Shown one piece after another: positions 1 to 64,000 of a stretch of DNA of 64,000 nucleotides (the first letter of the stretch is position 1; each line of letters starts with the position of its first letter). Made by a program: the position numbers and the translations under genes. Under the pieces are notes generated by a model, which saw only the letters and a list, made by a program, of their open reading frames with translations, searched no databases and had not been told where the DNA came from. Origin of the DNA: Leptolyngbyaceae cyanobacterium (lineage in GTDB: Bacteria > Cyanobacteriota > Cyanobacteriia > Phormidesmidales > Phormidesmidaceae); assembly GCA_050331235.1 (NCBI GenBank), contig JBHJHA010000012.1, forward strand, positions 1 to 64,000, in the 5' to 3' direction.

Positions 1-3000
1 TCGATAGCGGCTGTTATCACAGCGCTCAAGTTAACTGGAGCGTAGCCCAGTTCTAGCTTCCCCCGGAGAATCTTCGCCACATCTAGCAAATCATCTACTA
101 GCTGGGTCTGCAGCTTGGCATTGCGCTCAATGATTTCTAATGCCTGCAAAGTCTTATCGCGGTCGTACTCCTTTGACTGCAGCAGTTGTGACCAGCCCAA
201 AATAGGGTTGAGCGGCGATCGCAACTCATGGGACAAAATGGCCAGAAACTCATCTTTTACCCGATTGGCCTGCTCTGCCGATTCTCGAGCGGCTTTTTCT
301 TGATCGAACAGTCGTTCTCTTTCGGCTTCGATGGTCTTGCGTGCGTGGATGTTGGTAGCCGTGCCAAACCAGTTGAGCACCTGATCATTGTCATCAAATA
401 GCGGCTCAACCCGGACTAGATGCCAGTAGTAGGTGTCATCGTAGCGCTTGATCCGAGCTTCAATTTCGTAGCTTGTTTTGGCTGCGATCGCCTCTGACCG
501 CACCGCATAAGTCCTTTCAATATCCTCCGGGTGAATCACCTCAGGCCAAGGTCCCACGCCTGTCTCTAAGGTTTCGACGCCGGTGTAATCAACCCACTGC
601 TGATTAAAGAACTCAATATTACCCGCCGCATCATTAATCCACATCAGTTGAGAAACTGCATTAGCCAGCGTGCGGTACCGGGCTTCGCTCAGTTGCAGGC
701 GCTTTTCGGCCTGTTTGCGATCGCTAATGTCGAGGTGAATGCCCGCCATCTTGGTTGGTTTGCCAGACTCATCGCGGTCAACCACCTGGCCATAGTTAGC
801 AATCCATTTCCAGGCGCCAGCCTTGGTCATCAGCCGATATTCAAATTCATAAGGCTTCGTTTCATCCTGCAAGTGGGCATAGAGCAGTTCCATCACCATC
901 GCCTTATCCTCAGGATGAATCAGCTTCTCCCAGGAGCTATATTTATGGGGCAATTCACCCTCTGCAAAGCCCAGCATGCCCAGCCATTCTGGGCTGAGAT
1001 AGTCTTCATTGGTCAAGATGTTCCAGTGCCACAGGCCGCCGCCTGATCCTTTCACCGCCATCTGTAGCCGCTCTTGACTTTCCCGTAGAACGAGCTCGAT
1101 TTGCTTCCGCTCAGTGATATCCAGCACTGTTCCGACAAACCGTTTAGGCCGCCCGTTCGGTTCAAAATAAACCTGCCCCTTGGCCAATACCCAGCGTTCG
1201 ATGCCATCTTCAATGCCGATGGTGCGATATTCCACCTCATATCGTCCTCCAAGAGCCGGATTCATACAGTCATCGATGCATTGCTGCAGTCGCTCATGGT
1301 CGTCGGGGTGCAGCCCTTGGAAAAACACATCTAGGGAAATCGGCACATCTGCAGATACCCCAAACATGGCTCGGCAATTGGCATCCCAGGTCAACTGATC
1401 TTTTGTCAGGTTCCAGTCCCAGGTGCCCAGTTGGGCTGACTCCATCGCCATGCGCAAGCGGTCTTCACTTCGCCGCAAGGCCCGCTCCGTTTTTTTCCGC
1501 GCTTTACGATCCAGCACAAAGACAACTGATTCTTCGCGGCGATCGCCCAATAACGTAAAACCAATCAACACCGGAGTTCGTTTACCATCCTTCCGGATAT
1601 ATTCCTTTTCATAGGGCGTGCAGGCCCCCCGAGACTGAGCCTCCGCAATACGTTTTTCATCCAGCGGCAAATATTCGGGCGGGGTCATCTCAATCCACTG
1701 CAGACGCCCGGCTTCTAAGTCTGCACGGGTATAACCCACAATGCGCAAAAATTCATCATTGGCGGTAAAGATCCCGCCGTGAATATCGCCGAAAATAATA
1801 CCCACAACATTCGACTCGACGAAACTTTGTAGCTTGGCCTCATTTGCGGCTAGCGCCGATTCGGCTTGCCGGCGCTCGGTGATATCTTGCGCAATCCCCA
1901 CCGTGCGCAGCGGATTGCCCGCTTCGTCTCGGACCGCAAACCCGCGATCGCGAATCCATCGAATTGAGCCATCGGGCCGAATGATGCGGTATTCCTGCTC
2001 GAGCATTTCTTGATCCAGCTGCTGCGCCGCCGTCTCGATGACTCTTTGGCGATCTTCGGGATGGATGGTTTCTGCCCAGAGCTGATAGTTTTGATACACT
2101 TCGTCGGGCGATCGTCCCCAAGTCTCGGTATAAGCTGGGCTGATGTAGAGAATCTTGGGAATGCGAAAATCAGCCACCCAAAAGACGTCTCGGATGGTTT
2201 CCGCTATGAGGCGAAATCGTTCCTCATGCTCTTTTGCCGTGAGTTCCGATTGTTTCTGCTGAGTGGCATCTCGACTAACGCCTAAAATCCGCCGAGGTGA
2301 GCCATCGGCCTGTCGCTCAAACACGATTTCGTGGGTCGACAGCCAGCGCCAGTTGCCATCGGCATGCCGGACTCGAAAGTCAAACTCGATCACTTCATCA
2401 TCGGCGATGCCTTGAAACTGAGCAAAGTGAGTGGGCACCCGAGCAAAATCATCTGGATGCATGATCGTCGCCAAAAGATCGCTGCCGATGGCCTTGAGTT
2501 GCTCCAGGCTATATCCCAGCAGCTCTCCCAGCAGCCGGTTAGCGTAAATGTTGCGCTGCTCCACCAAATCAAACACATACAGCAGCGTCGGCATACGCTC
2601 AACGAGGTGAGGCAACCACGTCGGCGCTGTGGTCACCGCCGATGGAGCCCCACTATTAGCGATCGGTATCGGCGGTTGATGCCTGGTCAAGCAGGTCTCA
2701 AGTGCCGCCATGAGTTGCTCTGCGGTGAGTTCACCCCGGTTTAGATAGTCATCAGCCCCCGCTTTTATTGCCCGTACCGCCCGGCGAACATCATTAGGTC
2801 CCAGCATCAATACAGCCGGTGCATGTGCCTCAGTCGTGGGGCGGAAGTTTTTGAGCGCCGCAAAAACAGCATCCTCCCCATCGGCATCGTCAATTAATAC
2901 AGCGGCAGGAGACTGCTGCCAGACTTGGGTAAGGACGACCTCTATCGTTTCGTGGGTTGCAGAATAATGGGTAACCGAAAGCCGCCCAGCATACCTAGAC

Positions 3001-3065
3001 AGATAATCATCTAGCCTTTGCTGATCATCGGTAAGGGAAACTAAAACGACCTGCAATTGGGACAT
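1..3065 (-). CDS. Multi-PAS sensor histidine kinase (REC-like N-terminus, six PAS/PAC domains, HisKA); runs off the window start
   Basis: Not in the ORF track (no stop in window). Manual translation from ATG 3065 gives MSQLQVVLVS..., repeated HPDD/HPED and DITERKQ PAS/PAC motifs, and the H-box KDEFLAILSHELRSPLNPILGW; the frame is consistent at spot checks down to base 3. Confidence 0.9.
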   Translation of the reverse strand, partial: MSQLQVVLVSLTDDQQRLDDYLSRYAGRLSVTHYSATHETIEVVLTQVWQQSPAAVLIDDADGEDAVFAALKNFRPTTEAHAPAVLMLGPNDVRRAVRAIKAGADDYLNRGELTAEQLMAALETCLTRHQPPIPIANSGAPSAVTTAPTWLPHLVERMPTLLYVFDLVEQRNIYANRLLGELLGYSLEQLKAIGSDLLATIMHPDDFARVPTHFAQFQGIADDEVIEFDFRVRHADGNWRWLSTHEIVFERQADGSPRRILGVSRDATQQKQSELTAKEHEERFRLIAETIRDVFWVADFRIPKILYISPAYTETWGRSPDEVYQNYQLWAETIHPEDRQRVIETAAQQLDQEMLEQEYRIIRPDGSIRWIRDRGFAVRDEAGNPLRTVGIAQDITERRQAESALAANEAKLQSFVESNVVGIIFGDIHGGIFTANDEFLRIVGYTRADLEAGRLQWIEMTPPEYLPLDEKRIAEAQSRGACTPYEKEYIRKDGKRTPVLIGFTLLGDRREESVVFVLDRKARKKTERALRRSEDRLRMAMESAQLGTWDWNLTKDQLTWDANCRAMFGVSADVPISLDVFFQGLHPDDHERLQQCIDDCMNPALGGRYEVEYRTIGIEDGIERWVLAKGQVYFEPNGRPKRFVGTVLDITERKQIELVLRESQERLQMAVKGSGGGLWHWNILTNEDYLSPEWLGMLGFAEGELPHKYSSWEKLIHPEDKAMVMELLYAHLQDETKPYEFEYRLMTKAGAWKWIANYGQVVDRDESGKPTKMAGIHLDISDRKQAEKRLQLSEARYRTLANAVSQLMWINDAAGNIEFFNQQWVDYTGVETLETGVGPWPEVIHPEDIERTYAVRSEAIAAKTSYEIEARIKRYDDTYYWHLVRVEPLFDDNDQVLNWFGTATNIHARKTIEAERERLFDQEKAARESAEQANRVKDEFLAILSHELRSPLNPILGWSQLLQSKEYDRDKTLQALEIIERNAKLQTQLVDDLLDVAKILRGKLELGYAPVNLSAVITAAI

Positions 3066-3219
3066 GGGCCGGCAACCGTATCAACTAAAAAGTGAATGTT
3101 TGAGAGGTGTGAGCGCTTGTAATTGAAGCTAAATCAAGCAGACTTCGTCCTTCAGTTGATGGGGCGGCTTTATCCGAGGCCTTGATCGCTCTTTTAAAGG
3201 GAATTAAACCCAACGCTAA

Positions 3220-3993
3220 CTAAATTGTAATGGCTTGTCGGATCCGGCTCGCCAACTCTTTAGGAACTTCTAAGGGGATCAGGTGACCCACACCCTTGAT
3301 GGCAGATAGCTTCGAGCTAGGTACCAGATCAATGACTTCTTGCTGAATCGTTTCCCAGGGAATGACGGGATCTTCTGGAGATGCAATTACCGTTACAGGC
3401 ACTTTAATGTCACTGAGTTGCTCCGCGATGGAGTGGTTCATCCCTTCACACAGCCACCAGCGCCAGGCCCGATCTTCGGCCTGAACGTGGGTGCGCACAG
3501 CCAACTTTTGACGCAGTTCTGGCAGAGGCTGTTTTGTCGCGCTATCAACGGTAGTCGCGGCAACCTCAAATTGATGGTGGTCTGTCAATAAGCGATCGCG
3601 CTCTTCTGGCGGCATGGGCTCTTGGGTCGGAGGCGAAGGAGCGACCAAAATGACCTGTTCTAAACGAGGAGTTGCCGATGACCAATCAGCGGCAGCCTTA
3701 AGGGCGATTTTTCCGCCCATCGAATGGCCTACCAGCACACAGGCATCAATGCCGATTTGAGCGATCGCCTGGCGGACAAATTCACTGTACTTTTCTAGGG
3801 TCGGGGACGCTAACGGTGGTGCTGCTCCAAAGCCCGGCAGATCTAACGCGACACAGCGAAAGTCCGCCTTTAAGTCCTCAGTTACCCATTGCCAACTCGC
3901 AGCCGCTCCACTGAAGTAATGCAAAAATACCAGGGTAGGCGTGCCACTCCCTTGACTAATTAGAGATAGGTCATTGTCAGGAAAATTCAGCAT
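3220..3993 (-). CDS. Alpha/beta fold hydrolase
   Basis: LVFLHYFSG, DLPGFG, GHSMGG nucleophile elbow, GHLIPLE catalytic His. Confidence 0.9.
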   Translation of the reverse strand: MLNFPDNDLSLISQGSGTPTLVFLHYFSGAAASWQWVTEDLKADFRCVALDLPGFGAAPPLASPTLEKYSEFVRQAIAQIGIDACVLVGHSMGGKIALKAAADWSSATPRLEQVILVAPSPPTQEPMPPEERDRLLTDHHQFEVAATTVDSATKQPLPELRQKLAVRTHVQAEDRAWRWWLCEGMNHSIAEQLSDIKVPVTVIASPEDPVIPWETIQQEVIDLVPSSKLSAIKGVGHLIPLEVPKELASRIRQAITI

Positions 3994-4228
3994 GTAGTTG
4001 CGCTTGGTTGCCTCACTTCTCTCCTGTTCTCACCATAGAGATACCAGTACAGTACTCGCCTCTGCCTTTCTGGAGAAAGCGGTCCGTTGCTTCGGAATTC
4101 TTATTAACTTAGTCTGAGCGATCGCGAGCCCAATACAGGCGTTGAAAGCGGGCCAGCGACGTTTCAGCCATAACAACGGCTAATCAAAAGGCGAGAATGA
4201 GATAAAACCGCAAGGCCCCTTTAAAGGG

Positions 4229-4308
4229 AATAACCCCCAGCACCAAGGGCACAGGGGGGAATTAGATATAGGAAGTTAGATTTAGGTTGTGCTTAGGTGT
4301 CTTTCGAC
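4229..4308 (-). ncRNA. Candidate ~80-nt small RNA
   Basis: CATTAT -10-like hexamer (4320-4315), 5' GTC-GAAA-GAC hairpin, C/A-rich core, GC-rich 3' hairpin followed by TTATT; no ORF. Confidence 0.35.
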
Positions 4309-4487
4309 AAATTCATAATGCCCCAAAGCCCCCGGAAATCTCAGTCAGATTGAGTTAACTTCTTCTAAAAAAGAAATTGTGAGGGGGCAATTTAAACTTT
4401 GGAGCAAGTGTGACTGACTTAGCCGACGGTAATCTCGCGTTGTGCCGGCTCAACATCTGCTGGTCTTAAGTCTCTATCGCTCGCTGA

Positions 4488-4715
4488 CTACGCTGGCGTT
4501 TCCTGTAGCTCTGGCTTTTCTTCCGGCAAAATGGCCCCTTCTACCGGGCAGACTTGAATGCAGATGCCGCAGTCGATACAGGTGGAAAAGTCAATCCAAT
4601 ACCAGTCAGTCCCTTTTTTATTTTTACCGGGGCCATCGTGAATACATGCCACCGGGCATGCATCCACGCAGTCAGCTACCCCTTCACAAACATTTGTCAC
4701 GATCGTGTGGGCCAT
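4488..4715 (-). CDS. Small dicluster (Fe-S) bacterial-type ferredoxin
   Basis: CEGVADCVDACP and CIDCGICIQVCP motifs; start placed at MAHTIV. Confidence 0.9.
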   Translation of the reverse strand: MAHTIVTNVCEGVADCVDACPVACIHDGPGKNKKGTDWYWIDFSTCIDCGICIQVCPVEGAILPEEKPELQETPA

Positions 4716-4778
4716 GGTGTCCTCTCTTTTGCTGCGCCTCAATACATTACTTTCTCCGATGGGAAAATAATGCTTTCT

Positions 4779-5996
4779 TTAGTCTACCGCTTCGATCTCA
4801 GGAGCCTGGGTTTCAGTAATCCAGGCAATGCGGCTGATATGGCGATCGCGGGCCCGCTGGCGAATTGTCTCAGGCTCATCTTCGGGCTCAAGGTAGAGCT
4901 CAACTCTGACCACAGCGTCCGCCTCACGGATCGTTTGAGCGTATTGGAAAGCGGCGATCGCCGCCTGAGGCGTCTTGGGCACAATCAGCCAATCGCTGGC
5001 TGGGGTTGCTGCGGGCAAACATCCAGTCCCGAGTAGCGCCTGATGCAGATTTTCCACATTGAGCATAAATCCGATTCCCGGATAGCTGCGGCCCTTAGGG
5101 TCAAACACCCCGAGTAAATGGTCGTAGCGTCCCCCTTTGCCCATCACTTGCCGCCCCTGGGGCGTCTGGGCGACGGCCTCAAACACCACCCCAGTGTAGT
5201 AATCATAGGACTGAATTAAACTCAAATCGAGAATGAAGGGCGGTACGTGGTCCGCATCTTGCAAGAGTTCCACCAGCGACTTGAGCTCGTTCACGATGGC
5301 CCGTTGTTCGCTGGTCAGTCCCATCTGGCTGACCGCCTGCAAAACGTCTTGGGGGCGACCCCGCAAATCCATCAGTTGCAAAGCTCGCGCCTGCAGTTCT
5401 GCGGGCAGATCTAGCGTTTCCAGCGTAATGCGATCCAACTGGGCGATGGCGTCCCGCACGGTCCCCCGCAATGAATCCGGGAAAAAATCCAGCAGCGATC
5501 GCGTTAGCCCGGCATTACCCACAATCAATTGCCAATCGGTGAGCTGCAGCGTTTTGAGGCAGCTCAGGAACAAACGCAGGATTTCCGCATCGGCCAGGGT
5601 GCCGCGGGTGCCTAGTAACTCGACCCCAGCTTGGTAGTACTCCCGCTGACCGGCATGGCTACCTTTTGGGGCGCGGCTAAAGACATTGGCCGTGTAATAC
5701 AGTCGCTGGGGATAAGTTACCTGTGCCATACGAGTGACGGCCGCCCGGGCAATTGAGGCAGTCAGCTCGGGTCGCAGGCCCAAGCGTTCAGCCCCGTCAC
5801 CCTGGAGCTGAATCACCGACGACTGGGCGATCGCGCCCCCCGCCATCAAAGTATCGAGGCTCTCTACGGTGGAAGTAATGATGCGATGATATCCCCAGCG
5901 CTGAAAAAGCTGCTCTAATCGCCCTTCAATCCAATATTTTTGGGCTACATCCAAGGGCAATAGATCACGGGTTCCTATCGGCGGCTGATAGCTCAT
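4779..5996 (-). CDS. hisZ: ATP phosphoribosyltransferase regulatory subunit
   Basis: GTRDLLP, LRPELTASIAR, QAGVELLG, YYTG, GGRYD, GIGF; HisRS-like paralog. Confidence 0.93.
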   Translation of the reverse strand: MSYQPPIGTRDLLPLDVAQKYWIEGRLEQLFQRWGYHRIITSTVESLDTLMAGGAIAQSSVIQLQGDGAERLGLRPELTASIARAAVTRMAQVTYPQRLYYTANVFSRAPKGSHAGQREYYQAGVELLGTRGTLADAEILRLFLSCLKTLQLTDWQLIVGNAGLTRSLLDFFPDSLRGTVRDAIAQLDRITLETLDLPAELQARALQLMDLRGRPQDVLQAVSQMGLTSEQRAIVNELKSLVELLQDADHVPPFILDLSLIQSYDYYTGVVFEAVAQTPQGRQVMGKGGRYDHLLGVFDPKGRSYPGIGFMLNVENLHQALLGTGCLPAATPASDWLIVPKTPQAAIAAFQYAQTIREADAVVRVELYLEPEDEPETIRQRARDRHISRIAWITETQAPEIEAVD

Positions 5997-6952
5997 TTAT
6001 TTTGCTTTCCTCCAAACAATCCAAATAAGCCACCTTTAGACTTAGCCGGAGCTTTCTTCGCGCTATTCTGGTCGGCTTGCTTCGCCGTCGATTTATTCAG
6101 CTTGGCTTCGAGCTCGGTCACTAGGTCGCCGCTGTAATTGAGCTCGATCGCTCGCTTTAAATGGATTTTAGCCATTTTGGTCTGTCCGGCTTCAAAATAA
6201 TACGCGGCAAGCTGGCCATGGCAGCGACCGTTTTGAGGCTGTGACTTGACGGCTTCTCGCACCTCCAAAATGGCTTGGGAATAGTTCTTCCGCAGGGCAA
6301 ACTCAGCTGCTCGATTGAGATAGCTATCCATAATAGATTCTCGCCGCCTTCGCGGGGCTGGTGGCGGCGTCGCCGCTGCCTTAGGCTGACTTGACTCCGC
6401 TGTGGCCGTCTCTCCAGCCGTTGCGCTCGATTCACCGCTAGCGGGAGCGGCCGTTGCGCTCGCAGCCGTCGCGCCACCGTTCGGGCTAGCCGTCGTCATC
6501 AGATAGGCCAAGTTCAGCTCGCTAATTTGCCCGGTGACCTCTAGGACCGACTCCAAAGATTCATATTGCGCATCGGCCAGTTCCTTTAATTGATTTGTAT
6601 ACATCGGGGCAGCATTACTGCTACCGACGATTGCTTTTGCCGCTGCCGATTCGAAAGCGACTGTTTGCTGGCGATTCAGCTGCTCTCCCCGCATCCGCAG
6701 CACAATCTTATGCTCCACCATGGCCTTTTCCTGGGTCAATGTTTCGTAGGCCGGGTTCACTAATTTAGACAGCAGCTCATTGGCTCGCTGGCGATCGGCT
6801 TCCGTCCCTGATCGCAGACTATCGGGATGCAGTTTGCGGGCAATTTTGAGATAGCGCTTCCGAATCGTTTTGGCGTCAGCGTCTAGAGAAACCCCTAAAA
6901 TAGCGTGATAATCCGTGAGATCAAATTGGAATAATCCCTTTTCAATATTCAT
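5993..6952 (-). CDS. DnaJ-domain protein with C-terminal TPR-like region
   Basis: DYHAILGV...LHPD J-domain; helical TPR-like C-terminus; 4-bp overlap with hisZ. Confidence 0.85.
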   Translation of the reverse strand: MNIEKGLFQFDLTDYHAILGVSLDADAKTIRKRYLKIARKLHPDSLRSGTEADRQRANELLSKLVNPAYETLTQEKAMVEHKIVLRMRGEQLNRQQTVAFESAAAKAIVGSSNAAPMYTNQLKELADAQYESLESVLEVTGQISELNLAYLMTTASPNGGATAASATAAPASGESSATAGETATAESSQPKAAATPPPAPRRRRESIMDSYLNRAAEFALRKNYSQAILEVREAVKSQPQNGRCHGQLAAYYFEAGQTKMAKIHLKRAIELNYSGDLVTELEAKLNKSTAKQADQNSAKKAPAKSKGGLFGLFGGKQNK

Positions 6953-7099
6953 AGCTGTCGGCTTTCTCCCCCGCCTAAATTGGCATGCTCCTAACGGCTG
7001 TCTGTGGAATCGCGCTACGCGAATGAATATAGAGCAATTTCAGTCAATCAACTGGTGAAATGACTACTGCAACGATGACTATACTCAACAGGCGATGCA

Positions 7100-7945
7100 T
7101 TATTCGCTGATTTCAATCGGTTGAAAATTTTCTAGCGGTTTCACTTGTTTTAACACTTGACTCAGAATAGTGTGAATTCGACCGTTGGTTGCCAAAATTC
7201 GCCCTGACTGAATGTCAAAGGCAGTTTCATCATAGGCGGAAATCTGCCCCCCAGCCTCTTCCACCAAGACGACCCCAGCGGCCAAGTCCCAGGGTGATAG
7301 CCCACGCTCCCAATAGCCGTCTAGCCGACCGCAGGCGACATAGGCCAAGTCGATAGAGGCGGCTCCGCCCCGGCGTACCCCTTGGGTCAAGTGCGTCAGT
7401 TGGCAAAACTCAGCATAGTTATTGTCGATCCGCTCGTGGCGATCGTAGGCAAATCCGGTAACCAATAGACTATCGGCTAGACGCTCCGTGTTGGAAACCT
7501 CGATGGGTCGCCGATTGAGGGTTGCCCCTTGGCCGCTCGCAGCTCGAAAGAGATCCTCGCGAAAGGGATCAAAGATCGCTCCAACGGCTGGATATCCGTC
7601 GATTAGCAGCCCGATGGATACTGCGGAAAAAGGATATTGGTGGGTGTAGTTGGTCGTGCCATCCAGCGGATCAATGGCCCAGAGAAAAGGGCTGTTTGCT
7701 TGGGTTCTGACTGCGCCCGATTCCTCCGCCAAAATTGGGTGATCCGGTAGGTGACGATCTAAAACTTCTAACACAACGGCTTCGGCAGCTTTATCGGCCT
7801 CGGTGACGAGGTCCCCCGGTCGCCCCTTTTGTTCGATATGTTGTAATTCACCCCAGTAGGATTGCAGGACTGCTCCTGCTGAGAGGGCCGCCTCGGTGGC
7901 AATGTCTAAAAAGCGCTGTAACTCGTGGTCGCTGACTTCAGTCAT
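7100..7945 (-). CDS. suhB: Inositol monophosphatase family protein
   Basis: DLVTEAD, WAIDPLDGTTNY, WDLAAG. Confidence 0.9.
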   Translation of the reverse strand: MTEVSDHELQRFLDIATEAALSAGAVLQSYWGELQHIEQKGRPGDLVTEADKAAEAVVLEVLDRHLPDHPILAEESGAVRTQANSPFLWAIDPLDGTTNYTHQYPFSAVSIGLLIDGYPAVGAIFDPFREDLFRAASGQGATLNRRPIEVSNTERLADSLLVTGFAYDRHERIDNNYAEFCQLTHLTQGVRRGGAASIDLAYVACGRLDGYWERGLSPWDLAAGVVLVEEAGGQISAYDETAFDIQSGRILATNGRIHTILSQVLKQVKPLENFQPIEISE

Positions 7946-7973
7946 TTCTCTCCCCGTACTGACTATCCATAGT

Positions 7974-8525
7974 TTAAGGGGAACGCGATCGCCGACGAAA
8001 CGCCGCAGCCGTTTCTCTTAGGGGATTGTTGGGGTCCCAAATGCCTAGTCCCAGCAGCCGGGCCTGCTCTTGAGCATATAACAGCTGCTGATAATGTTGA
8101 CCGGTCTGCTGACCAGGCTCTGCCAAATAGGTACATCCCTGTGCCAGCGATGTTGCATTGATTAGCGAGTCCTGGAGCCAACCATAGGCCCACAGGCGAT
8201 TATAGGCATCAGGAGTATTCTCAACGGGCTCTAGTCGAATGATTTCATCCTGCAAATTCGCCAAGCAATTGCGGGCTTGCTCGCCCCAAGGCGACTGTTC
8301 CCGGTCAGGCGCTTCGATGGCCGCTAGCCGAATGGTCGTTATCGGCAGTTCGGGGGCAAGTGCATACAGCAGCTCCAGCGTATTGCCACTTTTGGCGTAA
8401 TCAACTGTCGCGGTTAAGTCTTGCTCTTGGGAATAGCTGGTCAAGCAAAACAAGCTCAGCAAGACAACGAGCGTGCCTCCCCGGACCCAATAGCGACAAT
8501 AGCGCATAAATTTAGGCAAATTCAT
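7974..8525 (-). CDS. Thermonuclease (SNase-like) family protein, N-terminal membrane anchor
   Basis: IRLAAIEAPD, DAYNRLWAY, AQEQARLLGLGIW. Confidence 0.8.
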   Translation of the reverse strand: MNLPKFMRYCRYWVRGGTLVVLLSLFCLTSYSQEQDLTATVDYAKSGNTLELLYALAPELPITTIRLAAIEAPDREQSPWGEQARNCLANLQDEIIRLEPVENTPDAYNRLWAYGWLQDSLINATSLAQGCTYLAEPGQQTGQHYQQLLYAQEQARLLGLGIWDPNNPLRETAAAFRRRSRSP

Positions 8526-8624
8526 AACAGTTGCCCCGCCGTAGTGCCTAGTAGCGAGCGGCTGAGCCCAGCTTCACTAAGCCCAGTCGCCTCAGCTTTA
8601 TGCAGTATGCCCGGACATCCGTTA

Positions 8625-8993
8625 CTAATCGTCTTCGAGGGGCAAACCAAATCGGACTTTGCCTTTGCCAAAGTATCGGCCAAACTGTAGTTCGTAAACC
8701 TCGTCTTCGTCCTGAGTTTCTACCTCTAGATCTGTGCGTGGATAACTTACACAGAGCAGAGCATAGCCCCGCTCACGTAAGTCAGGAGAAAGCCCCATCG
8801 CTTCTGGCTGTTCTAGTCGACCCGATAAAACTCTGACCGCACAGGTAGTGCAAGCTCCATTACGGCAGGCAAATGGTAAGTCTGCCCCCTGGTTTTCTGC
8901 GGTTTGTAAGATGTAGCGATCTTCCGGGACCTCAACCGTGTAGTGAGCGTCGCATTCGCGATGATGAATGTTGATTCGATGGAAACGAGTCAT
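8625..8993 (-). CDS. Plant-type 2Fe-2S ferredoxin with C-terminal extension (Fed2/FdC2-like)
   Basis: CRNGACTTC...LLCV and tail QDEDEVYELQFGRYF; start placed at MTRFH. Confidence 0.9.
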   Translation of the reverse strand: MTRFHRINIHHRECDAHYTVEVPEDRYILQTAENQGADLPFACRNGACTTCAVRVLSGRLEQPEAMGLSPDLRERGYALLCVSYPRTDLEVETQDEDEVYELQFGRYFGKGKVRFGLPLEDD

Positions 8994-9235
8994 GCTGAGG
9001 TTCAATATTTCAAATAAGACGATGGTAAGGAGTGAATTCAACTCCTGCTACATCTATGCTCTCATAGGAATTTGGAGTTTGCATATGAGCATTCTCAACT
9101 TCCCGAACTGGCTTGGTACTTGAGAATTCAGACAGAAGACGCATGGAGTTTTTGGGCGATCGCTCATTCAGTGCTGCATTTTCTGGTAACATGAAAGCCT
9201 GTGATTGAGTCCAATATGCTCAACCACAATAATTT

Positions 9236-9322
9236 GGAGAGATGGCCGAGTGGTTGAAGGCGCAGCACTGGAAATGCTGTTTAGGGGCAACCTTAACGAG
9301 GGTTCGAATCCCTCTCTCTCCG
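9236..9322 (+). tRNA. trnS: tRNA-Ser(GGA)
   Basis: GGAGAGA/TCTCTCC acceptor stem, loop CT-GGA-AA, long variable arm, GGTTCGAATCC T-arm. Confidence 0.97.
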
Positions 9323-9610
9323 TTCAGCATAATTCCTTTTGAATCGGTCTATCTCACAGTGCTGACAGCTTTGGCCAGCAGGTGTCTGTTTCGCCATTGG
9401 ATTGGGGCATGACCGGACCGTTTTCCCCGACTGCCTAGCCCAAGCTAAGCTCTCGCCGAAAGCGTTGCCACGTTTGACACTGGGAAACTTGAAACTGTAT
9501 TGGGTTAGTTTTGACAGCTTTGCTTTCCCTTGGTGAGAAGGGCCAATCAGCCTATTAAACTGATGCGCTATCAATGAGCAGGTTACGATTAGCCATTGCC
9601 TTAACCAACC

Positions 9611-9650
9611 AATAAAAACAGTTCACTAGCTGAGATAGCTAGTGAACTGC
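9611..9650 (-). terminator. Intrinsic terminator after rplL
   Basis: CAGTTCACTAGCT/AGCTAGTGAACTG stem followed by TTTTTATT on the minus strand. Confidence 0.85.
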
Positions 9651-9714
9651 GATTTTCTAGGTTTAAACCAAGGCTACGCTGCAAATATTAGCAACTTGCA
9701 GGGCAAGCAAAGTA

Positions 9715-10125
9715 TTACTTAAGCGCAACTTTGGCACCTGCATCTTCGAGCTGCTTTTTAGCATCTTCGGCGTCATCTTTAGCAACGCCTTCTTTGATGG
9801 CTTTGGGCGCAGACTCAACAATTTCCTTAGCTTCTTTGAGGCCAAGACCAGTCAAGCCGCGGACAACCTTGAGGATAGCAATCTTCTTGTCAGAAGGTAC
9901 TTCTTCAAGGACCACGTCAAATTCGGTCTTCTCTTCTTCGGGCTCAGCCTCAGCCCCACCGCCAGCAGCACCGGGCATCATACCGGGCATCATCATCATG
10001 CCACCACCGCCAGAAGCAGAAGCGTCAACTCCGAAAGCCTCTTCAATCTGCTTGACAAGCTCAGAAGCTTCTAGCAAGGAAAGGGACTTGAGTTCTTCGA
10101 GGATTTGATCAGTTTTTGCAGACAT
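9715..10125 (-). CDS. rplL: 50S ribosomal protein L7/L12
   Basis: [35 protein letters not shown]; start MSAKT. Confidence 0.98.
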
Positions 10126-10182
10126 GGAAATTCTCCTAAATACACATGACGGAACAGTTAAACAAAGCAAATACAGGCCACT

Positions 10183-10749
10183 CTAGGCGGCGTCTTGCTC
10201 TTTTTCGGATACAGCTTTGAGTGCTCTCGACAAAGATGCTGGAACCTCTTTGATGCCAACGGCCAGCTGCTTGGGTACCGCATTGGTTCCCACTGCCAAT
10301 TTGGTTGGAATGGCATTGATAGCACCGGCAATCCGAGCAATAAGCTCTTCTTTTGTTGGCAATTCAGTGATTGCATCTAGATCGGCATTGGTCAAGGCCC
10401 TCCCTTCCATGACGCCACCGCGAAGTTCGGTCTTCTTAGTGTCTTTTTGAAAGGATTTGTAGGCTTTGATAGCCCCGCCCAAATCATCCTGAACCAACAA
10501 GAACGCTGACGAATCCTTAAGGAATTGCGTCATCGGCTGCCAGTTTTCATCGTTTTCCACCGCGATCCGCATTAAGGTGTTTTTAGTCACCTTGCAGATT
10601 GCGCCTTTTTCCCGCAGGCGATCGCGCAAATCCGTAATTTCAGCTACTGATAAACCCTTAAAGTCAATCACCATAGCCAATTGAGCTTCGCTTAACAACC
10701 CTTGCAGTTCGGCAACGATTTCTTTTTTGTTTTCGAATGTTCTACCCAT
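10183..10749 (-). CDS. rplJ: 50S ribosomal protein L10
   Basis: KVTKNTL, LPTKEELIA; operon position. Confidence 0.98.
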   Translation of the reverse strand: MGRTFENKKEIVAELQGLLSEAQLAMVIDFKGLSVAEITDLRDRLREKGAICKVTKNTLMRIAVENDENWQPMTQFLKDSSAFLLVQDDLGGAIKAYKSFQKDTKKTELRGGVMEGRALTNADLDAITELPTKEELIARIAGAINAIPTKLAVGTNAVPKQLAVGIKEVPASLSRALKAVSEKEQDAA

Positions 10750-10823
10750 ATCGGTCTCACCTCCTTTTGGGTTGAGATCCAGTCGTCAATCAAGCCTTTG
10801 TTGCTATCTGAAAAATTGGCATT

Positions 10824-10852
10824 AAAAAAGCCTCAGCTCAACACCGAGGCTT
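10824..10852 (-). terminator. Terminator-like hairpin in the rplJ leader
   Basis: AAGCCTCGG-TGTTGAG-CTGAGGCTT followed by TTTT. Confidence 0.65.
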
Positions 10853-10913
10853 GAAAGTCTCAGACAAGGCCCTCGACCGACAAACGGTAAGCACCTGATC
10901 TAAAAGACTTCTG

Positions 10914-10954
10914 AACCTCGGTAGGACTTAATTAGTTGCCTACTATCTACGGTT
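10914..10954 (-). promoter_or_regulatory. L10 ribosomal protein leader (autoregulatory RNA)
   Basis: AACCGTAGATAGTAGG...CCTACCGAGGTT with GTAGG/CCTAC stem and GA-rich internal loop, between rplA and rplJ. Confidence 0.8.
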
Positions 10955-11014
10955 ACTAATTCAATTTGAGGTTGAATTGGCTTCCGAAACGTATTCCTCA
11001 AATATCAACAAAAG

Positions 11015-11731
11015 CTAAGCTGCCTCTGCCAACTTATAGTCACGCAGGGCATTTATGTCCACTTCAATGGAAGGCCCCATTGTAGCAGAAACATAAACAG
11101 TTCGCCAATAACGTCCTTTTGCCCCGGAAGGCTTGTTGCGGTCAACGCACTCCTGCAACGCCTTTAGGTTGGTCAGCAAATCTTCGGAGTCAAAAGTTGC
11201 TTTACCAAACTGAACATGGACAATACCGGACTTATCAGCTCGGAACTCTAACTTACCCGCTTTGAATTCTTCAATGGCTGTGGGTAAATCGGCGGTCACA
11301 GTTCCCCCCTTGGGCGAAGGCATCAATCCCCGAGGCCCCAGTAGACGGCCCAGCTTAGCGATTTTGGGCATCATATCTGGCGTCGCAATCAAAACGTCAA
11401 AGTCCATCATGCCCTTCTGGATCTCATCAATCAGCTCTTCAGACCCAGAAAGATCCGCTCCGGCGTTGGTTGCTTCGGCTACTTTTTCGCCACGGGCAAT
11501 CACCGCTACACGAATAGTTTGACCGGTTCCTTTGGGCAAGATTACTGTCGTTCTTAGCTGCTGGTCCGTGTACTTAGGATCAATGCCTAAACGGATATGG
11601 GCTTCAGCCGACTCAGAAAACTTTGCCGTGGCAGTTTCCTTGAGTAATGCCAAAGCCTCTATGGGCTCGTAAGGACGATCTTCGACCTTAGCTTGCAGCT
11701 CTCGTAAGCGCTTCGAAACTTTCTTAGCCAT
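11015..11731 (-). CDS. rplA: 50S ribosomal protein L1
   Basis: [20 protein letters not shown]. Confidence 0.98.
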
Positions 11732-11818
11732 TTTCTTTCTCCTCGGGGTCATCACGAAGCTCAGCCTCTGCCCCAGATAATGTAATCAGTGTCATTTGGC
11801 AAAGCCAACTAAGAAATC

Positions 11819-12244
11819 TTAGTCAGCAACGGTCACACCCATGTTACGGGCAGTGCCTTCCACGATGCGCATAGCCGCTTCGACGTCATTGGCATTGAGG
11901 TCAGGCATCTTGGTTTCCGCAATCTCTTTGAGTTGAGCACGGGTAATGGAACCTACTTTTTCCCGATTGGGCTGGCCTGAACCCTTTTCAATACCGATCG
12001 CTTTTTTAATCAGTACCGATGCAGGGGGCGTCTTCAAAATAAAGGTAAAGCTTCGGTCCTCAAACACCGAAATCTCTACGGGTACCACCAAACCAGCCTT
12101 ATCGGCAGTTCTAGCGTTGTACTCTTTGCAAAACGCCATAATATTGACCCCGTGCTGACCCAAAGCCGGGCCAATTGGCGGGGCAGGGGTGGCTTTCCCG
12201 GCTGGGATTGCCAACTTAATCAGTGCAACTACCTTCTTCGCCAT
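11819..12244 (-). CDS. rplK: 50S ribosomal protein L11
   Basis: [28 protein letters not shown]. Confidence 0.98.
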
Positions 12245-12247
12245 CGA

Positions 12248-12886
12248 TTAACTCTCTTTTTGTACCTGATTAAACTCTAATTCCACTGGGGTGTCACGCC
12301 CAAAGATAGATAGCAAAGCCTTGAGCTTACTACGCTCTGGACTCACCTCAATAACCTCACCCTCAAAGTCCTTGAAGGGTCCGGAGAGGACGGAAATGCG
12401 ATCGCCCGCATCCATATCAACCTTGACCACAGGCTGCTGCTCTTGGGTCTGCTTGAAGATCCGTTCAACCTCTGCGCGACCCAAAGGCATGGGTTTCACG
12501 TGCCCTCGGCCTCGACCATAAGCACGGCGCTGTTCAGCACCGACAAAGTTGATGACATGGGGCGTATTCTTAATCACCTGCCAGGCATCATCATCCATCA
12601 TCATGCGGATGAGTACATAGCCCGGAAAAACTTTCTCATCAACATTAGTGTGAGAACCGTCTTTGCGCACCTTTTTGACAGGCGTCTGAGGAATCTCAAT
12701 TTGCAAAACTCGGTCTGCGACATCAAGGGTCTGTAAACGCTGCTCCAGACTCGCTTTGACCTTCTTTTCACAGCCTGAAGCAACCTGCACAGCGTACCAC
12801 CGGGCCGGCTTTTTCTTTTTTTCTTCGCCGCTTTCCTCAGTGTGGTCTAAGTCACTACCGCCGTTAAAGTCTGCTTCCGAAACCAT
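12248..12886 (-). CDS. nusG: Transcription factor NusG
   Basis: WYAVQVASGCE, FPGYVL, KOW GPFKDFEG, FGRDTPVEL. Confidence 0.97.
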   Translation of the reverse strand: MVSEADFNGGSDLDHTEESGEEKKKKPARWYAVQVASGCEKKVKASLEQRLQTLDVADRVLQIEIPQTPVKKVRKDGSHTNVDEKVFPGYVLIRMMMDDDAWQVIKNTPHVINFVGAEQRRAYGRGRGHVKPMPLGRAEVERIFKQTQEQQPVVKVDMDAGDRISVLSGPFKDFEGEVIEVSPERSKLKALLSIFGRDTPVELEFNQVQKES

Positions 12887-13135
12887 TTAGAATACCTGCC
12901 TAGATGCCCAGCCAAATAACTGATCAATCAAATAAATTAACGTCGCTGAAAGGCTCACCATCAGAATGACGGCAGCTGACTCGCTGATGAGCTGTTGACG
13001 AGACGGCCACACGACCTTGGCTAGCTCATCCTTCGTACCTTTCACGAAAGCCACGGCATTGTTTTCCCCGGGTGATGACGCCTTGACAGTCACCTCACGA
13101 GTACTTTCCTGTTTATCAGCTTCTTTCTTAGCCAC
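12887..13135 (-). CDS. secE: Preprotein translocase SecE
   Basis: ELAKVVWPSR plus one TM helix; upstream of nusG. Confidence 0.95.
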   Translation of the reverse strand: MAKKEADKQESTREVTVKASSPGENNAVAFVKGTKDELAKVVWPSRQQLISESAAVILMVSLSATLIYLIDQLFGWASRQVF

Positions 13136-13269
13136 GGTATCGCCCTACCTAATCGTCTAATCGCAAAGCAATAAATTTTGCTCTACACCCTAAACCTTGA
13201 TATCACTTCTAAAACATCACCTGACCCAAAGATTTGTCAAACCTTTGGGTCAGCGTGTTATTAGACCAG

Positions 13270-13342
13270 CGCGCCCTCGAGGACTCGAACCCCGGACATC
13301 AGGTTTTGGAGACCTGCGTTCTACCAACTGAACTAAGGACGC
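13270..13342 (-). tRNA. trnW: tRNA-Trp(CCA)
   Basis: GCGTCCT acceptor, CAGGT-CTCCAAA-ACCTG anticodon arm, GGTTCGAGTCC; usual position upstream of secE. Confidence 0.97.
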
Positions 13343-13395
13343 ATGTGGCAGCCCCACGGGGCTTTTATGCTATCACGGATAGCTTCGCGATGCGT

Positions 13396-13758
13396 TTAGA
13401 GACTGCGGTCAAACCGCTGCTTGAGGCGGGTTGCCTTACCCACGCGATCGCGCAAATAGTACAGCTTCGCCCGACGCGCTTTACCCCGACGTATGATCTT
13501 AATGTTGGCGATCCGAGGTGCATGAACGAGAAAAACTCGCTCAACTCCAACCCCTTGAAAAATTCGGCGGACTGTAATCGACTCATTAATGCCGCCATTG
13601 CGCATGGCAATGACAGTGCCCTCGTAGGGCTGGACTCGTTCCTTGCCCCCTTCTTGGATGCTAACACCGATGCGAACGGTGTCGCCGACAAAAATTTCGG
13701 GAAGATCAGTTTTGATATGGTCCGCTTCTAGCGAACGAATAGCTTGCTCAGCATTCAT
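13396..13758 (-). CDS. rplS: 50S ribosomal protein L19
   Basis: [25 protein letters not shown]. Confidence 0.97.
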
Positions 13759-14015
13759 GGTTTTTGGAAAAAAGCGCACAGTCTTTAATGATAGGACAGG
13801 AGATGGAGTTACGTCTAGTCCCTTCGGGCAAATGTTGGCAAGAATGTCGTGTGGCTGCCAAGGTCCAGGCTCACCGCTGATCGAGCCGGCAAGCTACACT
13901 GCTAGACGGAGTGTTCCTAGCATAGAGCTCAATGGTAGCTTGCATTTACACTCTGAATGATCAGGCAGACTTTGCCGTCCACATTTTTGCTTTGTTCGCG
14001 ATCTCGTTACTTTCC

Positions 14016-14843
14016 ATGAATCTGCTATCTCAATTGTTGTCTCGTCCTAATCGCAAATCGGTCAGTCGTCGCCGCTCCCGTGGCGTTGAGATCAAAACTG
14101 AGACCGAGATCCTAGTTATGCGAGAGGCTTCCCGCATTGTGGCTACGGTGCTTAAAGAGATTGTTGACCGGGTCGAACCGGGAATGACAACGGCTGATCT
14201 GGACGCTTATGCAGAAAGTCGCATCCGGGCTCTGGGCGCAACCCCCAGCTTCAAGGGATATCACGGCTTTCCGGGTAGCATTTGCGCTTGCTTAAATGAT
14301 GAAGTCGTCCACGGCATTCCTCGGGTCAATAAGGTGATCCGCGCAGGGGATGTGTTGAAAGTAGACACCGGGGCCTACTTCCAAGGATTTCACGGTGACT
14401 CCTGTATTACGATTCCGGTGGGCACGGTCTCCGCAACGGCTCAGGCATTGATCCAAACGGCTGAGGCTTGTTTGTATGCTGGCATCCGGCAGGTCAAGGC
14501 GGGGCATACCTTGTTAGACATTGCGGGCGCAATTGAAGATGCCACCGTGGGCTCTGGCTTCAGCATCGTCGAAAATTATGTTGGCCATGGTGTAGGCCGT
14601 AACCTGCACGAGCCGCCGTCGGTCTTTAATTGTCGCACTCGGCAATTGCCCAATGTTACCCTCCAAGCAGGGATGACCCTAGCGATTGAGCCCATTTTGA
14701 ATGCGGGTAAAAAGCATACTCGGACGCTAGGCGATCGCTGGACCGTCGTTACCTTAGACCGTTCACTATCGGCTCAGTTTGAGCACACGGTATTAGTCAC
14801 AGAAACCGGCTACGAAATTCTGACCGATCGCGATCGCCTCTAA
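14016..14843 (+). CDS. map: Type I methionine aminopeptidase
   Basis: VVHGIP, DTGA..HGDS, GHGVG..LHE, AIEP, SAQFEHT. Confidence 0.95.
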
Positions 14844-14902
14844 ACCTTCCGAAGCGTCTTGGAGTGCTGGTGCTTAACTATCAGTTAAAACCATAGAAGC
14901 TT

Positions 14903-16810
14903 TTACTGTTCTCGCGGATCAGCAGTCCACAGAACCACGAGGGTATTAGACCCACCACTGCCAAAAGGAACGATTGAAGCGTATAGCTGAGGCGTGCCAA
15001 CTACCGTCATCTGTAGCAGCAGCGCACCGCAGTACTCGCCAGCATCGCTGGGTTCAACTTGGTAAGCCCGCCCTAATGTCAGCGGCACAAACTCGGAATT
15101 TTCCGACAGGATCAGCGCATCGGCGGCGGCTTCAACCGGGACGAAACTTGTCTCAGAAATATCGGCTAGGAAACAACTTTGGTCGATATCCTCTGGCCAA
15201 CCGATTTGCAACGAGGCCGCAGCAATTTCTAATTGGGTGTTGAGACTGCCGGCGGGGTAGGCTTCAATTTGTTCGCGACCGTTGTCAATGAGTTGGGTTT
15301 GTTGCGCAGGGTCAAAGGCGATCGCCTCGCCTGTCGTCTCCGCCGGGTCTGATTCCGGTGAACCGCCGCTAGCCGATGGGTTGCCTGGGTCAGCATTTGC
15401 CGCTGTGGTACGACTGTCGGAAACCTCAAATGAGTCTGAATCGGTGGGCTGACAATTAACGCTGTTGTAATCGACCTCGACCTCAATCACATATAGCTTG
15501 ACCGATTCGGCTTCGGGAAACTCAAAGGTTGACACCAGTTCCTTAGCGGTTTCATCAAAGTTTTGATATCCCGTAGAGCGAATCTGGAAAGGTTCGTTGA
15601 CCAAACTACCATCGGGATTGACCACTACACCCCACTCTGCATCTTTAGGCTCAATGGGTAAGCAAATCTCCACTGGATAAGGAACCTCTGGCTCAAAGTC
15701 TTCAAATTCTTCGGCCATCAGTTCCCCTTCAGAGGGCAGGTCGACGTTTTCTGCCTCCTCCAAGGATTTTATCCAACGCTCTTGGGCCGCTTTGGCATCC
15801 CTCGGCGTCGTCAGATCGGGCCCCACGTACTGATCCAAAACAGCAAAATATTCAGCCGGCACCTTATCGACATCGGGGGGCCACTCACAGCCATCGGCGT
15901 CATAATCGACGCTGACCTCTGCCAGATAGGCCTTGGGCTCATCGGTATCAGGGAAGCTATATTGTCTGATTTGATCAGCGGCGGCATTATCAAAGTTACG
16001 GTAACCTGTTCGCTGTACAAAGGGTTGATAAGGATCCACTGTGCCCTCAGCATCCACTAGCACCAGCAGTTGGGCTTTACGGGGAGCACTGGGTAAGCAA
16101 ATGTTGGCTTCGTAGGGCAGGGGATCCAAGCCGTCCAGTGGCTCAATTTCTAAATTAGTAAATTCCGCCCCGCGATCGCTAAAACTTTCCAGCCAGGTCA
16201 TTTGCGCCGCGGCGGCATCCTCGTCCGAAACCTTGACGCCGTTATATTCCGCAAATACTGCAATGTATTGCTCAAAGGGCGTCGGCCCTGATGCGGTGTT
16301 GGCCCCGGGAGTCCTGCCGATACCGCTAGTCGAGCGTCCTACGTCAGGATTGGGCGGATTCGGGTTGTCAGCGGAGGGCACATCTGACAAGTCAGGTACT
16401 TGTGGTTGCGCAGAGGTGCCCGAAGCGCGGCTGCGCTGGGACGAAACACTGCTTTGACTGTTAGAGCGAGTCCCTTGAGCGGCACCACTCGATCGCCTAG
16501 ATGCGGTAGTTGCCCCCGATGGGCGGGCAGCGGTTTGAGTTTGAGGCGCAGTTTTGACGGTGCCAGCGTTTGTCGGCGGAGTAGAGACCCGCGGCGTAGG
16601 TGCATCAATCTTGGTAATCGCGATACCGTCTTCTTCCGGATCCGGCGGCGGCAGTAGATCGTCATCGGAGGGCCCCACCGGTGTGAACAAGACCAGACCA
16701 TGTAGCCCGACGGAAACTAGCAGCATGGGTGCGAGTAGCCAGCGCCAATATTGAGGCGACGCCTTTTTGGACCGGGGGGGCGACTTCAGCGTTTTGCTAT
16801 CTTGGACCAT
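14903..16810 (-). CDS. TonB-like membrane-anchored protein with two TonB C-terminal-like repeats and an unrecognised C-terminal domain
   Basis: TM with SVGLH, Pro/Ser-rich linker, repeats VDAEG..RTGYRNFDNAA and VNPDG..STGYQNFDETA; C-terminus homologous to the next gene. Confidence 0.65.
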   Translation of the reverse strand: MVQDSKTLKSPPRSKKASPQYWRWLLAPMLLVSVGLHGLVLFTPVGPSDDDLLPPPDPEEDGIAITKIDAPTPRVSTPPTNAGTVKTAPQTQTAARPSGATTASRRSSGAAQGTRSNSQSSVSSQRSRASGTSAQPQVPDLSDVPSADNPNPPNPDVGRSTSGIGRTPGANTASGPTPFEQYIAVFAEYNGVKVSDEDAAAAQMTWLESFSDRGAEFTNLEIEPLDGLDPLPYEANICLPSAPRKAQLLVLVDAEGTVDPYQPFVQRTGYRNFDNAAADQIRQYSFPDTDEPKAYLAEVSVDYDADGCEWPPDVDKVPAEYFAVLDQYVGPDLTTPRDAKAAQERWIKSLEEAENVDLPSEGELMAEEFEDFEPEVPYPVEICLPIEPKDAEWGVVVNPDGSLVNEPFQIRSTGYQNFDETAKELVSTFEFPEAESVKLYVIEVEVDYNSVNCQPTDSDSFEVSDSRTTAANADPGNPSASGGSPESDPAETTGEAIAFDPAQQTQLIDNGREQIEAYPAGSLNTQLEIAAASLQIGWPEDIDQSCFLADISETSFVPVEAAADALILSENSEFVPLTLGRAYQVEPSDAGEYCGALLLQMTVVGTPQLYASIVPFGSGGSNTLVVLWTADPREQ

Positions 16811-16922
16811 TTTGGGCAGGGAAGTGTGGATAGATAAAACTCAAACAAGGCTAACGATGCGGCAACCGGAACTGAGGTTAGTGATAGATCAAGTTCCGTG
16901 CATAGAACCCGATCAACCATCG

Positions 16923-17795
16923 CTATCTCGGGTCAGACGTCCATAGGGCAACCACTACCGCGCCACCACCACGATCGCCGCCCGGCTCCATCAGCGACGC
17001 ATATAATTGCGGTACGCCGTTATCTTGCAATTCATACAAGCGAGCACCACAAAATTCTCCCACCAGAGCCTGGCTAGTACAATAGCCGCTATTGCACAGC
17101 ACCTCGGGAACGTAATCGATATTTTGCGTGACGACAACAGTGTCGATGACTCCATTTACCGGCGTTAGCCCGCCCGTATCAGGACTCGGATCAATCTCGG
17201 CAAAAAAGCATCCCGGATCTACGCCGCCTTTTAAACCATCCTGATCGATGTAGGCGGCAATCAATCCGGGATCACCTTGGTTCAGGCTACCAAACTCAGT
17301 GCTGCCAAGATTTTGCCGTCCACCTCCAGCCAAAGCACTTTGCCGTGCTGGGTCAAACGACCCGCCTCCCTGCTCCTCCGGAAAATCGTCTTCTTCAGGA
17401 AAGACATCTTCCTCTGGTGCCGGATCCGGCGCTGGTTGAACTTGCTCCGGATCTGGGGGCGGAGGCACCTCTGCTGGTGGGGCAGGAGTTTCTGGCTGTG
17501 ATGGCTGAGGCTGTTCCGGGGGGGGCTCTTCGGGGGGGGGCTCCGGGGCCGGCAACTCCGACGGCGTGAGAATATCCACGGGCGCCTCTTCTTCCTCTTC
17601 GACCTCCTCTTCTGTCTCTGCCTCCTCAGCTTCGTCAGGGGTGGGCAGCGGCACAAATAACAGGGCAATGTGGAGAGCCACAGAGATCCCCATCAGGGGC
17701 GCAATCAACATCTGCCAGCGCCATTTGCGGGTGGCTACTTTCGCGGGTACTGGCTCCTGTGGAGTTTGCTTTTCCAAGGTCTCTGTGTTCGGCAT
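16923..17795 (-). CDS. TonB-anchor-like Pro/Glu-rich protein, paralog of the downstream gene
   Basis: TM with SVALH, Pro/Glu linker, C-terminal domain FDPA...PQLYAS...LWTSDPR. Confidence 0.65.
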   Translation of the reverse strand: MPNTETLEKQTPQEPVPAKVATRKWRWQMLIAPLMGISVALHIALLFVPLPTPDEAEEAETEEEVEEEEEAPVDILTPSELPAPEPPPEEPPPEQPQPSQPETPAPPAEVPPPPDPEQVQPAPDPAPEEDVFPEEDDFPEEQGGGSFDPARQSALAGGGRQNLGSTEFGSLNQGDPGLIAAYIDQDGLKGGVDPGCFFAEIDPSPDTGGLTPVNGVIDTVVVTQNIDYVPEVLCNSGYCTSQALVGEFCGARLYELQDNGVPQLYASLMEPGGDRGGGAVVVALWTSDPR

Positions 17796-18004
17796 GCCAA
17801 TAAGAGAATAACGCTATGGATATCGGTGAACTGCTAAATGGGCTATCAAAACCGTTGGCGCGACGTGTCAAATTCGAATTAATCTTCAGTCTTCCTTCCG
17901 CACCGAATTGGGCTACTCTATGACTTTATGCGGCCTATTCCCTGAATGACAGGCGTTGGGGGTCGCATTTGGGGCTTGCTATCTCTGCCTAGAAAGGCAT
18001 CGAA

Positions 18005-18904
18005 CTAGAGGCTCTCCAGAAGAAAGTCATATTCAACCGCAGTCAAAGGCAGTGCCCCGTTCTCAGTAATCAACGCAGTATCTCTGGCGGCTTGTAAGTA
18101 GTATTCGATAAAGCTCCGAACGTCTTCATTATTGAGCAATCCGGCATTGACGTAGACAAACAGGGGGCGGGCTAAGGGATACTCCCCAGCCGCAATATTT
18201 TCGATGCTAAGCTCAACGCCATCAATGCTCAAGGCTCTCAGCCGCTCAGCATCTTCCAAATAGTAGGGCAGTGACAAGTAACCCATGGCATTAGGCTCAG
18301 AGGCTACGGCTTTTACAATTAGCTCATCGTTATCGGCCACGGTGTAGTCTGTACGGCTAGCTCCTCTCTCTCCATTGATTTCGCCTGTGAAAACATCAAA
18401 TGTGCCAGAGTCCGCCCCACGAGCAAACAGGGTGATGGGTTGGCGAGGCCACTCAGGGTTAACTTGGTTACAATGCGTGAATGTGCCTTCAGCCTCAGGA
18501 GCCCAGATTTGATTGAGTGCTTGCGTAGAAACAGTCTCCAAAAAGGGACTTTGAGCCGAGGTAACTACGATGACCGCATCGACGGCAACAAACAGCTCAA
18601 TCCCATTGCTAGCAAAAACCTCAAGCTCCCGCTCGTAGATGGGCCGAGAGGCATTTGCTATGTCGATGTCCCCCGCGCAGAACTTTTGCATCCCCCGTCC
18701 AGTGCTGGAGCGATCGACCATGATATCGACATCTTCATGCTCTGCCATGAACTCTGTCGCGATCGCCTCAGTAATGTGAAATAGGAGCCTAGCCCCATCG
18801 ATCGCAATACCTGCTGGAGTTGGAGAAGGGATGCCGGCAAACAGGCCAGCTGAGGTTGCTAGCGCAATCCAGACATCTTTAGACTGACTCTCGTTAGCAA
18901 CCAC
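18005..18904 (-). CDS. Divergent PstS-family substrate-binding paralog (possibly degenerate)
   Basis: Colinear with the adjacent PstS (KFCAG, NASRPI, DSGTFD, LARPLFVY) but with altered phosphate-binding motifs. Confidence 0.8.
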   Translation of the reverse strand: MVANESQSKDVWIALATSAGLFAGIPSPTPAGIAIDGARLLFHITEAIATEFMAEHEDVDIMVDRSSTGRGMQKFCAGDIDIANASRPIYERELEVFASNGIELFVAVDAVIVVTSAQSPFLETVSTQALNQIWAPEAEGTFTHCNQVNPEWPRQPITLFARGADSGTFDVFTGEINGERGASRTDYTVADNDELIVKAVASEPNAMGYLSLPYYLEDAERLRALSIDGVELSIENIAAGEYPLARPLFVYVNAGLLNNEDVRSFIEYYLQAARDTALITENGALPLTAVEYDFLLESL

Positions 18905-19029
18905 CTAGCAAACCCCTTAAGCTCGAAACACGACGGACCAGCTGGATGACTAAAGGAAATAACCCGCTGAGTATTAGTCTGGTGTATTCGGTATTAGCCA
19001 TTGTCCAGAGATGAGCTCCTCGCTACTCA

Positions 19030-19072
19030 TAACAACCCCCAGGACAAAATAAGCTTGCCCTGGGGGTTGTTA
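19030..19072. terminator. 14-bp stem-loop between the two pstS genes
   Basis: TAACAACCCCCAGG ... CCTGGGGGTTGTTA. Confidence 0.7.
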
Positions 19073-19078
19073 GTCAAT

Positions 19079-19126
19079 CAGCAACTTAGCTGTAAGAACA
19101 ACCAGCAACTTAGCTGTAAGAACAAC
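19079..19126. repeat. Exact 24-bp tandem duplication
   Basis: CAGCAACTTAGCTGTAAGAACAAC twice, immediately after the pstS stop codon. Confidence 0.95.
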
Positions 19127-19128
19127 GC

Positions 19129-20058
19129 TTAGAGCTTGTCAATCTCTTCGTTGTACTCATCTTCAGTCAGCGGTACATAGCCGACTGCAGTTACCAGAGT
19201 GGTGTCACGGGCAGTCTCGAGGTAGTAGTTGACAAAAGCTTCAACTTCAGGGCGATCGAGCTCTGAAGGGTTGATGTAGATGAACAGGGGACGCGCTAGC
19301 GCATAGTCACCGTTCTTAGCATTTTCAGGCGTGGGAGCCACACCATCAACGCTCAGTGCCTTGAGCGTGTCTTCATTCTCGAGGAAGTAAGACAGACCGA
19401 AATAGCCCATTGCATTGGGGTTACGCTGAACACCCAAAACGATGATATTGTCGTCTTCACTAGCTGTGTAGTCAGCTCGGCTAGCACCTTCTTCGCCGTT
19501 GACTTCGTCAGTAAAGAAGTCAAAGGTACCGGAGTCAGTACCGGGGCCAAATAGGCTGATGGGAGCATTGGGCCAGCTAGAATCTACTTGATTCCAACGA
19601 GTGACACTGCCTTCGGCTTCGGGAGACCAGATAGTATTTAGCTCTTCGAGGGTGATGTTGGGGTTAGAGCCAGTGAAAACAGTGCTGTCTTGAGGTACAA
19701 CGACGGTTAGCGCGTCAGTACCGACCAAAACTTCGATGGGCTCGATGCCATTCTCGGCGCAAGCCTCGATTTCTTCGTCCTTAATCGGACGGGAAGCGTT
19801 GGAGATTGAAGTTTCGCCAGCGCAGAATTTACGGAAGCCACCACCAGTACCGGAAACGCCAACAACGATGTTGATACCGCTGTTATCAGACATGAATTCC
19901 TCAGCCATCGCCTCGGTTATGGGGAAGACAGTACTAGAACCATCAATCGAAATCAGTCCGTCTTGTGCCTGAGACTGAGAAGAAGAAACGGCGAGTAGAC
20001 CAATGGTCGTTGCTAGTGCTACAGAAGCACCCGCAAATTTAACCTTGTTTGCAAACAT
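19129..20058 (-). CDS. pstS: Phosphate ABC transporter substrate-binding protein
   Basis: [33 protein letters not shown]; signal peptide; GGAG RBS 8 nt before ATG 20058. Confidence 0.93.
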
Positions 20059-20115
20059 TACACACACTCCGTGGAGTCATCAAAACTCAAAACCACCGTG
20101 TAAATTACTGCTTCA

Positions 20116-20178
20116 AGGTTAAAATCGAGCCGTCCAAAGACTAAGGGAGGTTTTTGAAAAGATTAAATGCTAGTTAAA
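20116..20178 (-). promoter_or_regulatory. Pho-box (SphR/PhoB-type) array upstream of pstS
   Basis: TTTAACTA (20178-20171), TTTAATCT (20167-20160), CTTAGTCT (20145-20138), TTTAACCT (20123-20116), all in 11-bp register; consensus YTTAAYYW. Confidence 0.75.
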
Positions 20179-20458
20179 AATATAAAAATACAGCGTTTGG
20201 GAACCTTGAAACGACCCAGTGCGTCTATCGGTCGTTGGCAACAGGTAATTTACTATATATTTTCTAATTTAGATTAGCTCTTAACTTACTTTCTAGAGTT
20301 CAAAAACTAGCCTGCAATGCTATTCTGCCTTGCACTGCCCTGCAACTGCTGACGGGTTCGCCCGACCGTTAAAAGTTCTGCATAGGCCAGCGCTAAATGA
20401 TGGTCCACCAGAAACTTTACAGATAGATTGCCCAGGTGAAGTTCAAAGGAGGATCGCT

Positions 20459-20484
20459 CTCTAGCGTGCGATCGCACGCTAGAG
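20459..20484. repeat. Perfect 26-bp palindrome centred on HIP1, downstream of the desaturase
   Basis: CTCTAGCGTGCGATCGCACGCTAGAG. Confidence 0.85.
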
Positions 20485-20516
20485 CAAAATACCGGCACCC
20501 TACGCTAGAGACAGCA

Positions 20517-21377
20517 TCACCGACTCTGACGGTCGAGACGATGGGACATCGGAATCTTTTTGACCTTCGTGGCTAATCCTAGCCGTTGGAGTAAGCGAAT
20601 AGTCATCCAGGTGATGTCAATCTCCCACCAATACCAGCCGGTTTGCGCTGATCGCGGAAATGTATGGTGGTTATTGTGCCAGCCCTCGCCATAGGTGAGC
20701 AAGGAAACCCACCAGAGGTTCCGCGCATTATCCTCAGCATTAAAGTTACGATAACCCCAGCAGTGGGTGGCTGAGTTGACAAACCAAGTGGAATGCCATA
20801 GCAATACGACCCGGCCAAACACGCCATAGAGGACAAAAGGCCAGCCCCCTAGCACATACAGTAAAATCGCAAGTGGTACTTGCAATAAAATGAAGAATCG
20901 ATCAAGCCAGCGATAGTATGCCTCCCGAGCTAAGTCAGGTGCATATTTTGAATATTTTTCAAAGACAAATGAGTCCTCTTGGGGTCTCAAAATCCACATT
21001 ATGTGGCTCCACCAAAATCCCCGCTTTGCTGAGTAAGGGTCTCGTTCGGGGTCTTCTGTAAACGCGTGATGCTGCCGATGGCCCCCTACCCAAAAGATCG
21101 GGCCGCCTTGAGCTGCGAGAGCTCCGATGGTCGTGGCGATGTATTCTAACCAGCGGGGCACTCGAAAGCTGCGGTGGCTGAGCAGACGGTGGTATCCCAA
21201 GCAGATGCCGATACTCCCGAACAGCCAGTGTAATAGCAGCATGATCCCCAAGGCTGACCAGGAAAAAAAGAATGGGGTCAAGAGGGCGATCGCATGCACG
21301 ATGCCAAAAAAAGTAATCACGCCCCAGTCAAGTTTGGCTTGATATTGCGGGGACGTTGAGAGTCGAGTTGAAGTCAT
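20517..21377 (-). CDS. desC: Delta-9 acyl-lipid desaturase (DesC family)
   Basis: His boxes HRLLSH, HRQHH, HNNHH; GEGW. Confidence 0.88.
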   Translation of the reverse strand: MTSTRLSTSPQYQAKLDWGVITFFGIVHAIALLTPFFFSWSALGIMLLLHWLFGSIGICLGYHRLLSHRSFRVPRWLEYIATTIGALAAQGGPIFWVGGHRQHHAFTEDPERDPYSAKRGFWWSHIMWILRPQEDSFVFEKYSKYAPDLAREAYYRWLDRFFILLQVPLAILLYVLGGWPFVLYGVFGRVVLLWHSTWFVNSATHCWGYRNFNAEDNARNLWWVSLLTYGEGWHNNHHTFPRSAQTGWYWWEIDITWMTIRLLQRLGLATKVKKIPMSHRLDRQSR

Positions 21378-21429
21378 TGTTAAAGAAATACGCGAGTCTT
21401 GAATTTCAGCAACGACCTGCTATCGTAAA

Positions 21430-21444
21430 GCAAGTGTCACTTGC
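21430..21444. promoter_or_regulatory. Palindromic operator 1 (putative TetR site)
   Basis: GCAAGTG-T-CACTTGC next to a TACGAT -10-like hexamer facing desC. Confidence 0.7.
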
Positions 21445-21512
21445 ACGAAGTTAGCGTAGCGACTTTTTGCTCTAAGTGCAAGGGCTAAATAGCGTTGATA
21501 ATTTCCTTTACT

Positions 21513-21527
21513 GCAAGTTTCACTTGC
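21513..21527. promoter_or_regulatory. Palindromic operator 2 (putative TetR site)
   Basis: GCAAGTT-T-CACTTGC, 8 nt before the TetR ATG; 14/15 identical to operator 1. Confidence 0.7.
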
Positions 21528-21535
21528 TAGGCTAT

Positions 21536-22723
21536 ATGGCGACTTCTTCCCGAGATCGACTCATCCAAGCAGCTTTGACCCTCTTTTTGTCACAAGGGGT
21601 CAGCCAAACCACGACCCGGCAAATTGCCGACTTGGCCGCAGTCAATGAGGTGACGCTGTTCCGCAACTTCGGTAATAAATATGGTTTATTGCAGGCAGTC
21701 ATTCAGACTGCACCGACGTTTCGCAATCTTGGCGAGGGGTTGATGGAGCAAGTTATCGCCACCAGCGATCGCCAGCAAGCGCTATATACCTATGCCAGCG
21801 AATGTCTCGCTGCTCTGGAACAATCCCCTGCTTTTGTGCGATCGCTGATCGGTGAAGCTGACCAGTTTCCAGCCGAGAACCGTCGAGCTTTAGGGCAAAG
21901 AATTGAGGAGGCGAGCTGCTATGTGGCTCGCTATCTGAAACAAACGATGCCCACAGATACGTTTCCGGCAGAGCGATTATCCGGTTATCTTGGTGCCTTG
22001 CTAGTGGGCTATGTTGTAATTGAATCCTCCAGCGATGACCACCATTTGTGGACAAATCGAGAAAACTTTTTGCAGGGGCTGGTAACGCTACTTCTGGGGG
22101 GAACGATGCCCCTCCAATCGCCTCAGACCTGTCTGACGCCGGAGATTGATGAAACCGTTCAAGATATACCGGCCCCCATCGTTCATGAAATGTTGCAACG
22201 AGCCAAAGCCCTCGGACCCCAGGATTATGCTCTGGCTTACGTGCTGTTTGGCGCGGGCCTGACCTTGAGTGAACTGGTTAGCCTGATGCGATCGCATCAC
22301 CTCAGTACTAAAACTCAACAAACATTGCAGGTTAGAGAGCGTCAAGTGGCGATCAACCAATGGATTTTGGGCAAGCGGTACGGCTCGTACACTAGCAATC
22401 CGCTAACTAAGTGGCTCAAGAGCCGCAAAGACCATAGCCCTTACCTGTTCATGACAGAGACTGACGCATCGTCTCCCTTGGCGATTGCCGACCTCGAGCA
22501 ACGGTGGTCAGCTTGGACAGGCGATATCGACTTGCCCACAGCAATTGTCCCCTCCCAAGCCAAACAAACCTGGTGTGTTGAGATGTTGACCCGGGGAATG
22601 GATGTGGATAACCTCAGCATCCTATCGGGTCTTACGTCTAACCAGTTGGCCCCATATATTCAAAGGGCTCGGGAAAAAGAAGCGCTAGAGCAGGCTCGAC
22701 TGCTCGACCAGAAGCAGACATGA
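21536..22723 (+). CDS. TetR/AcrR regulator fused to a tyrosine-recombinase-like C-terminal domain
   Basis: HTH TTRQIADLAAVNEVTLFRNFGNK; C-terminal LFGAGLTLSELVSL and QTWCVEMLTRGMD..LSGL..LAPY. Confidence 0.85.
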   Translation: MATSSRDRLIQAALTLFLSQGVSQTTTRQIADLAAVNEVTLFRNFGNKYGLLQAVIQTAPTFRNLGEGLMEQVIATSDRQQALYTYASECLAALEQSPAFVRSLIGEADQFPAENRRALGQRIEEASCYVARYLKQTMPTDTFPAERLSGYLGALLVGYVVIESSSDDHHLWTNRENFLQGLVTLLLGGTMPLQSPQTCLTPEIDETVQDIPAPIVHEMLQRAKALGPQDYALAYVLFGAGLTLSELVSLMRSHHLSTKTQQTLQVRERQVAINQWILGKRYGSYTSNPLTKWLKSRKDHSPYLFMTETDASSPLAIADLEQRWSAWTGDIDLPTAIVPSQAKQTWCVEMLTRGMDVDNLSILSGLTSNQLAPYIQRAREKEALEQARLLDQKQT

Positions 22724-22796
22724 CCGCCCGATGAAAGTGATATCCCAACGGCAGCCCAGTGCCCTGGCAACGTGCTGTTGCCTCAATCAGTTAAGA

Positions 22797-23267
22797 TCAT
22801 TTGCCAAATCGCTTGAGCCAGTTTTGGGCAAAGGCCACATTGAGGATTGCAGCGCTGACCCCAAAAAATAACAAACTTTCACCACAGGCTGCCAGAAAGG
22901 GCCAAAAGTGCTGAGCGATTGCCGATCCAGCATCAACTTGCGCCAAGCCCCGCACCAATGTAAAAGCAGCCACGACGCCAGCTTTGAGCTGCACGTTATC
23001 ATCCTGACGAATGGCATAGCGGTAGGTCAGCGCAAATAGACTGCCCGACAGGGCGACAATGAGCCAGTTGATCAGCAACGTTAGCCCCAACAAACTGGTC
23101 CAGAGATGGACAAAGTTCATCGCTATAGGCATCTCAGTGCGGCGGTGGATCAGGATTAACCCGAGACTGATCACACCCGTCGCTAGGCCTCCTGTGATTG
23201 CGACTTTTGCAGATTCCAGCCGCTCAGCAGACGAAAAGGAAGAATCGGACATCGGATAAATCGCCAT
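22797..23267 (-). CDS. Hypothetical membrane protein
   Basis: Several hydrophobic segments; LFALTYRYAIRQDDN..LKAGVV. Confidence 0.75.
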   Translation of the reverse strand: MAIYPMSDSSFSSAERLESAKVAITGGLATGVISLGLILIHRRTEMPIAMNFVHLWTSLLGLTLLINWLIVALSGSLFALTYRYAIRQDDNVQLKAGVVAAFTLVRGLAQVDAGSAIAQHFWPFLAACGESLLFFGVSAAILNVAFAQNWLKRFGK

Positions 23268-23331
23268 GTATGCAGGGGTAGCTTTGTCCTATGATGGTTG
23301 ATGCACTGTGAATTTTTGCTTTAAAACATCT

Positions 23332-23421
23332 ATGGATATTTTGACGCTGGGTTGGGTTTCGCTATTGGTTATTTTCACTTTCTCACTTTCAATGGTGGTT
23401 TGGGGGCGTAACGGCTTCTGA
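23332..23421 (+). CDS. petN: Cytochrome b6f subunit VIII
   Basis: Below the ORF-track cutoff; translates to [29 protein letters not shown]. Confidence 0.97.
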
Positions 23422-23459
23422 AACACCGAAATTTGAGACGTGGTTGTAACTGATTTTGC

Positions 23460-23651
23460 ATGATGGAGATAGCGCTCGAAAACCAGGCTTTCTCGATTTT
23501 GGCTATATTAGCCGTAGTGCTAATGGTTATCGTGACAGGCGGAGTGGTTTATCTCACGGCTGCTGAATGGCGCGATCGCCGCCGTCGTAAGCGCGATCAG
23601 GAGGCGATCGCGCCGACCCCTACGAACCGCCGAAAGAACAAAAGTAAATAG
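23460..23651 (+). CDS. Small single-TM hypothetical protein
   Basis: TM ending VTGGVVYLT then basic EWRDRRRRK; directly after petN. Confidence 0.7.
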   Translation: MMEIALENQAFSILAILAVVLMVIVTGGVVYLTAAEWRDRRRRKRDQEAIAPTPTNRRKNKSK

Positions 23652-23671
23652 CTCTTACTTGCACCGAGTTT

Positions 23672-25039
23672 GTGACTACATCATCTCAATCATCTGTGCC
23701 TTCGCCAGCCAGACGGCTGGCATTTGACGCTTTAAAGGAAATTCATCGCGGTGGCTATGCCGATGTGGTGCTGCATCGACGGCTGGCCAAAGTCAAGCTC
23801 AGCTCAGTTGATCGGGCTTTCGCCACTGAGCTAGTCTATGGCACGGTGCGGCGACAGCGCACCCTTGACGCCCTGATCGATCAATTGGGTAAAAAAACTG
23901 CCCAGCAGCAACCTGTTGATTTACGGGTCATCCTGCATTTAGGGCTCTATCAACTGAGATTTTTGACTCAGGTGCCCGAGTCGGCGGCTGTGAACACCAG
24001 TGTCGAGCTAGCCAAGACAGTTGGCAAGGCCAAGCTCTCTGGAGTGGTCAATGGCATTCTCAGGCAGTACATTCGTCTTCAGCAGCAGGGGCAAGATCCC
24101 TTACAGCTACCGAGCGATCGCACTCAAGCATTGGCGATAAAGCACAGCTATCCGGATTGGCTCATTGCCCTTTGGCTAGATGAGTTAAGTGAGGCCGAAA
24201 CCATTGCCCTTTGTGAATGGTTCAACCGACCGCCAGCGATTGATATTCGGGTTAATCCACTGCAGCTATCGCGAGATGACTTGCAGCGCAGATGGGCGGA
24301 CGCCGGTATTGCGGCTGAACCACTCCCCTATTTGCCCCAAGCTTTACGTCTGCCCCAGGCGGCAGGCTCCATCCAGGCCCTACCCGGATTTGCCGAAGGA
24401 TGGTGGACCGTTCAAGATGCCAGCGCCCAATTAGTCAGCTCCCTAGTCAACCCGCAACCAGGACAGCTCGTGGTGGATGCCTGCGCCGCCCCCGGCGGTA
24501 AAACAACACACCTGGCCGAACTGATGGAAAATCAGGGATTGATCTGGGCTTGCGATCGCACTGCCTCGCGCCTCAAAAAAGTCTCTCAAAATATTCAACG
24601 GCTGGGGCTAACTTGCATCCAAACCTGTACCGGCGATAGTACAGCCATCACCAAATTTGAAACTGAAGGCGATCGCGTATTAGTGGATGCGCCCTGCTCA
24701 GGTCTCGGTACACTACATCGTCACGCCGATGCGCGCTGGCGGCAGACTCCGGAGTCTGTCGCTGAGTTGGCGACTCTACAGCAGCAACTGTTAAATCGGG
24801 CGGCGACATGGGTCAGACCTGGGGGCCAGCTAGTCTACGCCACCTGTACCTTACATCCCGCAGAAAATGAAGCTGTGATTCAGCAATTTCTTACGGAGCA
24901 TCCCCAGTGGCGCATCGCGGCTCCAGCCGAGCACGAACCTGCCGCTGCCTTTGCTTCGTCCCAGGGATGGATCCGTATTTGGCCCCACCAGCAGAATATG
25001 GATGGCTTTTTCATGGCTCGCTTGGAACGCATTCCCTAA
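23672..25039 (+). CDS. rsmB: 16S rRNA m5C967 methyltransferase
   Basis: NusB-like N-terminus, VQD, DACAAPGGKT, DAPCSG, YATCT. Confidence 0.95.
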   Translation: MTTSSQSSVPSPARRLAFDALKEIHRGGYADVVLHRRLAKVKLSSVDRAFATELVYGTVRRQRTLDALIDQLGKKTAQQQPVDLRVILHLGLYQLRFLTQVPESAAVNTSVELAKTVGKAKLSGVVNGILRQYIRLQQQGQDPLQLPSDRTQALAIKHSYPDWLIALWLDELSEAETIALCEWFNRPPAIDIRVNPLQLSRDDLQRRWADAGIAAEPLPYLPQALRLPQAAGSIQALPGFAEGWWTVQDASAQLVSSLVNPQPGQLVVDACAAPGGKTTHLAELMENQGLIWACDRTASRLKKVSQNIQRLGLTCIQTCTGDSTAITKFETEGDRVLVDAPCSGLGTLHRHADARWRQTPESVAELATLQQQLLNRAATWVRPGGQLVYATCTLHPAENEAVIQQFLTEHPQWRIAAPAEHEPAAAFASSQGWIRIWPHQQNMDGFFMARLERIP

Positions 25040-25281
25040 GCTGCCATTTCGAGGGGCGTAGCCATCAAGCGATGTTCTAAGTAAGCGTAAAGTCCTTCGC
25101 TAGCTTCAAAATGAATTTGCAGGCGATCACCCGCTTGTTCGGCGGCGATAATATCGGCTCGATAGTGAGGATCAACTAAAAAGTTGAGCCAGTCAGCGAC
25201 CTCTAGCAGGGGCACTTGCAAACAACCGAGACGTAAGCCATCAACGATATTAATTTGAAAGGTAACTAGAGGGGATGTCAT
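25036..25281 (-). CDS. Hypothetical protein (81 aa)
   Basis: GGAGGAG RBS just before ATG 25281; globular-looking sequence. Confidence 0.7.
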   Translation of the reverse strand: MTSPLVTFQINIVDGLRLGCLQVPLLEVADWLNFLVDPHYRADIIAAEQAGDRLQIHFEASEGLYAYLEHRLMATPLEMAA

Positions 25282-25297
25282 TGCTCCTCCATGAAGT

Positions 25298-25311
25298 AGT
25301 ACAAAAGAACT
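25298..25311. promoter_or_regulatory. Putative cyanobacterial LexA box
   Basis: AGTTC-TTT-TGTACT (minus strand), one mismatch to AGTAC-WNW-TGTACT. Confidence 0.5.
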
Positions 25312-25458
25312 GTATTTAGTATCCATAAGCTTACTCAATTACGCAAGGCGATCGCGCAACCTGTTACAGTCAAGCCAAATTCTCACCCTGGTCAAGGGGC
25401 TCAGCCCCTTGCCTGAGGCAAGCCTTAACCGTATGATCGCTGGCGGCTCATCACACAT

Positions 25459-26817
25459 ATGTCTATGACTGCATCGCTATTAAATTTGACACCCTCGCCG
25501 CCCCACCAGCAGCTCGCCATTACTGTGCCGGCCAACGGTATAGCCCTCAGCGGCAAAATCCGGGTTCCTGGCGATAAGTCAATTTCCCATCGGGCCTTGA
25601 TGCTCGGGGCGATCGCTCAAGGGGAAACCCGGATACAAGGCCTCTTGCTAGGAGAAGATCCCCGCAGTACGGCCAAATGTTTTCAGGCGATGGGAGTTGT
25701 CATCGACGACCTCGAAGCCGAGTGGGTTTCGGTTCGTGGTGTGGGTCTAGGGAACTTGCAAGAACCCACGGAGGTTTTGGATGCAGGTAACTCAGGGACG
25801 ACCCTACGGTTGATGTTAGGGCTATTGGCCTCTCACCCCGAGCGGTTCTTTGTGGTGACGGGCGACAGTTCTTTGCGATCGCGGCCGATGGGACGCGTGA
25901 TTAAGCCACTAACTCAGATGGGCGCCACCATCTGGGGCCGCCGGCAAAACGCTCTTGCCCCCTTAGCTGTTCAGGGGCAGGCGCTCAAGCCCACTCACTA
26001 TCACTCCCCCATTGCCTCCGCCCAGGTGAAATCCTGTGTGCTGTTAGCCGGGCTCTTGACCGCAGGGTCTACCACCGTAACCGAGCCTAGCTTGTCACGC
26101 GACCATAGCGAACGCATGCTACAGGCGTTTGGGGCTGATTTGACGGTTGATCAAACGGCGTGCACAGTGACCGTTAACGGCCCTGCAACGCTAACCGGAC
26201 AAACGGTAATTGTGCCTGGCGACATTAGCTCAGCCGCGTTTTGGTTGGTTGGGGCGGCGATCACCCCTGGCTCCGACCTGATCATTGAGAATGTCGGCGT
26301 TAATCCCACCCGGACTGGCATTTTAGAAGCGCTACGGGCGATGAATGCCGACATTACTTTAGAAAACGAGCGGCTGGTGACCGGCGAACCCGTGGCTGAT
26401 TTGCATGTTCGCTATGGCCCATTGACGGGGGCCACCTTTAGCAGTGATCTGATCCCTCGCATGATTGACGAAATTCCGATCTTGGCGGTGGCTGCATTGT
26501 TTGCCCAAGGCCAAACGACGATCAAGGATGCTGCCGAACTGCGCGTTAAAGAGAGCGATCGCTTGGCAGCCATGGCCACCGAGCTTAATCGTCTGGGAGC
26601 GAACATCCAGGAGCTGGCTGACGGTTTGGAAATTTCTGGAGGGCAGTCGGAGCTACAGGGGACAGAGGTTGATAGCTTTACGGATCATCGTGTGGGAATG
26701 AGCTTAGCGATCGCAGCCTTGAGAGCCCGGGGTACGACAATTATCAATCGAGCAGAAGCAGCGGCTATTTCTTACCCCTCTTTTTTGGAGACCCTCGAGC
26801 AAGTTTGTGTCCGCTGA
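25459..26817 (+). CDS. aroA: EPSP synthase
   Basis: [38 protein letters not shown]. Confidence 0.97.
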
Positions 26818-27350
26818 TGGTGTCTGGCAGACTCAACTTAGTGCGGACTTTTCTCCGCTAATGGTGCCGCTAGCCGGCATCGGGGTTGGTCATTAACCGC
26901 CGGCAAAGTTCCGAGCGCGAACGTCAAGCTGGAATCCACAGCTATCGACAGCTATCGGTAACTACAAGCTTGCCAGCATCCTCCCCCAGAGGACCGAGCA
27001 TGGCCATAGTTTAGTCATATCGACCATACTGGCGTTCCAAGGCTCTTTTGGAAGCTTTCTATTAGCATTTTTACTGAGGTGCTTACCGCATTAATCTACC
27101 GCTAGTGCAAATCCTGTCCCTTTGGCTTGTGATCCCAGTTTAGGTGCTGTTTCAAGCTGCCTTTCTATTAGCGATTCAGGGGCTCAACCAGGGTCCTAGG
27201 CCCGTCTATGTCTAAATCAAGGGCATTGAGAACGGGAAAAATAGTGGCAACAGTCATTTGCTGTGTATCAAGGGAAACATAGGATTAGATTTCAACCGTA
27301 ATATTACGGCTCCGTGAGTAATCACTACACGTGCAGTTTGTCTGATTTTT

Positions 27351-29051
27351 ATGCGAAAGATACTGATCATCGAGGCAGAAGGAAATATCCGGCAGTCTCA
27401 CCAAGCTCTGCTTAAGCAAGAAGGCTACGAGACTATTGTGACTGCGGAGAGCTACGCAGCTCTAGACATCATCCGTAAGCAGTATCCCGATCTGATTCTC
27501 TGTGGCTTAGAGATGAGCGGCGGTGACAACTTTGAGCTGCTGCAATATCTCCAGCATCAGCCGGAGTTGCTCTCCATCCCTATCATTTTGCTCACCCACA
27601 TCCGCAATGATTTACGGTGGCGACAGTGCATTGCCTTAGGGGCAGACGATTGCCTCATTGCCCCCTTTTCAGACCGTGACTTGATTGACGCGATCGCGGT
27701 GCGTCTACGCAAGCAAGATGCCCTGACCAATCGATACAATACCTTGATGCGCCATACCGCCGAACGGCTCAACCGGCTGTCGCGCTACGACATTTTGACC
27801 GAGCTACCCAACTATCAACTCCTGCGGCAGCGCTTGCAACAGGCGGTGCGGCGAGCATCGAAAGGCAAGCAACAGGTTGCCCTGCTCACCCTCAGTCTTG
27901 ACCGCCTGCGCCAGGTTAACAATACCCTTGGCTATGCCGCTGGAGATGCCTTGCTAATGGCGGCCGCGCGGCGACTGACGGGGATTTTGCCCCGCTCTAC
28001 AGCGGTCGCTCGCCTGACCGCTAATCAATTTGCCATCATCATTCCAGCGCCCTCGAGTCGGGCCGCGATCGCCACAATTGTCGAAGAAATTTTTACCAGT
28101 CTCGGTCATTCTTTTTCGCTGCCAGGGCAACAGGTTTTTGCCACTGCCAGCGTCGGGATTGCGATCTTTCCTGAAGATGCGGATGAGATTAGCGTGCTGC
28201 TGCGACAGGCTGATGCTGCCTTAGAGTTTGCGAAAGCGCAAAAGAGTCATTCCTATCGATTTTATAGTCCTGACTTGCCTATCGTATCGGGGGACGAGCT
28301 CCAGGTTGAAACGTGGCTGCGGTATGCCTTAGAACGCAATGAGTTTGAAGTCTGGTATCAGCCTAAATACAGTCTGCACCAAGCTCGGGTGGTCGGAGCC
28401 GAGGCGCTTATCCGCTGGCAGCATCCCGATTCTGGCTATATTTCCCCCGGCAAATTTATTCCCCTTGCGGAGGAAACTGGACTCATTGTCCCCATTGGTG
28501 ACTGGGTGCTGCAAACCGTTTGTGAGCAGGCGGCCCGATGGCTCAGGTCAGGTCAGTCGCAAGTGGCGATCGCGGTTAATCTATCGAGCGTGCAGCTCAA
28601 TCAGGCCAAACTCGCCCAGCGCATTGCCAGTATTCTTACGGCGACCCAGCTACCGCCAGCGCAATTGGAGCTAGAGGTCACCGAAACGGCATTGATGCAA
28701 AATATCGAGTCGGCGATCGCGCTTTTACATGAGCTCAAAGACCTGGGCGTCAGAATCGCGATCGATGACTTTGGCACCGGGTATGCTTCGCTGAGCTATC
28801 TTAAGCGACTCCCCCTGGATATTCTCAAAATTGACACCTCCTTCGTGCGGAACATTCAGCAAGATGTAACGAATCAGGCCATTCTCAAACACGTCATCGC
28901 CATGGCCCACGACCTTAATCTCAAGGTTGTTGCCGAGGGCATTGAGTTTGAGCCTGAGATCGAAACGTTAAAAGCATTCGGCTGTGACATCATTCAAGGA
29001 TATTGGGTTGGGCAACCCATGATTGCCGAAGAATTTGTGCAGCGGATTTAA
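27351..29051 (+). CDS. REC-GGDEF-EAL protein (degenerate GGDEF, intact EAL)
   Basis: RLTANQF replaces GGDEF; EALIRW, DDFGTGY, LKID, AEGIE, QGY present. Confidence 0.9.
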   Translation: MRKILIIEAEGNIRQSHQALLKQEGYETIVTAESYAALDIIRKQYPDLILCGLEMSGGDNFELLQYLQHQPELLSIPIILLTHIRNDLRWRQCIALGADDCLIAPFSDRDLIDAIAVRLRKQDALTNRYNTLMRHTAERLNRLSRYDILTELPNYQLLRQRLQQAVRRASKGKQQVALLTLSLDRLRQVNNTLGYAAGDALLMAAARRLTGILPRSTAVARLTANQFAIIIPAPSSRAAIATIVEEIFTSLGHSFSLPGQQVFATASVGIAIFPEDADEISVLLRQADAALEFAKAQKSHSYRFYSPDLPIVSGDELQVETWLRYALERNEFEVWYQPKYSLHQARVVGAEALIRWQHPDSGYISPGKFIPLAEETGLIVPIGDWVLQTVCEQAARWLRSGQSQVAIAVNLSSVQLNQAKLAQRIASILTATQLPPAQLELEVTETALMQNIESAIALLHELKDLGVRIAIDDFGTGYASLSYLKRLPLDILKIDTSFVRNIQQDVTNQAILKHVIAMAHDLNLKVVAEGIEFEPEIETLKAFGCDIIQGYWVGQPMIAEEFVQRI

Positions 29052-29210
29052 TCCTGGTCAGTTCCCCACGGGAGGGAGCGAGCCCCCAAGGGGCGGACAT
29101 CTCTAGCGCAATCCACGGGGAACGGAGCCTTGGCGATCACTCAAACAGATTAGACACAGCATTCAGTACGCGATCGCGTCGCGCCCAGCGATTAGCTCAC
29201 GGAGGATGAT

Positions 29211-29861
29211 ATGCGGACTTGGGCAAAAGTCAGCCTTGGACTATGGAGCGGGCTCACCGCTTGGGGATGGCTCTGGTATTGGCCCTTTGTCTCTGGTCAC
29301 CTCTGGGGGTGGCATGCCCTAGCTTGGTTGTATGGTCAGCTAGTGTGGATCAGCGTCTTCGGGCTTTTCGCGATCGCGGCATCCCTGCCGATCATCGGCT
29401 TAGCCTTTGGGGTGTTGGGCCTGATTAGCCAGCATCGAGCCTGGCGACCGACAGCCCGACGTGGGGCAAAAATTCTTGTCGTTAGTCTTCTGATTGAACT
29501 GATGGCAATCATGCTGCTGTTGCCGCCCCTGTTCTCCAACTATTGGCCCCAGACTCGACTCGCGATCGCTCCTTGGCAACAGACGTTTCACACTATCTAT
29601 GTGGGCTTCACCTTTGATGACAACTACGGTGACCTGATGCTCCTGCGTTGCCACCGATTGGGCCTGTGTCACCAGGTCTATCGTCGTTACACTGATACGG
29701 GCTCAGCCGAGCAGGCCACCCTGCAAATGAATGCCGATAAAACAGCCATAGGCCTCAGGCTAGAAGGACAATGGGTTTATGTCACTTCACAGACAGCGCC
29801 CCTGTGTGATGCCGCCCGCCCAGCAGGAATTGACTATGGCAAGTGCACTTTAGAGCCTTAG
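29211..29861 (+). CDS. Hypothetical membrane protein
   Basis: About three TM segments followed by a Cys-containing soluble region. Confidence 0.65.
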   Translation: MRTWAKVSLGLWSGLTAWGWLWYWPFVSGHLWGWHALAWLYGQLVWISVFGLFAIAASLPIIGLAFGVLGLISQHRAWRPTARRGAKILVVSLLIELMAIMLLLPPLFSNYWPQTRLAIAPWQQTFHTIYVGFTFDDNYGDLMLLRCHRLGLCHQVYRRYTDTGSAEQATLQMNADKTAIGLRLEGQWVYVTSQTAPLCDAARPAGIDYGKCTLEP

Positions 29862-30095
29862 GTCATCAAGGGGGTAGTCAGCAATTAGGTCACTTGTCCT
29901 AATTGGTTTCGATTAGCCTTGATTAAGACAGCGCGATCGCCCCCCTTCCCTGACGCCCCTCTATTTCCACCAGGTTGGTAACAGTCGCTTGCTTTGGACA
30001 TCGGACATATTTAAGCTTCATGTCGATAACGGTGGTTCCGGGGCCGATCTCATCCTATGGTTAGGGGTAAAAAAAGAGCGCTTGACGTAAGAATC

Positions 30096-31400
30096 ATGAA
30101 AACAGCACGATTGACGCCCTGGCTGGGTCGGGGCTTGGCTCTAGTCTTTGGAGCGGGCTTTGTGGCGGCCTGTCAGGGCGGTCAAGACCCGTCGAATGGG
30201 ACAGACTCCGAAAGTGGCACGGTTACTATCTTGGGCGTCGTTGTCGGCGAGCAACAGGAAAAACTCGAGGCGGCCCTTGCCCCCTTTGAGGCAGAGACCG
30301 GCATTAATGTGGTTTACGAAGGGACGGATGCCTTTGCCACGTTGCTCCCTGTGCGGGTCGAATCAGGGGATGCCCCAGACATTGCCATGTTTCCCCAACC
30401 GGGGCTGATGGCTGACTTTGCCGCGTCGGGTCAGCTCGTTCCCATCACCTCGTTCATGGAGAGCAGTGCCCTAGAAGCTGCCTACTCGAAAGACTGGCTA
30501 ACCCTGGGCACAGTGGCCGGTGAGCTATACGGTGTCTGGTTTAGGGCGTCGGTCAAAAGCTTGGTTTGGTACAATCCCCAAGCGTTTGAGGCGGCGGGCT
30601 ACAGCATTCCCACCACCTGGGAAGAAATGCTGGCGCTCAGTGACGATATTGTGAGCGAGGGCGGCGCGAGCCCTTGGTGCATTGGCATGGAAAGCGGTGA
30701 CGCCACTGGCTGGGTGGGGACCGATTGGGTCGAAGACATCATGCTGCGAACGGCGGGGCCCGAGGTCTATGACCAGTGGATCACCCACGAAATTCCCTTT
30801 GATGCCGAGCCCGTGCGCAATGCATTTGCGCAGTTTGGCGATATTGTGCTGAATTCGGAGTATGTGCTGGGCGGCAGCATTGGGGTGATCAGCACGCCCT
30901 TTGGCGATTCCATTCTAAGCTTATTGGGCGATGAGCCTCGGTGCTATATGCATCGTCAGGCCAACTTTATCGCCAGCTTTTTGCCCGAGGAGGCGGTTCC
31001 CGGTGAGAACATTGCGGTTTTTCCACTGCCAGGCATTGAGCCTGAGTTTGGGAGGCCGGTGCTGGTCGCTGGGGACATTTTTGCCATGTTTAACGATACG
31101 CCTGAAGCTCAGGCGCTACTTGAATATCTCACCACTCCCGAGCCCCATGAAATTTGGGCCGGGCTGGGTGGCTTTATCTCCCCGCATAACGAGGTGGGTT
31201 TAGAGGTTTACCCCGATGAGGTGACGCAGCAGCAGGCAGATATCTTGGCCAAGGCCGAGGTAGTACGCTTTGATGCCTCCGACATGATGCCGGGGGTCGT
31301 GGGGACGGGCACCTTTTGGACCGGTATTGTGGATTATGTCGGCGGCGAAGACCTGGACAGCGTATTGTCGAATATTGAGGCCAGTTGGCCTGCGGAGTGA
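30096..31400 (+). CDS. ggtB: Glucosylglycerol/alpha-glucoside ABC transporter binding lipoprotein
   Basis: Lipobox FVAAC, PQPG, KSLVWYN, WCIGMESGDATGWVGTDWVED, RFDASDMMP (AglE/GgtB family). Confidence 0.85.
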   Translation: MKTARLTPWLGRGLALVFGAGFVAACQGGQDPSNGTDSESGTVTILGVVVGEQQEKLEAALAPFEAETGINVVYEGTDAFATLLPVRVESGDAPDIAMFPQPGLMADFAASGQLVPITSFMESSALEAAYSKDWLTLGTVAGELYGVWFRASVKSLVWYNPQAFEAAGYSIPTTWEEMLALSDDIVSEGGASPWCIGMESGDATGWVGTDWVEDIMLRTAGPEVYDQWITHEIPFDAEPVRNAFAQFGDIVLNSEYVLGGSIGVISTPFGDSILSLLGDEPRCYMHRQANFIASFLPEEAVPGENIAVFPLPGIEPEFGRPVLVAGDIFAMFNDTPEAQALLEYLTTPEPHEIWAGLGGFISPHNEVGLEVYPDEVTQQQADILAKAEVVRFDASDMMPGVVGTGTFWTGIVDYVGGEDLDSVLSNIEASWPAE

Positions 31401-31451
31401 TGGCCAGTCTGACGTTTTTCGAGAGAGTGAATTAGCCACAGATATAGCACC

Positions 31452-32438
31452 ATGCCAGAGGCCTCTAATCTAATCCGACTACTGACCGCGATCGCGGCCA
31501 TCATTATTGGCTCCGGTGGGGTGATTGCCCTGTTTTACGGAGCCAATCTGGTGGTTAATCGCCTGTCTTACCAATGGCGATCGCGGTTGCTCCCCTGGAT
31601 CTATATGACCCCGGCTCTGGGCGTGCTGGGTGCATTTCTAATCTTGCCGACCCTGCGCACGATCATGATCAGTTTTATGGATCGGCGATCGGAAAGCTGG
31701 GTCGGGTTGGATAACTATATTTTTGCGTTCACCAACCCTGATATGTTGGTGGCCTTTCGCAACAACATTTTGTGGCTTGTGCTCGTCACCGGCGTTAGCG
31801 TCAGCCTGGGGTTGATTATTGCCGTCTTAGTCGACCGGGTGAAGTACGAGCCGCTGGCCAAAGCCCTGATCTTTTTGCCCATGGCGATTTCCTTTGTGGG
31901 GGCAAGCGTCATTTGGCGATTTGTCTACGCCTATCAACTGCCCGGTACAGATCAAATTGGCCTATTGAATGCCATCGTTGTTGCCCTTGGGTTTGAGCCT
32001 GTCGGCTGGTTAGTAGAGAAAAGCGTCAATAATTTTGCCCTGATTGCCATTATGATTTGGCTGCAAACGGGCTTTGCCATGGTGTTACTGTCGTCAGCGG
32101 TCAAGGGCATTCCTAAGGACGTGATTGAGGCTGCCAGGATTGATGGCGCAAGCGAGCTCCAGATTTTTTGGCGGATCACGATTCCCATGATCAGCTCAAC
32201 AATTCTGGTTGTATCAACCACCATTATTGTATTGGTACTCAAGGTTTTCGATATTGTGTTTGTGATGACAGGCGGCAATCTCGATACCGACGTCGTTGCC
32301 AGCCGCATGATTAAAGAGATGTTTAACTTCCGTAATTTTGGCCGGGGCAGCGCGATCGCGGTGATTTTGTTGCTGGCGGTCATTCCTGTTATGGCGGCCA
32401 ATATTCGACGCTTTCGCCAGCAGGAGGTGACCCGATGA
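31452..32438 (+). CDS. ggtC: Sugar ABC permease
   Basis: EAARIDGA EAA motif, FLPMAISFVGA. Confidence 0.85.
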   Translation: MPEASNLIRLLTAIAAIIIGSGGVIALFYGANLVVNRLSYQWRSRLLPWIYMTPALGVLGAFLILPTLRTIMISFMDRRSESWVGLDNYIFAFTNPDMLVAFRNNILWLVLVTGVSVSLGLIIAVLVDRVKYEPLAKALIFLPMAISFVGASVIWRFVYAYQLPGTDQIGLLNAIVVALGFEPVGWLVEKSVNNFALIAIMIWLQTGFAMVLLSSAVKGIPKDVIEAARIDGASELQIFWRITIPMISSTILVVSTTIIVLVLKVFDIVFVMTGGNLDTDVVASRMIKEMFNFRNFGRGSAIAVILLLAVIPVMAANIRRFRQQEVTR

Positions 32439-33337
32439 CCGCCCCACCTCACCAGTCATCGGCGCGGCCCCCTGCGCTACTCACTCGGCTGGAGCAACTG
32501 TTGACCACGGCCCCGGTCCACTTGGCGGTAATTGCGATCGCCTTGGTGTGGACCTTGCCCACAGCGGGTCTCTTGATCAGCTCCTTTCGTCAGCCCGAGG
32601 CGCTCTTAAAGAGCGGTTGGTGGACCGTCTTTACTCCGCCCTTAGACCTGAGACAGTTTCACCTGGGCAACTATGCCGATGTGCTCACAGGCCAAGACAT
32701 GGGGCAGGCCTTTCTCAACAGCTTGATCATCTCGATTCCGGCGACGGTGATGCCCATCGCGATCGCCACCTTTGCCGCCTACGCCTTAGCCTGGATGCGC
32801 TTTCCGGGACGGCAGCTACTATTTGTCATGATTGTCGGGCTACTGGTGGTGCCGCTGCAAATGACGCTCATCCCAGTGTTGCGGGCATATAACACCCTGG
32901 GACTCGCCGGCACCTTCCTTGGGGTGTGGTTGGCCCACACCGGCTACGGTATGCCGTTGGGCATTTACCTGCTGCGCAATTATATTGGCACCCTCCCCCG
33001 CGACTTGATCGAAGCTGCCGCTGTGGATGGTGCCTCCCACCTAAAAATTTTTACCCGCATTGTGTTGCCCTTATCAACGCCGGCGATCGCCTCCTTTGCG
33101 GTATTCCAGTTTCTCTGGGTGTGGAATGACCTGCTAGTAGCACTGGTCTACCTTGGCGGTAATCAAAACGTCGCGCCGGTGACCCTCGTACTGCGCAACC
33201 TTGTGGGCGATCGCGGGCAAGACTGGCATTTGCTGACGGCGGGGGCGTTCATTTCGATGATTGTGCCGCTGGCGGTGTTCTTTGCCCTCCAGCGATATTT
33301 TGTCAGGGGGCTACTGGCGGGCTCCGTCAAGGGATAG
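32435..33337 (+). CDS. ggtD: Sugar ABC permease
   Basis: EAAAVDGA, FLWVWNDLL, GLLAGSVKG; 4-bp overlap with ggtC. Confidence 0.85.
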   Translation: MTAPPHQSSARPPALLTRLEQLLTTAPVHLAVIAIALVWTLPTAGLLISSFRQPEALLKSGWWTVFTPPLDLRQFHLGNYADVLTGQDMGQAFLNSLIISIPATVMPIAIATFAAYALAWMRFPGRQLLFVMIVGLLVVPLQMTLIPVLRAYNTLGLAGTFLGVWLAHTGYGMPLGIYLLRNYIGTLPRDLIEAAAVDGASHLKIFTRIVLPLSTPAIASFAVFQFLWVWNDLLVALVYLGGNQNVAPVTLVLRNLVGDRGQDWHLLTAGAFISMIVPLAVFFALQRYFVRGLLAGSVKG

Positions 33338-33412
33338 TGATGCAGTCCAGCGATTCGGATTTTGCTTCTATCGCGCGGTCAATTCGCAACTTTTCTTACC
33401 ACGGTCAACAGC

Positions 33413-34519
33413 ATGGCGCACATCGTATTTGAGCAGGTCACCAAGGAGTATGAAAACGGCTTTGTGGCGGTTAGAGATCTCAACTTGGACATCGGCGAAG
33501 AGGAGTTCCTTGTCTTAGTTGGTCCCTCTGGGTGTGGTAAAACAACCTCCCTGCGGATGCTAGCTGGCCTGGAAACTATTAGCCACGGCAGTATTTATAT
33601 CAACGGCCAGCGGGTTAATGAGCGCTCCCCCCGCGAACGAGATATTGCCATGGTCTTTCAGTCCTATGCGCTGTATCCCCACATGAGCGTCTTTGAAAAT
33701 ATGGCCTTTAGTCTGCAACTGCAAGGAACGACCAAAGCCGATATTCAAAAGCGGGTCCAGGCAGCGGCGACCCAGCTCGGCATCGAAAAGCTGCTTGATC
33801 GCAAGCCCAAGCAACTCTCAGGGGGGCAACGTCAACGGGTGGCGGTAGGCCGGGCGATCGTGCGCGATCCGGCTGTCTTTTTGATGGATGAGCCCCTGTC
33901 AAACCTCGATGCTAAACTGCGAGTGCAAGCGCGGGCGGAACTCAGCAAACTACACAAAAAGCTGGGAACAACGTTTATTTATGTTACCCACGATCAGGTG
34001 GAAGCCATGACCATGGGCAGCCGCATTGCCGTGATGAATCAAGGCATCTTGCAGCAGGTTGATACGCCACAAAATCTATACGACCATCCCAACAACGTTT
34101 TTGTAGCTGGCTTTATGGGCAGTCCGGCGATGAATTTCTTTGATGCAACGCTGAAACCCATGGGGGATGAGCTCTGCATCGCAGCGGGGGCGCTGTGCTT
34201 ACCCATTCCGGCGAAAATGCGATCGCGCTACCAAGCCTCCATCGACACACCGGTCATCTTCGGAATCCGCCCCGAAAACATCTATAATCCCAAATTTGCC
34301 CCCCCTGGCATTAATCCAGTGACCATTGAAGCCACCGTTTCAGTGGTGGAGATGATGGGCCATGAGGAAATCGTGTATCTGACCCTAGGGGATAGCCATG
34401 AGTTTTTAGCGCGGGTCGATCCGCGATCGCGCCTCACCCCAGGTGAAACGATCCCCATTGAGCTGGATATGAATCGCTTTCACCTATTTGATAAAGCTTC
34501 GGAGCATGTCATAAATTAA
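33413..34519 (+). CDS. ggtA: Sugar ABC ATPase (MalK family)
   Basis: GPSGCGKT, LSGGQRQR, DEPLSNLD, TOBE-like C-terminus. Confidence 0.85.
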   Translation: MAHIVFEQVTKEYENGFVAVRDLNLDIGEEEFLVLVGPSGCGKTTSLRMLAGLETISHGSIYINGQRVNERSPRERDIAMVFQSYALYPHMSVFENMAFSLQLQGTTKADIQKRVQAAATQLGIEKLLDRKPKQLSGGQRQRVAVGRAIVRDPAVFLMDEPLSNLDAKLRVQARAELSKLHKKLGTTFIYVTHDQVEAMTMGSRIAVMNQGILQQVDTPQNLYDHPNNVFVAGFMGSPAMNFFDATLKPMGDELCIAAGALCLPIPAKMRSRYQASIDTPVIFGIRPENIYNPKFAPPGINPVTIEATVSVVEMMGHEEIVYLTLGDSHEFLARVDPRSRLTPGETIPIELDMNRFHLFDKASEHVIN

Positions 34520-34911
34520 GCTTCGTTACGGCCCGGAGGAAGTAATACGACACTCGTCGGAGGATAGTTTAGTTTCTCCAGAGGGTGCACTCAGAGAAGG
34601 GCGCGCTAATGAACTGAGCGATCGCTACGCCCTGCCCATTGACTCTTTGGCATCTTGCTGGGCCCCTTCTAACGCTTGCACAGCTACGTCAGCACTCCTA
34701 TCACACCCGCATCTCGCCCATCCATTTGGTAGATTCTTCCTCAACCGCCACTCGCCACTTGGGGCGTAACTGGGGCCTGAGTCAGATCGCGATCGCCTCC
34801 AGGCAAGGGAGAGGGTAGGGATGCAAGATAAAAAAGGCGCGGTCTTATTCTGTGGTCTTATTCTAAGTAATCTGAAGGGGAGGGGGAGGCATGCCGCCGA
34901 CCGTCCGATAG

Positions 34912-37113
34912 CTAGCCCCAATCGGGCGCTTGATAGGTCGGTATTTGTACAGTGACCGTCGTGCCAGTGTCAGCGTTGGAGGCAAAGGCTAACGTGCCAC
35001 CGTGGGCTTCGATAATGCGGCGAGTAATCGAGAGGCCCAAGCCGTTGCCGGTCGACTTGGTAGTGAAGAACGGCTGAGTCAGCTTCGGCAAAACGTCTGG
35101 TGGGATCGGGTCACCCCCGTTGTGGATAGTGATGGTCGTGGTTTGGTGCGTAGCTGTAAGGGCACAGGTAACGCGATCGCCCTCCGGGGAGGCTTCGCAA
35201 GCGTTGCTGAGCAGATTGATAAAGACCTGCTTGAGGCGATCTCGATCGCCCATGACCTGACCAGTTAAGTTCAGACCGTCGGTATGGATAGTACAGTGGC
35301 GGGCGATCGGCTGATGACAAAACTCATCGCACAAAGTTTGCAAAAAGCTGCCGAGGGCTAGCGGCTCCGTATCCAGGTGTTGCTCCCGGGCATACATCAA
35401 GATTTCGTTGAGGAGTCTTTGTAGCCGCTCCGACTCTTCCAACGCAAAAGAGAGGCGCATCTTCGCGCGCTCGGGCAAATCCATTTGCTCAAATGAGGTC
35501 AGCCCCATCAGCACCGTCGTCAGCGGATTGCGCACCTCATGGACAATCATAGCGGCCAGTTCACCAATTTCAGCTAAGCGGGCTTGGGCCTGCTCCATTA
35601 CCTTACGGGCCGTGATATCGCGGGCCAGAGCCAGCAACACGGGCTTGCTACTGATCTCGATGCGACCAACGCGCACCTCAACCGGAAACTGACTGCCATC
35701 TTTCCGCTGGTGTATCCCTTCGCGGGTGACGGCTTGGCCGGGCTGAAGCTCCCAATCGTGGGACAAGTCTTCAATGGTTACGGACTTTTGCACATCGGGC
35801 ACCGAGAGCTGCAACAGTTCGTCGCGGGTGTAGCCCAGGGTATGACAGGCCTCTTGGTTGATGTCGATCAGCCGTCCCTGGGTGTCAACTACAAATAGAG
35901 CATCCGTAGCTTGCTCGACTAATGTGCGAAACCGCTGTTCGCTTTCGCTCAAGGCTTCTTCTGCCTCTTTCCGTTCAGTAATGTCGTTGGTCACTGACAA
36001 GATGCACCGCTCACCATTGAGCTGTACCGTCTCCGCGGAATACAGCACAGTGCGCGAGTCGCCCTGGGCAGTGCGAAAGCGATATTCCTGATTACGCACG
36101 TAGTCCTGTTGCTGCAAAATTTCCAACATGGCCGCGCGATCGCTCAAATCAGCCCAAAGCTCCAGCGTCGCTGCGGTTTGCCCAATCACTGCCTTGCGGT
36201 CAGCCCCATAGAGCTGCAAAAAGCTGTCGTTTACCTCCAGCAGTTGCCCCGTCTCCAATACGCTGAGAGTCATCGGATTAGGGCTGGCATAAAATGATTT
36301 CGAAAACTTTTCCTCCGATAGACGCAGGTCGGTTTCCGCCTGATCGCGTTCGGCGATCGCCGCCCCGGCTTGACCCACCATTTCCTTAAAGGTCATAATC
36401 ACATCTCCCAGCTCATCCTGTCGTTGGGCAGCGGTTTCGACTGACTCAAATGTGAGCGATCGCGCATCACGGTTTTGCCGCAGGGTTTGGCCGGCCTGTC
36501 GGAGATCGCGGCGGAGAGACAACACGGGGGAAATGACCAGACGCTCAAGCACAATCATGGTCGCACCGGTGACAAAGACCGAAATGATCAGCACCAACCC
36601 CGTAATGCGGGCAATGAAGTAGTAAAACTCACGACCGACCCAAGCGGCATCGTGGCGAATGATGAGTTGATAGCGATCAGCCAGGGGCGACATTTCCCAG
36701 ACAGCGTCATAGCGTTGCGTTTGACGGTTGTAGAGATCTGGTTGGGATGATTGGAGGGCGGCCAAATCGAGTTCCGGGGGTTCACCAAAGCTGCCCACGA
36801 CTTCACCGTCTGCCTGATACAGGGTCCCCCCCAAAATCACCTCGTTGCTCAGCAAAGTTTGTAGACTTTGCAAAACAGCTTGGTCGTTGGCCGCTGACAT
36901 ACTTTTTTCGGTACTTAAAACACCCTCTGCCTGGGCCGTCGAGAGCGATCTCAGGTAGTCCAGTAGCTCTCGCTCCCGTCGCATGACAGAGGGCACCAAG
37001 ATAATGGCCTCAATCACGACGATGCTGAGAAAGACCCAAAACACGATGCGGCGTGACAGTCGGGCTCGCCACAGGTTAGTTGGTAATTTGGGTTTGCCCG
37101 CAATCGACGGCAT
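34912..37113 (-). CDS. Membrane sensor histidine kinase (2 TM, HAMP-like, 2 PAS)
   Basis: HEVRNPL, N-box NLLSNA, FFTTK, GNGLGL. Confidence 0.92.
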   Translation of the reverse strand: MPSIAGKPKLPTNLWRARLSRRIVFWVFLSIVVIEAIILVPSVMRRERELLDYLRSLSTAQAEGVLSTEKSMSAANDQAVLQSLQTLLSNEVILGGTLYQADGEVVGSFGEPPELDLAALQSSQPDLYNRQTQRYDAVWEMSPLADRYQLIIRHDAAWVGREFYYFIARITGLVLIISVFVTGATMIVLERLVISPVLSLRRDLRQAGQTLRQNRDARSLTFESVETAAQRQDELGDVIMTFKEMVGQAGAAIAERDQAETDLRLSEEKFSKSFYASPNPMTLSVLETGQLLEVNDSFLQLYGADRKAVIGQTAATLELWADLSDRAAMLEILQQQDYVRNQEYRFRTAQGDSRTVLYSAETVQLNGERCILSVTNDITERKEAEEALSESEQRFRTLVEQATDALFVVDTQGRLIDINQEACHTLGYTRDELLQLSVPDVQKSVTIEDLSHDWELQPGQAVTREGIHQRKDGSQFPVEVRVGRIEISSKPVLLALARDITARKVMEQAQARLAEIGELAAMIVHEVRNPLTTVLMGLTSFEQMDLPERAKMRLSFALEESERLQRLLNEILMYAREQHLDTEPLALGSFLQTLCDEFCHQPIARHCTIHTDGLNLTGQVMGDRDRLKQVFINLLSNACEASPEGDRVTCALTATHQTTTITIHNGGDPIPPDVLPKLTQPFFTTKSTGNGLGLSITRRIIEAHGGTLAFASNADTGTTVTVQIPTYQAPDWG

Positions 37114-37197
37114 GAGCGATGTTCAACAAGCTGTGGCAATTATTGTAGTGGCTCGTTGAGGGGAATGTGGCAGGCCCATCTGATCAGGCGCTCAACC

Positions 37198-38013
37198 CTA
37201 GTCATAGAGGGCGATCGCTTCCTTCGTGATGTAAGAATACGCAGCAAAATCGCCAATGAACGCGGTGTGGGTAATCAGCCCTGCTGGTGACCACAGATGT
37301 AGCTGATAGGCCGGTGGCTCCATGACAAAAGCCGGGGGCTGGTCTTTATCTAACTTCAACGCCACCTGATGGGCCACGCTGGGTGCTACGCTCCCAATAG
37401 TGCCGGCCCACAGCGTTTGAATGGAGCGATGGAGGTGGCCGCACGCCACTCGCTGCACATGACGATGCTGCGCAATCAACTGGCCTAGGGCTTCGTGCCC
37501 TCGACACCGCAGACGATCCATATCATGGAGGCCGGTGGTAAAGGGCGGATGATGCATGAAGATCACCGTAGGATGATCCGGCGCTTCGTCCAATCGGGCG
37601 GCAAGCCACTCCAATCGCTCCGTATCGATCTCCCCATAGCCCTCGCCATCTACCAGCGTATCCAGCACAATTATTCGCACTGGCCAGTCATCCAATACGT
37701 AGTGGATATATCCCGCCGCTGGCATGTAAGGCAAGTTGGGAAAAACTTCTCGAAAGGCAGCGCGATCGTCATGGTTGCCCATAACAAAATAGAGGGGGGC
37801 CTGGAGCGGCGACAACAGCTCTCGCAACATGAGGTATTCCGGTTTGGTGCGCTGATCGACTAAATCCCCCGTAGCGATGACAATATCAGGCTGGGGATTG
37901 AGCCGGTTGAGCTGATGGACGGCGGCGCGCAGATACGTGTTGGTGTCTACGACGCCATATGCTTTTTGTCCAGCGGGCTGCACATGCAGATCAGATATTT
38001 GCGCAATGATCAT
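37198..38013 (-). CDS. Metallophosphoesterase (GpdQ/CpdA-like phosphodiesterase)
   Basis: DLH, TGD, GNHD, HHPP, GHLH. Confidence 0.9.
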   Translation of the reverse strand: MIIAQISDLHVQPAGQKAYGVVDTNTYLRAAVHQLNRLNPQPDIVIATGDLVDQRTKPEYLMLRELLSPLQAPLYFVMGNHDDRAAFREVFPNLPYMPAAGYIHYVLDDWPVRIIVLDTLVDGEGYGEIDTERLEWLAARLDEAPDHPTVIFMHHPPFTTGLHDMDRLRCRGHEALGQLIAQHRHVQRVACGHLHRSIQTLWAGTIGSVAPSVAHQVALKLDKDQPPAFVMEPPAYQLHLWSPAGLITHTAFIGDFAAYSYITKEAIALYD

Positions 38014-38157
38014 TGGCTGAAGGGGGCTTTGACAAGCCTAGCGGGATGGGTCACTGTCAGGCTAGCTTGCTACCCTAGCGAATTTCTATTGCCTGGCACA
38101 CTTTGACCGCCTCCGCAGAATGTCTGGAGGCATCTCCTCCCAGTTTGGCAGGGCGCG

Positions 38158-39129
<972 letters not shown>

Positions 39130-39570
39130 TTAAAAGAACAAAATGGATTAGTTAGAGTTGACGCAAAGGAATCTTGGCGAAAATCTGACTATACCCCGGA
39201 AACAGCCCAAACCTGGCTAATTATCTTGGAATTGCTAAAAAGCGTCTGCCAGCCATGGTGGTGGCGATCGCCTCAGGTCGGCAAGGCGCAAAAGTTGAGC
39301 ACATGTGCCCAAGGTGCCGAGGGGCTAAACATCCTTTGAATAGAACTGTTCATGAAGACTAATTTGCGATTAAAAACGTCGGCCAAGACCTAAATCAGCT
39401 TAAATCTGTTGATCAAATCAATCAAATTAGCTGTAATTTATTTCGTCCTTCTGCCATTTTGGTCTTGGTGACTAAACGCTGATAACCAATGATTCAGAAC
39501 ACTCAAAGTGTTGCTTAGCTGATAGAGGCTCAGTTTTCACCCTGCCTAAATTGCAGTATCAAATAGCAAC

Positions 39571-39921
39571 TTATGCCCACTGCCAAGACTCAATACTGTT
39601 GGGCGTTACTCGGCCGCTCCCACGGTATGCCGTCGATGGTGGCGTATCTGGACTAGGGTCAACGCGACCACTGCCACGATGGGCGATTTCTCCTGCTTCG
39701 AGACGCTCAAGCTGAATCTGTGGCAACGGATTGCTCAACTCAAGATCCTCTTGAGTCGGCACTTGCGTGACTATACGCCCACTCCCACGGTGGCTCGTTG
39801 AGTCTTGGGTGGTCGCCTCTGATACCTGAAATCGAACTTCTGGAGACCACATCGTCATACCGAAACACCCGACGGCAGTCGCGGCTAAGCAATATTTAAG
39901 CGCATGAGATAAAGACAACAT
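39571..39921 (-). CDS. patX: PatX-like secreted precursor with three RGSGR motifs
   Basis: Hydrophobic N-terminus; HRGSGR, HRGSGR, YRGSGR; between an FAD oxidoreductase gene and hetR. Confidence 0.82.
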   Translation of the reverse strand: MLSLSHALKYCLAATAVGCFGMTMWSPEVRFQVSEATTQDSTSHRGSGRIVTQVPTQEDLELSNPLPQIQLERLEAGEIAHRGSGRVDPSPDTPPSTAYRGSGRVTPNSIESWQWA

Positions 39922-40011
39922 TACTGAAGAGACCCCTCTATGGTTGATATCTCTTGTTTCAGAGAGGGCAATTGCTCTTCAGGAAAAAATGCCTGCGTAA
40001 ATTTTCCGAAT

Positions 40012-41970
40012 CTAATCGAGGGTAATTATTTCAACCGCAATAATCCACTGAGCGTGAGGATTTAGATGTCCCCATAGCATGACATTGATGGCTGATTTGA
40101 GTTGCTGAATGTGGGCGTCAACAGCAGGATCTAGTGTGACCACTTTAACGGTCAAATCATTCACTAAAGTCAGAGAGGCCTCCCATTTTTGTTCGGTATT
40201 GGCGATGTGAAGAATGCCTTGATATTGCTGAATATGGGGAACATTGTGGCAATCGGTGAGGCGCAGAGAGACCTCTGTCGCTGACTTTCCCAAAATGGCA
40301 GAATAATGTTGCGGATTGGTTTGATAACGCCTTTGTCGCGATCGCCACGTGGAACTCGAGGGCACATTATCAAACAGCGGCACAATAGCAGCAGGGGCAA
40401 CTGGGTCGGTCAGCAGTGCCGCTTGCAACATCTGGATCGGTAAATGGCGCGGGTCACAGCCGCGCTCAACACAGAGGGCGGCAGCCATGCCCGCGGCTTG
40501 CCCAATCCCGAGAACGACTGGCTGTAAGCGAGTCGCCCCATTGGCAATGTGGGAAACTGAAATATTTTTGTCACAGGCGAGAAACCCCTCTATGGTGGCA
40601 GGTACCAAAGCTTCAAAGGGAATGGTGAAGGGAGTCCCCGTCCAGCGCCCGCCCCAATGGATTGACTTCGCTGCTAGGGGCAATTCAAAGCCTGGATAGT
40701 GATGGTCATTGGGGTAGTTGCCGATCGCGACAGCGCTCATTTGCCCTCGGGCATTGCGGGGTAAAGCGGCGGCGCAACCGTCTGCCTGGGGCAAGATATC
40801 GTTTTCGGTGACGGTCATCAGGCCGACCAGACGTCGGCTCTCGCGGTAGTAGGGCATGAGTGCCACTGCACCTCCGCCCAGACAATGGGGAGAAGGGGGG
40901 AAAGCTTGGTGGGCCAAGCCATAAGGGGGACCTAGCTCCGATTGAATAAAGTGAGCAAAGTTCAAACTGTGGGCGATCGCCTCTTCGGCCCACGCTTGCC
41001 ACGCTGTGGCGCCTTGAATCAGCCGATGCAGATTGTGACCATAATCATTGCCACATTTGGGCCAATTCATGATGAATTGGCCCTGGGGTAAGCGCCCATA
41101 GTTCATAAACGACTCCACACCATAGCCTTCCCAGGCACCGCTAAAGACTGCGGCGTCGTAAGGCTCCATGGCCGAAATGGGAGCCGCTGCTGCCTCAGGT
41201 GGCGCTGCTTGCATCAAGACTATCCAAGTAGGTGACTGTACTGGATAGGCTTGAACCAGTGGATACAACGGATCTTGCGGATCGCTGAGTGACTGAGGGG
41301 CGCTGGGTTCTGCAAATTGCTGCTGATCTTCCCAGCCCCAGCGATAGGGAATGTCGCCTAAGGCGAGCAAGTCTCCTAATTCAGTGCCATCGATGATGAT
41401 GGTTGCATGGATGGTGACTGCTTCGCACTGGACGCCAGTAATCCGATTACCAGTCCGTAAAACGGCTTGGGGGGTTTGTCCCGAGACCCAATGGAGGTTG
41501 GGCAGCGATCGCACCCAATCAGCAAAAATAGCTGCCCCCACCTTCGGTTCATAGGTGAAAAAGCTGACCCAAGCGTTGTCTAATCCTCCGGGCTGCCGTT
41601 GCCGCAGCGCCTGCAAAAACGCTCCCCATAGTCCAGTTTGAAAAGCCAACAGCTCATTCCCGTCGGGAGCACACACGCCAGCAGCGGTCAGCATCCCCCC
41701 CAGCCAATGAAACTCACTCACCAAGACGGTGTTTGCCCCCCGTCTCGCTGCTTGAATTGCTGCTGCCGTGCCCCCAGTGCCGCCGCCAACGACCAACACG
41801 TCTGTGGTGATGACTTCTCGATTCAAGGCCTTCGGCTGGTAAACATGGCTGAACTCATGGGGGCAATAATCTATGGGTGTCGGGTCAGCTTGGCCGCCTA
41901 TCACAGGTATGCATAGAGCATTCCAATAGCCACAGTGATCGCATGAGCATGGCGCTAGGCGATCACTCAT
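40012..41970 (-). CDS. FAD-dependent oxidoreductase (start uncertain)
   Basis: DVLVVGGGTGG, YYRESRR, SVSHIANGATRLQP. Confidence 0.88.
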   Translation of the reverse strand: MSDRLAPCSCDHCGYWNALCIPVIGGQADPTPIDYCPHEFSHVYQPKALNREVITTDVLVVGGGTGGTAAAIQAARRGANTVLVSEFHWLGGMLTAAGVCAPDGNELLAFQTGLWGAFLQALRQRQPGGLDNAWVSFFTYEPKVGAAIFADWVRSLPNLHWVSGQTPQAVLRTGNRITGVQCEAVTIHATIIIDGTELGDLLALGDIPYRWGWEDQQQFAEPSAPQSLSDPQDPLYPLVQAYPVQSPTWIVLMQAAPPEAAAAPISAMEPYDAAVFSGAWEGYGVESFMNYGRLPQGQFIMNWPKCGNDYGHNLHRLIQGATAWQAWAEEAIAHSLNFAHFIQSELGPPYGLAHQAFPPSPHCLGGGAVALMPYYRESRRLVGLMTVTENDILPQADGCAAALPRNARGQMSAVAIGNYPNDHHYPGFELPLAAKSIHWGGRWTGTPFTIPFEALVPATIEGFLACDKNISVSHIANGATRLQPVVLGIGQAAGMAAALCVERGCDPRHLPIQMLQAALLTDPVAPAAIVPLFDNVPSSSTWRSRQRRYQTNPQHYSAILGKSATEVSLRLTDCHNVPHIQQYQGILHIANTEQKWEASLTLVNDLTVKVVTLDPAVDAHIQQLKSAINVMLWGHLNPHAQWIIAVEIITLD

Positions 41971-42002
41971 GCAGACCCAGCCTACGGTGGGCCCGCTAAA
42001 TC

Positions 42003-42680
42003 CTAGATGTAGGGTGTCACGTCTTCACCACAGTCATCAGCCAGATACGACAGGGCCCGAAATCGTAATCCGACTAACTGTTCATACAACGGATTGAGCT
42101 TGCACATAGCCGGGATATGGACGATTTTCTTCTTGAAAAGGGTGACATCTCGCTCAAAAGGACACTGGGACGGAATCATCTTACAAATGAACCGAGCAAG
42201 ACGTGGATCTTTGACCTCTAGCTGATCCAACCATTCACGAGCTGGTTTTAGCGGTTCAATACCATGCTCCTCTGAGGTCCCCGGCTCTAACGCAGCCGCA
42301 TCATTCAAGTCATAGAGCGTTGCCCTGACCGATTCCAGCAGGCGATCTTCTAAACCCAGGGCATCGCAAAAGGCATGCAGCTTTTGGTCTTCTTCAGTAG
42401 AGTAAATGCCATCGGCGAGTGCAACCATTACGGCTGTCCGCATAAAGTCTTCTGCAGTTTCGCTTTCTTTACCCAGCGCAGTCGCCAAGTCTTCGGAACT
42501 AATCGGCTCTAAAGCATCAAAAAAGTCAATATTGGGCGCAAATTCCTCCTGAGTCATCGAAGTGATCAGGCTTTTTTCCTCTTCGTCAAAGTGCCCATCT
42601 GCCCAAGCGATGGTCAGCAGTCCCCGAAACCAAACCTTGATCTGTTCCGGCGAATAGGGAGAGTCAACAGTGGTAGGCAT
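42003..42680 (-). CDS. TerB-like plus 'Mo-dependent nitrogenase C-terminal' domain protein
   Basis: AWADGHFDEEE, ALADG; IPSQCPFERD, CKLNPLYEQLVGLRFRAL. Confidence 0.85.
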   Translation of the reverse strand: MPTTVDSPYSPEQIKVWFRGLLTIAWADGHFDEEEKSLITSMTQEEFAPNIDFFDALEPISSEDLATALGKESETAEDFMRTAVMVALADGIYSTEEDQKLHAFCDALGLEDRLLESVRATLYDLNDAAALEPGTSEEHGIEPLKPAREWLDQLEVKDPRLARFICKMIPSQCPFERDVTLFKKKIVHIPAMCKLNPLYEQLVGLRFRALSYLADDCGEDVTPYI

Positions 42681-42790
42681 AAGACAATGTCAAGCTAAAC
42701 AGCAACCATGCTGAAATGCGACTTAATTGTAGCTTTCTGAACCAGCGAACGTAAAAATTACTCGGTTCGGTTCATTCACGAGAGATCGTC

Positions 42791-43363
42791 CTAGGATTTG
42801 CTGATGCGCTGACCCAAAGTCGAGCCTGTTTGCCCCGTTAGCAGCCATAACATCGCCCGAGCCCCATCTCGGATGCCCCGGACGAGCGGTTCGGCAGCGG
42901 CTTTTTCCGATGGGACCGATAACGGCTGGAATGCAATGTCGTGTCGCCCGAGGACAACTTGGGCAATGATCTTAGCCCGCCGCATGTGGTAGTCCGAGGT
43001 AACTAGATAGACGCTTTCAATGCCCTCATGCTTGAGGTCTGCGACTAAAGTGGTGAAGTTAGTCACGGTATCCACGGCTCGATAGTCTAGATGCACCCGA
43101 CTAGCGGCAATATTAGCTTCTTGAAAAACCCACTGGGCATATTCTGGGTTGGTACCAGACGACACCCAAACTTCCAGGTCTGGATAGTGGCGAGCGAGAT
43201 CAGCGGCAAAATGCTCTCGCTCAATATCCCCCCCCAATACCAAAATGGCTTCTGGCTCTCGCGAAGTGGCTTTTACCTGGCTTTGGCCGAGCCATACGAA
43301 CGGAAGCAAAGAGAGCATGAGGCCAAGCCAGAAATGCCCCTTAAATTGCCACTGCCTACCCAT
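42791..43363 (-). CDS. YdcF/DUF218 family protein
   Basis: ILVLGG, AVDTVTNF, VTSDYHMRRA. Confidence 0.88.
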   Translation of the reverse strand: MGRQWQFKGHFWLGLMLSLLPFVWLGQSQVKATSREPEAILVLGGDIEREHFAADLARHYPDLEVWVSSGTNPEYAQWVFQEANIAASRVHLDYRAVDTVTNFTTLVADLKHEGIESVYLVTSDYHMRRAKIIAQVVLGRHDIAFQPLSVPSEKAAAEPLVRGIRDGARAMLWLLTGQTGSTLGQRISKS

Positions 43364-43718
43364 AGAGTTGTCAAAAATAAACGGTCGTCAGGCCGTCCAG
43401 CCTTGCGCCTATTAGGATAACGCGTCTGTAAAAAGGGGGAAACAGCTATGCCTGAGAAATTTCATATTTGCAGAGCGATTAGGGCAGGGCGATCGCTGCA
43501 GCTGTAACAGTGACCCATATGCCATGCACTTACAGGTAAGACTCTCTACGGGGTGATGCTTTAGTCGGTAGCTGTAGGCCAGTAGTCTCAATCATGGTCA
43601 GCCGATAGCGAAGCCGCACAAGACTCATCTTCGAGGTCCCATGCGGCTTTGAGTTTGCATAATTTGCCATGCCTAGCCAAGCAGCAACATCGAACTGCTT
43701 ATGCCTAAGTCAGATAAC

Positions 43719-44201
43719 CTAAGCGCTTTTACGATTCATGTCGCGAGCCATCTCCTTAAAGGTGGCAATGCTGGGACCAGGGCGGCGACGGGCAGAGCGA
43801 TTGAATTTAGGGTTGACTAGATAATCCGTCGCAAAGTTAGTGACGGTTGGCATTTGAGGACTCTCTTCTTGCTTGAAGTTAGCCTGCTGAAGCTGCTGCA
43901 CAGATTTAGGCGGTTCAGTTTGGGGCTGATCAGCCTTCTTCTCGGCAATCACTGCCGATTGGACTGCTTTGACCACGGCCTGATCAGCGTTGGGGCCAGT
44001 TTTGGTCTTTTCGAATGAGCCAGTGGCGACTGCATTGCTGTTGCTAGCGGATGGTGCAGCGGAGGTGCTAGCTAAGTTAGAGGTTTGCACGTCTTCCTCT
44101 AGCTCCAGAAAGTATTCGCCCTTTTTGCCAAAGCCGAAAATCTTGAAGATTCCGCCGATCAGCCCAAAGATGCCCCCAAAGATTTTCTTAAGCAATCCCA
44201 T
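43719..44201 (-). CDS. Hypothetical protein with amphipathic N-terminus
   Basis: MGLLKKIFGGIFGLIGGIFKIFG; C-terminal RRRPGPS..FKEMAR. Confidence 0.7.
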   Translation of the reverse strand: MGLLKKIFGGIFGLIGGIFKIFGFGKKGEYFLELEEDVQTSNLASTSAAPSASNSNAVATGSFEKTKTGPNADQAVVKAVQSAVIAEKKADQPQTEPPKSVQQLQQANFKQEESPQMPTVTNFATDYLVNPKFNRSARRRPGPSIATFKEMARDMNRKSA

Positions 44202-44344
44202 AACTAATGACTCCCAACTGGTTTGAAACCCAACTGATAACTCTGAAGTTGCAGAACATGAAGTTCTTGTTATCTATGAGGATCATTATTGGGGGGAGCT
44301 TAGCCGCAGGCAAGGTTTCTCAGGATTGTGAAAAGAAAGTTAAT

Positions 44345-44378
44345 AAAAAAGCGATCGCTTTCGTTAGAAGCGATCGCT
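44345..44378 (-). terminator. Intrinsic terminator after clpC built from two HIP1 octamers
   Basis: AGCGATCGCTT-CTAACGA-AAGCGATCGCT followed by TTTTT. Confidence 0.8.
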
Positions 44379-44421
44379 AAATCTCAGTACCAACAGTACA
44401 GATCAGTTTTAGGGAGATACG

Positions 44422-46890
44422 TTAGTCCGCCGCTTGCGATAGCAACTCTCGCCGCTCTCCGGGTTGAATGATGACCTTGCCAGAATCATCCACATCGACG
44501 GATGCCGTGTCGCCATCTTTGAGGCGACCCGATAATATTTCCTCGGCCAAAGTGTCTTCTAAGAGACGCATAATCGCACGACGCAGAGGTCGAGCCCCAT
44601 AGCTGGGGTTATAGCCCTCTTCAACCAGCCGATCCTTAAAGCGATCAGTTACCTGTAGTTCGATTCCTTGCTCTAACAAGCGACCAAAGACTTCTCGAAG
44701 CAGAATGTCAGAGATTTCTTTAACTTCGTCTTTGGTGAGCTGACGGAAGACAATAATTTCATCCAGACGGTTCAAGAACTCAGGACGGAAGTATTGCTTC
44801 AACTCTTCGTTCACTAGAGAACGGATGCGGTTGTACTGCGATTCGGCTTGGTCATCCTCAAAGTCGAAGCCAAGGCCGCCACCACCCTTCTCGATGACCT
44901 TAGAACCAATGTTTGAGGTCATGATCATTAGTGTGTTCTTGAAGTCAACCGTTCGGCCCTTAGCATCGGTGAGTCGGCCATCTTCCAAAATCTGCAACAG
45001 CATGTTGAAGACATCGGGGTGAGCCTTTTCGATCTCGTCGAACAGGACTACGGTGTTGGGTCGCCGCCGAACCGCTTCAGTCAGTTGCCCGCCTTCGCTA
45101 TAGCCGACATACCCAGGGGGAGAGCCGATCAGCTTGGAAACCGTGTGACGCTCCATAAACTCTGACATATCCAGGCGGATCATGGCATCTTCTGAACCAA
45201 AGAAGTAAGCCGCTAGGGCTTTGGTTAACTCAGTTTTACCAACCCCAGTGGGCCCAGAGAAGATGAAGCTGGCAATGGGACGGTTCGGATTTTTGAGACC
45301 CACCCGCGCCCGACGAATGGCGCGAGAAATAGCTTTCACCGCTTCGTCTTGACCAATCAGCCGCTGGTGGAGAGTGTCCTCCATGTGTAGCAGCTTCTCT
45401 GACTCCGACTCGGTTAGCTTGCTGACGGGCACCCCTGTCCAAGACGCGACGATTTGGGCAATGTCTTCTTCATCCACTGAGGGCATGTCGTCACCATTTT
45501 CATCGTCGGTCTTCTTGCTCTGGGCAATACTGCGAATTTCCGCTTTGATTTCCATCTCGCGATCGCGCAATTCCCCAGCGGTGTCAAAGTCCTGGGAACG
45601 GACAGCATTGTCTTTATCTTTCAAGACTTGGCGCAGTTCTTTGTCAAGCTCCTTGGCCGCTGGCGGCAGTTGAGAGTTGATCAAGCGCACCCGAGAGCCC
45701 GCCTCATCAATCAGGTCAATGGCCTTGTCAGGCAAGTAGCGGTCAGAAATATAGCGGTCTGACAGCTTGGCTGCAGCATCCAATGCATCATCCGTAATCT
45801 TCAGCTTGTGGTGCTGCTCGTAGCGATCGCGCAAACCATGCAAGATTTCGATGGTTTCCTCGATGCTCGGCTCACCCACCATGACCGGCTGAAAACGTCT
45901 TTCCAAGGCCGCGTCTCGCTCAATGTGCTTGCGGTACTCATCCAGGGTCGTTGCCCCGATGCACTGCAGCTCACCCCGAGCTAAGGCTGGCTTGAGGATG
46001 TTGGCAGCGTCGATGGCGCCTTCAGCAGCCCCTGCCCCAATCAGCGTATGAACCTCATCAATCACCAAGATGACATTGCCCGCGGAGCGAATCTCATCCA
46101 TGATCTTTTTCAAGCGCTCTTCAAACTCACCGCGATATTTGGTGCCAGCAACTAGCAAACCAATATCTAGGGTGACCACGCGCTTTTCTTCGAGGATGTC
46201 AGGCACATCACCATTCGTAATGCGCTGGGCCAGACCTTCCGCGATCGCTGTTTTACCCACCCCTGGCTCACCGATGAGCACCGGATTATTTTTGGTGCGT
46301 CGACCCAGAATTTGGATCACACGCTCAATCTCCTTTTGCCGTCCGACAACCGGATCGAGCTTACCCTCTCCGGCCATCTGCGTCAGATTGGCACCAAATT
46401 CATCGAGGGTAGGCGTCTTGGTACGACCCTGGCTACCACCAGAGGACACCTCAGCCGTTTCTCCCAACATGCGGATGACCTGAGTCCGAACCTTAGACAG
46501 GTCAACACCTAAGTTTTCTAGAACGCGGGCAGCGACACCCTCTCCTTCTCGAATCAGCCCTAACAACAGATGCTCAGTACCAATGTAGTTGTGCCCAAGT
46601 TGGCGGGCCTCTTCGAGAGAGAGCTCAAGGACCCGCTTGGCACGAGGCGTAAACGGAATTTCGACAGCGACAAAACCAGAGCCGCGGCCAATAATCTTTT
46701 CAACCTCGATACGAGCATCTTTAAGATTTACGCCCATTGACTTGAGTACCTTGGCAGCGACGCCAGTACCCTCTCCTATAAGGCCAAGGAGAATTTGCTC
46801 AGTTCCCACAAAATTGTGACCCAGGCGGCGGGCTTCCTCCTGGGCGAGCATGATGACTTTAATGGCTTTTTCTGTGAAGCGTTCAAACAT
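44422..46890 (-). CDS. clpC: ATP-dependent Clp protease ATP-binding subunit
   Basis: [25 protein letters not shown], two AAA modules ([16 protein letters not shown]). Confidence 0.98.
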
Positions 46891-47046
46891 TAGTGGAATT
46901 CCAAATACCTGCTGGGCGCTGGTTACAGTGATTCTAGCACAGGGGTATTGGCGAACTGTGGCACCGGACACAGTGGTGAAAACCGCCCATTGCCCATCTT
47001 TTAGACGGGCTCTCCATCGACGACAGCGGTCTTGTTTCTTAAACTT

Positions 47047-47664
47047 TCATTGCTTTCTCTTAACGTTGTAGGGAGGGCACCTGCCCCCTTGATGTGGCGT
47101 GGCGCTGATAGCCGGGGAGCATAAAACCGCCTCAAATTCTACAGTTAGCCATTGCTCAGCAGTTTGCAGTTCTGCGGCAAACTCCGGTGTCTGAAGTTCG
47201 TTTCTCCAGAGGATAAGTGCGGTTTCACCATCGGTATAGTAGCGTCGCCTTTCGCCTGCAATACGAAACCCGAAGGCTGAGTAGAGCCCTAATGCTGCCT
47301 GGTTAGACTGTCGGACCTCAAGCGTGGCGTGGGTCAGCCCTCGAGCAATAGCACACTTTAAAAGTTGGATCAGCAACCATCGTCCGAGTCCTCGCCGCTG
47401 ATAGGCGGGAGCAATGCCGAGAAGGGTAATGTGGGCTTCGTCTAAAATTGCCCAGAGACAGCCAATACCAATTAGCTCAGCGAGGCCATTGACCGGAGTT
47501 GCTAAGACAAGTAGGTCGCTGTTGGGGCTATCAACCTCACGGCTATAGGCAGCTTCGCTCCATAATCCCCCAAAACATCGATGGTCTAAAGCGACAACGT
47601 TTGCTAAATCTTGAATCATCACCGAGCGGCAGGTGACACGCATGGATAGATATCTAAGGGGCAA
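47047..47664 (-). CDS. rimI: Ribosomal protein alanine N-acetyltransferase (start uncertain)
   Basis: DEAHIT, QRRGLG, LEVRQSN, RRRYY. Confidence 0.9.
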   Translation of the reverse strand: MPLRYLSMRVTCRSVMIQDLANVVALDHRCFGGLWSEAAYSREVDSPNSDLLVLATPVNGLAELIGIGCLWAILDEAHITLLGIAPAYQRRGLGRWLLIQLLKCAIARGLTHATLEVRQSNQAALGLYSAFGFRIAGERRRYYTDGETALILWRNELQTPEFAAELQTAEQWLTVEFEAVLCSPAISATPHQGGRCPPYNVKRKQ

Positions 47665-47765
47665 CGGCAGAGACGCGCCCCAAATTGTACACTAGTACTC
47701 TGAGCCTGCTTGTGTCATCTGCCTGGGTTCAACTGTTTTTGTCTTTCAGTACAGCTTCAACGCAT

Positions 47766-49187
47766 ATGGTTTCCACCGTCGACTCCCCCGCTACTAGTCT
47801 GAGTTATCTGTCGGCCCATGCCGCAACTCTCAATACTCGCAGCGCTTCTCCCAATCAAAATTTGCTGCCGCTGACAGCTGAGGTTTCCGAGGCCGATCAT
47901 TTGGTAGTTGGTGGCTGTGATGTGCCTCAGCTGATCAGGCAGTTTGGCTCGCCTTTATACATCCTTGATGAAGTGACGCTGAGGGCCGCTTGTCGACAAT
48001 ACCGAGAGGCGATGGCGCAGTACTATCCGGGCGAGTCTCTAGTAATTTATGCGTCTAAAGCTTGGAACTGCCTGGCCGTGTGCGCGATCGTCAACCAGGA
48101 GAATTTGGGTATTGACGTTGTCTCAGCGGGTGAGTTGCTGACAGCACTGCGGGCCGGCGTTCCCGCCGATTGCCTCTATTTTCATGGCAATAATAAGTCC
48201 GCAGAAGAACTGCAGCAGGGCATTGAGTCAGGCTGCCGCATTGTCGTGGACAACTGGTTTGAGCTCAAGTCGCTCAGTACGTTAGCTCAGCAGGCGGGTA
48301 AAGCTGTACCCATTTTGCTCAGGTTGACCCCCGGTATCGAATGCCATACCCACGAATACATTCGCACAGGGCATCTGGACAGCAAATTTGGCTTTGATCC
48401 AGATCAGATTGAAGCCGTGTTTCAGTTCCTAGCCGATCAGCCGCAGCTAAGCTTCATCGGCTTGCATGCCCATATCGGTTCTCAGATTTTTGAACTGCAG
48501 CCCCATGCCGACTTAGCTGATGTCATGGTGCAGTGGATCGCAAAAGCCGCTGAATACGGCTTATCAATCTCTGAATTGGATATTGGCGGTGGTCTAGGTA
48601 TCTGTTACACAGAGTCAGATGATCCGCCAAGTATCGAAACTTGGGTCCAGACCGTCGCCGTGTCGGTAGCGCAGGCTTGCCAAGCTCACGGGGTAATGTT
48701 GCCTCGGTTAATTGCGGAGCCGGGGCGATCGCTCATTGGCACGGCCACGGTGACGGCTTACACCGTAGGCAGCCAAAAAACTGTGCCGGGGATCCGCACC
48801 TATGTGGCGGTTGATGGAGGGATGTCGGATAATCCTCGACCCATCACTTATCAGTCAGTCTATCGTGCCCTTGTGGGCAATCGGATGTCAGCACCGCTAA
48901 CCGAAAAGACAACGCTGGCTGGGAAGCATTGCGAATCTGGGGATGTTGTAATTCAAGAGGCGTATTTGCCCGCTCTGGAGGCAAATGACGTTATTGTTGT
49001 GGCAGGTACGGGTGCCTACAACTACAGCATGGCTTCCAACTATAATCGGGTTCCTCGACCGGCTGCGGTACTGGTCAATGCGGGCGAAGCTCATCTCATC
49101 ATCCAGCGGGAAACGCTGCAGGATTTGATTCGTCATGATTGTTTGCCAACGTCCTTAGTGTCAGCCGAGATACGGGCAACTGATTAG
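47766..49187 (+). CDS. lysA: Diaminopimelate decarboxylase
   Basis: YASKA, HGNNKS, HAHIGSQ, EPGRS, CESGD, GAYNYSM. Confidence 0.96.
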   Translation: MVSTVDSPATSLSYLSAHAATLNTRSASPNQNLLPLTAEVSEADHLVVGGCDVPQLIRQFGSPLYILDEVTLRAACRQYREAMAQYYPGESLVIYASKAWNCLAVCAIVNQENLGIDVVSAGELLTALRAGVPADCLYFHGNNKSAEELQQGIESGCRIVVDNWFELKSLSTLAQQAGKAVPILLRLTPGIECHTHEYIRTGHLDSKFGFDPDQIEAVFQFLADQPQLSFIGLHAHIGSQIFELQPHADLADVMVQWIAKAAEYGLSISELDIGGGLGICYTESDDPPSIETWVQTVAVSVAQACQAHGVMLPRLIAEPGRSLIGTATVTAYTVGSQKTVPGIRTYVAVDGGMSDNPRPITYQSVYRALVGNRMSAPLTEKTTLAGKHCESGDVVIQEAYLPALEANDVIVVAGTGAYNYSMASNYNRVPRPAAVLVNAGEAHLIIQRETLQDLIRHDCLPTSLVSAEIRATD

Positions 49188-49334
49188 ATAATTGGTTGAA
49201 CCTAACGAGCTGGATTTTGATCTATCGCGACGGCTCGCAAAGCGCTTACGGATGAGTCTGAGGCAGGATAGGTTCCTTAGGACTTGATTTTGTGATTATC
49301 TGTCACCCGTTGGAATGAAGCTACGGCACTGCAA

Positions 49335-50257
49335 ATGGGGCAATTCTGGGAGCAAGGGCGGATAATCCTCGATATCCTTAGAGGATGGCCATTGAGGCTC
49401 CTAGATGGGGTGCTGGTGGTTCTGCTGGTGTACACCATTCTGGTGCTCATTGGTGAACGACGAACCCTTTGGATGGTGAGGGGATTTATTATTTTATTGC
49501 TGGCCTCAACCGTCAGCCGTAACATTGGGCTGGCGCTGCTGGCTTTTGTGCTAGATAAGCTTGTCATTGGTTCGGCGGTGGCCATGGCGTTCATCTTGCA
49601 GGGAGAGTTTCGGCGACTCCTCGAGCAGATTGGTCGGGGGCGGTTGGGTCAGCTTTTAGTCATTGCCGATCGCGAACTGGCACCGCAGCCCGATAACGTC
49701 ATTGATGAACTGGTCGATGCGGTTCAAGAACTGTCACAAAATCGGATTGGGGCTTTGATCATCGTCGAAACAGATCGGCCCATTGATGAAAGAGACTTTT
49801 CAGTACCGGGAGTCAAAATTAATGCCGAGGTTTCACGCGAGCTGCTGCAGACCATCTTTCAAACCAGCACTTTATTGCACGATGGAGCGGTGCTGATTCG
49901 CGGCTCTCGAGTGCAGGCTGCCGGGGTTATCTTGCCGATTTCCGAACGGTCAGCCTCCCGACAGTTGGGCACCCGCCATCGAGCAGCTATGGGTATTACT
50001 GAACGGGTCGAGGACTGTCTTTGTATCGTCGTGTCTGAAGAAACTGGATCGATTTCTCTCGCGGCGGGGGGAAAGCTCAATCGGCCCCTAACGAGCAGTA
50101 AACTAAGGGAGTTGTTGAGCAACCGTTTATCGGCGTCCGTGGATCGCGACTCCGTGAGTCCACAGCTGAGAAGTCTCAGCAAGCGTTTACTCAAACAGGC
50201 GCGCTTGCTTTGGCAGCGCTTGCCTTTTGTTACATCGCCCGCTTCCCGTGGAAAAAA

Positions 50258-50261
<4 letters not shown>
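49335..50261 (+). CDS. cdaA: Diadenylate cyclase
   Basis: N-terminal TMs, LHDGA, GTRHRAA, VSEETG; lysA-cdaA-uppS order. Confidence 0.94.
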
Positions 50262-51007
<746 letters not shown>

Positions 51008-51023
51008 TCAGCCCAAGCCGGTG

Positions 51024-51131
51024 TTACTTGCCGAGGGAACTAACGCCATTGAGCAGCATCCAAAGCCCCCCCAACAAAATGGCGATCGCAATCACTCCCA
51101 GCAGCCAATCCAAATTGGGTAAGGTTTCCAT
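51024..51131 (-). CDS. Small single-TM protein (35 aa), not in ORF track
   Basis: METLPNLDWLLGVIAIAILLGGLWMLLNGVSSLGK*; fills the gap, convergent with uppS. Confidence 0.55.
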   Translation of the reverse strand: METLPNLDWLLGVIAIAILLGGLWMLLNGVSSLGK

Positions 51132-51232
51132 AGCTGATGTGCTCTGCTCAAAACCGTAACACAAGATGGCCAGGCAAGGACTAGCAGTACGCCGCCTTTC
51201 CTGGCAGGATGAAGTAAGTCAACGCGTAGCAA

Positions 51233-51787
51233 TTACCAAAGTCCGCGCACAGGCTCAGATGTTGTATCTGGGGCAGTGGTTTCCGCCGGTTCTGTTTCTA
51301 CGTCGTCTTCTGTGACCTCAGTCTCCGCTTCCATATCTGCCGTGGGCTCAGCAGCGATAAATTTCATCGTGCCAGCGTCGGCAAACATATCCATATATAG
51401 ATCGCCGTCACGGAAGAAGTAATTGACTGCATCTTCCAAACCTTGGCGAAATTCATCATCGATAGAGTCGGGACCGCAAAAGGCGAGGGTAAAAGGCCCC
51501 AAGGTAATGAAGTCATTGCCGTCTAGATTATATTCACCACCGCCAACGTTGCAGTCAGCTTTGATGCCCAAGGTGTTGTCTTCGAAGAACTGAATGGTGT
51601 AATCCTCTGGGCTCTCAGGGGTTGCCATTGTATCGTTGTTGTAAATAATTTCCTCAAGCTGCCAAACGGTGCCGACCAGCATGGGGTCTTGGGCGGCGGC
51701 AGTGCCCAGATCGACCGTCCCAATCAGAGTCACTGCTGAGGCGATCGCCCACGAAATTGACTCAACCTTGATCATAGTTTCCTCCAC
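51233..51787 (-). CDS. Secreted META-domain protein with acidic linker and PVRGLW tail
   Basis: Signal peptide; LVGTVWQL, ADCN, TLAFC. Confidence 0.85.
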   Translation of the reverse strand: MEETMIKVESISWAIASAVTLIGTVDLGTAAAQDPMLVGTVWQLEEIIYNNDTMATPESPEDYTIQFFEDNTLGIKADCNVGGGEYNLDGNDFITLGPFTLAFCGPDSIDDEFRQGLEDAVNYFFRDGDLYMDMFADAGTMKFIAAEPTADMEAETEVTEDDVETEPAETTAPDTTSEPVRGLW

Positions 51788-52054
51788 ACCAAACTAAGTT
51801 TGTTAGCTGCCAAGGGTCAAGCTGTTCGGAAATCATGGCTAAAACCAAGGCACCGAACGCCAACCCTTGTCTACAGTCTAGAAGCTTAAGCAATACCCTA
51901 CCGCTTTCCTTAAGGAATCTGGGGACCTTTATATTTTCTTTTTGACTGCTGAGCTGGGTAAACACAAGCTGGGCGATCTCATCTGGTAGCTTCTGCCGGC
52001 CCAGGCCGATGTTGACTACAATCGTAAACCAGCAAACGGAGTAGTTAAGACGTT

Positions 52055-52414
52055 ATGCCTAGCGACATCATTCAAACTGTCATGTCTTCAGAGGAGTCCA
52101 TCGTACTGTTTGAAATGAGCGATGCCCGGGGGCAGTCTGTTACCACCTGCCGCCATCCCCAAGAACTCGCGACTAAGTCCGCTCAGGCTCTTATTCAAGC
52201 CATGGGCACCATTCAAGCATTGGCCAATCGCACCTCAGAAACCTTAGGCAAGCTGCCCCAAGCTCCAGACAGTTGCGAAATTGAGTTTGGCATCAAAGTA
52301 GATATAACTGCTGGGGCGATGGTGAGCAACTCATCAGAAAGCAGCAATTTACGCGTCAAATTTGTCTGGTCAGCTAACCCATCTCAGCCGAGCAACAATC
52401 AACAGAGGGGGTAA
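52055..52414 (+). CDS. Trypco1 / CU044_2847-like protein
   Basis: PDSCEIEFGIKVDITAGAMV..SNLRVKFVW. Confidence 0.7.
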   Translation: MPSDIIQTVMSSEESIVLFEMSDARGQSVTTCRHPQELATKSAQALIQAMGTIQALANRTSETLGKLPQAPDSCEIEFGIKVDITAGAMVSNSSESSNLRVKFVWSANPSQPSNNQQRG

Positions 52415-52553
52415 AACGCGATCGCAGTTCTAAGAGAACAGCTCGATACCAGACAACAGCACAAGACTCGAATTGGGACTGGCGAGAGTAGCCAGACATC
52501 TAATGGCAATAACGGTTATACGGTTATATGGAACAGTCCCGCAGAATCGAAGC

Positions 52554-53225
52554 CTAGATGTACATCCGATTCCAACTGTTGTCTCGTAGCTGCTCTAATT
52601 GAATAATCAAGTAGCGGTGCTGCGTTTGCAGCCAACCTTCGGTTTTGAAGTCTTTTAGGAGCCGCGTTACGGTCACTCGAGTCGTGCCAATAGCGGTAGC
52701 GAGTTGGTGGTGAGTCAGCCGAACGGGAATGCGTACACCACAGGTCTCAACTTGCCCAAAATCTTGGGCAATCAATAGCAGCAGCTGCCGTAAGCGATCA
52801 GCGACTAACCGCTTCCCCGAAATCGCTAGCCAAGCCTCTGACTGCTGCAAACGGAGCATCAGGTGCCGGCAAATTCCCGCCATGAGAATTGGTGAAGACT
52901 CAACCTCGGCCATCGGCAAAGGCAATACATCAACATCTGTCAAGGCTGTAGCCCAGTAGGGGTCAACCATAGTCAAGGGCAACCCAATGGGCATGGATGG
53001 CCCAGCCAGACCCAACAAGGTTTCGCTGCCGTCCTGCTGAATGGTGTAAAGCTGCACTACGCCGCGACAGATAATCAGAACCTCATTGTGACGTAGAGGA
53101 ATCGTTCGTCCCGCCAAATGGGGAGTCAGCGTGCGCTCTCGATAGAGCTGCTCCAAAACCGCGACGAAATCTCCAGGGGAAGATTTACTGACAGTAGGTT
53201 GAAGCAAAGAGGGTTTTGCAAACAC
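52554..53225 (-). CDS. Crp/Fnr family regulator
   Basis: C-terminal HTH LTHHQLATAIGTTRVTVTRLL. Confidence 0.9.
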   Translation of the reverse strand: MFAKPSLLQPTVSKSSPGDFVAVLEQLYRERTLTPHLAGRTIPLRHNEVLIICRGVVQLYTIQQDGSETLLGLAGPSMPIGLPLTMVDPYWATALTDVDVLPLPMAEVESSPILMAGICRHLMLRLQQSEAWLAISGKRLVADRLRQLLLLIAQDFGQVETCGVRIPVRLTHHQLATAIGTTRVTVTRLLKDFKTEGWLQTQHRYLIIQLEQLRDNSWNRMYI

Positions 53226-53435
53226 GGCTGATTACCCGGAAAAGGATCAAAAATATCCCGTAGAGGTGCCTTATCAAATCTGGTAAGGAGGTAAGCGCTG
53301 GTGCCTAAGCGGCAGGCGGCACATTACACTGCCCCGAAATATCTCTAGTTGCCATGTTCGACAATTTTTCTTAAGTTTGAGCGATCTTGCGTTTAACAAT
53401 TAATTAACATCCGAATAAGCTCCTGTCACTGGAGC

Positions 53436-54839
53436 TTACATGCAGGTTCGAACATCTTGTACTGTCCCCGCGATTGCGGCGGCGGCAACCATGGCCGGAC
53501 TCATCAGCAGGGTACGTCCTGATGCCGAGCCCTGCCGCCCCTTAAAGTTTCGGTTAGAAGAAGACGCGCTTATTTGATTGCCTTGGAGTTTGTCTGGATT
53601 CATGGCCAAACACATCGAGCAACCCGCCTCCCGCCACTCAAAGCCAGCCGCTGCAAAAATAGTATCCAGGCCTTCTGCCTCCGCTGCTTGCTTGACACGT
53701 TCTGATCCCGGCACCACAAAGGCCTTCACCGTAGGCGAAACTTTATGCCCTTGCACAATTTTGGCGGCTTCGCGGAGATCGCTCAGGCGGCCATTAGTAC
53801 AGCTCCCGATAAAGCAAACATTGACGGGGGTGCCTTGGATGGGTGTACCAGGCTGTAAGTCCATATAGCGATATGCTTCTTGGGCGATCGCGCGATCGTC
53901 TTCTGCCAACTCCTCTAGCGCTGGAATCTGTTCATCAATGCCGATGCCTTGGCCTGGCGTAATCCCCCAGGTCACAGTCGGGGGAATGTCGGCCGCCTCA
54001 AACACGACGACATCATCGTATTCCGCGTCCGCATCGCTGCGCAGCTGATTCCACCAATTCACCGCCTGTTCCCACTGAGCGGCACTGGGCGCAAACTCCC
54101 GACCCCGCAGGTAGTCGTAAGTGATTTGGTCGGGGTTGACATAGCCACAACGAGCGCCCCCTTCGATGGACATATTACACAGGGTCATGCGTTCTTCCAT
54201 AGACATCGCTGCAATGGTGCTACCTGCATATTCATAGGCATAACCGACACCGCCTTTGACGCCGAGCTGGCGGATGATATGCAAGGTCACATCTTTGGCA
54301 TAGACGCCCGGCGGTAACTCGCCATTTACTTCGATTCGCCGCACTTTGAGTTTAGAAAGTGACAGGGTTTGTGAGGCCAAGACATCGCGAACTTGGCTGG
54401 TGCCGATGCCAAAGGCGATCGCGCCAAAAGCTCCATGGGTTGAGGTGTGGCTATCGCCGCAGGCGATCGTCATGCCGGGTTGGGTCAAGCCCTGCTCCGG
54501 AGCGATGACATGGACAATGCCTTGACTACCGGAACCAATGTTATGGAACGTAATATTGTGGTCCCGGCAGTTTTGCTCCAGAGCTTCAATCATTTCCTCA
54601 GCTAGCACGTCGACAAAGGGACGAGCTTGGCTATCGGTGGGCACGATATGATCCACGGTGGCGATAGTGCGCTCAGGGAACATCACAGGTAACCCCCGCT
54701 CTCGCAGCATGGCGAAGGCTTGGGGGCTAGTCACTTCATGGATTAAGTGCAGACCAATGAAAAGCTGAGTCTGACCAGAATCAAGTGTGCCGACGGTGTG
54801 TAGATCCCAAACTTTATCAAATAAGGTGCCTTGACTCAT
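53436..54839 (-). CDS. leuC: 3-isopropylmalate dehydratase large subunit
   Basis: [31 protein letters not shown]. Confidence 0.97.
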
Positions 54840-54977
54840 GCCTGCAAATCCTGACTAAGTGAGCTTTTCAGATGATCATACTAGCCCATTCACTGGTCGT
54901 TAGACAGAGATGCGCTGGGTTCAGATGCTGGGCACCCAGCAAAACCGCTGGCAAGTTCGAGGATCTACAGGAGGCAT

Positions 54978-55529
54978 TTAATCTAAGCTATTTTGCTGAA
55001 GAGCCGTCGCGTAGGCGCGGTCAAAGAGGGTCTCTAAGGGGATGTGGGTATTGCGTATGGTATCAACAACGCGCTTACACCAAAAACAATATTCCCGTCG
55101 TTGTGCGGTGGGCCAATCAGCTGGCGGAGCGATCGCAATATCTCGAACATTTGCAATCTTGTCAGCGAGCTTGACGAGCTTAGCGCGATCGCTCATGGTT
55201 GCCGCGTGTTCAACTTGCTGTTGTTTGCGTACAGCTTCAGGTAACGATTTGTCGTCCGTGAGTTCTTCGACCACCCGGGCCACCTCGGGGCCAAACTGGT
55301 CGCGGATTTCCGCCAAGGTCGTCGCGGTATCTTCAACCGTGTCATGGAGAAGCGCTCCCATGAGCACAACGGAATCTTCTACCTGGACCTCACGCACCAA
55401 AATATTAAGCAACTCGATGGGATGGTTGATATAAGGCGTACTTTGCGGATCTTTGCGGCGCTGTCGCCGATGTTTATGGGTGGCAAAATGTAGGGCTGCA
55501 GTGATTTCCGGTAAAGCAGGTTGAGACAT
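54978..55529 (-). CDS. Stand-alone RelA/SpoT-type HD hydrolase (Mesh1/SAH-like)
   Basis: HRRQRRK, PYINHP, LHDTVEDT, VKLADKIAN. Confidence 0.85.
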   Translation of the reverse strand: MSQPALPEITAALHFATHKHRRQRRKDPQSTPYINHPIELLNILVREVQVEDSVVLMGALLHDTVEDTATTLAEIRDQFGPEVARVVEELTDDKSLPEAVRKQQQVEHAATMSDRAKLVKLADKIANVRDIAIAPPADWPTAQRREYCFWCKRVVDTIRNTHIPLETLFDRAYATALQQNSLD

Positions 55530-55838
55530 ATCGCGACGGGGAAAAGGTGCAGAAAGTTCAAAGGGTAGAGCAGGCGATCATTACAAGCGATTCGTCGGCG
55601 ATTGCCAATGGCCAACCCTGGCGGCTGCTCGCGGTCACCGGGGGTGCGCCGCCCGTAGCAGCCCAGTGCGAGGAGATATCACTGCCTCCTCGCATAGATT
55701 CAAACTAGCGCAGTACCCAGTGACTGTTCGGTTTCCGCTTTGTGGATGCCGATAGGGCCGCTGTCCGCCCGGATATTTTCGCGCCGTGGGCTGAATGGCA
55801 GTTCATTGATGGGTTCTAATCTTTGCAACCGATCGCGC

Positions 55839-56171
55839 CTAGGCTCCCTCACAAACGGGGGAAGGCACCATAGAGCTGCTGCGTCGATAATCAGCTAGAT
55901 ACTGCTCGAGTTGGCCAAACTGCTCTAGGGACAAGCTGTAATAAGTCCAACGTCCTTGAGGGCGTGCCTTAACTAAGCCAGCGTCTTTGAGAACGCGCAA
56001 ATGAAATGACAGCTTGGACTGACTAACCGATAACGCTTCGCACAGATCGCAGACGCACATTTCTTGAGAACGCAACAGTTGAATGACATGAACGCGGAGT
56101 GGATCAGACAAGGCATGAAACCCGGCCAAACAATTTTTGGGGTTGACTTCCGCAGTTTTGACGTTATTCAT
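55839..56171 (-). CDS. ArsR/SmtB family regulator
   Basis: ALSDPLR, EMCVCDL, SQSKLSFHL. Confidence 0.9.
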   Translation of the reverse strand: MNNVKTAEVNPKNCLAGFHALSDPLRVHVIQLLRSQEMCVCDLCEALSVSQSKLSFHLRVLKDAGLVKARPQGRWTYYSLSLEQFGQLEQYLADYRRSSSMVPSPVCEGA

Positions 56172-56917
56172 AAGGTCGTATCGATTGGTGAGTACATAGT
56201 AACGAAGTTGATCCCGGCTTGTAATATGCCTAACGCAGTAACTGAAGCCGTCACTGCGCGTAAAACAGTACCGCCTAGGGTGACTGGCTGATAGCCTTGG
56301 GCGATCGCCTGCGCCATTTCAGACTCTGTCCATCCCCCTTCTGGACCAACGGCAATTTGAACAGCCGTCAGTGGGGTGGTTAAACATACTGATAACAGCG
56401 ACGGAGCAGCCCGTCGGGCAACACAAATTAACCGGTAATCCTGTGACTCTTGCGATGACCAATGAGACCAGTCTATGGGCTCTCTGACATGAGGGACGAG
56501 CAAGCGTTCCGATTGTTCCCCAGCTTCGGCCGCAATGCGCTGCCACCGCTGCAGCTTATGAGCGCTGGGTTTGAGCAAGGTGCGATCGCTTAAAATAGGC
56601 ACAATTTCGTCCACTCCTAGCTCTGTTGCCTGTCGGACAACCTCATCAAAGCCTTGCTTAGGCAAGCAAGCGGCTAAGGTTAAGCGGACTTTGGCAGCCG
56701 ACAGCGGCGGGCTAGAAATTTCTGAACACACCGTTATCTCAGCGTGGGTACCTGTGGCCTGAAGTGTCGCTTGCCAAACCTGTCCCTGTCCGTCTAAAGC
56801 CAGAAAGCGATCGCCCCCTTTAAGCCGCAACACTCGCTGCAAATAATGCTGCTGAGCGGCTGTCAGCGTGAGACAGTTGCCGGTAATTTGAACCGGGTTG
56901 ACAACGATTCTCTGCAC
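56168..56917 (-). CDS. rsmE: 16S rRNA m3U1498 methyltransferase
   Basis: HYLQRVLRL, ATELGV, GPEGG, LRAVTA. Confidence 0.93.
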   Translation of the reverse strand: MQRIVVNPVQITGNCLTLTAAQQHYLQRVLRLKGGDRFLALDGQGQVWQATLQATGTHAEITVCSEISSPPLSAAKVRLTLAACLPKQGFDEVVRQATELGVDEIVPILSDRTLLKPSAHKLQRWQRIAAEAGEQSERLLVPHVREPIDWSHWSSQESQDYRLICVARRAAPSLLSVCLTTPLTAVQIAVGPEGGWTESEMAQAIAQGYQPVTLGGTVLRAVTASVTALGILQAGINFVTMYSPIDTTL

Positions 56918-56928
56918 GTCAGCCCACT

Positions 56929-57591
56929 TTAGGTCAGGTCGATGAGTTGAGTATAGGTAATCACTTGAGTCTCTGGATCAAACTTGAGCGCTAGGGCCAA
57001 CTGATTGCGTACCAGCTCGAGGCCCGCCGCCGAAGTGGAATCTACCTCCCAGCACAATTCGGTCAGCCGGGTAAGCGTGGTATCTAGGTCAGCCCCCAAA
57101 AAATTATGGGGAAAGCTATAGGTTGCTTCAAAGCCATACTCTGGTTGTGCCGGTGGCCCGTCCGGCAGGCGAATTTCTAAGGCCGTGTCGCCTTCCGGGT
57201 TGACCATGGCCCGGTATTCTAAATCTCCCTGCTGGTTAGCGTAAACTCGCCAAGGATCTGCCTCACCCTCTGATTGGACAACATACGCTAACACGCTATT
57301 GAGGTCGGTATATCCTGTCTCTTTGTTATAGACGTTGAGATAGGTCAGTCCCTCCTGGCGAAATACTCTCACTAGATAATGCTGAGTCTCAAACCTCAAT
57401 AATGTAAGTGAGGAATTGTCAGTCTCAACGGTTTCCAGGGCGTTGCCGCTAGTTTGCGCTAGGGCACTTGGGGCAGCCCAATCAACGACTGCACTGGTGA
57501 TTGGCAAAGCATATAGCGCCAGCACCAAACTGACTAAACCCGCCGGGTTGAGTCGATTCAATAGAGAGGTTGAAAATCGCATATTTTTCAC
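56929..57591 (-). CDS. Hypothetical exported protein
   Basis: Signal peptide ending ALA-Q; FETQHYLVRVF. Confidence 0.7.
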   Translation of the reverse strand: MKNMRFSTSLLNRLNPAGLVSLVLALYALPITSAVVDWAAPSALAQTSGNALETVETDNSSLTLLRFETQHYLVRVFRQEGLTYLNVYNKETGYTDLNSVLAYVVQSEGEADPWRVYANQQGDLEYRAMVNPEGDTALEIRLPDGPPAQPEYGFEATYSFPHNFLGADLDTTLTRLTELCWEVDSTSAAGLELVRNQLALALKFDPETQVITYTQLIDLT

Positions 57592-57936
57592 TCATCAGCA
57601 CACACATAGCCCCCTATGATACGGGAAGCTGTTTAATCCCGTTGTTGGTGAAGCCGCTGCGCGCAGGTTTCTTTGACAACAGATTAGGAGGGGATTCTTT
57701 GCTGAGACGTCGGCGGTGCAAGAGTGTTCCAGCCACCGCTGACAACCACCGCCGCCTTGCCAAAACTGATAGGAATCTAGTTACTCAGGGCATCGGTCAA
57801 GATACCGGTTGGTAAAGCTCGGATTTACCCTAAAAGCCTGGATCCGAACCTCCTCGCTGCATCATCCCCGTCGAATTACCTGAAGGACAGCCTACGTCTT
57901 CGACAGCGGGCCGGAGCCAGCATAGCCAGCGCTAGA

Positions 57937-58920
57937 TTAGGTGATGAGGCACGCTTCTGCCTTCAGATCCCGCTCCATTAAAGCTTCTACAGCTTCTTGG
58001 GGAGATATCTTGCCGTTGAGCAAACGATAGACCTGCCTGGAAATTGGAGCTGGAATGCCTTCTCGATTAGCAATTTGCATTAAGACATTAGTAGTATTGA
58101 CGCCTTCAGCCGTACTGCCGATATCGGCCAAAATTTGGTCCAAGGATTTGCCTTGGGCTAAGCCATAGCCAACTCGGTAGTTACGACTCAAGACGCTGGT
58201 GCAAGTCGCTAACATATCTCCCAATCCCGATAAGCCGATAAAGGTGTCGGGCTGTCCGCCGAGGTGGGTGCCGATGCGAATCATTTCTGGCAAGGCTCGG
58301 GTCATAAGTGCCGATCGCGCGTTAGAGCCTAGTTCTAATCCTTCACAGATGCCAACGGCGATCGCTACTACATTTTTTAGCGTACCGCCAAGTTCTGCGC
58401 CCAGGGGATCGGGACTACTGTAAACCCGAAAGATATCGGAGGAAAACAGATATTGAACGGCTTCGGCAGCATCCGGATGGGAACTGGCTGCCACCGTCGC
58501 TGCCGGTAGACCTTGTTCAATTTCCTTTGATAGATTAGGGCCCGATAATACCACCACAGGATTATTCGGAAACGTATCCTGCAAAATTTGAGACGGTGTT
58601 CGAGTTGTCTCTGGATCTAATCCCTTAGTGGCCGTGACTAAGATGGTCTCGGAGGGAATCTTGAGGGCCTTGAGTTGCTCAGCAACGGTCGGCACCCCCT
58701 TCATCGAAACAGCTGACAAAATCACGTGAGCACCTTTGACAGCTTCGGCCATGGATAAACGGCCCCGCCGCGACCAGAGACACACAGTATGATCGTTTTT
58801 CTCGACCAGTTTGGCTAAAGCTGTGCCCCAGGCTCCAGCTCCCAAGATTGTCAAATCTGCCGACTCCTGCTGCACCTGTTCGGCATCGATTGAAATCGGG
58901 GATGTGACATTAGCATCCAT
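57937..58920 (-). CDS. gpsA: NAD(P)H-dependent glycerol-3-phosphate dehydrogenase
   Basis: GAGAWGTAL, SGPNL, LKNVVAIA, GLGD, SRNY. Confidence 0.95.
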   Translation of the reverse strand: MDANVTSPISIDAEQVQQESADLTILGAGAWGTALAKLVEKNDHTVCLWSRRGRLSMAEAVKGAHVILSAVSMKGVPTVAEQLKALKIPSETILVTATKGLDPETTRTPSQILQDTFPNNPVVVLSGPNLSKEIEQGLPAATVAASSHPDAAEAVQYLFSSDIFRVYSSPDPLGAELGGTLKNVVAIAVGICEGLELGSNARSALMTRALPEMIRIGTHLGGQPDTFIGLSGLGDMLATCTSVLSRNYRVGYGLAQGKSLDQILADIGSTAEGVNTTNVLMQIANREGIPAPISRQVYRLLNGKISPQEAVEALMERDLKAEACLIT

Positions 58921-59009
58921 AGCTTGATAGGTATCCGTGGAAACAACCTGAACTGATCATAGGAGAGCACGGCTCTGACAAAAAGGGCGGATTGTTACTA
59001 AACCAGCCC

Positions 59010-60701
59010 CTAAACCGCCTGCAGCGATCGCCCGGCCTCTTGAGCTAAGGCGTAGTCAGGAATGCAGTTTTCCTCCATAAACTGACGGTAGGTTTGGGCC
59101 TCCTGCTCACATTTCGCGGCATCCCACCCGCAGTGCTGCCGCAAGGTCTCCAAGATCGGCTCCAATACATCAAGACCATAGTTAGCATTCATCGCTAGGG
59201 TCGTCCGCCGCCGCGTAAAGTCTAAAACTGAATGGGCCATCTCGCGCTTCATCGCAAACACGACCTCAGCCCGAAGATTCGGGTGCGTTGCGATCAACCG
59301 CTCAGCTAAATCCGGATGCTCGTCAATGAGTGCCAACACTTCCACCGCGCGAGCGCCATAAACATTGAAGAGGTAGTCGAGCCCCTCAACGCCGACGCGA
59401 TCGCGGTAGCGGTCATAGGCGGTTTTAAGACGTTTATCATCGGGCCAGATACAACCTGGCAGCGGCCGCTTGCGTGTCGGCGCAGACGAAACGGACTTGC
59501 CCATTTTCTTCAGGGCCCAGTTGGTCATCTCTTCCCCGACTTGGCGGTGTGTGGTGAGCTTGCCGCCAATCAGCGATACCAAGTTGCGAACGCCTTCTTT
59601 GGTGTGGTCATTGAGAATGTGGGCTCGGGTGATACTGCCCGCTTTTTTACCTTCGGCGTAGGGCAAAGGACGAACGCCCGAATAGGTGAACTTAACATCC
59701 TGACGGGTGAGCCGTGCCGTGGGCAACACGCGATTAGTTTCTTTCAACAGATAGTCAACTTCATCGTCATCGACTTTGACACGATCGAGGTCGCCGGTAT
59801 ATTTCAAATCCGTCGTTCCAATGAGATACTGACCACACCAAGGCACCACAAAGAAAGGCCGCCCGTCAGATTTTGCTTCGACATAAAGGGCGGTGTCTGG
59901 AGCACCAGGGAAAGGATCAACAATGATATGGCTCCCTTTAGTGCCACCAATTTTACGCTCATCGCTAATAGGGGCGGATTGGCCATCCCGTTGGCCGAGG
60001 CCAAGCACTCGATCAACCCACGGTCCAGAGGTGTTGACGACTACCGCATGGTCGGGGAGAGAAACCGTGAAATCTTCCTCCGCGATTTGATCATAGGCCG
60101 TAAGACCAGTGATGCGATCGCCTACTCGCTTGAGGCCAGTGACCGTTGCATAATTGAGAACATCGGCTCCCGCTGTTTGAGCATCCAACAGAATTTCTAA
60201 GCAAAGGCGCTCCGCACATTCAGCTTGGCCGTCATAATACTGCGCAGCGCCCTTCAAATTGTCACGATCAACTGAACGAAAGAGCTGCTGCATTTTCGCC
60301 TCTGACAGCATGCGGTGATTAGGCAGCGTCTTGTCGTAGCTCAAGACATCGTACAAAATCATCCCAGCCTGGATTTCCCAATAGCTACGAGTCCCGCTGC
60401 CATAAATAGGAATGGTCATTTGAATTGGCTGCACTAAATGAGGCGCCGTGTGCAACAAAATTTCCCGCTCTCGCAGCGACTCCCGCACCAGATTAAATTC
60501 AAAATATTCTAGATAACGCAAGCCGCCGTGTACTAAACGAGTGGACCAACTGGTAGTGCCGCCAGCAAAGTCGTTTTTTTCGATGAGCAGGACTGATAGT
60601 CCTCGCAGGGCGGAGTCGCGAGCCGTAGCGGCACCATTGACGCCGCCCCCGATAATGACAACGTCGTAATCGCGACGTTGAATGGCTTGGAGATCTCTCA
60701 T
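59010..60701 (-). CDS. glpD: FAD-dependent glycerol-3-phosphate dehydrogenase
   Basis: IIGGGVNG, STRLVHGGLRYLE, GTTD, GVRPL, GGKLTT. Confidence 0.94.
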   Translation of the reverse strand: MRDLQAIQRRDYDVVIIGGGVNGAATARDSALRGLSVLLIEKNDFAGGTTSWSTRLVHGGLRYLEYFEFNLVRESLREREILLHTAPHLVQPIQMTIPIYGSGTRSYWEIQAGMILYDVLSYDKTLPNHRMLSEAKMQQLFRSVDRDNLKGAAQYYDGQAECAERLCLEILLDAQTAGADVLNYATVTGLKRVGDRITGLTAYDQIAEEDFTVSLPDHAVVVNTSGPWVDRVLGLGQRDGQSAPISDERKIGGTKGSHIIVDPFPGAPDTALYVEAKSDGRPFFVVPWCGQYLIGTTDLKYTGDLDRVKVDDDEVDYLLKETNRVLPTARLTRQDVKFTYSGVRPLPYAEGKKAGSITRAHILNDHTKEGVRNLVSLIGGKLTTHRQVGEEMTNWALKKMGKSVSSAPTRKRPLPGCIWPDDKRLKTAYDRYRDRVGVEGLDYLFNVYGARAVEVLALIDEHPDLAERLIATHPNLRAEVVFAMKREMAHSVLDFTRRRTTLAMNANYGLDVLEPILETLRQHCGWDAAKCEQEAQTYRQFMEENCIPDYALAQEAGRSLQAV

Positions 60702-60880
60702 CGATAAAGGTCCTAAAGTGCGGCAATAACAGAAAAACTGCGCAAATGGCGCGGCTTGCTAATCTATGCAATGACGGTCAAAGCGCCGGTGGCCTATGGT
60801 GTCTCTATGGAGGTTTTCTAGAACTCCCTAGCCCATCGGGATGATTCCCGACGCTTTTGACGCCAAAAAGTAACTTCTCT

Positions 60881-62380
60881 TTACACTAACGCAGGTTTCC
60901 CAGGTGTCGCCGTAGCATTCGCTTCACGGAACATGTGGTTTGCCCATTCTTTAACGTCATACTGCTGCACCACTTGATGGAGGCGCTGCATGCGCTCTTT
61001 TTGTTCCTCAGGACTCATCGCCAGTGCCTGATCCATGGACTCATCCATGTGCTTGTCAGAGTAAGGATTCGTGAGAATCGCATCAGGCAACTCCACGGCA
61101 GAACCGGTGAATTCGGACAAAATCAGAACGCCATCTTTGCCTTGGTGGGCTGAAATGTATTCTTTAGCCACTAAATTCAGACCATCGCGCAGGGGCGGAA
61201 TCCAAGCAATGTCGGCAGTACCATAAAAAGCCATGAGTTCGTGGTAAGGCACGGGCTCCGTAAAGAGCAAAATCGGTGTCCAATTGAGCTTAGAGAACCG
61301 GCCATTGATTTTGCCGACGAGCTGCTCAATTTGGCTTTGGGCAGTTTTGTACACCCGCATACCCGCCGCCGCTTTGACTGCAGTCATGACTAAATTCACC
61401 TTGCCCTGAAGCTCAGGCCGACGTAGGAGTAACCGCTCATAGCACAGCAGCATTTCTTTTGCGCCTTTGACATAGTCAACGCGACCGGCTGAGACGATTA
61501 GCTTGTTGTCGCCGATATCGTTGCGGATTTTTTGAATACTTTCTTGGACCTTATCGGAGTTGACGACCTCAGCGATATATTCGGGGTTAGTCCCGACGGG
61601 AAAGGCATCTAACTGAATTGTGCGTCCCTGATACTCCAGCTTGGAAGTCATTTCAGGTTCTGCTAGGGCGGAGCCATGGGGTGTAAAGGCCTCTCGAACT
61701 GGACCTTTTTCAGCAATTTTGACATCTCTGAGGCTACGGGCAACGGAAACAAAGTTTTCCACATAGCGTGGGATGTGGAAACCGCAGAGGTCACAGCAGA
61801 GGAGACTGTCGACGATCGCCTGGCGCCAATGCAAAATGTTGAACACGTCGGCGGCTGGAAACGGTGTGTGGTGGAAAAACGCGATTTTTACATTCGGCAT
61901 TTTTTGCCGGATGTAATAGGGGGTTAACCACAGGTTGTAGTCGTGAATCCAAATCAGAGCATCGTCGGCAGCGTCTTCACAAGCCGCGTCAGCAAATAAT
62001 TGGTTAATCGCCTGAAAGTTTTCCCAGTCCGAGCTTTCATAGGTGAAATGCTCGGGGAAAGAGTGCAGAATAGGCCAAAACGCTTCTTTAGCAGTGATGT
62101 AATAGAAGTCCTTCACCTGCTGGGCACTGAGCGGAATCCGACGTACCTGACAGCTTTCGTTGCCCCCTTCCATCACTACGCGTTCTTCAAAGTTGGCCTG
62201 CTGTTTGGCTGTCATCTGCTTCCAAGCAATCCAGGTGCTGCTTTCAGCGTTGGCAAAAAAGGTTTTGAGGGTGGGTACGATGCCGTTGGGACTTTTCTTA
62301 TCTCGATAGACTGTCTTACCATCGACGACGACTTCGTCATAGGGTTCACGATGGTAGAGGATCACGAGGGAGGATTTCAT
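60881..62380 (-). CDS. ggpS: Glucosylglycerol-phosphate synthase (GT20)
   Basis: MKSSLVILYHREPYDE, WIHDYNLW, FFHHTPFP, RVDYVKG, DGLNLVAKE; clustered with glpD and gpsA. Confidence 0.93.
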   Translation of the reverse strand: MKSSLVILYHREPYDEVVVDGKTVYRDKKSPNGIVPTLKTFFANAESSTWIAWKQMTAKQQANFEERVVMEGGNESCQVRRIPLSAQQVKDFYYITAKEAFWPILHSFPEHFTYESSDWENFQAINQLFADAACEDAADDALIWIHDYNLWLTPYYIRQKMPNVKIAFFHHTPFPAADVFNILHWRQAIVDSLLCCDLCGFHIPRYVENFVSVARSLRDVKIAEKGPVREAFTPHGSALAEPEMTSKLEYQGRTIQLDAFPVGTNPEYIAEVVNSDKVQESIQKIRNDIGDNKLIVSAGRVDYVKGAKEMLLCYERLLLRRPELQGKVNLVMTAVKAAAGMRVYKTAQSQIEQLVGKINGRFSKLNWTPILLFTEPVPYHELMAFYGTADIAWIPPLRDGLNLVAKEYISAHQGKDGVLILSEFTGSAVELPDAILTNPYSDKHMDESMDQALAMSPEEQKERMQRLHQVVQQYDVKEWANHMFREANATATPGKPALV

Positions 62381-63086
62381 ATCAGGGTCTCCTGACTACG
62401 TTTAATAATGCATTGAGCGCGACGTCGGCCTGTTCATCCAGTCAAGGACTTGGTCTGTGGAAACTTTCCTGACCGGTAGGAAGGACCATTGGTGCCACCC
62501 TGGTGGGTTGCCTAGCCACAAGCCGCATGGTGTCACGACGATTTCGTTTCCAACATAACCGCTGAAGGTCGCCGGACGGCAATCTTATCAAACGTCCTTA
62601 AGGTGTTTGAGACTTCCCTCAAGCGATAGATGTTGATCTAGAGAAGATGGACACATCGCTTGCTAGGGGCTGGATTGAGCTTGATTGCGAGCAGCGGTAG
62701 TGGCGGCAGCGGCCTGTCGTTTCTGCGATCGCCTGGGCGAAGACCGTCACATATCGGAATGATTGCAGTAGCCTTGTAAGGGAATGGTGTTTACCAGCTC
62801 CGATGATCAAAATTCAGTAGTCAATGAGGTGATTAACGTTACCAGTACAGGGACTCAACCACCGACGCCCAGTAGCAGTTGGGCAATGCTTAAAGCAATG
62901 GGCGCTTTGCCCAGCGAAGGTTAGCTGCCACACTGGAGTCACGTTGACTGTAGGCCACCTCCTGCGATCGCCCCTTCCCAGTTTGACTTTGTTTTGACTT
63001 GATAAAACTCTCAACTATTGATTAGCCGACAGTTGTAATTATCTTTTTATTTCAAGCACTATCCCTCACTCAAGAGAAGCGTTACC

Positions 63087-64000
63087 GTGCCCGTTAAGAG
63101 TTCTGTTTCCAACCAACTCCGTTTGATCGAAGACGAAACCCAGACACTGCTCCACTGGGCATCTTCGGTCATGGCCTCAGATGACACCTATTTTGGTCGT
63201 GGTCAACGACTCGCCAAACGGCTGGGGGCTCACTATCGACGAGATGGGTTGACTGAGTTTGGCTTTTGGACACCGGAACTAACGGCTGATGTAATCCAGT
63301 CTGAACGCTCTTTGGAGCTGGAGATTTTTACTCCCCTAAGTCCCATCAAGTTCCAAGAGCCGCGACAAACTATTGAATTTCAGCGAGCTCTGGTACCGGT
63401 GCGACAGCAGGGCGAGTTTTTGTGGGCGGTTGTTGCCGGCGTCAAGGCTGGTAACCGGACAACTGCTGGATCATTTTACTGGCTCCGCTATGTTGACGCT
63501 GATCAGCGCGTACACATCATCCGTGATCCATTGGCGTATTCCACTCCCTACGGAGTGTTTGCCCCTGCCGAGGTTTACGATATGCGGCGGCTGCAGCGAC
63601 GCCGAGCTGATCTCAGCTACTTTCGCCACACGGCCGCTCCCAAGGGGATTCCTGATGCCGATATTCCTCGAGTCCCAACACCGACCAATATCCTACAGAT
63701 TCATGTCAAGACCGCGTCTCACGAAGGGAGCTTAGAGGGCTTAGCCCGGACTTTTGAACGCATCTCCAACAAGATTTCAGCGGATGAAGCGCTGACGTCG
63801 GCAGACAAAGTTTATTGCGGCTACGATGCGGTGCAGCTCTTACCCGTCGAGCCCACCATTGAATATCGGCGCGAAGACACTAACGTTGAGCATGAATTTT
63901 TTGCGCTACAAACTTTGCTTTCTCCCTCGGGAGAGACCAATCCGACTGAGGCGGATGAATCTGCGACAACGGTTACCGTTACCCTACGCAAACCCGACAC
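63087..64000 (+). CDS. gghA: Glucosylglycerol hydrolase; runs off the window end
   Basis: Not in the ORF track; from GTG 63087: RLGAHYRRDGLTEFGFWTPEL, GSFYWLRY, DPLAYSTPYGVFAPAEVYD, GYDAVQLLPVEPTIE; divergent from ggpS. Confidence 0.85.
   Translation, partial: MPVKSSVSNQLRLIEDETQTLLHWASSVMASDDTYFGRGQRLAKRLGAHYRRDGLTEFGFWTPELTADVIQSERSLELEIFTPLSPIKFQEPRQTIEFQRALVPVRQQGEFLWAVVAGVKAGNRTTAGSFYWLRYVDADQRVHIIRDPLAYSTPYGVFAPAEVYDMRRLQRRRADLSYFRHTAAPKGIPDADIPRVPTPTNILQIHVKTASHEGSLEGLARTFERISNKISADEALTSADKVYCGYDAVQLLPVEPTIEYRREDTNVEHEFFALQTLLSPSGETNPTEADESATTVTVTLRKPD

Follow-up and report, generated by a model that had tools for sequence, protein, structure and literature searches.

What would two SxxxH-anchored proteins do behind a phosphate-starvation promoter and two pstS genes, with no phosphate permease gene beside them? 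The locus lies in the 64,000-nucleotide stretch of Leptolyngbyaceae DNA that was analyzed (the window), where four minus-strand ORFs follow one another (19129-20067, 18005-18904, 16923-17795 and 14903-16810), separated by gaps of 224, 209 and 112 nt. A first-pass annotation had read this region as a Pho-box array, pstS, an altered pstS and two genes for SxxxH-anchored proteins, all on the same strand, and we confirm this layout. It had also pointed to the lack of pstCAB, exbBD and a TonB-dependent receptor gene, and none of these was found among the 41 window ORFs scanned. However, the same genome carries pstC-pstA-pstB on contig C35, a pstCA fusion plus pstB on contig C57, and three exbB loci, with exbB-exbD-exbD of the matching clade on contig C20. 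We therefore rejected the lack of pstCAB as a peculiarity of this locus: two pstCAB units without pstS lie elsewhere in the genome, other lineages have pstCAB in the same operon, and PMC1906773 already reports pstS split from pstCAB.

The Pho-box array (20116..20178, minus strand) consists of half-sites with an 11-bp period, three of them perfect and one matching at 7/8 positions the consensus PyTTAAPyPy(T/A), as given in PMC4195498 and PMC1906773. Read from 20178 at this period, the half-sites score 8, 8, 4, 7, 2 and 8 (maximum 8), and the three-repeat score of 20 ranks within the top 31 positions when both strands of the 4.8-Mb genome are counted. A Pho (SphR) site, taken as at least three half-sites with an 11-bp period, lies upstream of pstS-A but not of the anchor genes. 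A score of at least 19 is found upstream of 49 of 67 linked pstS genes versus 2 of 110 housekeeping controls. Anchor genes reach 19 in their own upstream regions in only 6 of 86 (X genes, see below) and 2 of 42 cases, and exbB genes have their own Pho box in only 5 of 35.

Immediately past the pstS-A stop is a 24-nt tandem direct repeat (19075..19122, no strand assigned), and beyond it a strong stem-loop without a U-tract (19030..19072, minus strand). The hairpin noted in the first pass is real: the stem has a folding energy of -50.9 kcal/mol over a 116-nt stretch (z -5.45), matched by 0 of 200 shuffles. In 52 of 58 relatives a comparable stem stands 3' of the linked pstS, a raw count that has no shuffle control and in which U-tail parsing is crude. 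Scanning for sigma-70 promoters and terminators gave counts no higher than in shuffled sequence. Both the strong stem after pstS and the missing Pho box of the anchor genes themselves count against the model favored below.

The two pstS genes encode different proteins. pstS-A (19129..20067, minus strand; likely start ATG 20058) specifies an S-type (SphX-like) phosphate-binding protein with an intact pocket and a cleavable signal peptide without lipobox; it scores 286 bits against TIGR02136 (cut-off 206.6), and the phosphate-pocket columns are invariant across 68 linked copies. pstS-B (18005..18904, minus strand) also scores above this cut-off, at 216.6 bits, yet S44, S45 and T46 are all replaced (S44A, S45R and T46L, together with G76R, in pstS-A numbering). 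On a motif reading, T46 would be the triad threonine that is reported to be essential for binding (PMC13614923). The helix predicted to bind domain X is altered in pstS-B as well, and its signal peptide is weak. The gene is an old, still intact paralogue and probably a side branch that has lost normal phosphate binding. That it might be a recent dead copy was rejected, given saturated third codon positions (35% identical versus 63% and 74%), a dN of 0.41, in-frame indels, and a neutral simulation that, run to the same divergence, kept the frame open in 0.2-0.25% of 2000 runs. Late relaxation of pstS-B may have occurred.

Judged by its recurrence across genomes, the gene for the 290-aa short anchor protein (16923..17795, minus strand) is the widely conserved core of the module. 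Its product has an SxxxH membrane helix, a Pro/Glu-rich linker and a C-terminal domain that we call X (16926..17375, minus strand; aa 141-290), a predicted PstS binder of ~145 aa. The two anchor proteins each carry a single hydrophobic segment, located at the N terminus (mean hydropathy 2.37 and 2.03), with the motif at S38/H42 and S33/H37. The anchor histidine is invariant (86/86), the serine position holds Ser in 62 and Ala in 24 members, and the anchor is present in 113 of 122 full-length representatives. The linker has a median length of 96 residues, 26% of them proline; by simple arithmetic, ~96 residues in a polyproline II helix would span ~30 nm, and 32 nm is said to fit the membrane distance in Anabaena (PMC8597729).

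Domain X resembles nothing that we could name. In the predicted model it is an alpha/beta domain, larger than and different from the TonB C-terminal domain. Pfam searches with 34 short-family members gave no match, a sequence profile found 0 matches in the PDB, and Foldseek returned nothing at E 0.001; the best VIA hit reached Z 4.5, and no TonB-C chain was among the best 50 fold matches listed. A PsbP/Mog1/DcrB-like assignment was discarded, as its Z values of 3.4-3.8 are at background level. The ESM Atlas offers nothing beyond a cyanobacterial cluster without a name (TM 0.60).

Structure prediction provides a potential partner for X. For one PstS-X pair, the predicted complex has an ipSAE of 0.61 (0.61, 0.51 and 0.63 in separate runs) versus 0.00 for the best of three controls, with contact agreement of at least 76% and partner pLDDT of at least 73. 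Among 157 solved complexes 116 attain the ipSAE mark, and among 215 mismatched pairs 2 do so; with the alignments made here, these counts apply only roughly. On the PstS side, the predicted interface comprises residues 176-177 and 198-216, which by motif anchoring correspond to E. coli P169, K175 and R186, residues that contact PstC according to PMC12976172. Domain X is thus predicted to bind a C-lobe helix of PstS, and the bound face would be the PstC docking face. On the X side, the alignment columns of the interface show poor conservation and gaps. As a docking face, this side of PstS may also draw predicted partners to itself. The first-pass annotation had proposed that motor-energized proteins work with binding proteins and had suggested a complex prediction with PstS; the prediction is supportive for the X-PstS pair.

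The model that we tentatively favor, and to which we give slightly less than an even chance, is that of an ExbB-ExbD-coupled TonB-like protein in which X grips soluble PstS and the motor likely brings loaded PstS to PstCAB. The anchor of the 290-aa protein would engage ExbB-ExbD-ExbD (encoded on C20 in this genome), X would grip soluble, loaded PstS, and pulling by the proton-driven motor would move it inward across the periplasm to PstCAB. Because the predicted X-binding face coincides with the PstC docking face, X-bound PstS would then have to be handed over to PstC. The anchor genes would be expressed by read-through from the Pho promoter, past a stem that may stabilize the mRNA.

The solubility of PstS bears on this model and on a simpler one. 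No lipobox is found in X-linked PstS (0/68 S-type and 0/24 D-type, 0/92 in total), as against 17 of 19 non-adjacent S-type copies in 12 X-positive genomes; in X-negative genomes, 15 of 30 PstS proteins have the lipobox pattern. X-negative genomes also hold 10 loci with soluble PstS where X and exbBD are both missing nearby, indicating that PstS is able to work without X. The strict split between linked and unlinked copies, together with the predicted X-PstS binding, would fit X as a mere holder, which takes the place of a lipid anchor and keeps the non-lipidated binding protein tethered close to the inner membrane, the motor doing no more than reset or release it. We regard this as distinctly unlikely, since an invariant anchor histidine, a linker of ~96 residues and dedicated exbBD genes exceed the needs of a tether, and PstS bound at its PstC docking face could not be delivered for as long as it is tethered.

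Of 301 cyanobacterial genomes, 115 encode domain X, and the link to pstS in relatives, on which the first-pass annotation had staked its reading, is kept in 12 of the 14 families sampled, often with exbBD adjoining. A pst gene lies within 5 kb of X at 81 of 93 loci (own family 39/43, other families 42/50), and exbB or exbD at 10 of 43 and 31 of 50, with at least six gene orders; these locus counts include kin and hence are not independent. The 93 loci exclude L065 and L066 (long gene alone), L076 (a fragment), L078, L080, L094 and L095 (other TonB-C paralogues) and L187-L198 (close named loci, possibly from genomes that are counted already). Forty further loci, outside profile building, have pst in 24 cases, exb in 23 and either in 31 within 5 kb, leaving 16 without pst and 9 with neither. 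A scan of named genomes with a narrower alignment gave 12 close loci. Where X lies away from pst, it often follows genes for other binding proteins, namely sulfate (5 loci), sulfonate (1) and iron-type (2). These loci, and those without pst and exb, indicate that phosphate is not the sole use of X.

A rival reading is a TolA-like envelope system, serving outer-membrane upkeep or lipid remodeling, that is only co-located and co-regulated with phosphate genes, the predicted binding being spurious. SxxxH anchors serve TolQR too, the long protein has TolA C-terminal structures among its weaker structural matches (Z 3.7), and some X loci have no binding-protein neighbor. There is also a precedent in an Anabaena TonB-like protein, proposed to be TolA-like, that affects porins and LPS (PMC8597729). 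However, X away from pst often follows other binding proteins, which phosphate co-regulation cannot explain, it is missing from many families, as a core envelope system would not be, and the controls in the complex prediction stayed at 0.00. Among the recurring neighbors scanned (a subset of 54 recurring clusters), none was a tolB or pal-like gene. We consider this explanation quite improbable.

Returning to the motor-coupled PstS model, all 33 linked ExbBs and the C20 copy form one group (99/99) in an ExbB tree with two outgroups only, both long-branch. This clade is found in 143 of 301 genomes, including 111 of the 115 that are X-positive; 32 of the 143 have no X match. In Synechocystis, the exbB-led three-gene unit sll0477-sll0479, which may or may not belong to this clade, is induced by iron rather than phosphate depletion (PMC4195498).

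The 635-aa long anchor protein (14903..16810, minus strand) adds a second set of domains. Behind its SxxxH helix come a disordered linker (low pLDDT at aa 43-173), two tandem repeats of the TonB C-terminal fold (15446..16282, minus strand; aa ~177-312 and ~315-455) and a second, fused X domain (14906..15328, minus strand; aa ~495-635), which aligns to the short family with an hhalign probability of 99.6. Against TIGR01352 and PF03544 the protein scores 25.2 and 17.8 bits, both below cut-off. The repeat fold is nonetheless matched by Foldseek (9dc4_T, probability 0.99, rmsd 1.6 over 63 columns) and by VIA (9ddz_A, Z 6.2, rmsd 2.3, 75 residues), the six best VIA matches all being TonB C-terminal domains. 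Of the two "TonB-anchor" proteins of the first pass, both have the anchor, but TonB C-terminal domains are recognized in the 635-aa protein alone. A TonB-C gene adjoins X at 40 of 43 own-family loci and 0 of 50 other-family loci; it is tied to the module in its own family only. Two genomes have the three-domain long gene at a distance from pstS (L065 and L066).

True TonB-C folds, and receptors in 33 of 36 family genomes, are what one would expect of a classical TonB that energizes a TonB-dependent organic-phosphorus receptor, PstS acting downstream of it. We find this highly improbable, because the conserved 290-aa core protein shows no match to TonB-C and none of the 50 other-family X loci has an adjacent TonB-C gene. 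Moreover, no barrel or plug domain (PF00593/PF07715) was found in the X-positive genomes G044 and G051 (single contigs), G049, G018 and G033, in all of which porins are present. No TonB-dependent receptor was found in G000 either, but we set this blank aside because porin genes are largely unassembled there too (one partial gene only). With no such receptor found in several X-positive genomes, outer-membrane uptake, the example offered in the first pass, is not supported in a receptor-mediated form.

The porins themselves suggest another possibility, namely active outer-membrane uptake that needs no plug-type receptor: PstS is a detachable plug that closes a SomA/B-type porin from the periplasmic side, and the motor, pulling it off or open via X, concentrates phosphate in the periplasm. 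At 8 loci, SomB/OprB-type porin genes are no more than 3.5 kb away from X, in several cases within the pst operon; this genus has X joined to TonB-C repeats in one protein, and X is kept where no TonB-dependent receptor was found. Proton-motive-force (PMF)-dependent accumulation of periplasmic phosphate has, in addition, been reported and left unexplained (PMC7250820). Still, porin linkage is confined to a minority of loci, and that study dealt with marine picocyanobacteria and SAR11, while no X was found in the small-genome families f2 (0/30) and f4 (0/19) of our sample, which we guess to match picocyanobacteria. A porin plug is, in our judgment, unlikely.

In the model of motor-driven PstS delivery, the TonB-C repeats of the 635-aa protein would, within its own family, hold an outer-membrane protein, most likely a porin, and so mark the loading site. 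More broadly, the module might represent a cyanobacteria-specific third Ton/Tol branch, whose transducer acts on soluble binding proteins (mostly for phosphate, also for sulfate, sulfonate and iron) rather than on receptors, as a proton-driven stage before ATP-driven import; we see this as possible, close to but short of a toss-up. No description of an X-pst-exbBD link appears in the titles or abstract starts of the papers that full-text searches listed, and the one listing for sll0685 is unrelated.

Cyanobacterial growth and blooms are held back by phosphate limitation, and textbooks present ABC importers as driven by ATP alone. If the model is right, a motor-coupled handle on PstS adds a proton-driven step to phosphate uptake, and ExbBD copies in genomes without TonB-dependent receptors gain a role. 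The part of ExbB-ExbD in inorganic iron uptake by Synechocystis (reviewed in PMC7676907) would become testable, as would the PMF-dependent phosphate accumulation of PMC7250820, though the latter was shown in organisms for which we have no evidence of X. The X-pst-exbBD module would then be an unrecognized energy-driven step in phosphate uptake.

Like TonB-ExbB-ExbD of E. coli and Anabaena TonB3, the module has an SxxxH helix, a Pro-rich linker, linkage to exbB-exbD and, in the 635-aa protein, two TonB-C-fold repeats. Unlike them, its conserved partner ends in X, a receptor is neither linked nor needed, exbD is often present twice, the predicted target is a periplasmic binding protein, and the linked genes carry Pho boxes instead of belonging to iron-siderophore uptake. 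E. coli TonB binds periplasmic FhuD and BtuF (cited in PMC3813593), so that there, too, a motor-coupled anchor contacts the binding protein of an ABC importer, as is predicted here; but that is a side activity beside a receptor, whereas the present system has a domain and a gene of its own for the task, tied to pstS, sbpA and other binding-protein genes, receptor-free. With TolA-TolQ-TolR the module shares the motor superfamily, the anchor motif and independence from a plug-type receptor, but it differs in its patchy distribution, in an X without TolA-III match and in having no recurrent tolB or pal-like neighbor among those scanned. Finally, pstS-A shares its S-type pocket residues and its Pho boxes with PstSCAB systems that use S-type PstS, and pstCAB is present in the genome, as is a lipoprotein PstS on contig C111; whereas the PstSCAB described in the available part of PMC12976172 includes no motor or anchor, the linked PstS here is non-lipidated and accompanied by both, and its unlinked counterparts within the same genomes are mostly lipoproteins.

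The pst/X module is real and conserved. The four co-oriented genes reported by the first-pass annotation are all present in the window as ORF calls on the minus strand: pstS-A (19129..20067), pstS-B (18005..18904), and genes for a 290-aa (16923..17795) and a 635-aa (14903..16810) anchor protein. Its pstS and altered pstS both score above the TIGR02136 cut-off, and each of the two downstream proteins has one membrane helix with the expected SxxxH motif, a TonB-type anchor. The proposed Pho-box array (20116..20178) also held up: half-sites upstream of pstS-A recur at an 11-bp period, scoring 8, 8, 4, 7, 2 and 8 of 8, and the three-repeat score is within the top 31 positions genome-wide. The hairpin said to follow pstS is a strong stem, without a U-tract, 3' of pstS-A. 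Between the pstS-A stop and this hairpin lies a tandem 24-nt direct repeat (19075-19122), and upstream of the main array the opposite strand carries a weaker Pho-like repeat (score 19; 20258-20290, +). Downstream, map (13932-14843, +) and then rplS-secE-nusG-rplK-rplA form a border conserved in most loci of the source genome's family. On the other side, a fatty-acid desaturase gene (20517-21377) diverges from a gene (21476-22723, +) encoding a fusion of a TetR N-terminal domain with a domain that weakly resembles tyrosine recombinases. To judge by hetR, present in the window, and by the named relatives, the source is a filamentous cyanobacterium.

In the structure model, the 635-aa protein comprises an anchor followed by a disordered linker, two repeats and, at the C-terminus, a further domain. 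Both repeats adopt the TonB C-terminal fold; their six best structural matches are all TonB domains, the top one with Z 6.2 and rmsd 2.3 over 75 residues, and Foldseek gives a TonB match with a probability of 0.99. By hhalign (99.6), the last domain is a homologue of the one that ends the 290-aa protein, and we call it X. It matched no Pfam family in 34 members, no PDB sequence, and no known fold above Z 4.5. The X profile matches 508 representatives at 50% identity, and the anchor is present in 113 of the 122 full-length X representatives among 149 checked.

The annotation found no pstCAB or exbBD in the window, which is correct; in the genome, both lie on other contigs. Contig C35 carries pstC-pstA-pstB and C57 a pstCA fusion (a single 641-aa ORF, L022:6748-8673) plus pstB, both without pstS; by Pho score, the unit on C57 ranks among the best three in the genome. 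There are three exbB loci, of which exbB-exbD-exbD on C20 is 84-88% identical to close relatives' exbB directly before or near pstS. Two genes before it is an iron-type binding protein (L018:3656-4786) whose leader resembles a twin-arginine signal; it is about 60% identical to X-adjoining binding proteins of L164 and L222. The genome also encodes two further TonB-C-like proteins lacking pst or exb linkage (L094:8918-10321, L095:77-541) and, on C24, a 1230-aa protein that combines a PstS-like domain with WD40 and TPR repeats (L025:5900-9592). No TonB-dependent receptor was found in this 95.5% complete assembly, a weak blank because the assembly also has only one partial porin gene. Receptors were likewise not detected in X-positive G044 and G051 (single contigs), G049, G018 and G033, in all of which porins were found.

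In a class sample of 301 genomes, an X-only profile was positive in 115 and an ExbB query confined to the clade of the C20 copy in 143, with both in 111; both were absent from families f2 (0/30), f4 (0/19), f15, f20 and f30. Among 93 loci chosen by E-value rank (43 own-family, 50 other), X has a pst gene no more than 5 kb away in 39/43 own-family loci and in 42/50 others (all of these within 1 kb), a linkage that 12 of the 14 families show. For exbB or exbD, the counts within 5 kb are 10/43 and 31/50. Forty extra loci outside profile building gave pst in 24, exb in 23, both in 16, either in 31 and neither in 9. Since a genome of 5 Mb has only a few loci of either kind, our own arithmetic puts the share expected by chance at about 1%. 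Gene orders vary: exbB-D-D-pstS-X, pstS-X-exbB-D, pstS-X alone, pstSCAB-X facing exbD-exbB, and X divergent from a D-type pstSCAB and facing exbD-exbB. The ExbB tree puts the C20 copy and all 33 linked ExbBs in one group (99/99), apart from the source genome's other two exbB, which have long branches. Because the TonB-C gene (the 635-aa type) directly follows X in 40/43 own-family loci and 0/50 others, and a second pstS was seen in no further own-family locus, the core is X, PstS and ExbBD.

Pho scores of at least 19 precede 49/67 linked S-type (SphX-like) pstS genes and 9/9 of the other class, D-type, compared with 2/110 housekeeping and 8/368 other genes. Scores are near background for X (6/86), TonB-C (2/42) and exbB (5/35) genes, so phosphate could control X here only through read-through. 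In 52/58 pairs, pstS is followed by a stem with an energy of -20 kcal/mol or lower, a count without a shuffle control. In E. coli, some stems inside ABC operons stabilise the binding-protein message; the stem after pstS may instead be a terminator.

X-linked PstS has no lipobox (0/68 S-type, 0/24 D-type). Within 12 X-positive genomes, S-type PstS has one in 0/11 X-adjacent versus 17/19 non-adjacent copies; of the remaining two, one heads a pstSCAB-X operon and the other has a Cys missed by the pattern. On a less likely reading than the hand-over proposed below, X would be a tether that holds soluble PstS. A strict need for X is disfavoured, because X-negative genomes too have soluble PstS, with neither X nor exbBD nearby. 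X-negative genomes of f15 (L299, L308) have four to six PstS-like genes arrayed around one pst operon. Alternatively, PstS could be a motor-pulled plug on a SomA/B-type porin; SomB-type porin genes lie near X in 8 loci. A SomB/OprB-type gene sits between pstS and pstC in the X-linked operons of L183, L207, L216, L227 and L228. Away from pst, X is preceded by a sulfate-binding protein in 5 loci, with exbB-exbD behind, and by a sulfonate-binding protein in 1, and has an iron-type binding protein near it in 2. This sulfate version (L202:4953-8460, L205, L209, L211, L213) includes a DUF4333 gene in 4/5 loci. Such genes recur beside exbB-exbD and X (e.g., L061:4943-5674, L143:10337-11146) in 13 loci outside the own-family set and several within it, and their product is possibly a further component.

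Complex prediction for mature PstS-A with the window X gave an ipSAE of 0.61 (0.61, 0.51, 0.63) versus 0.00 in 3/3 controls, with contact agreement of at least 76% and partner pLDDT of at least 73. The ipSAE mark is reached by 116/157 solved complexes and 2/215 mismatched pairs, counts that are rough with our own alignments. The prediction supports, but does not show, binding of X to PstS; a PDB sequence profile search found no comparable complex. The predicted interface on PstS (176-177 and 198-216) is well conserved among linked copies, and that on X is variable. Shared-motif anchoring places the predicted X-binding helix on E. coli P169, K175 and R186, which touch PstC in a cryo-EM structure (PMC12976172). 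If this placement is right, PstS could be bound to X or to the permease but not to both together, in keeping with a hand-over.

pstS-B shares 49% identity with pstS-A; its synonymous sites are saturated and its frame is intact, so it has been retained as a protein for a long time. S44, S45 and T46 are replaced, and two arginines have appeared near the pocket; its predicted X-binding helix is mostly changed and its signal peptide is weak. It groups with pocket-altered copies P0099 and P0104 (95/91, long branches). Normal phosphate binding is unlikely in view of triad mutagenesis (PMC13614923).

We propose, tentatively and with some doubt, a motor-driven hand-over of PstS to PstCAB via X. Phosphate would pass the outer membrane through porins and be taken up by soluble PstS; X would grip PstS, and the ExbB-ExbD motor would work through the SxxxH helix to pull it inward for delivery to PstCAB. 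The linker would be long enough to bridge the periplasm, and the TonB-C repeats of the source family would hold the outer end. That X and ExbBD together act on binding proteins, be it by hand-over, plug or tether, is a considerably safer statement, and we think it probable.

Our search of the accessible literature found no published account linking X, pst and exbBD, and the module is apparently undescribed there. In their accessible parts, the papers on Anabaena TonB-like proteins (PMC8597729, PMC8262864) give no phosphate link, exb/tonB do not occur in PMC1906773, nor TonB/ExbB in PMC7250820; related work includes PMC11358556, PMC4195498 and PMC7676907. We regard the module as a new variation on the Ton/Tol motor systems; its closest counterparts are TonB-ExbBD, TolA-TolQR and the reported contacts of TonB with FhuD and BtuF (cited in PMC3813593).
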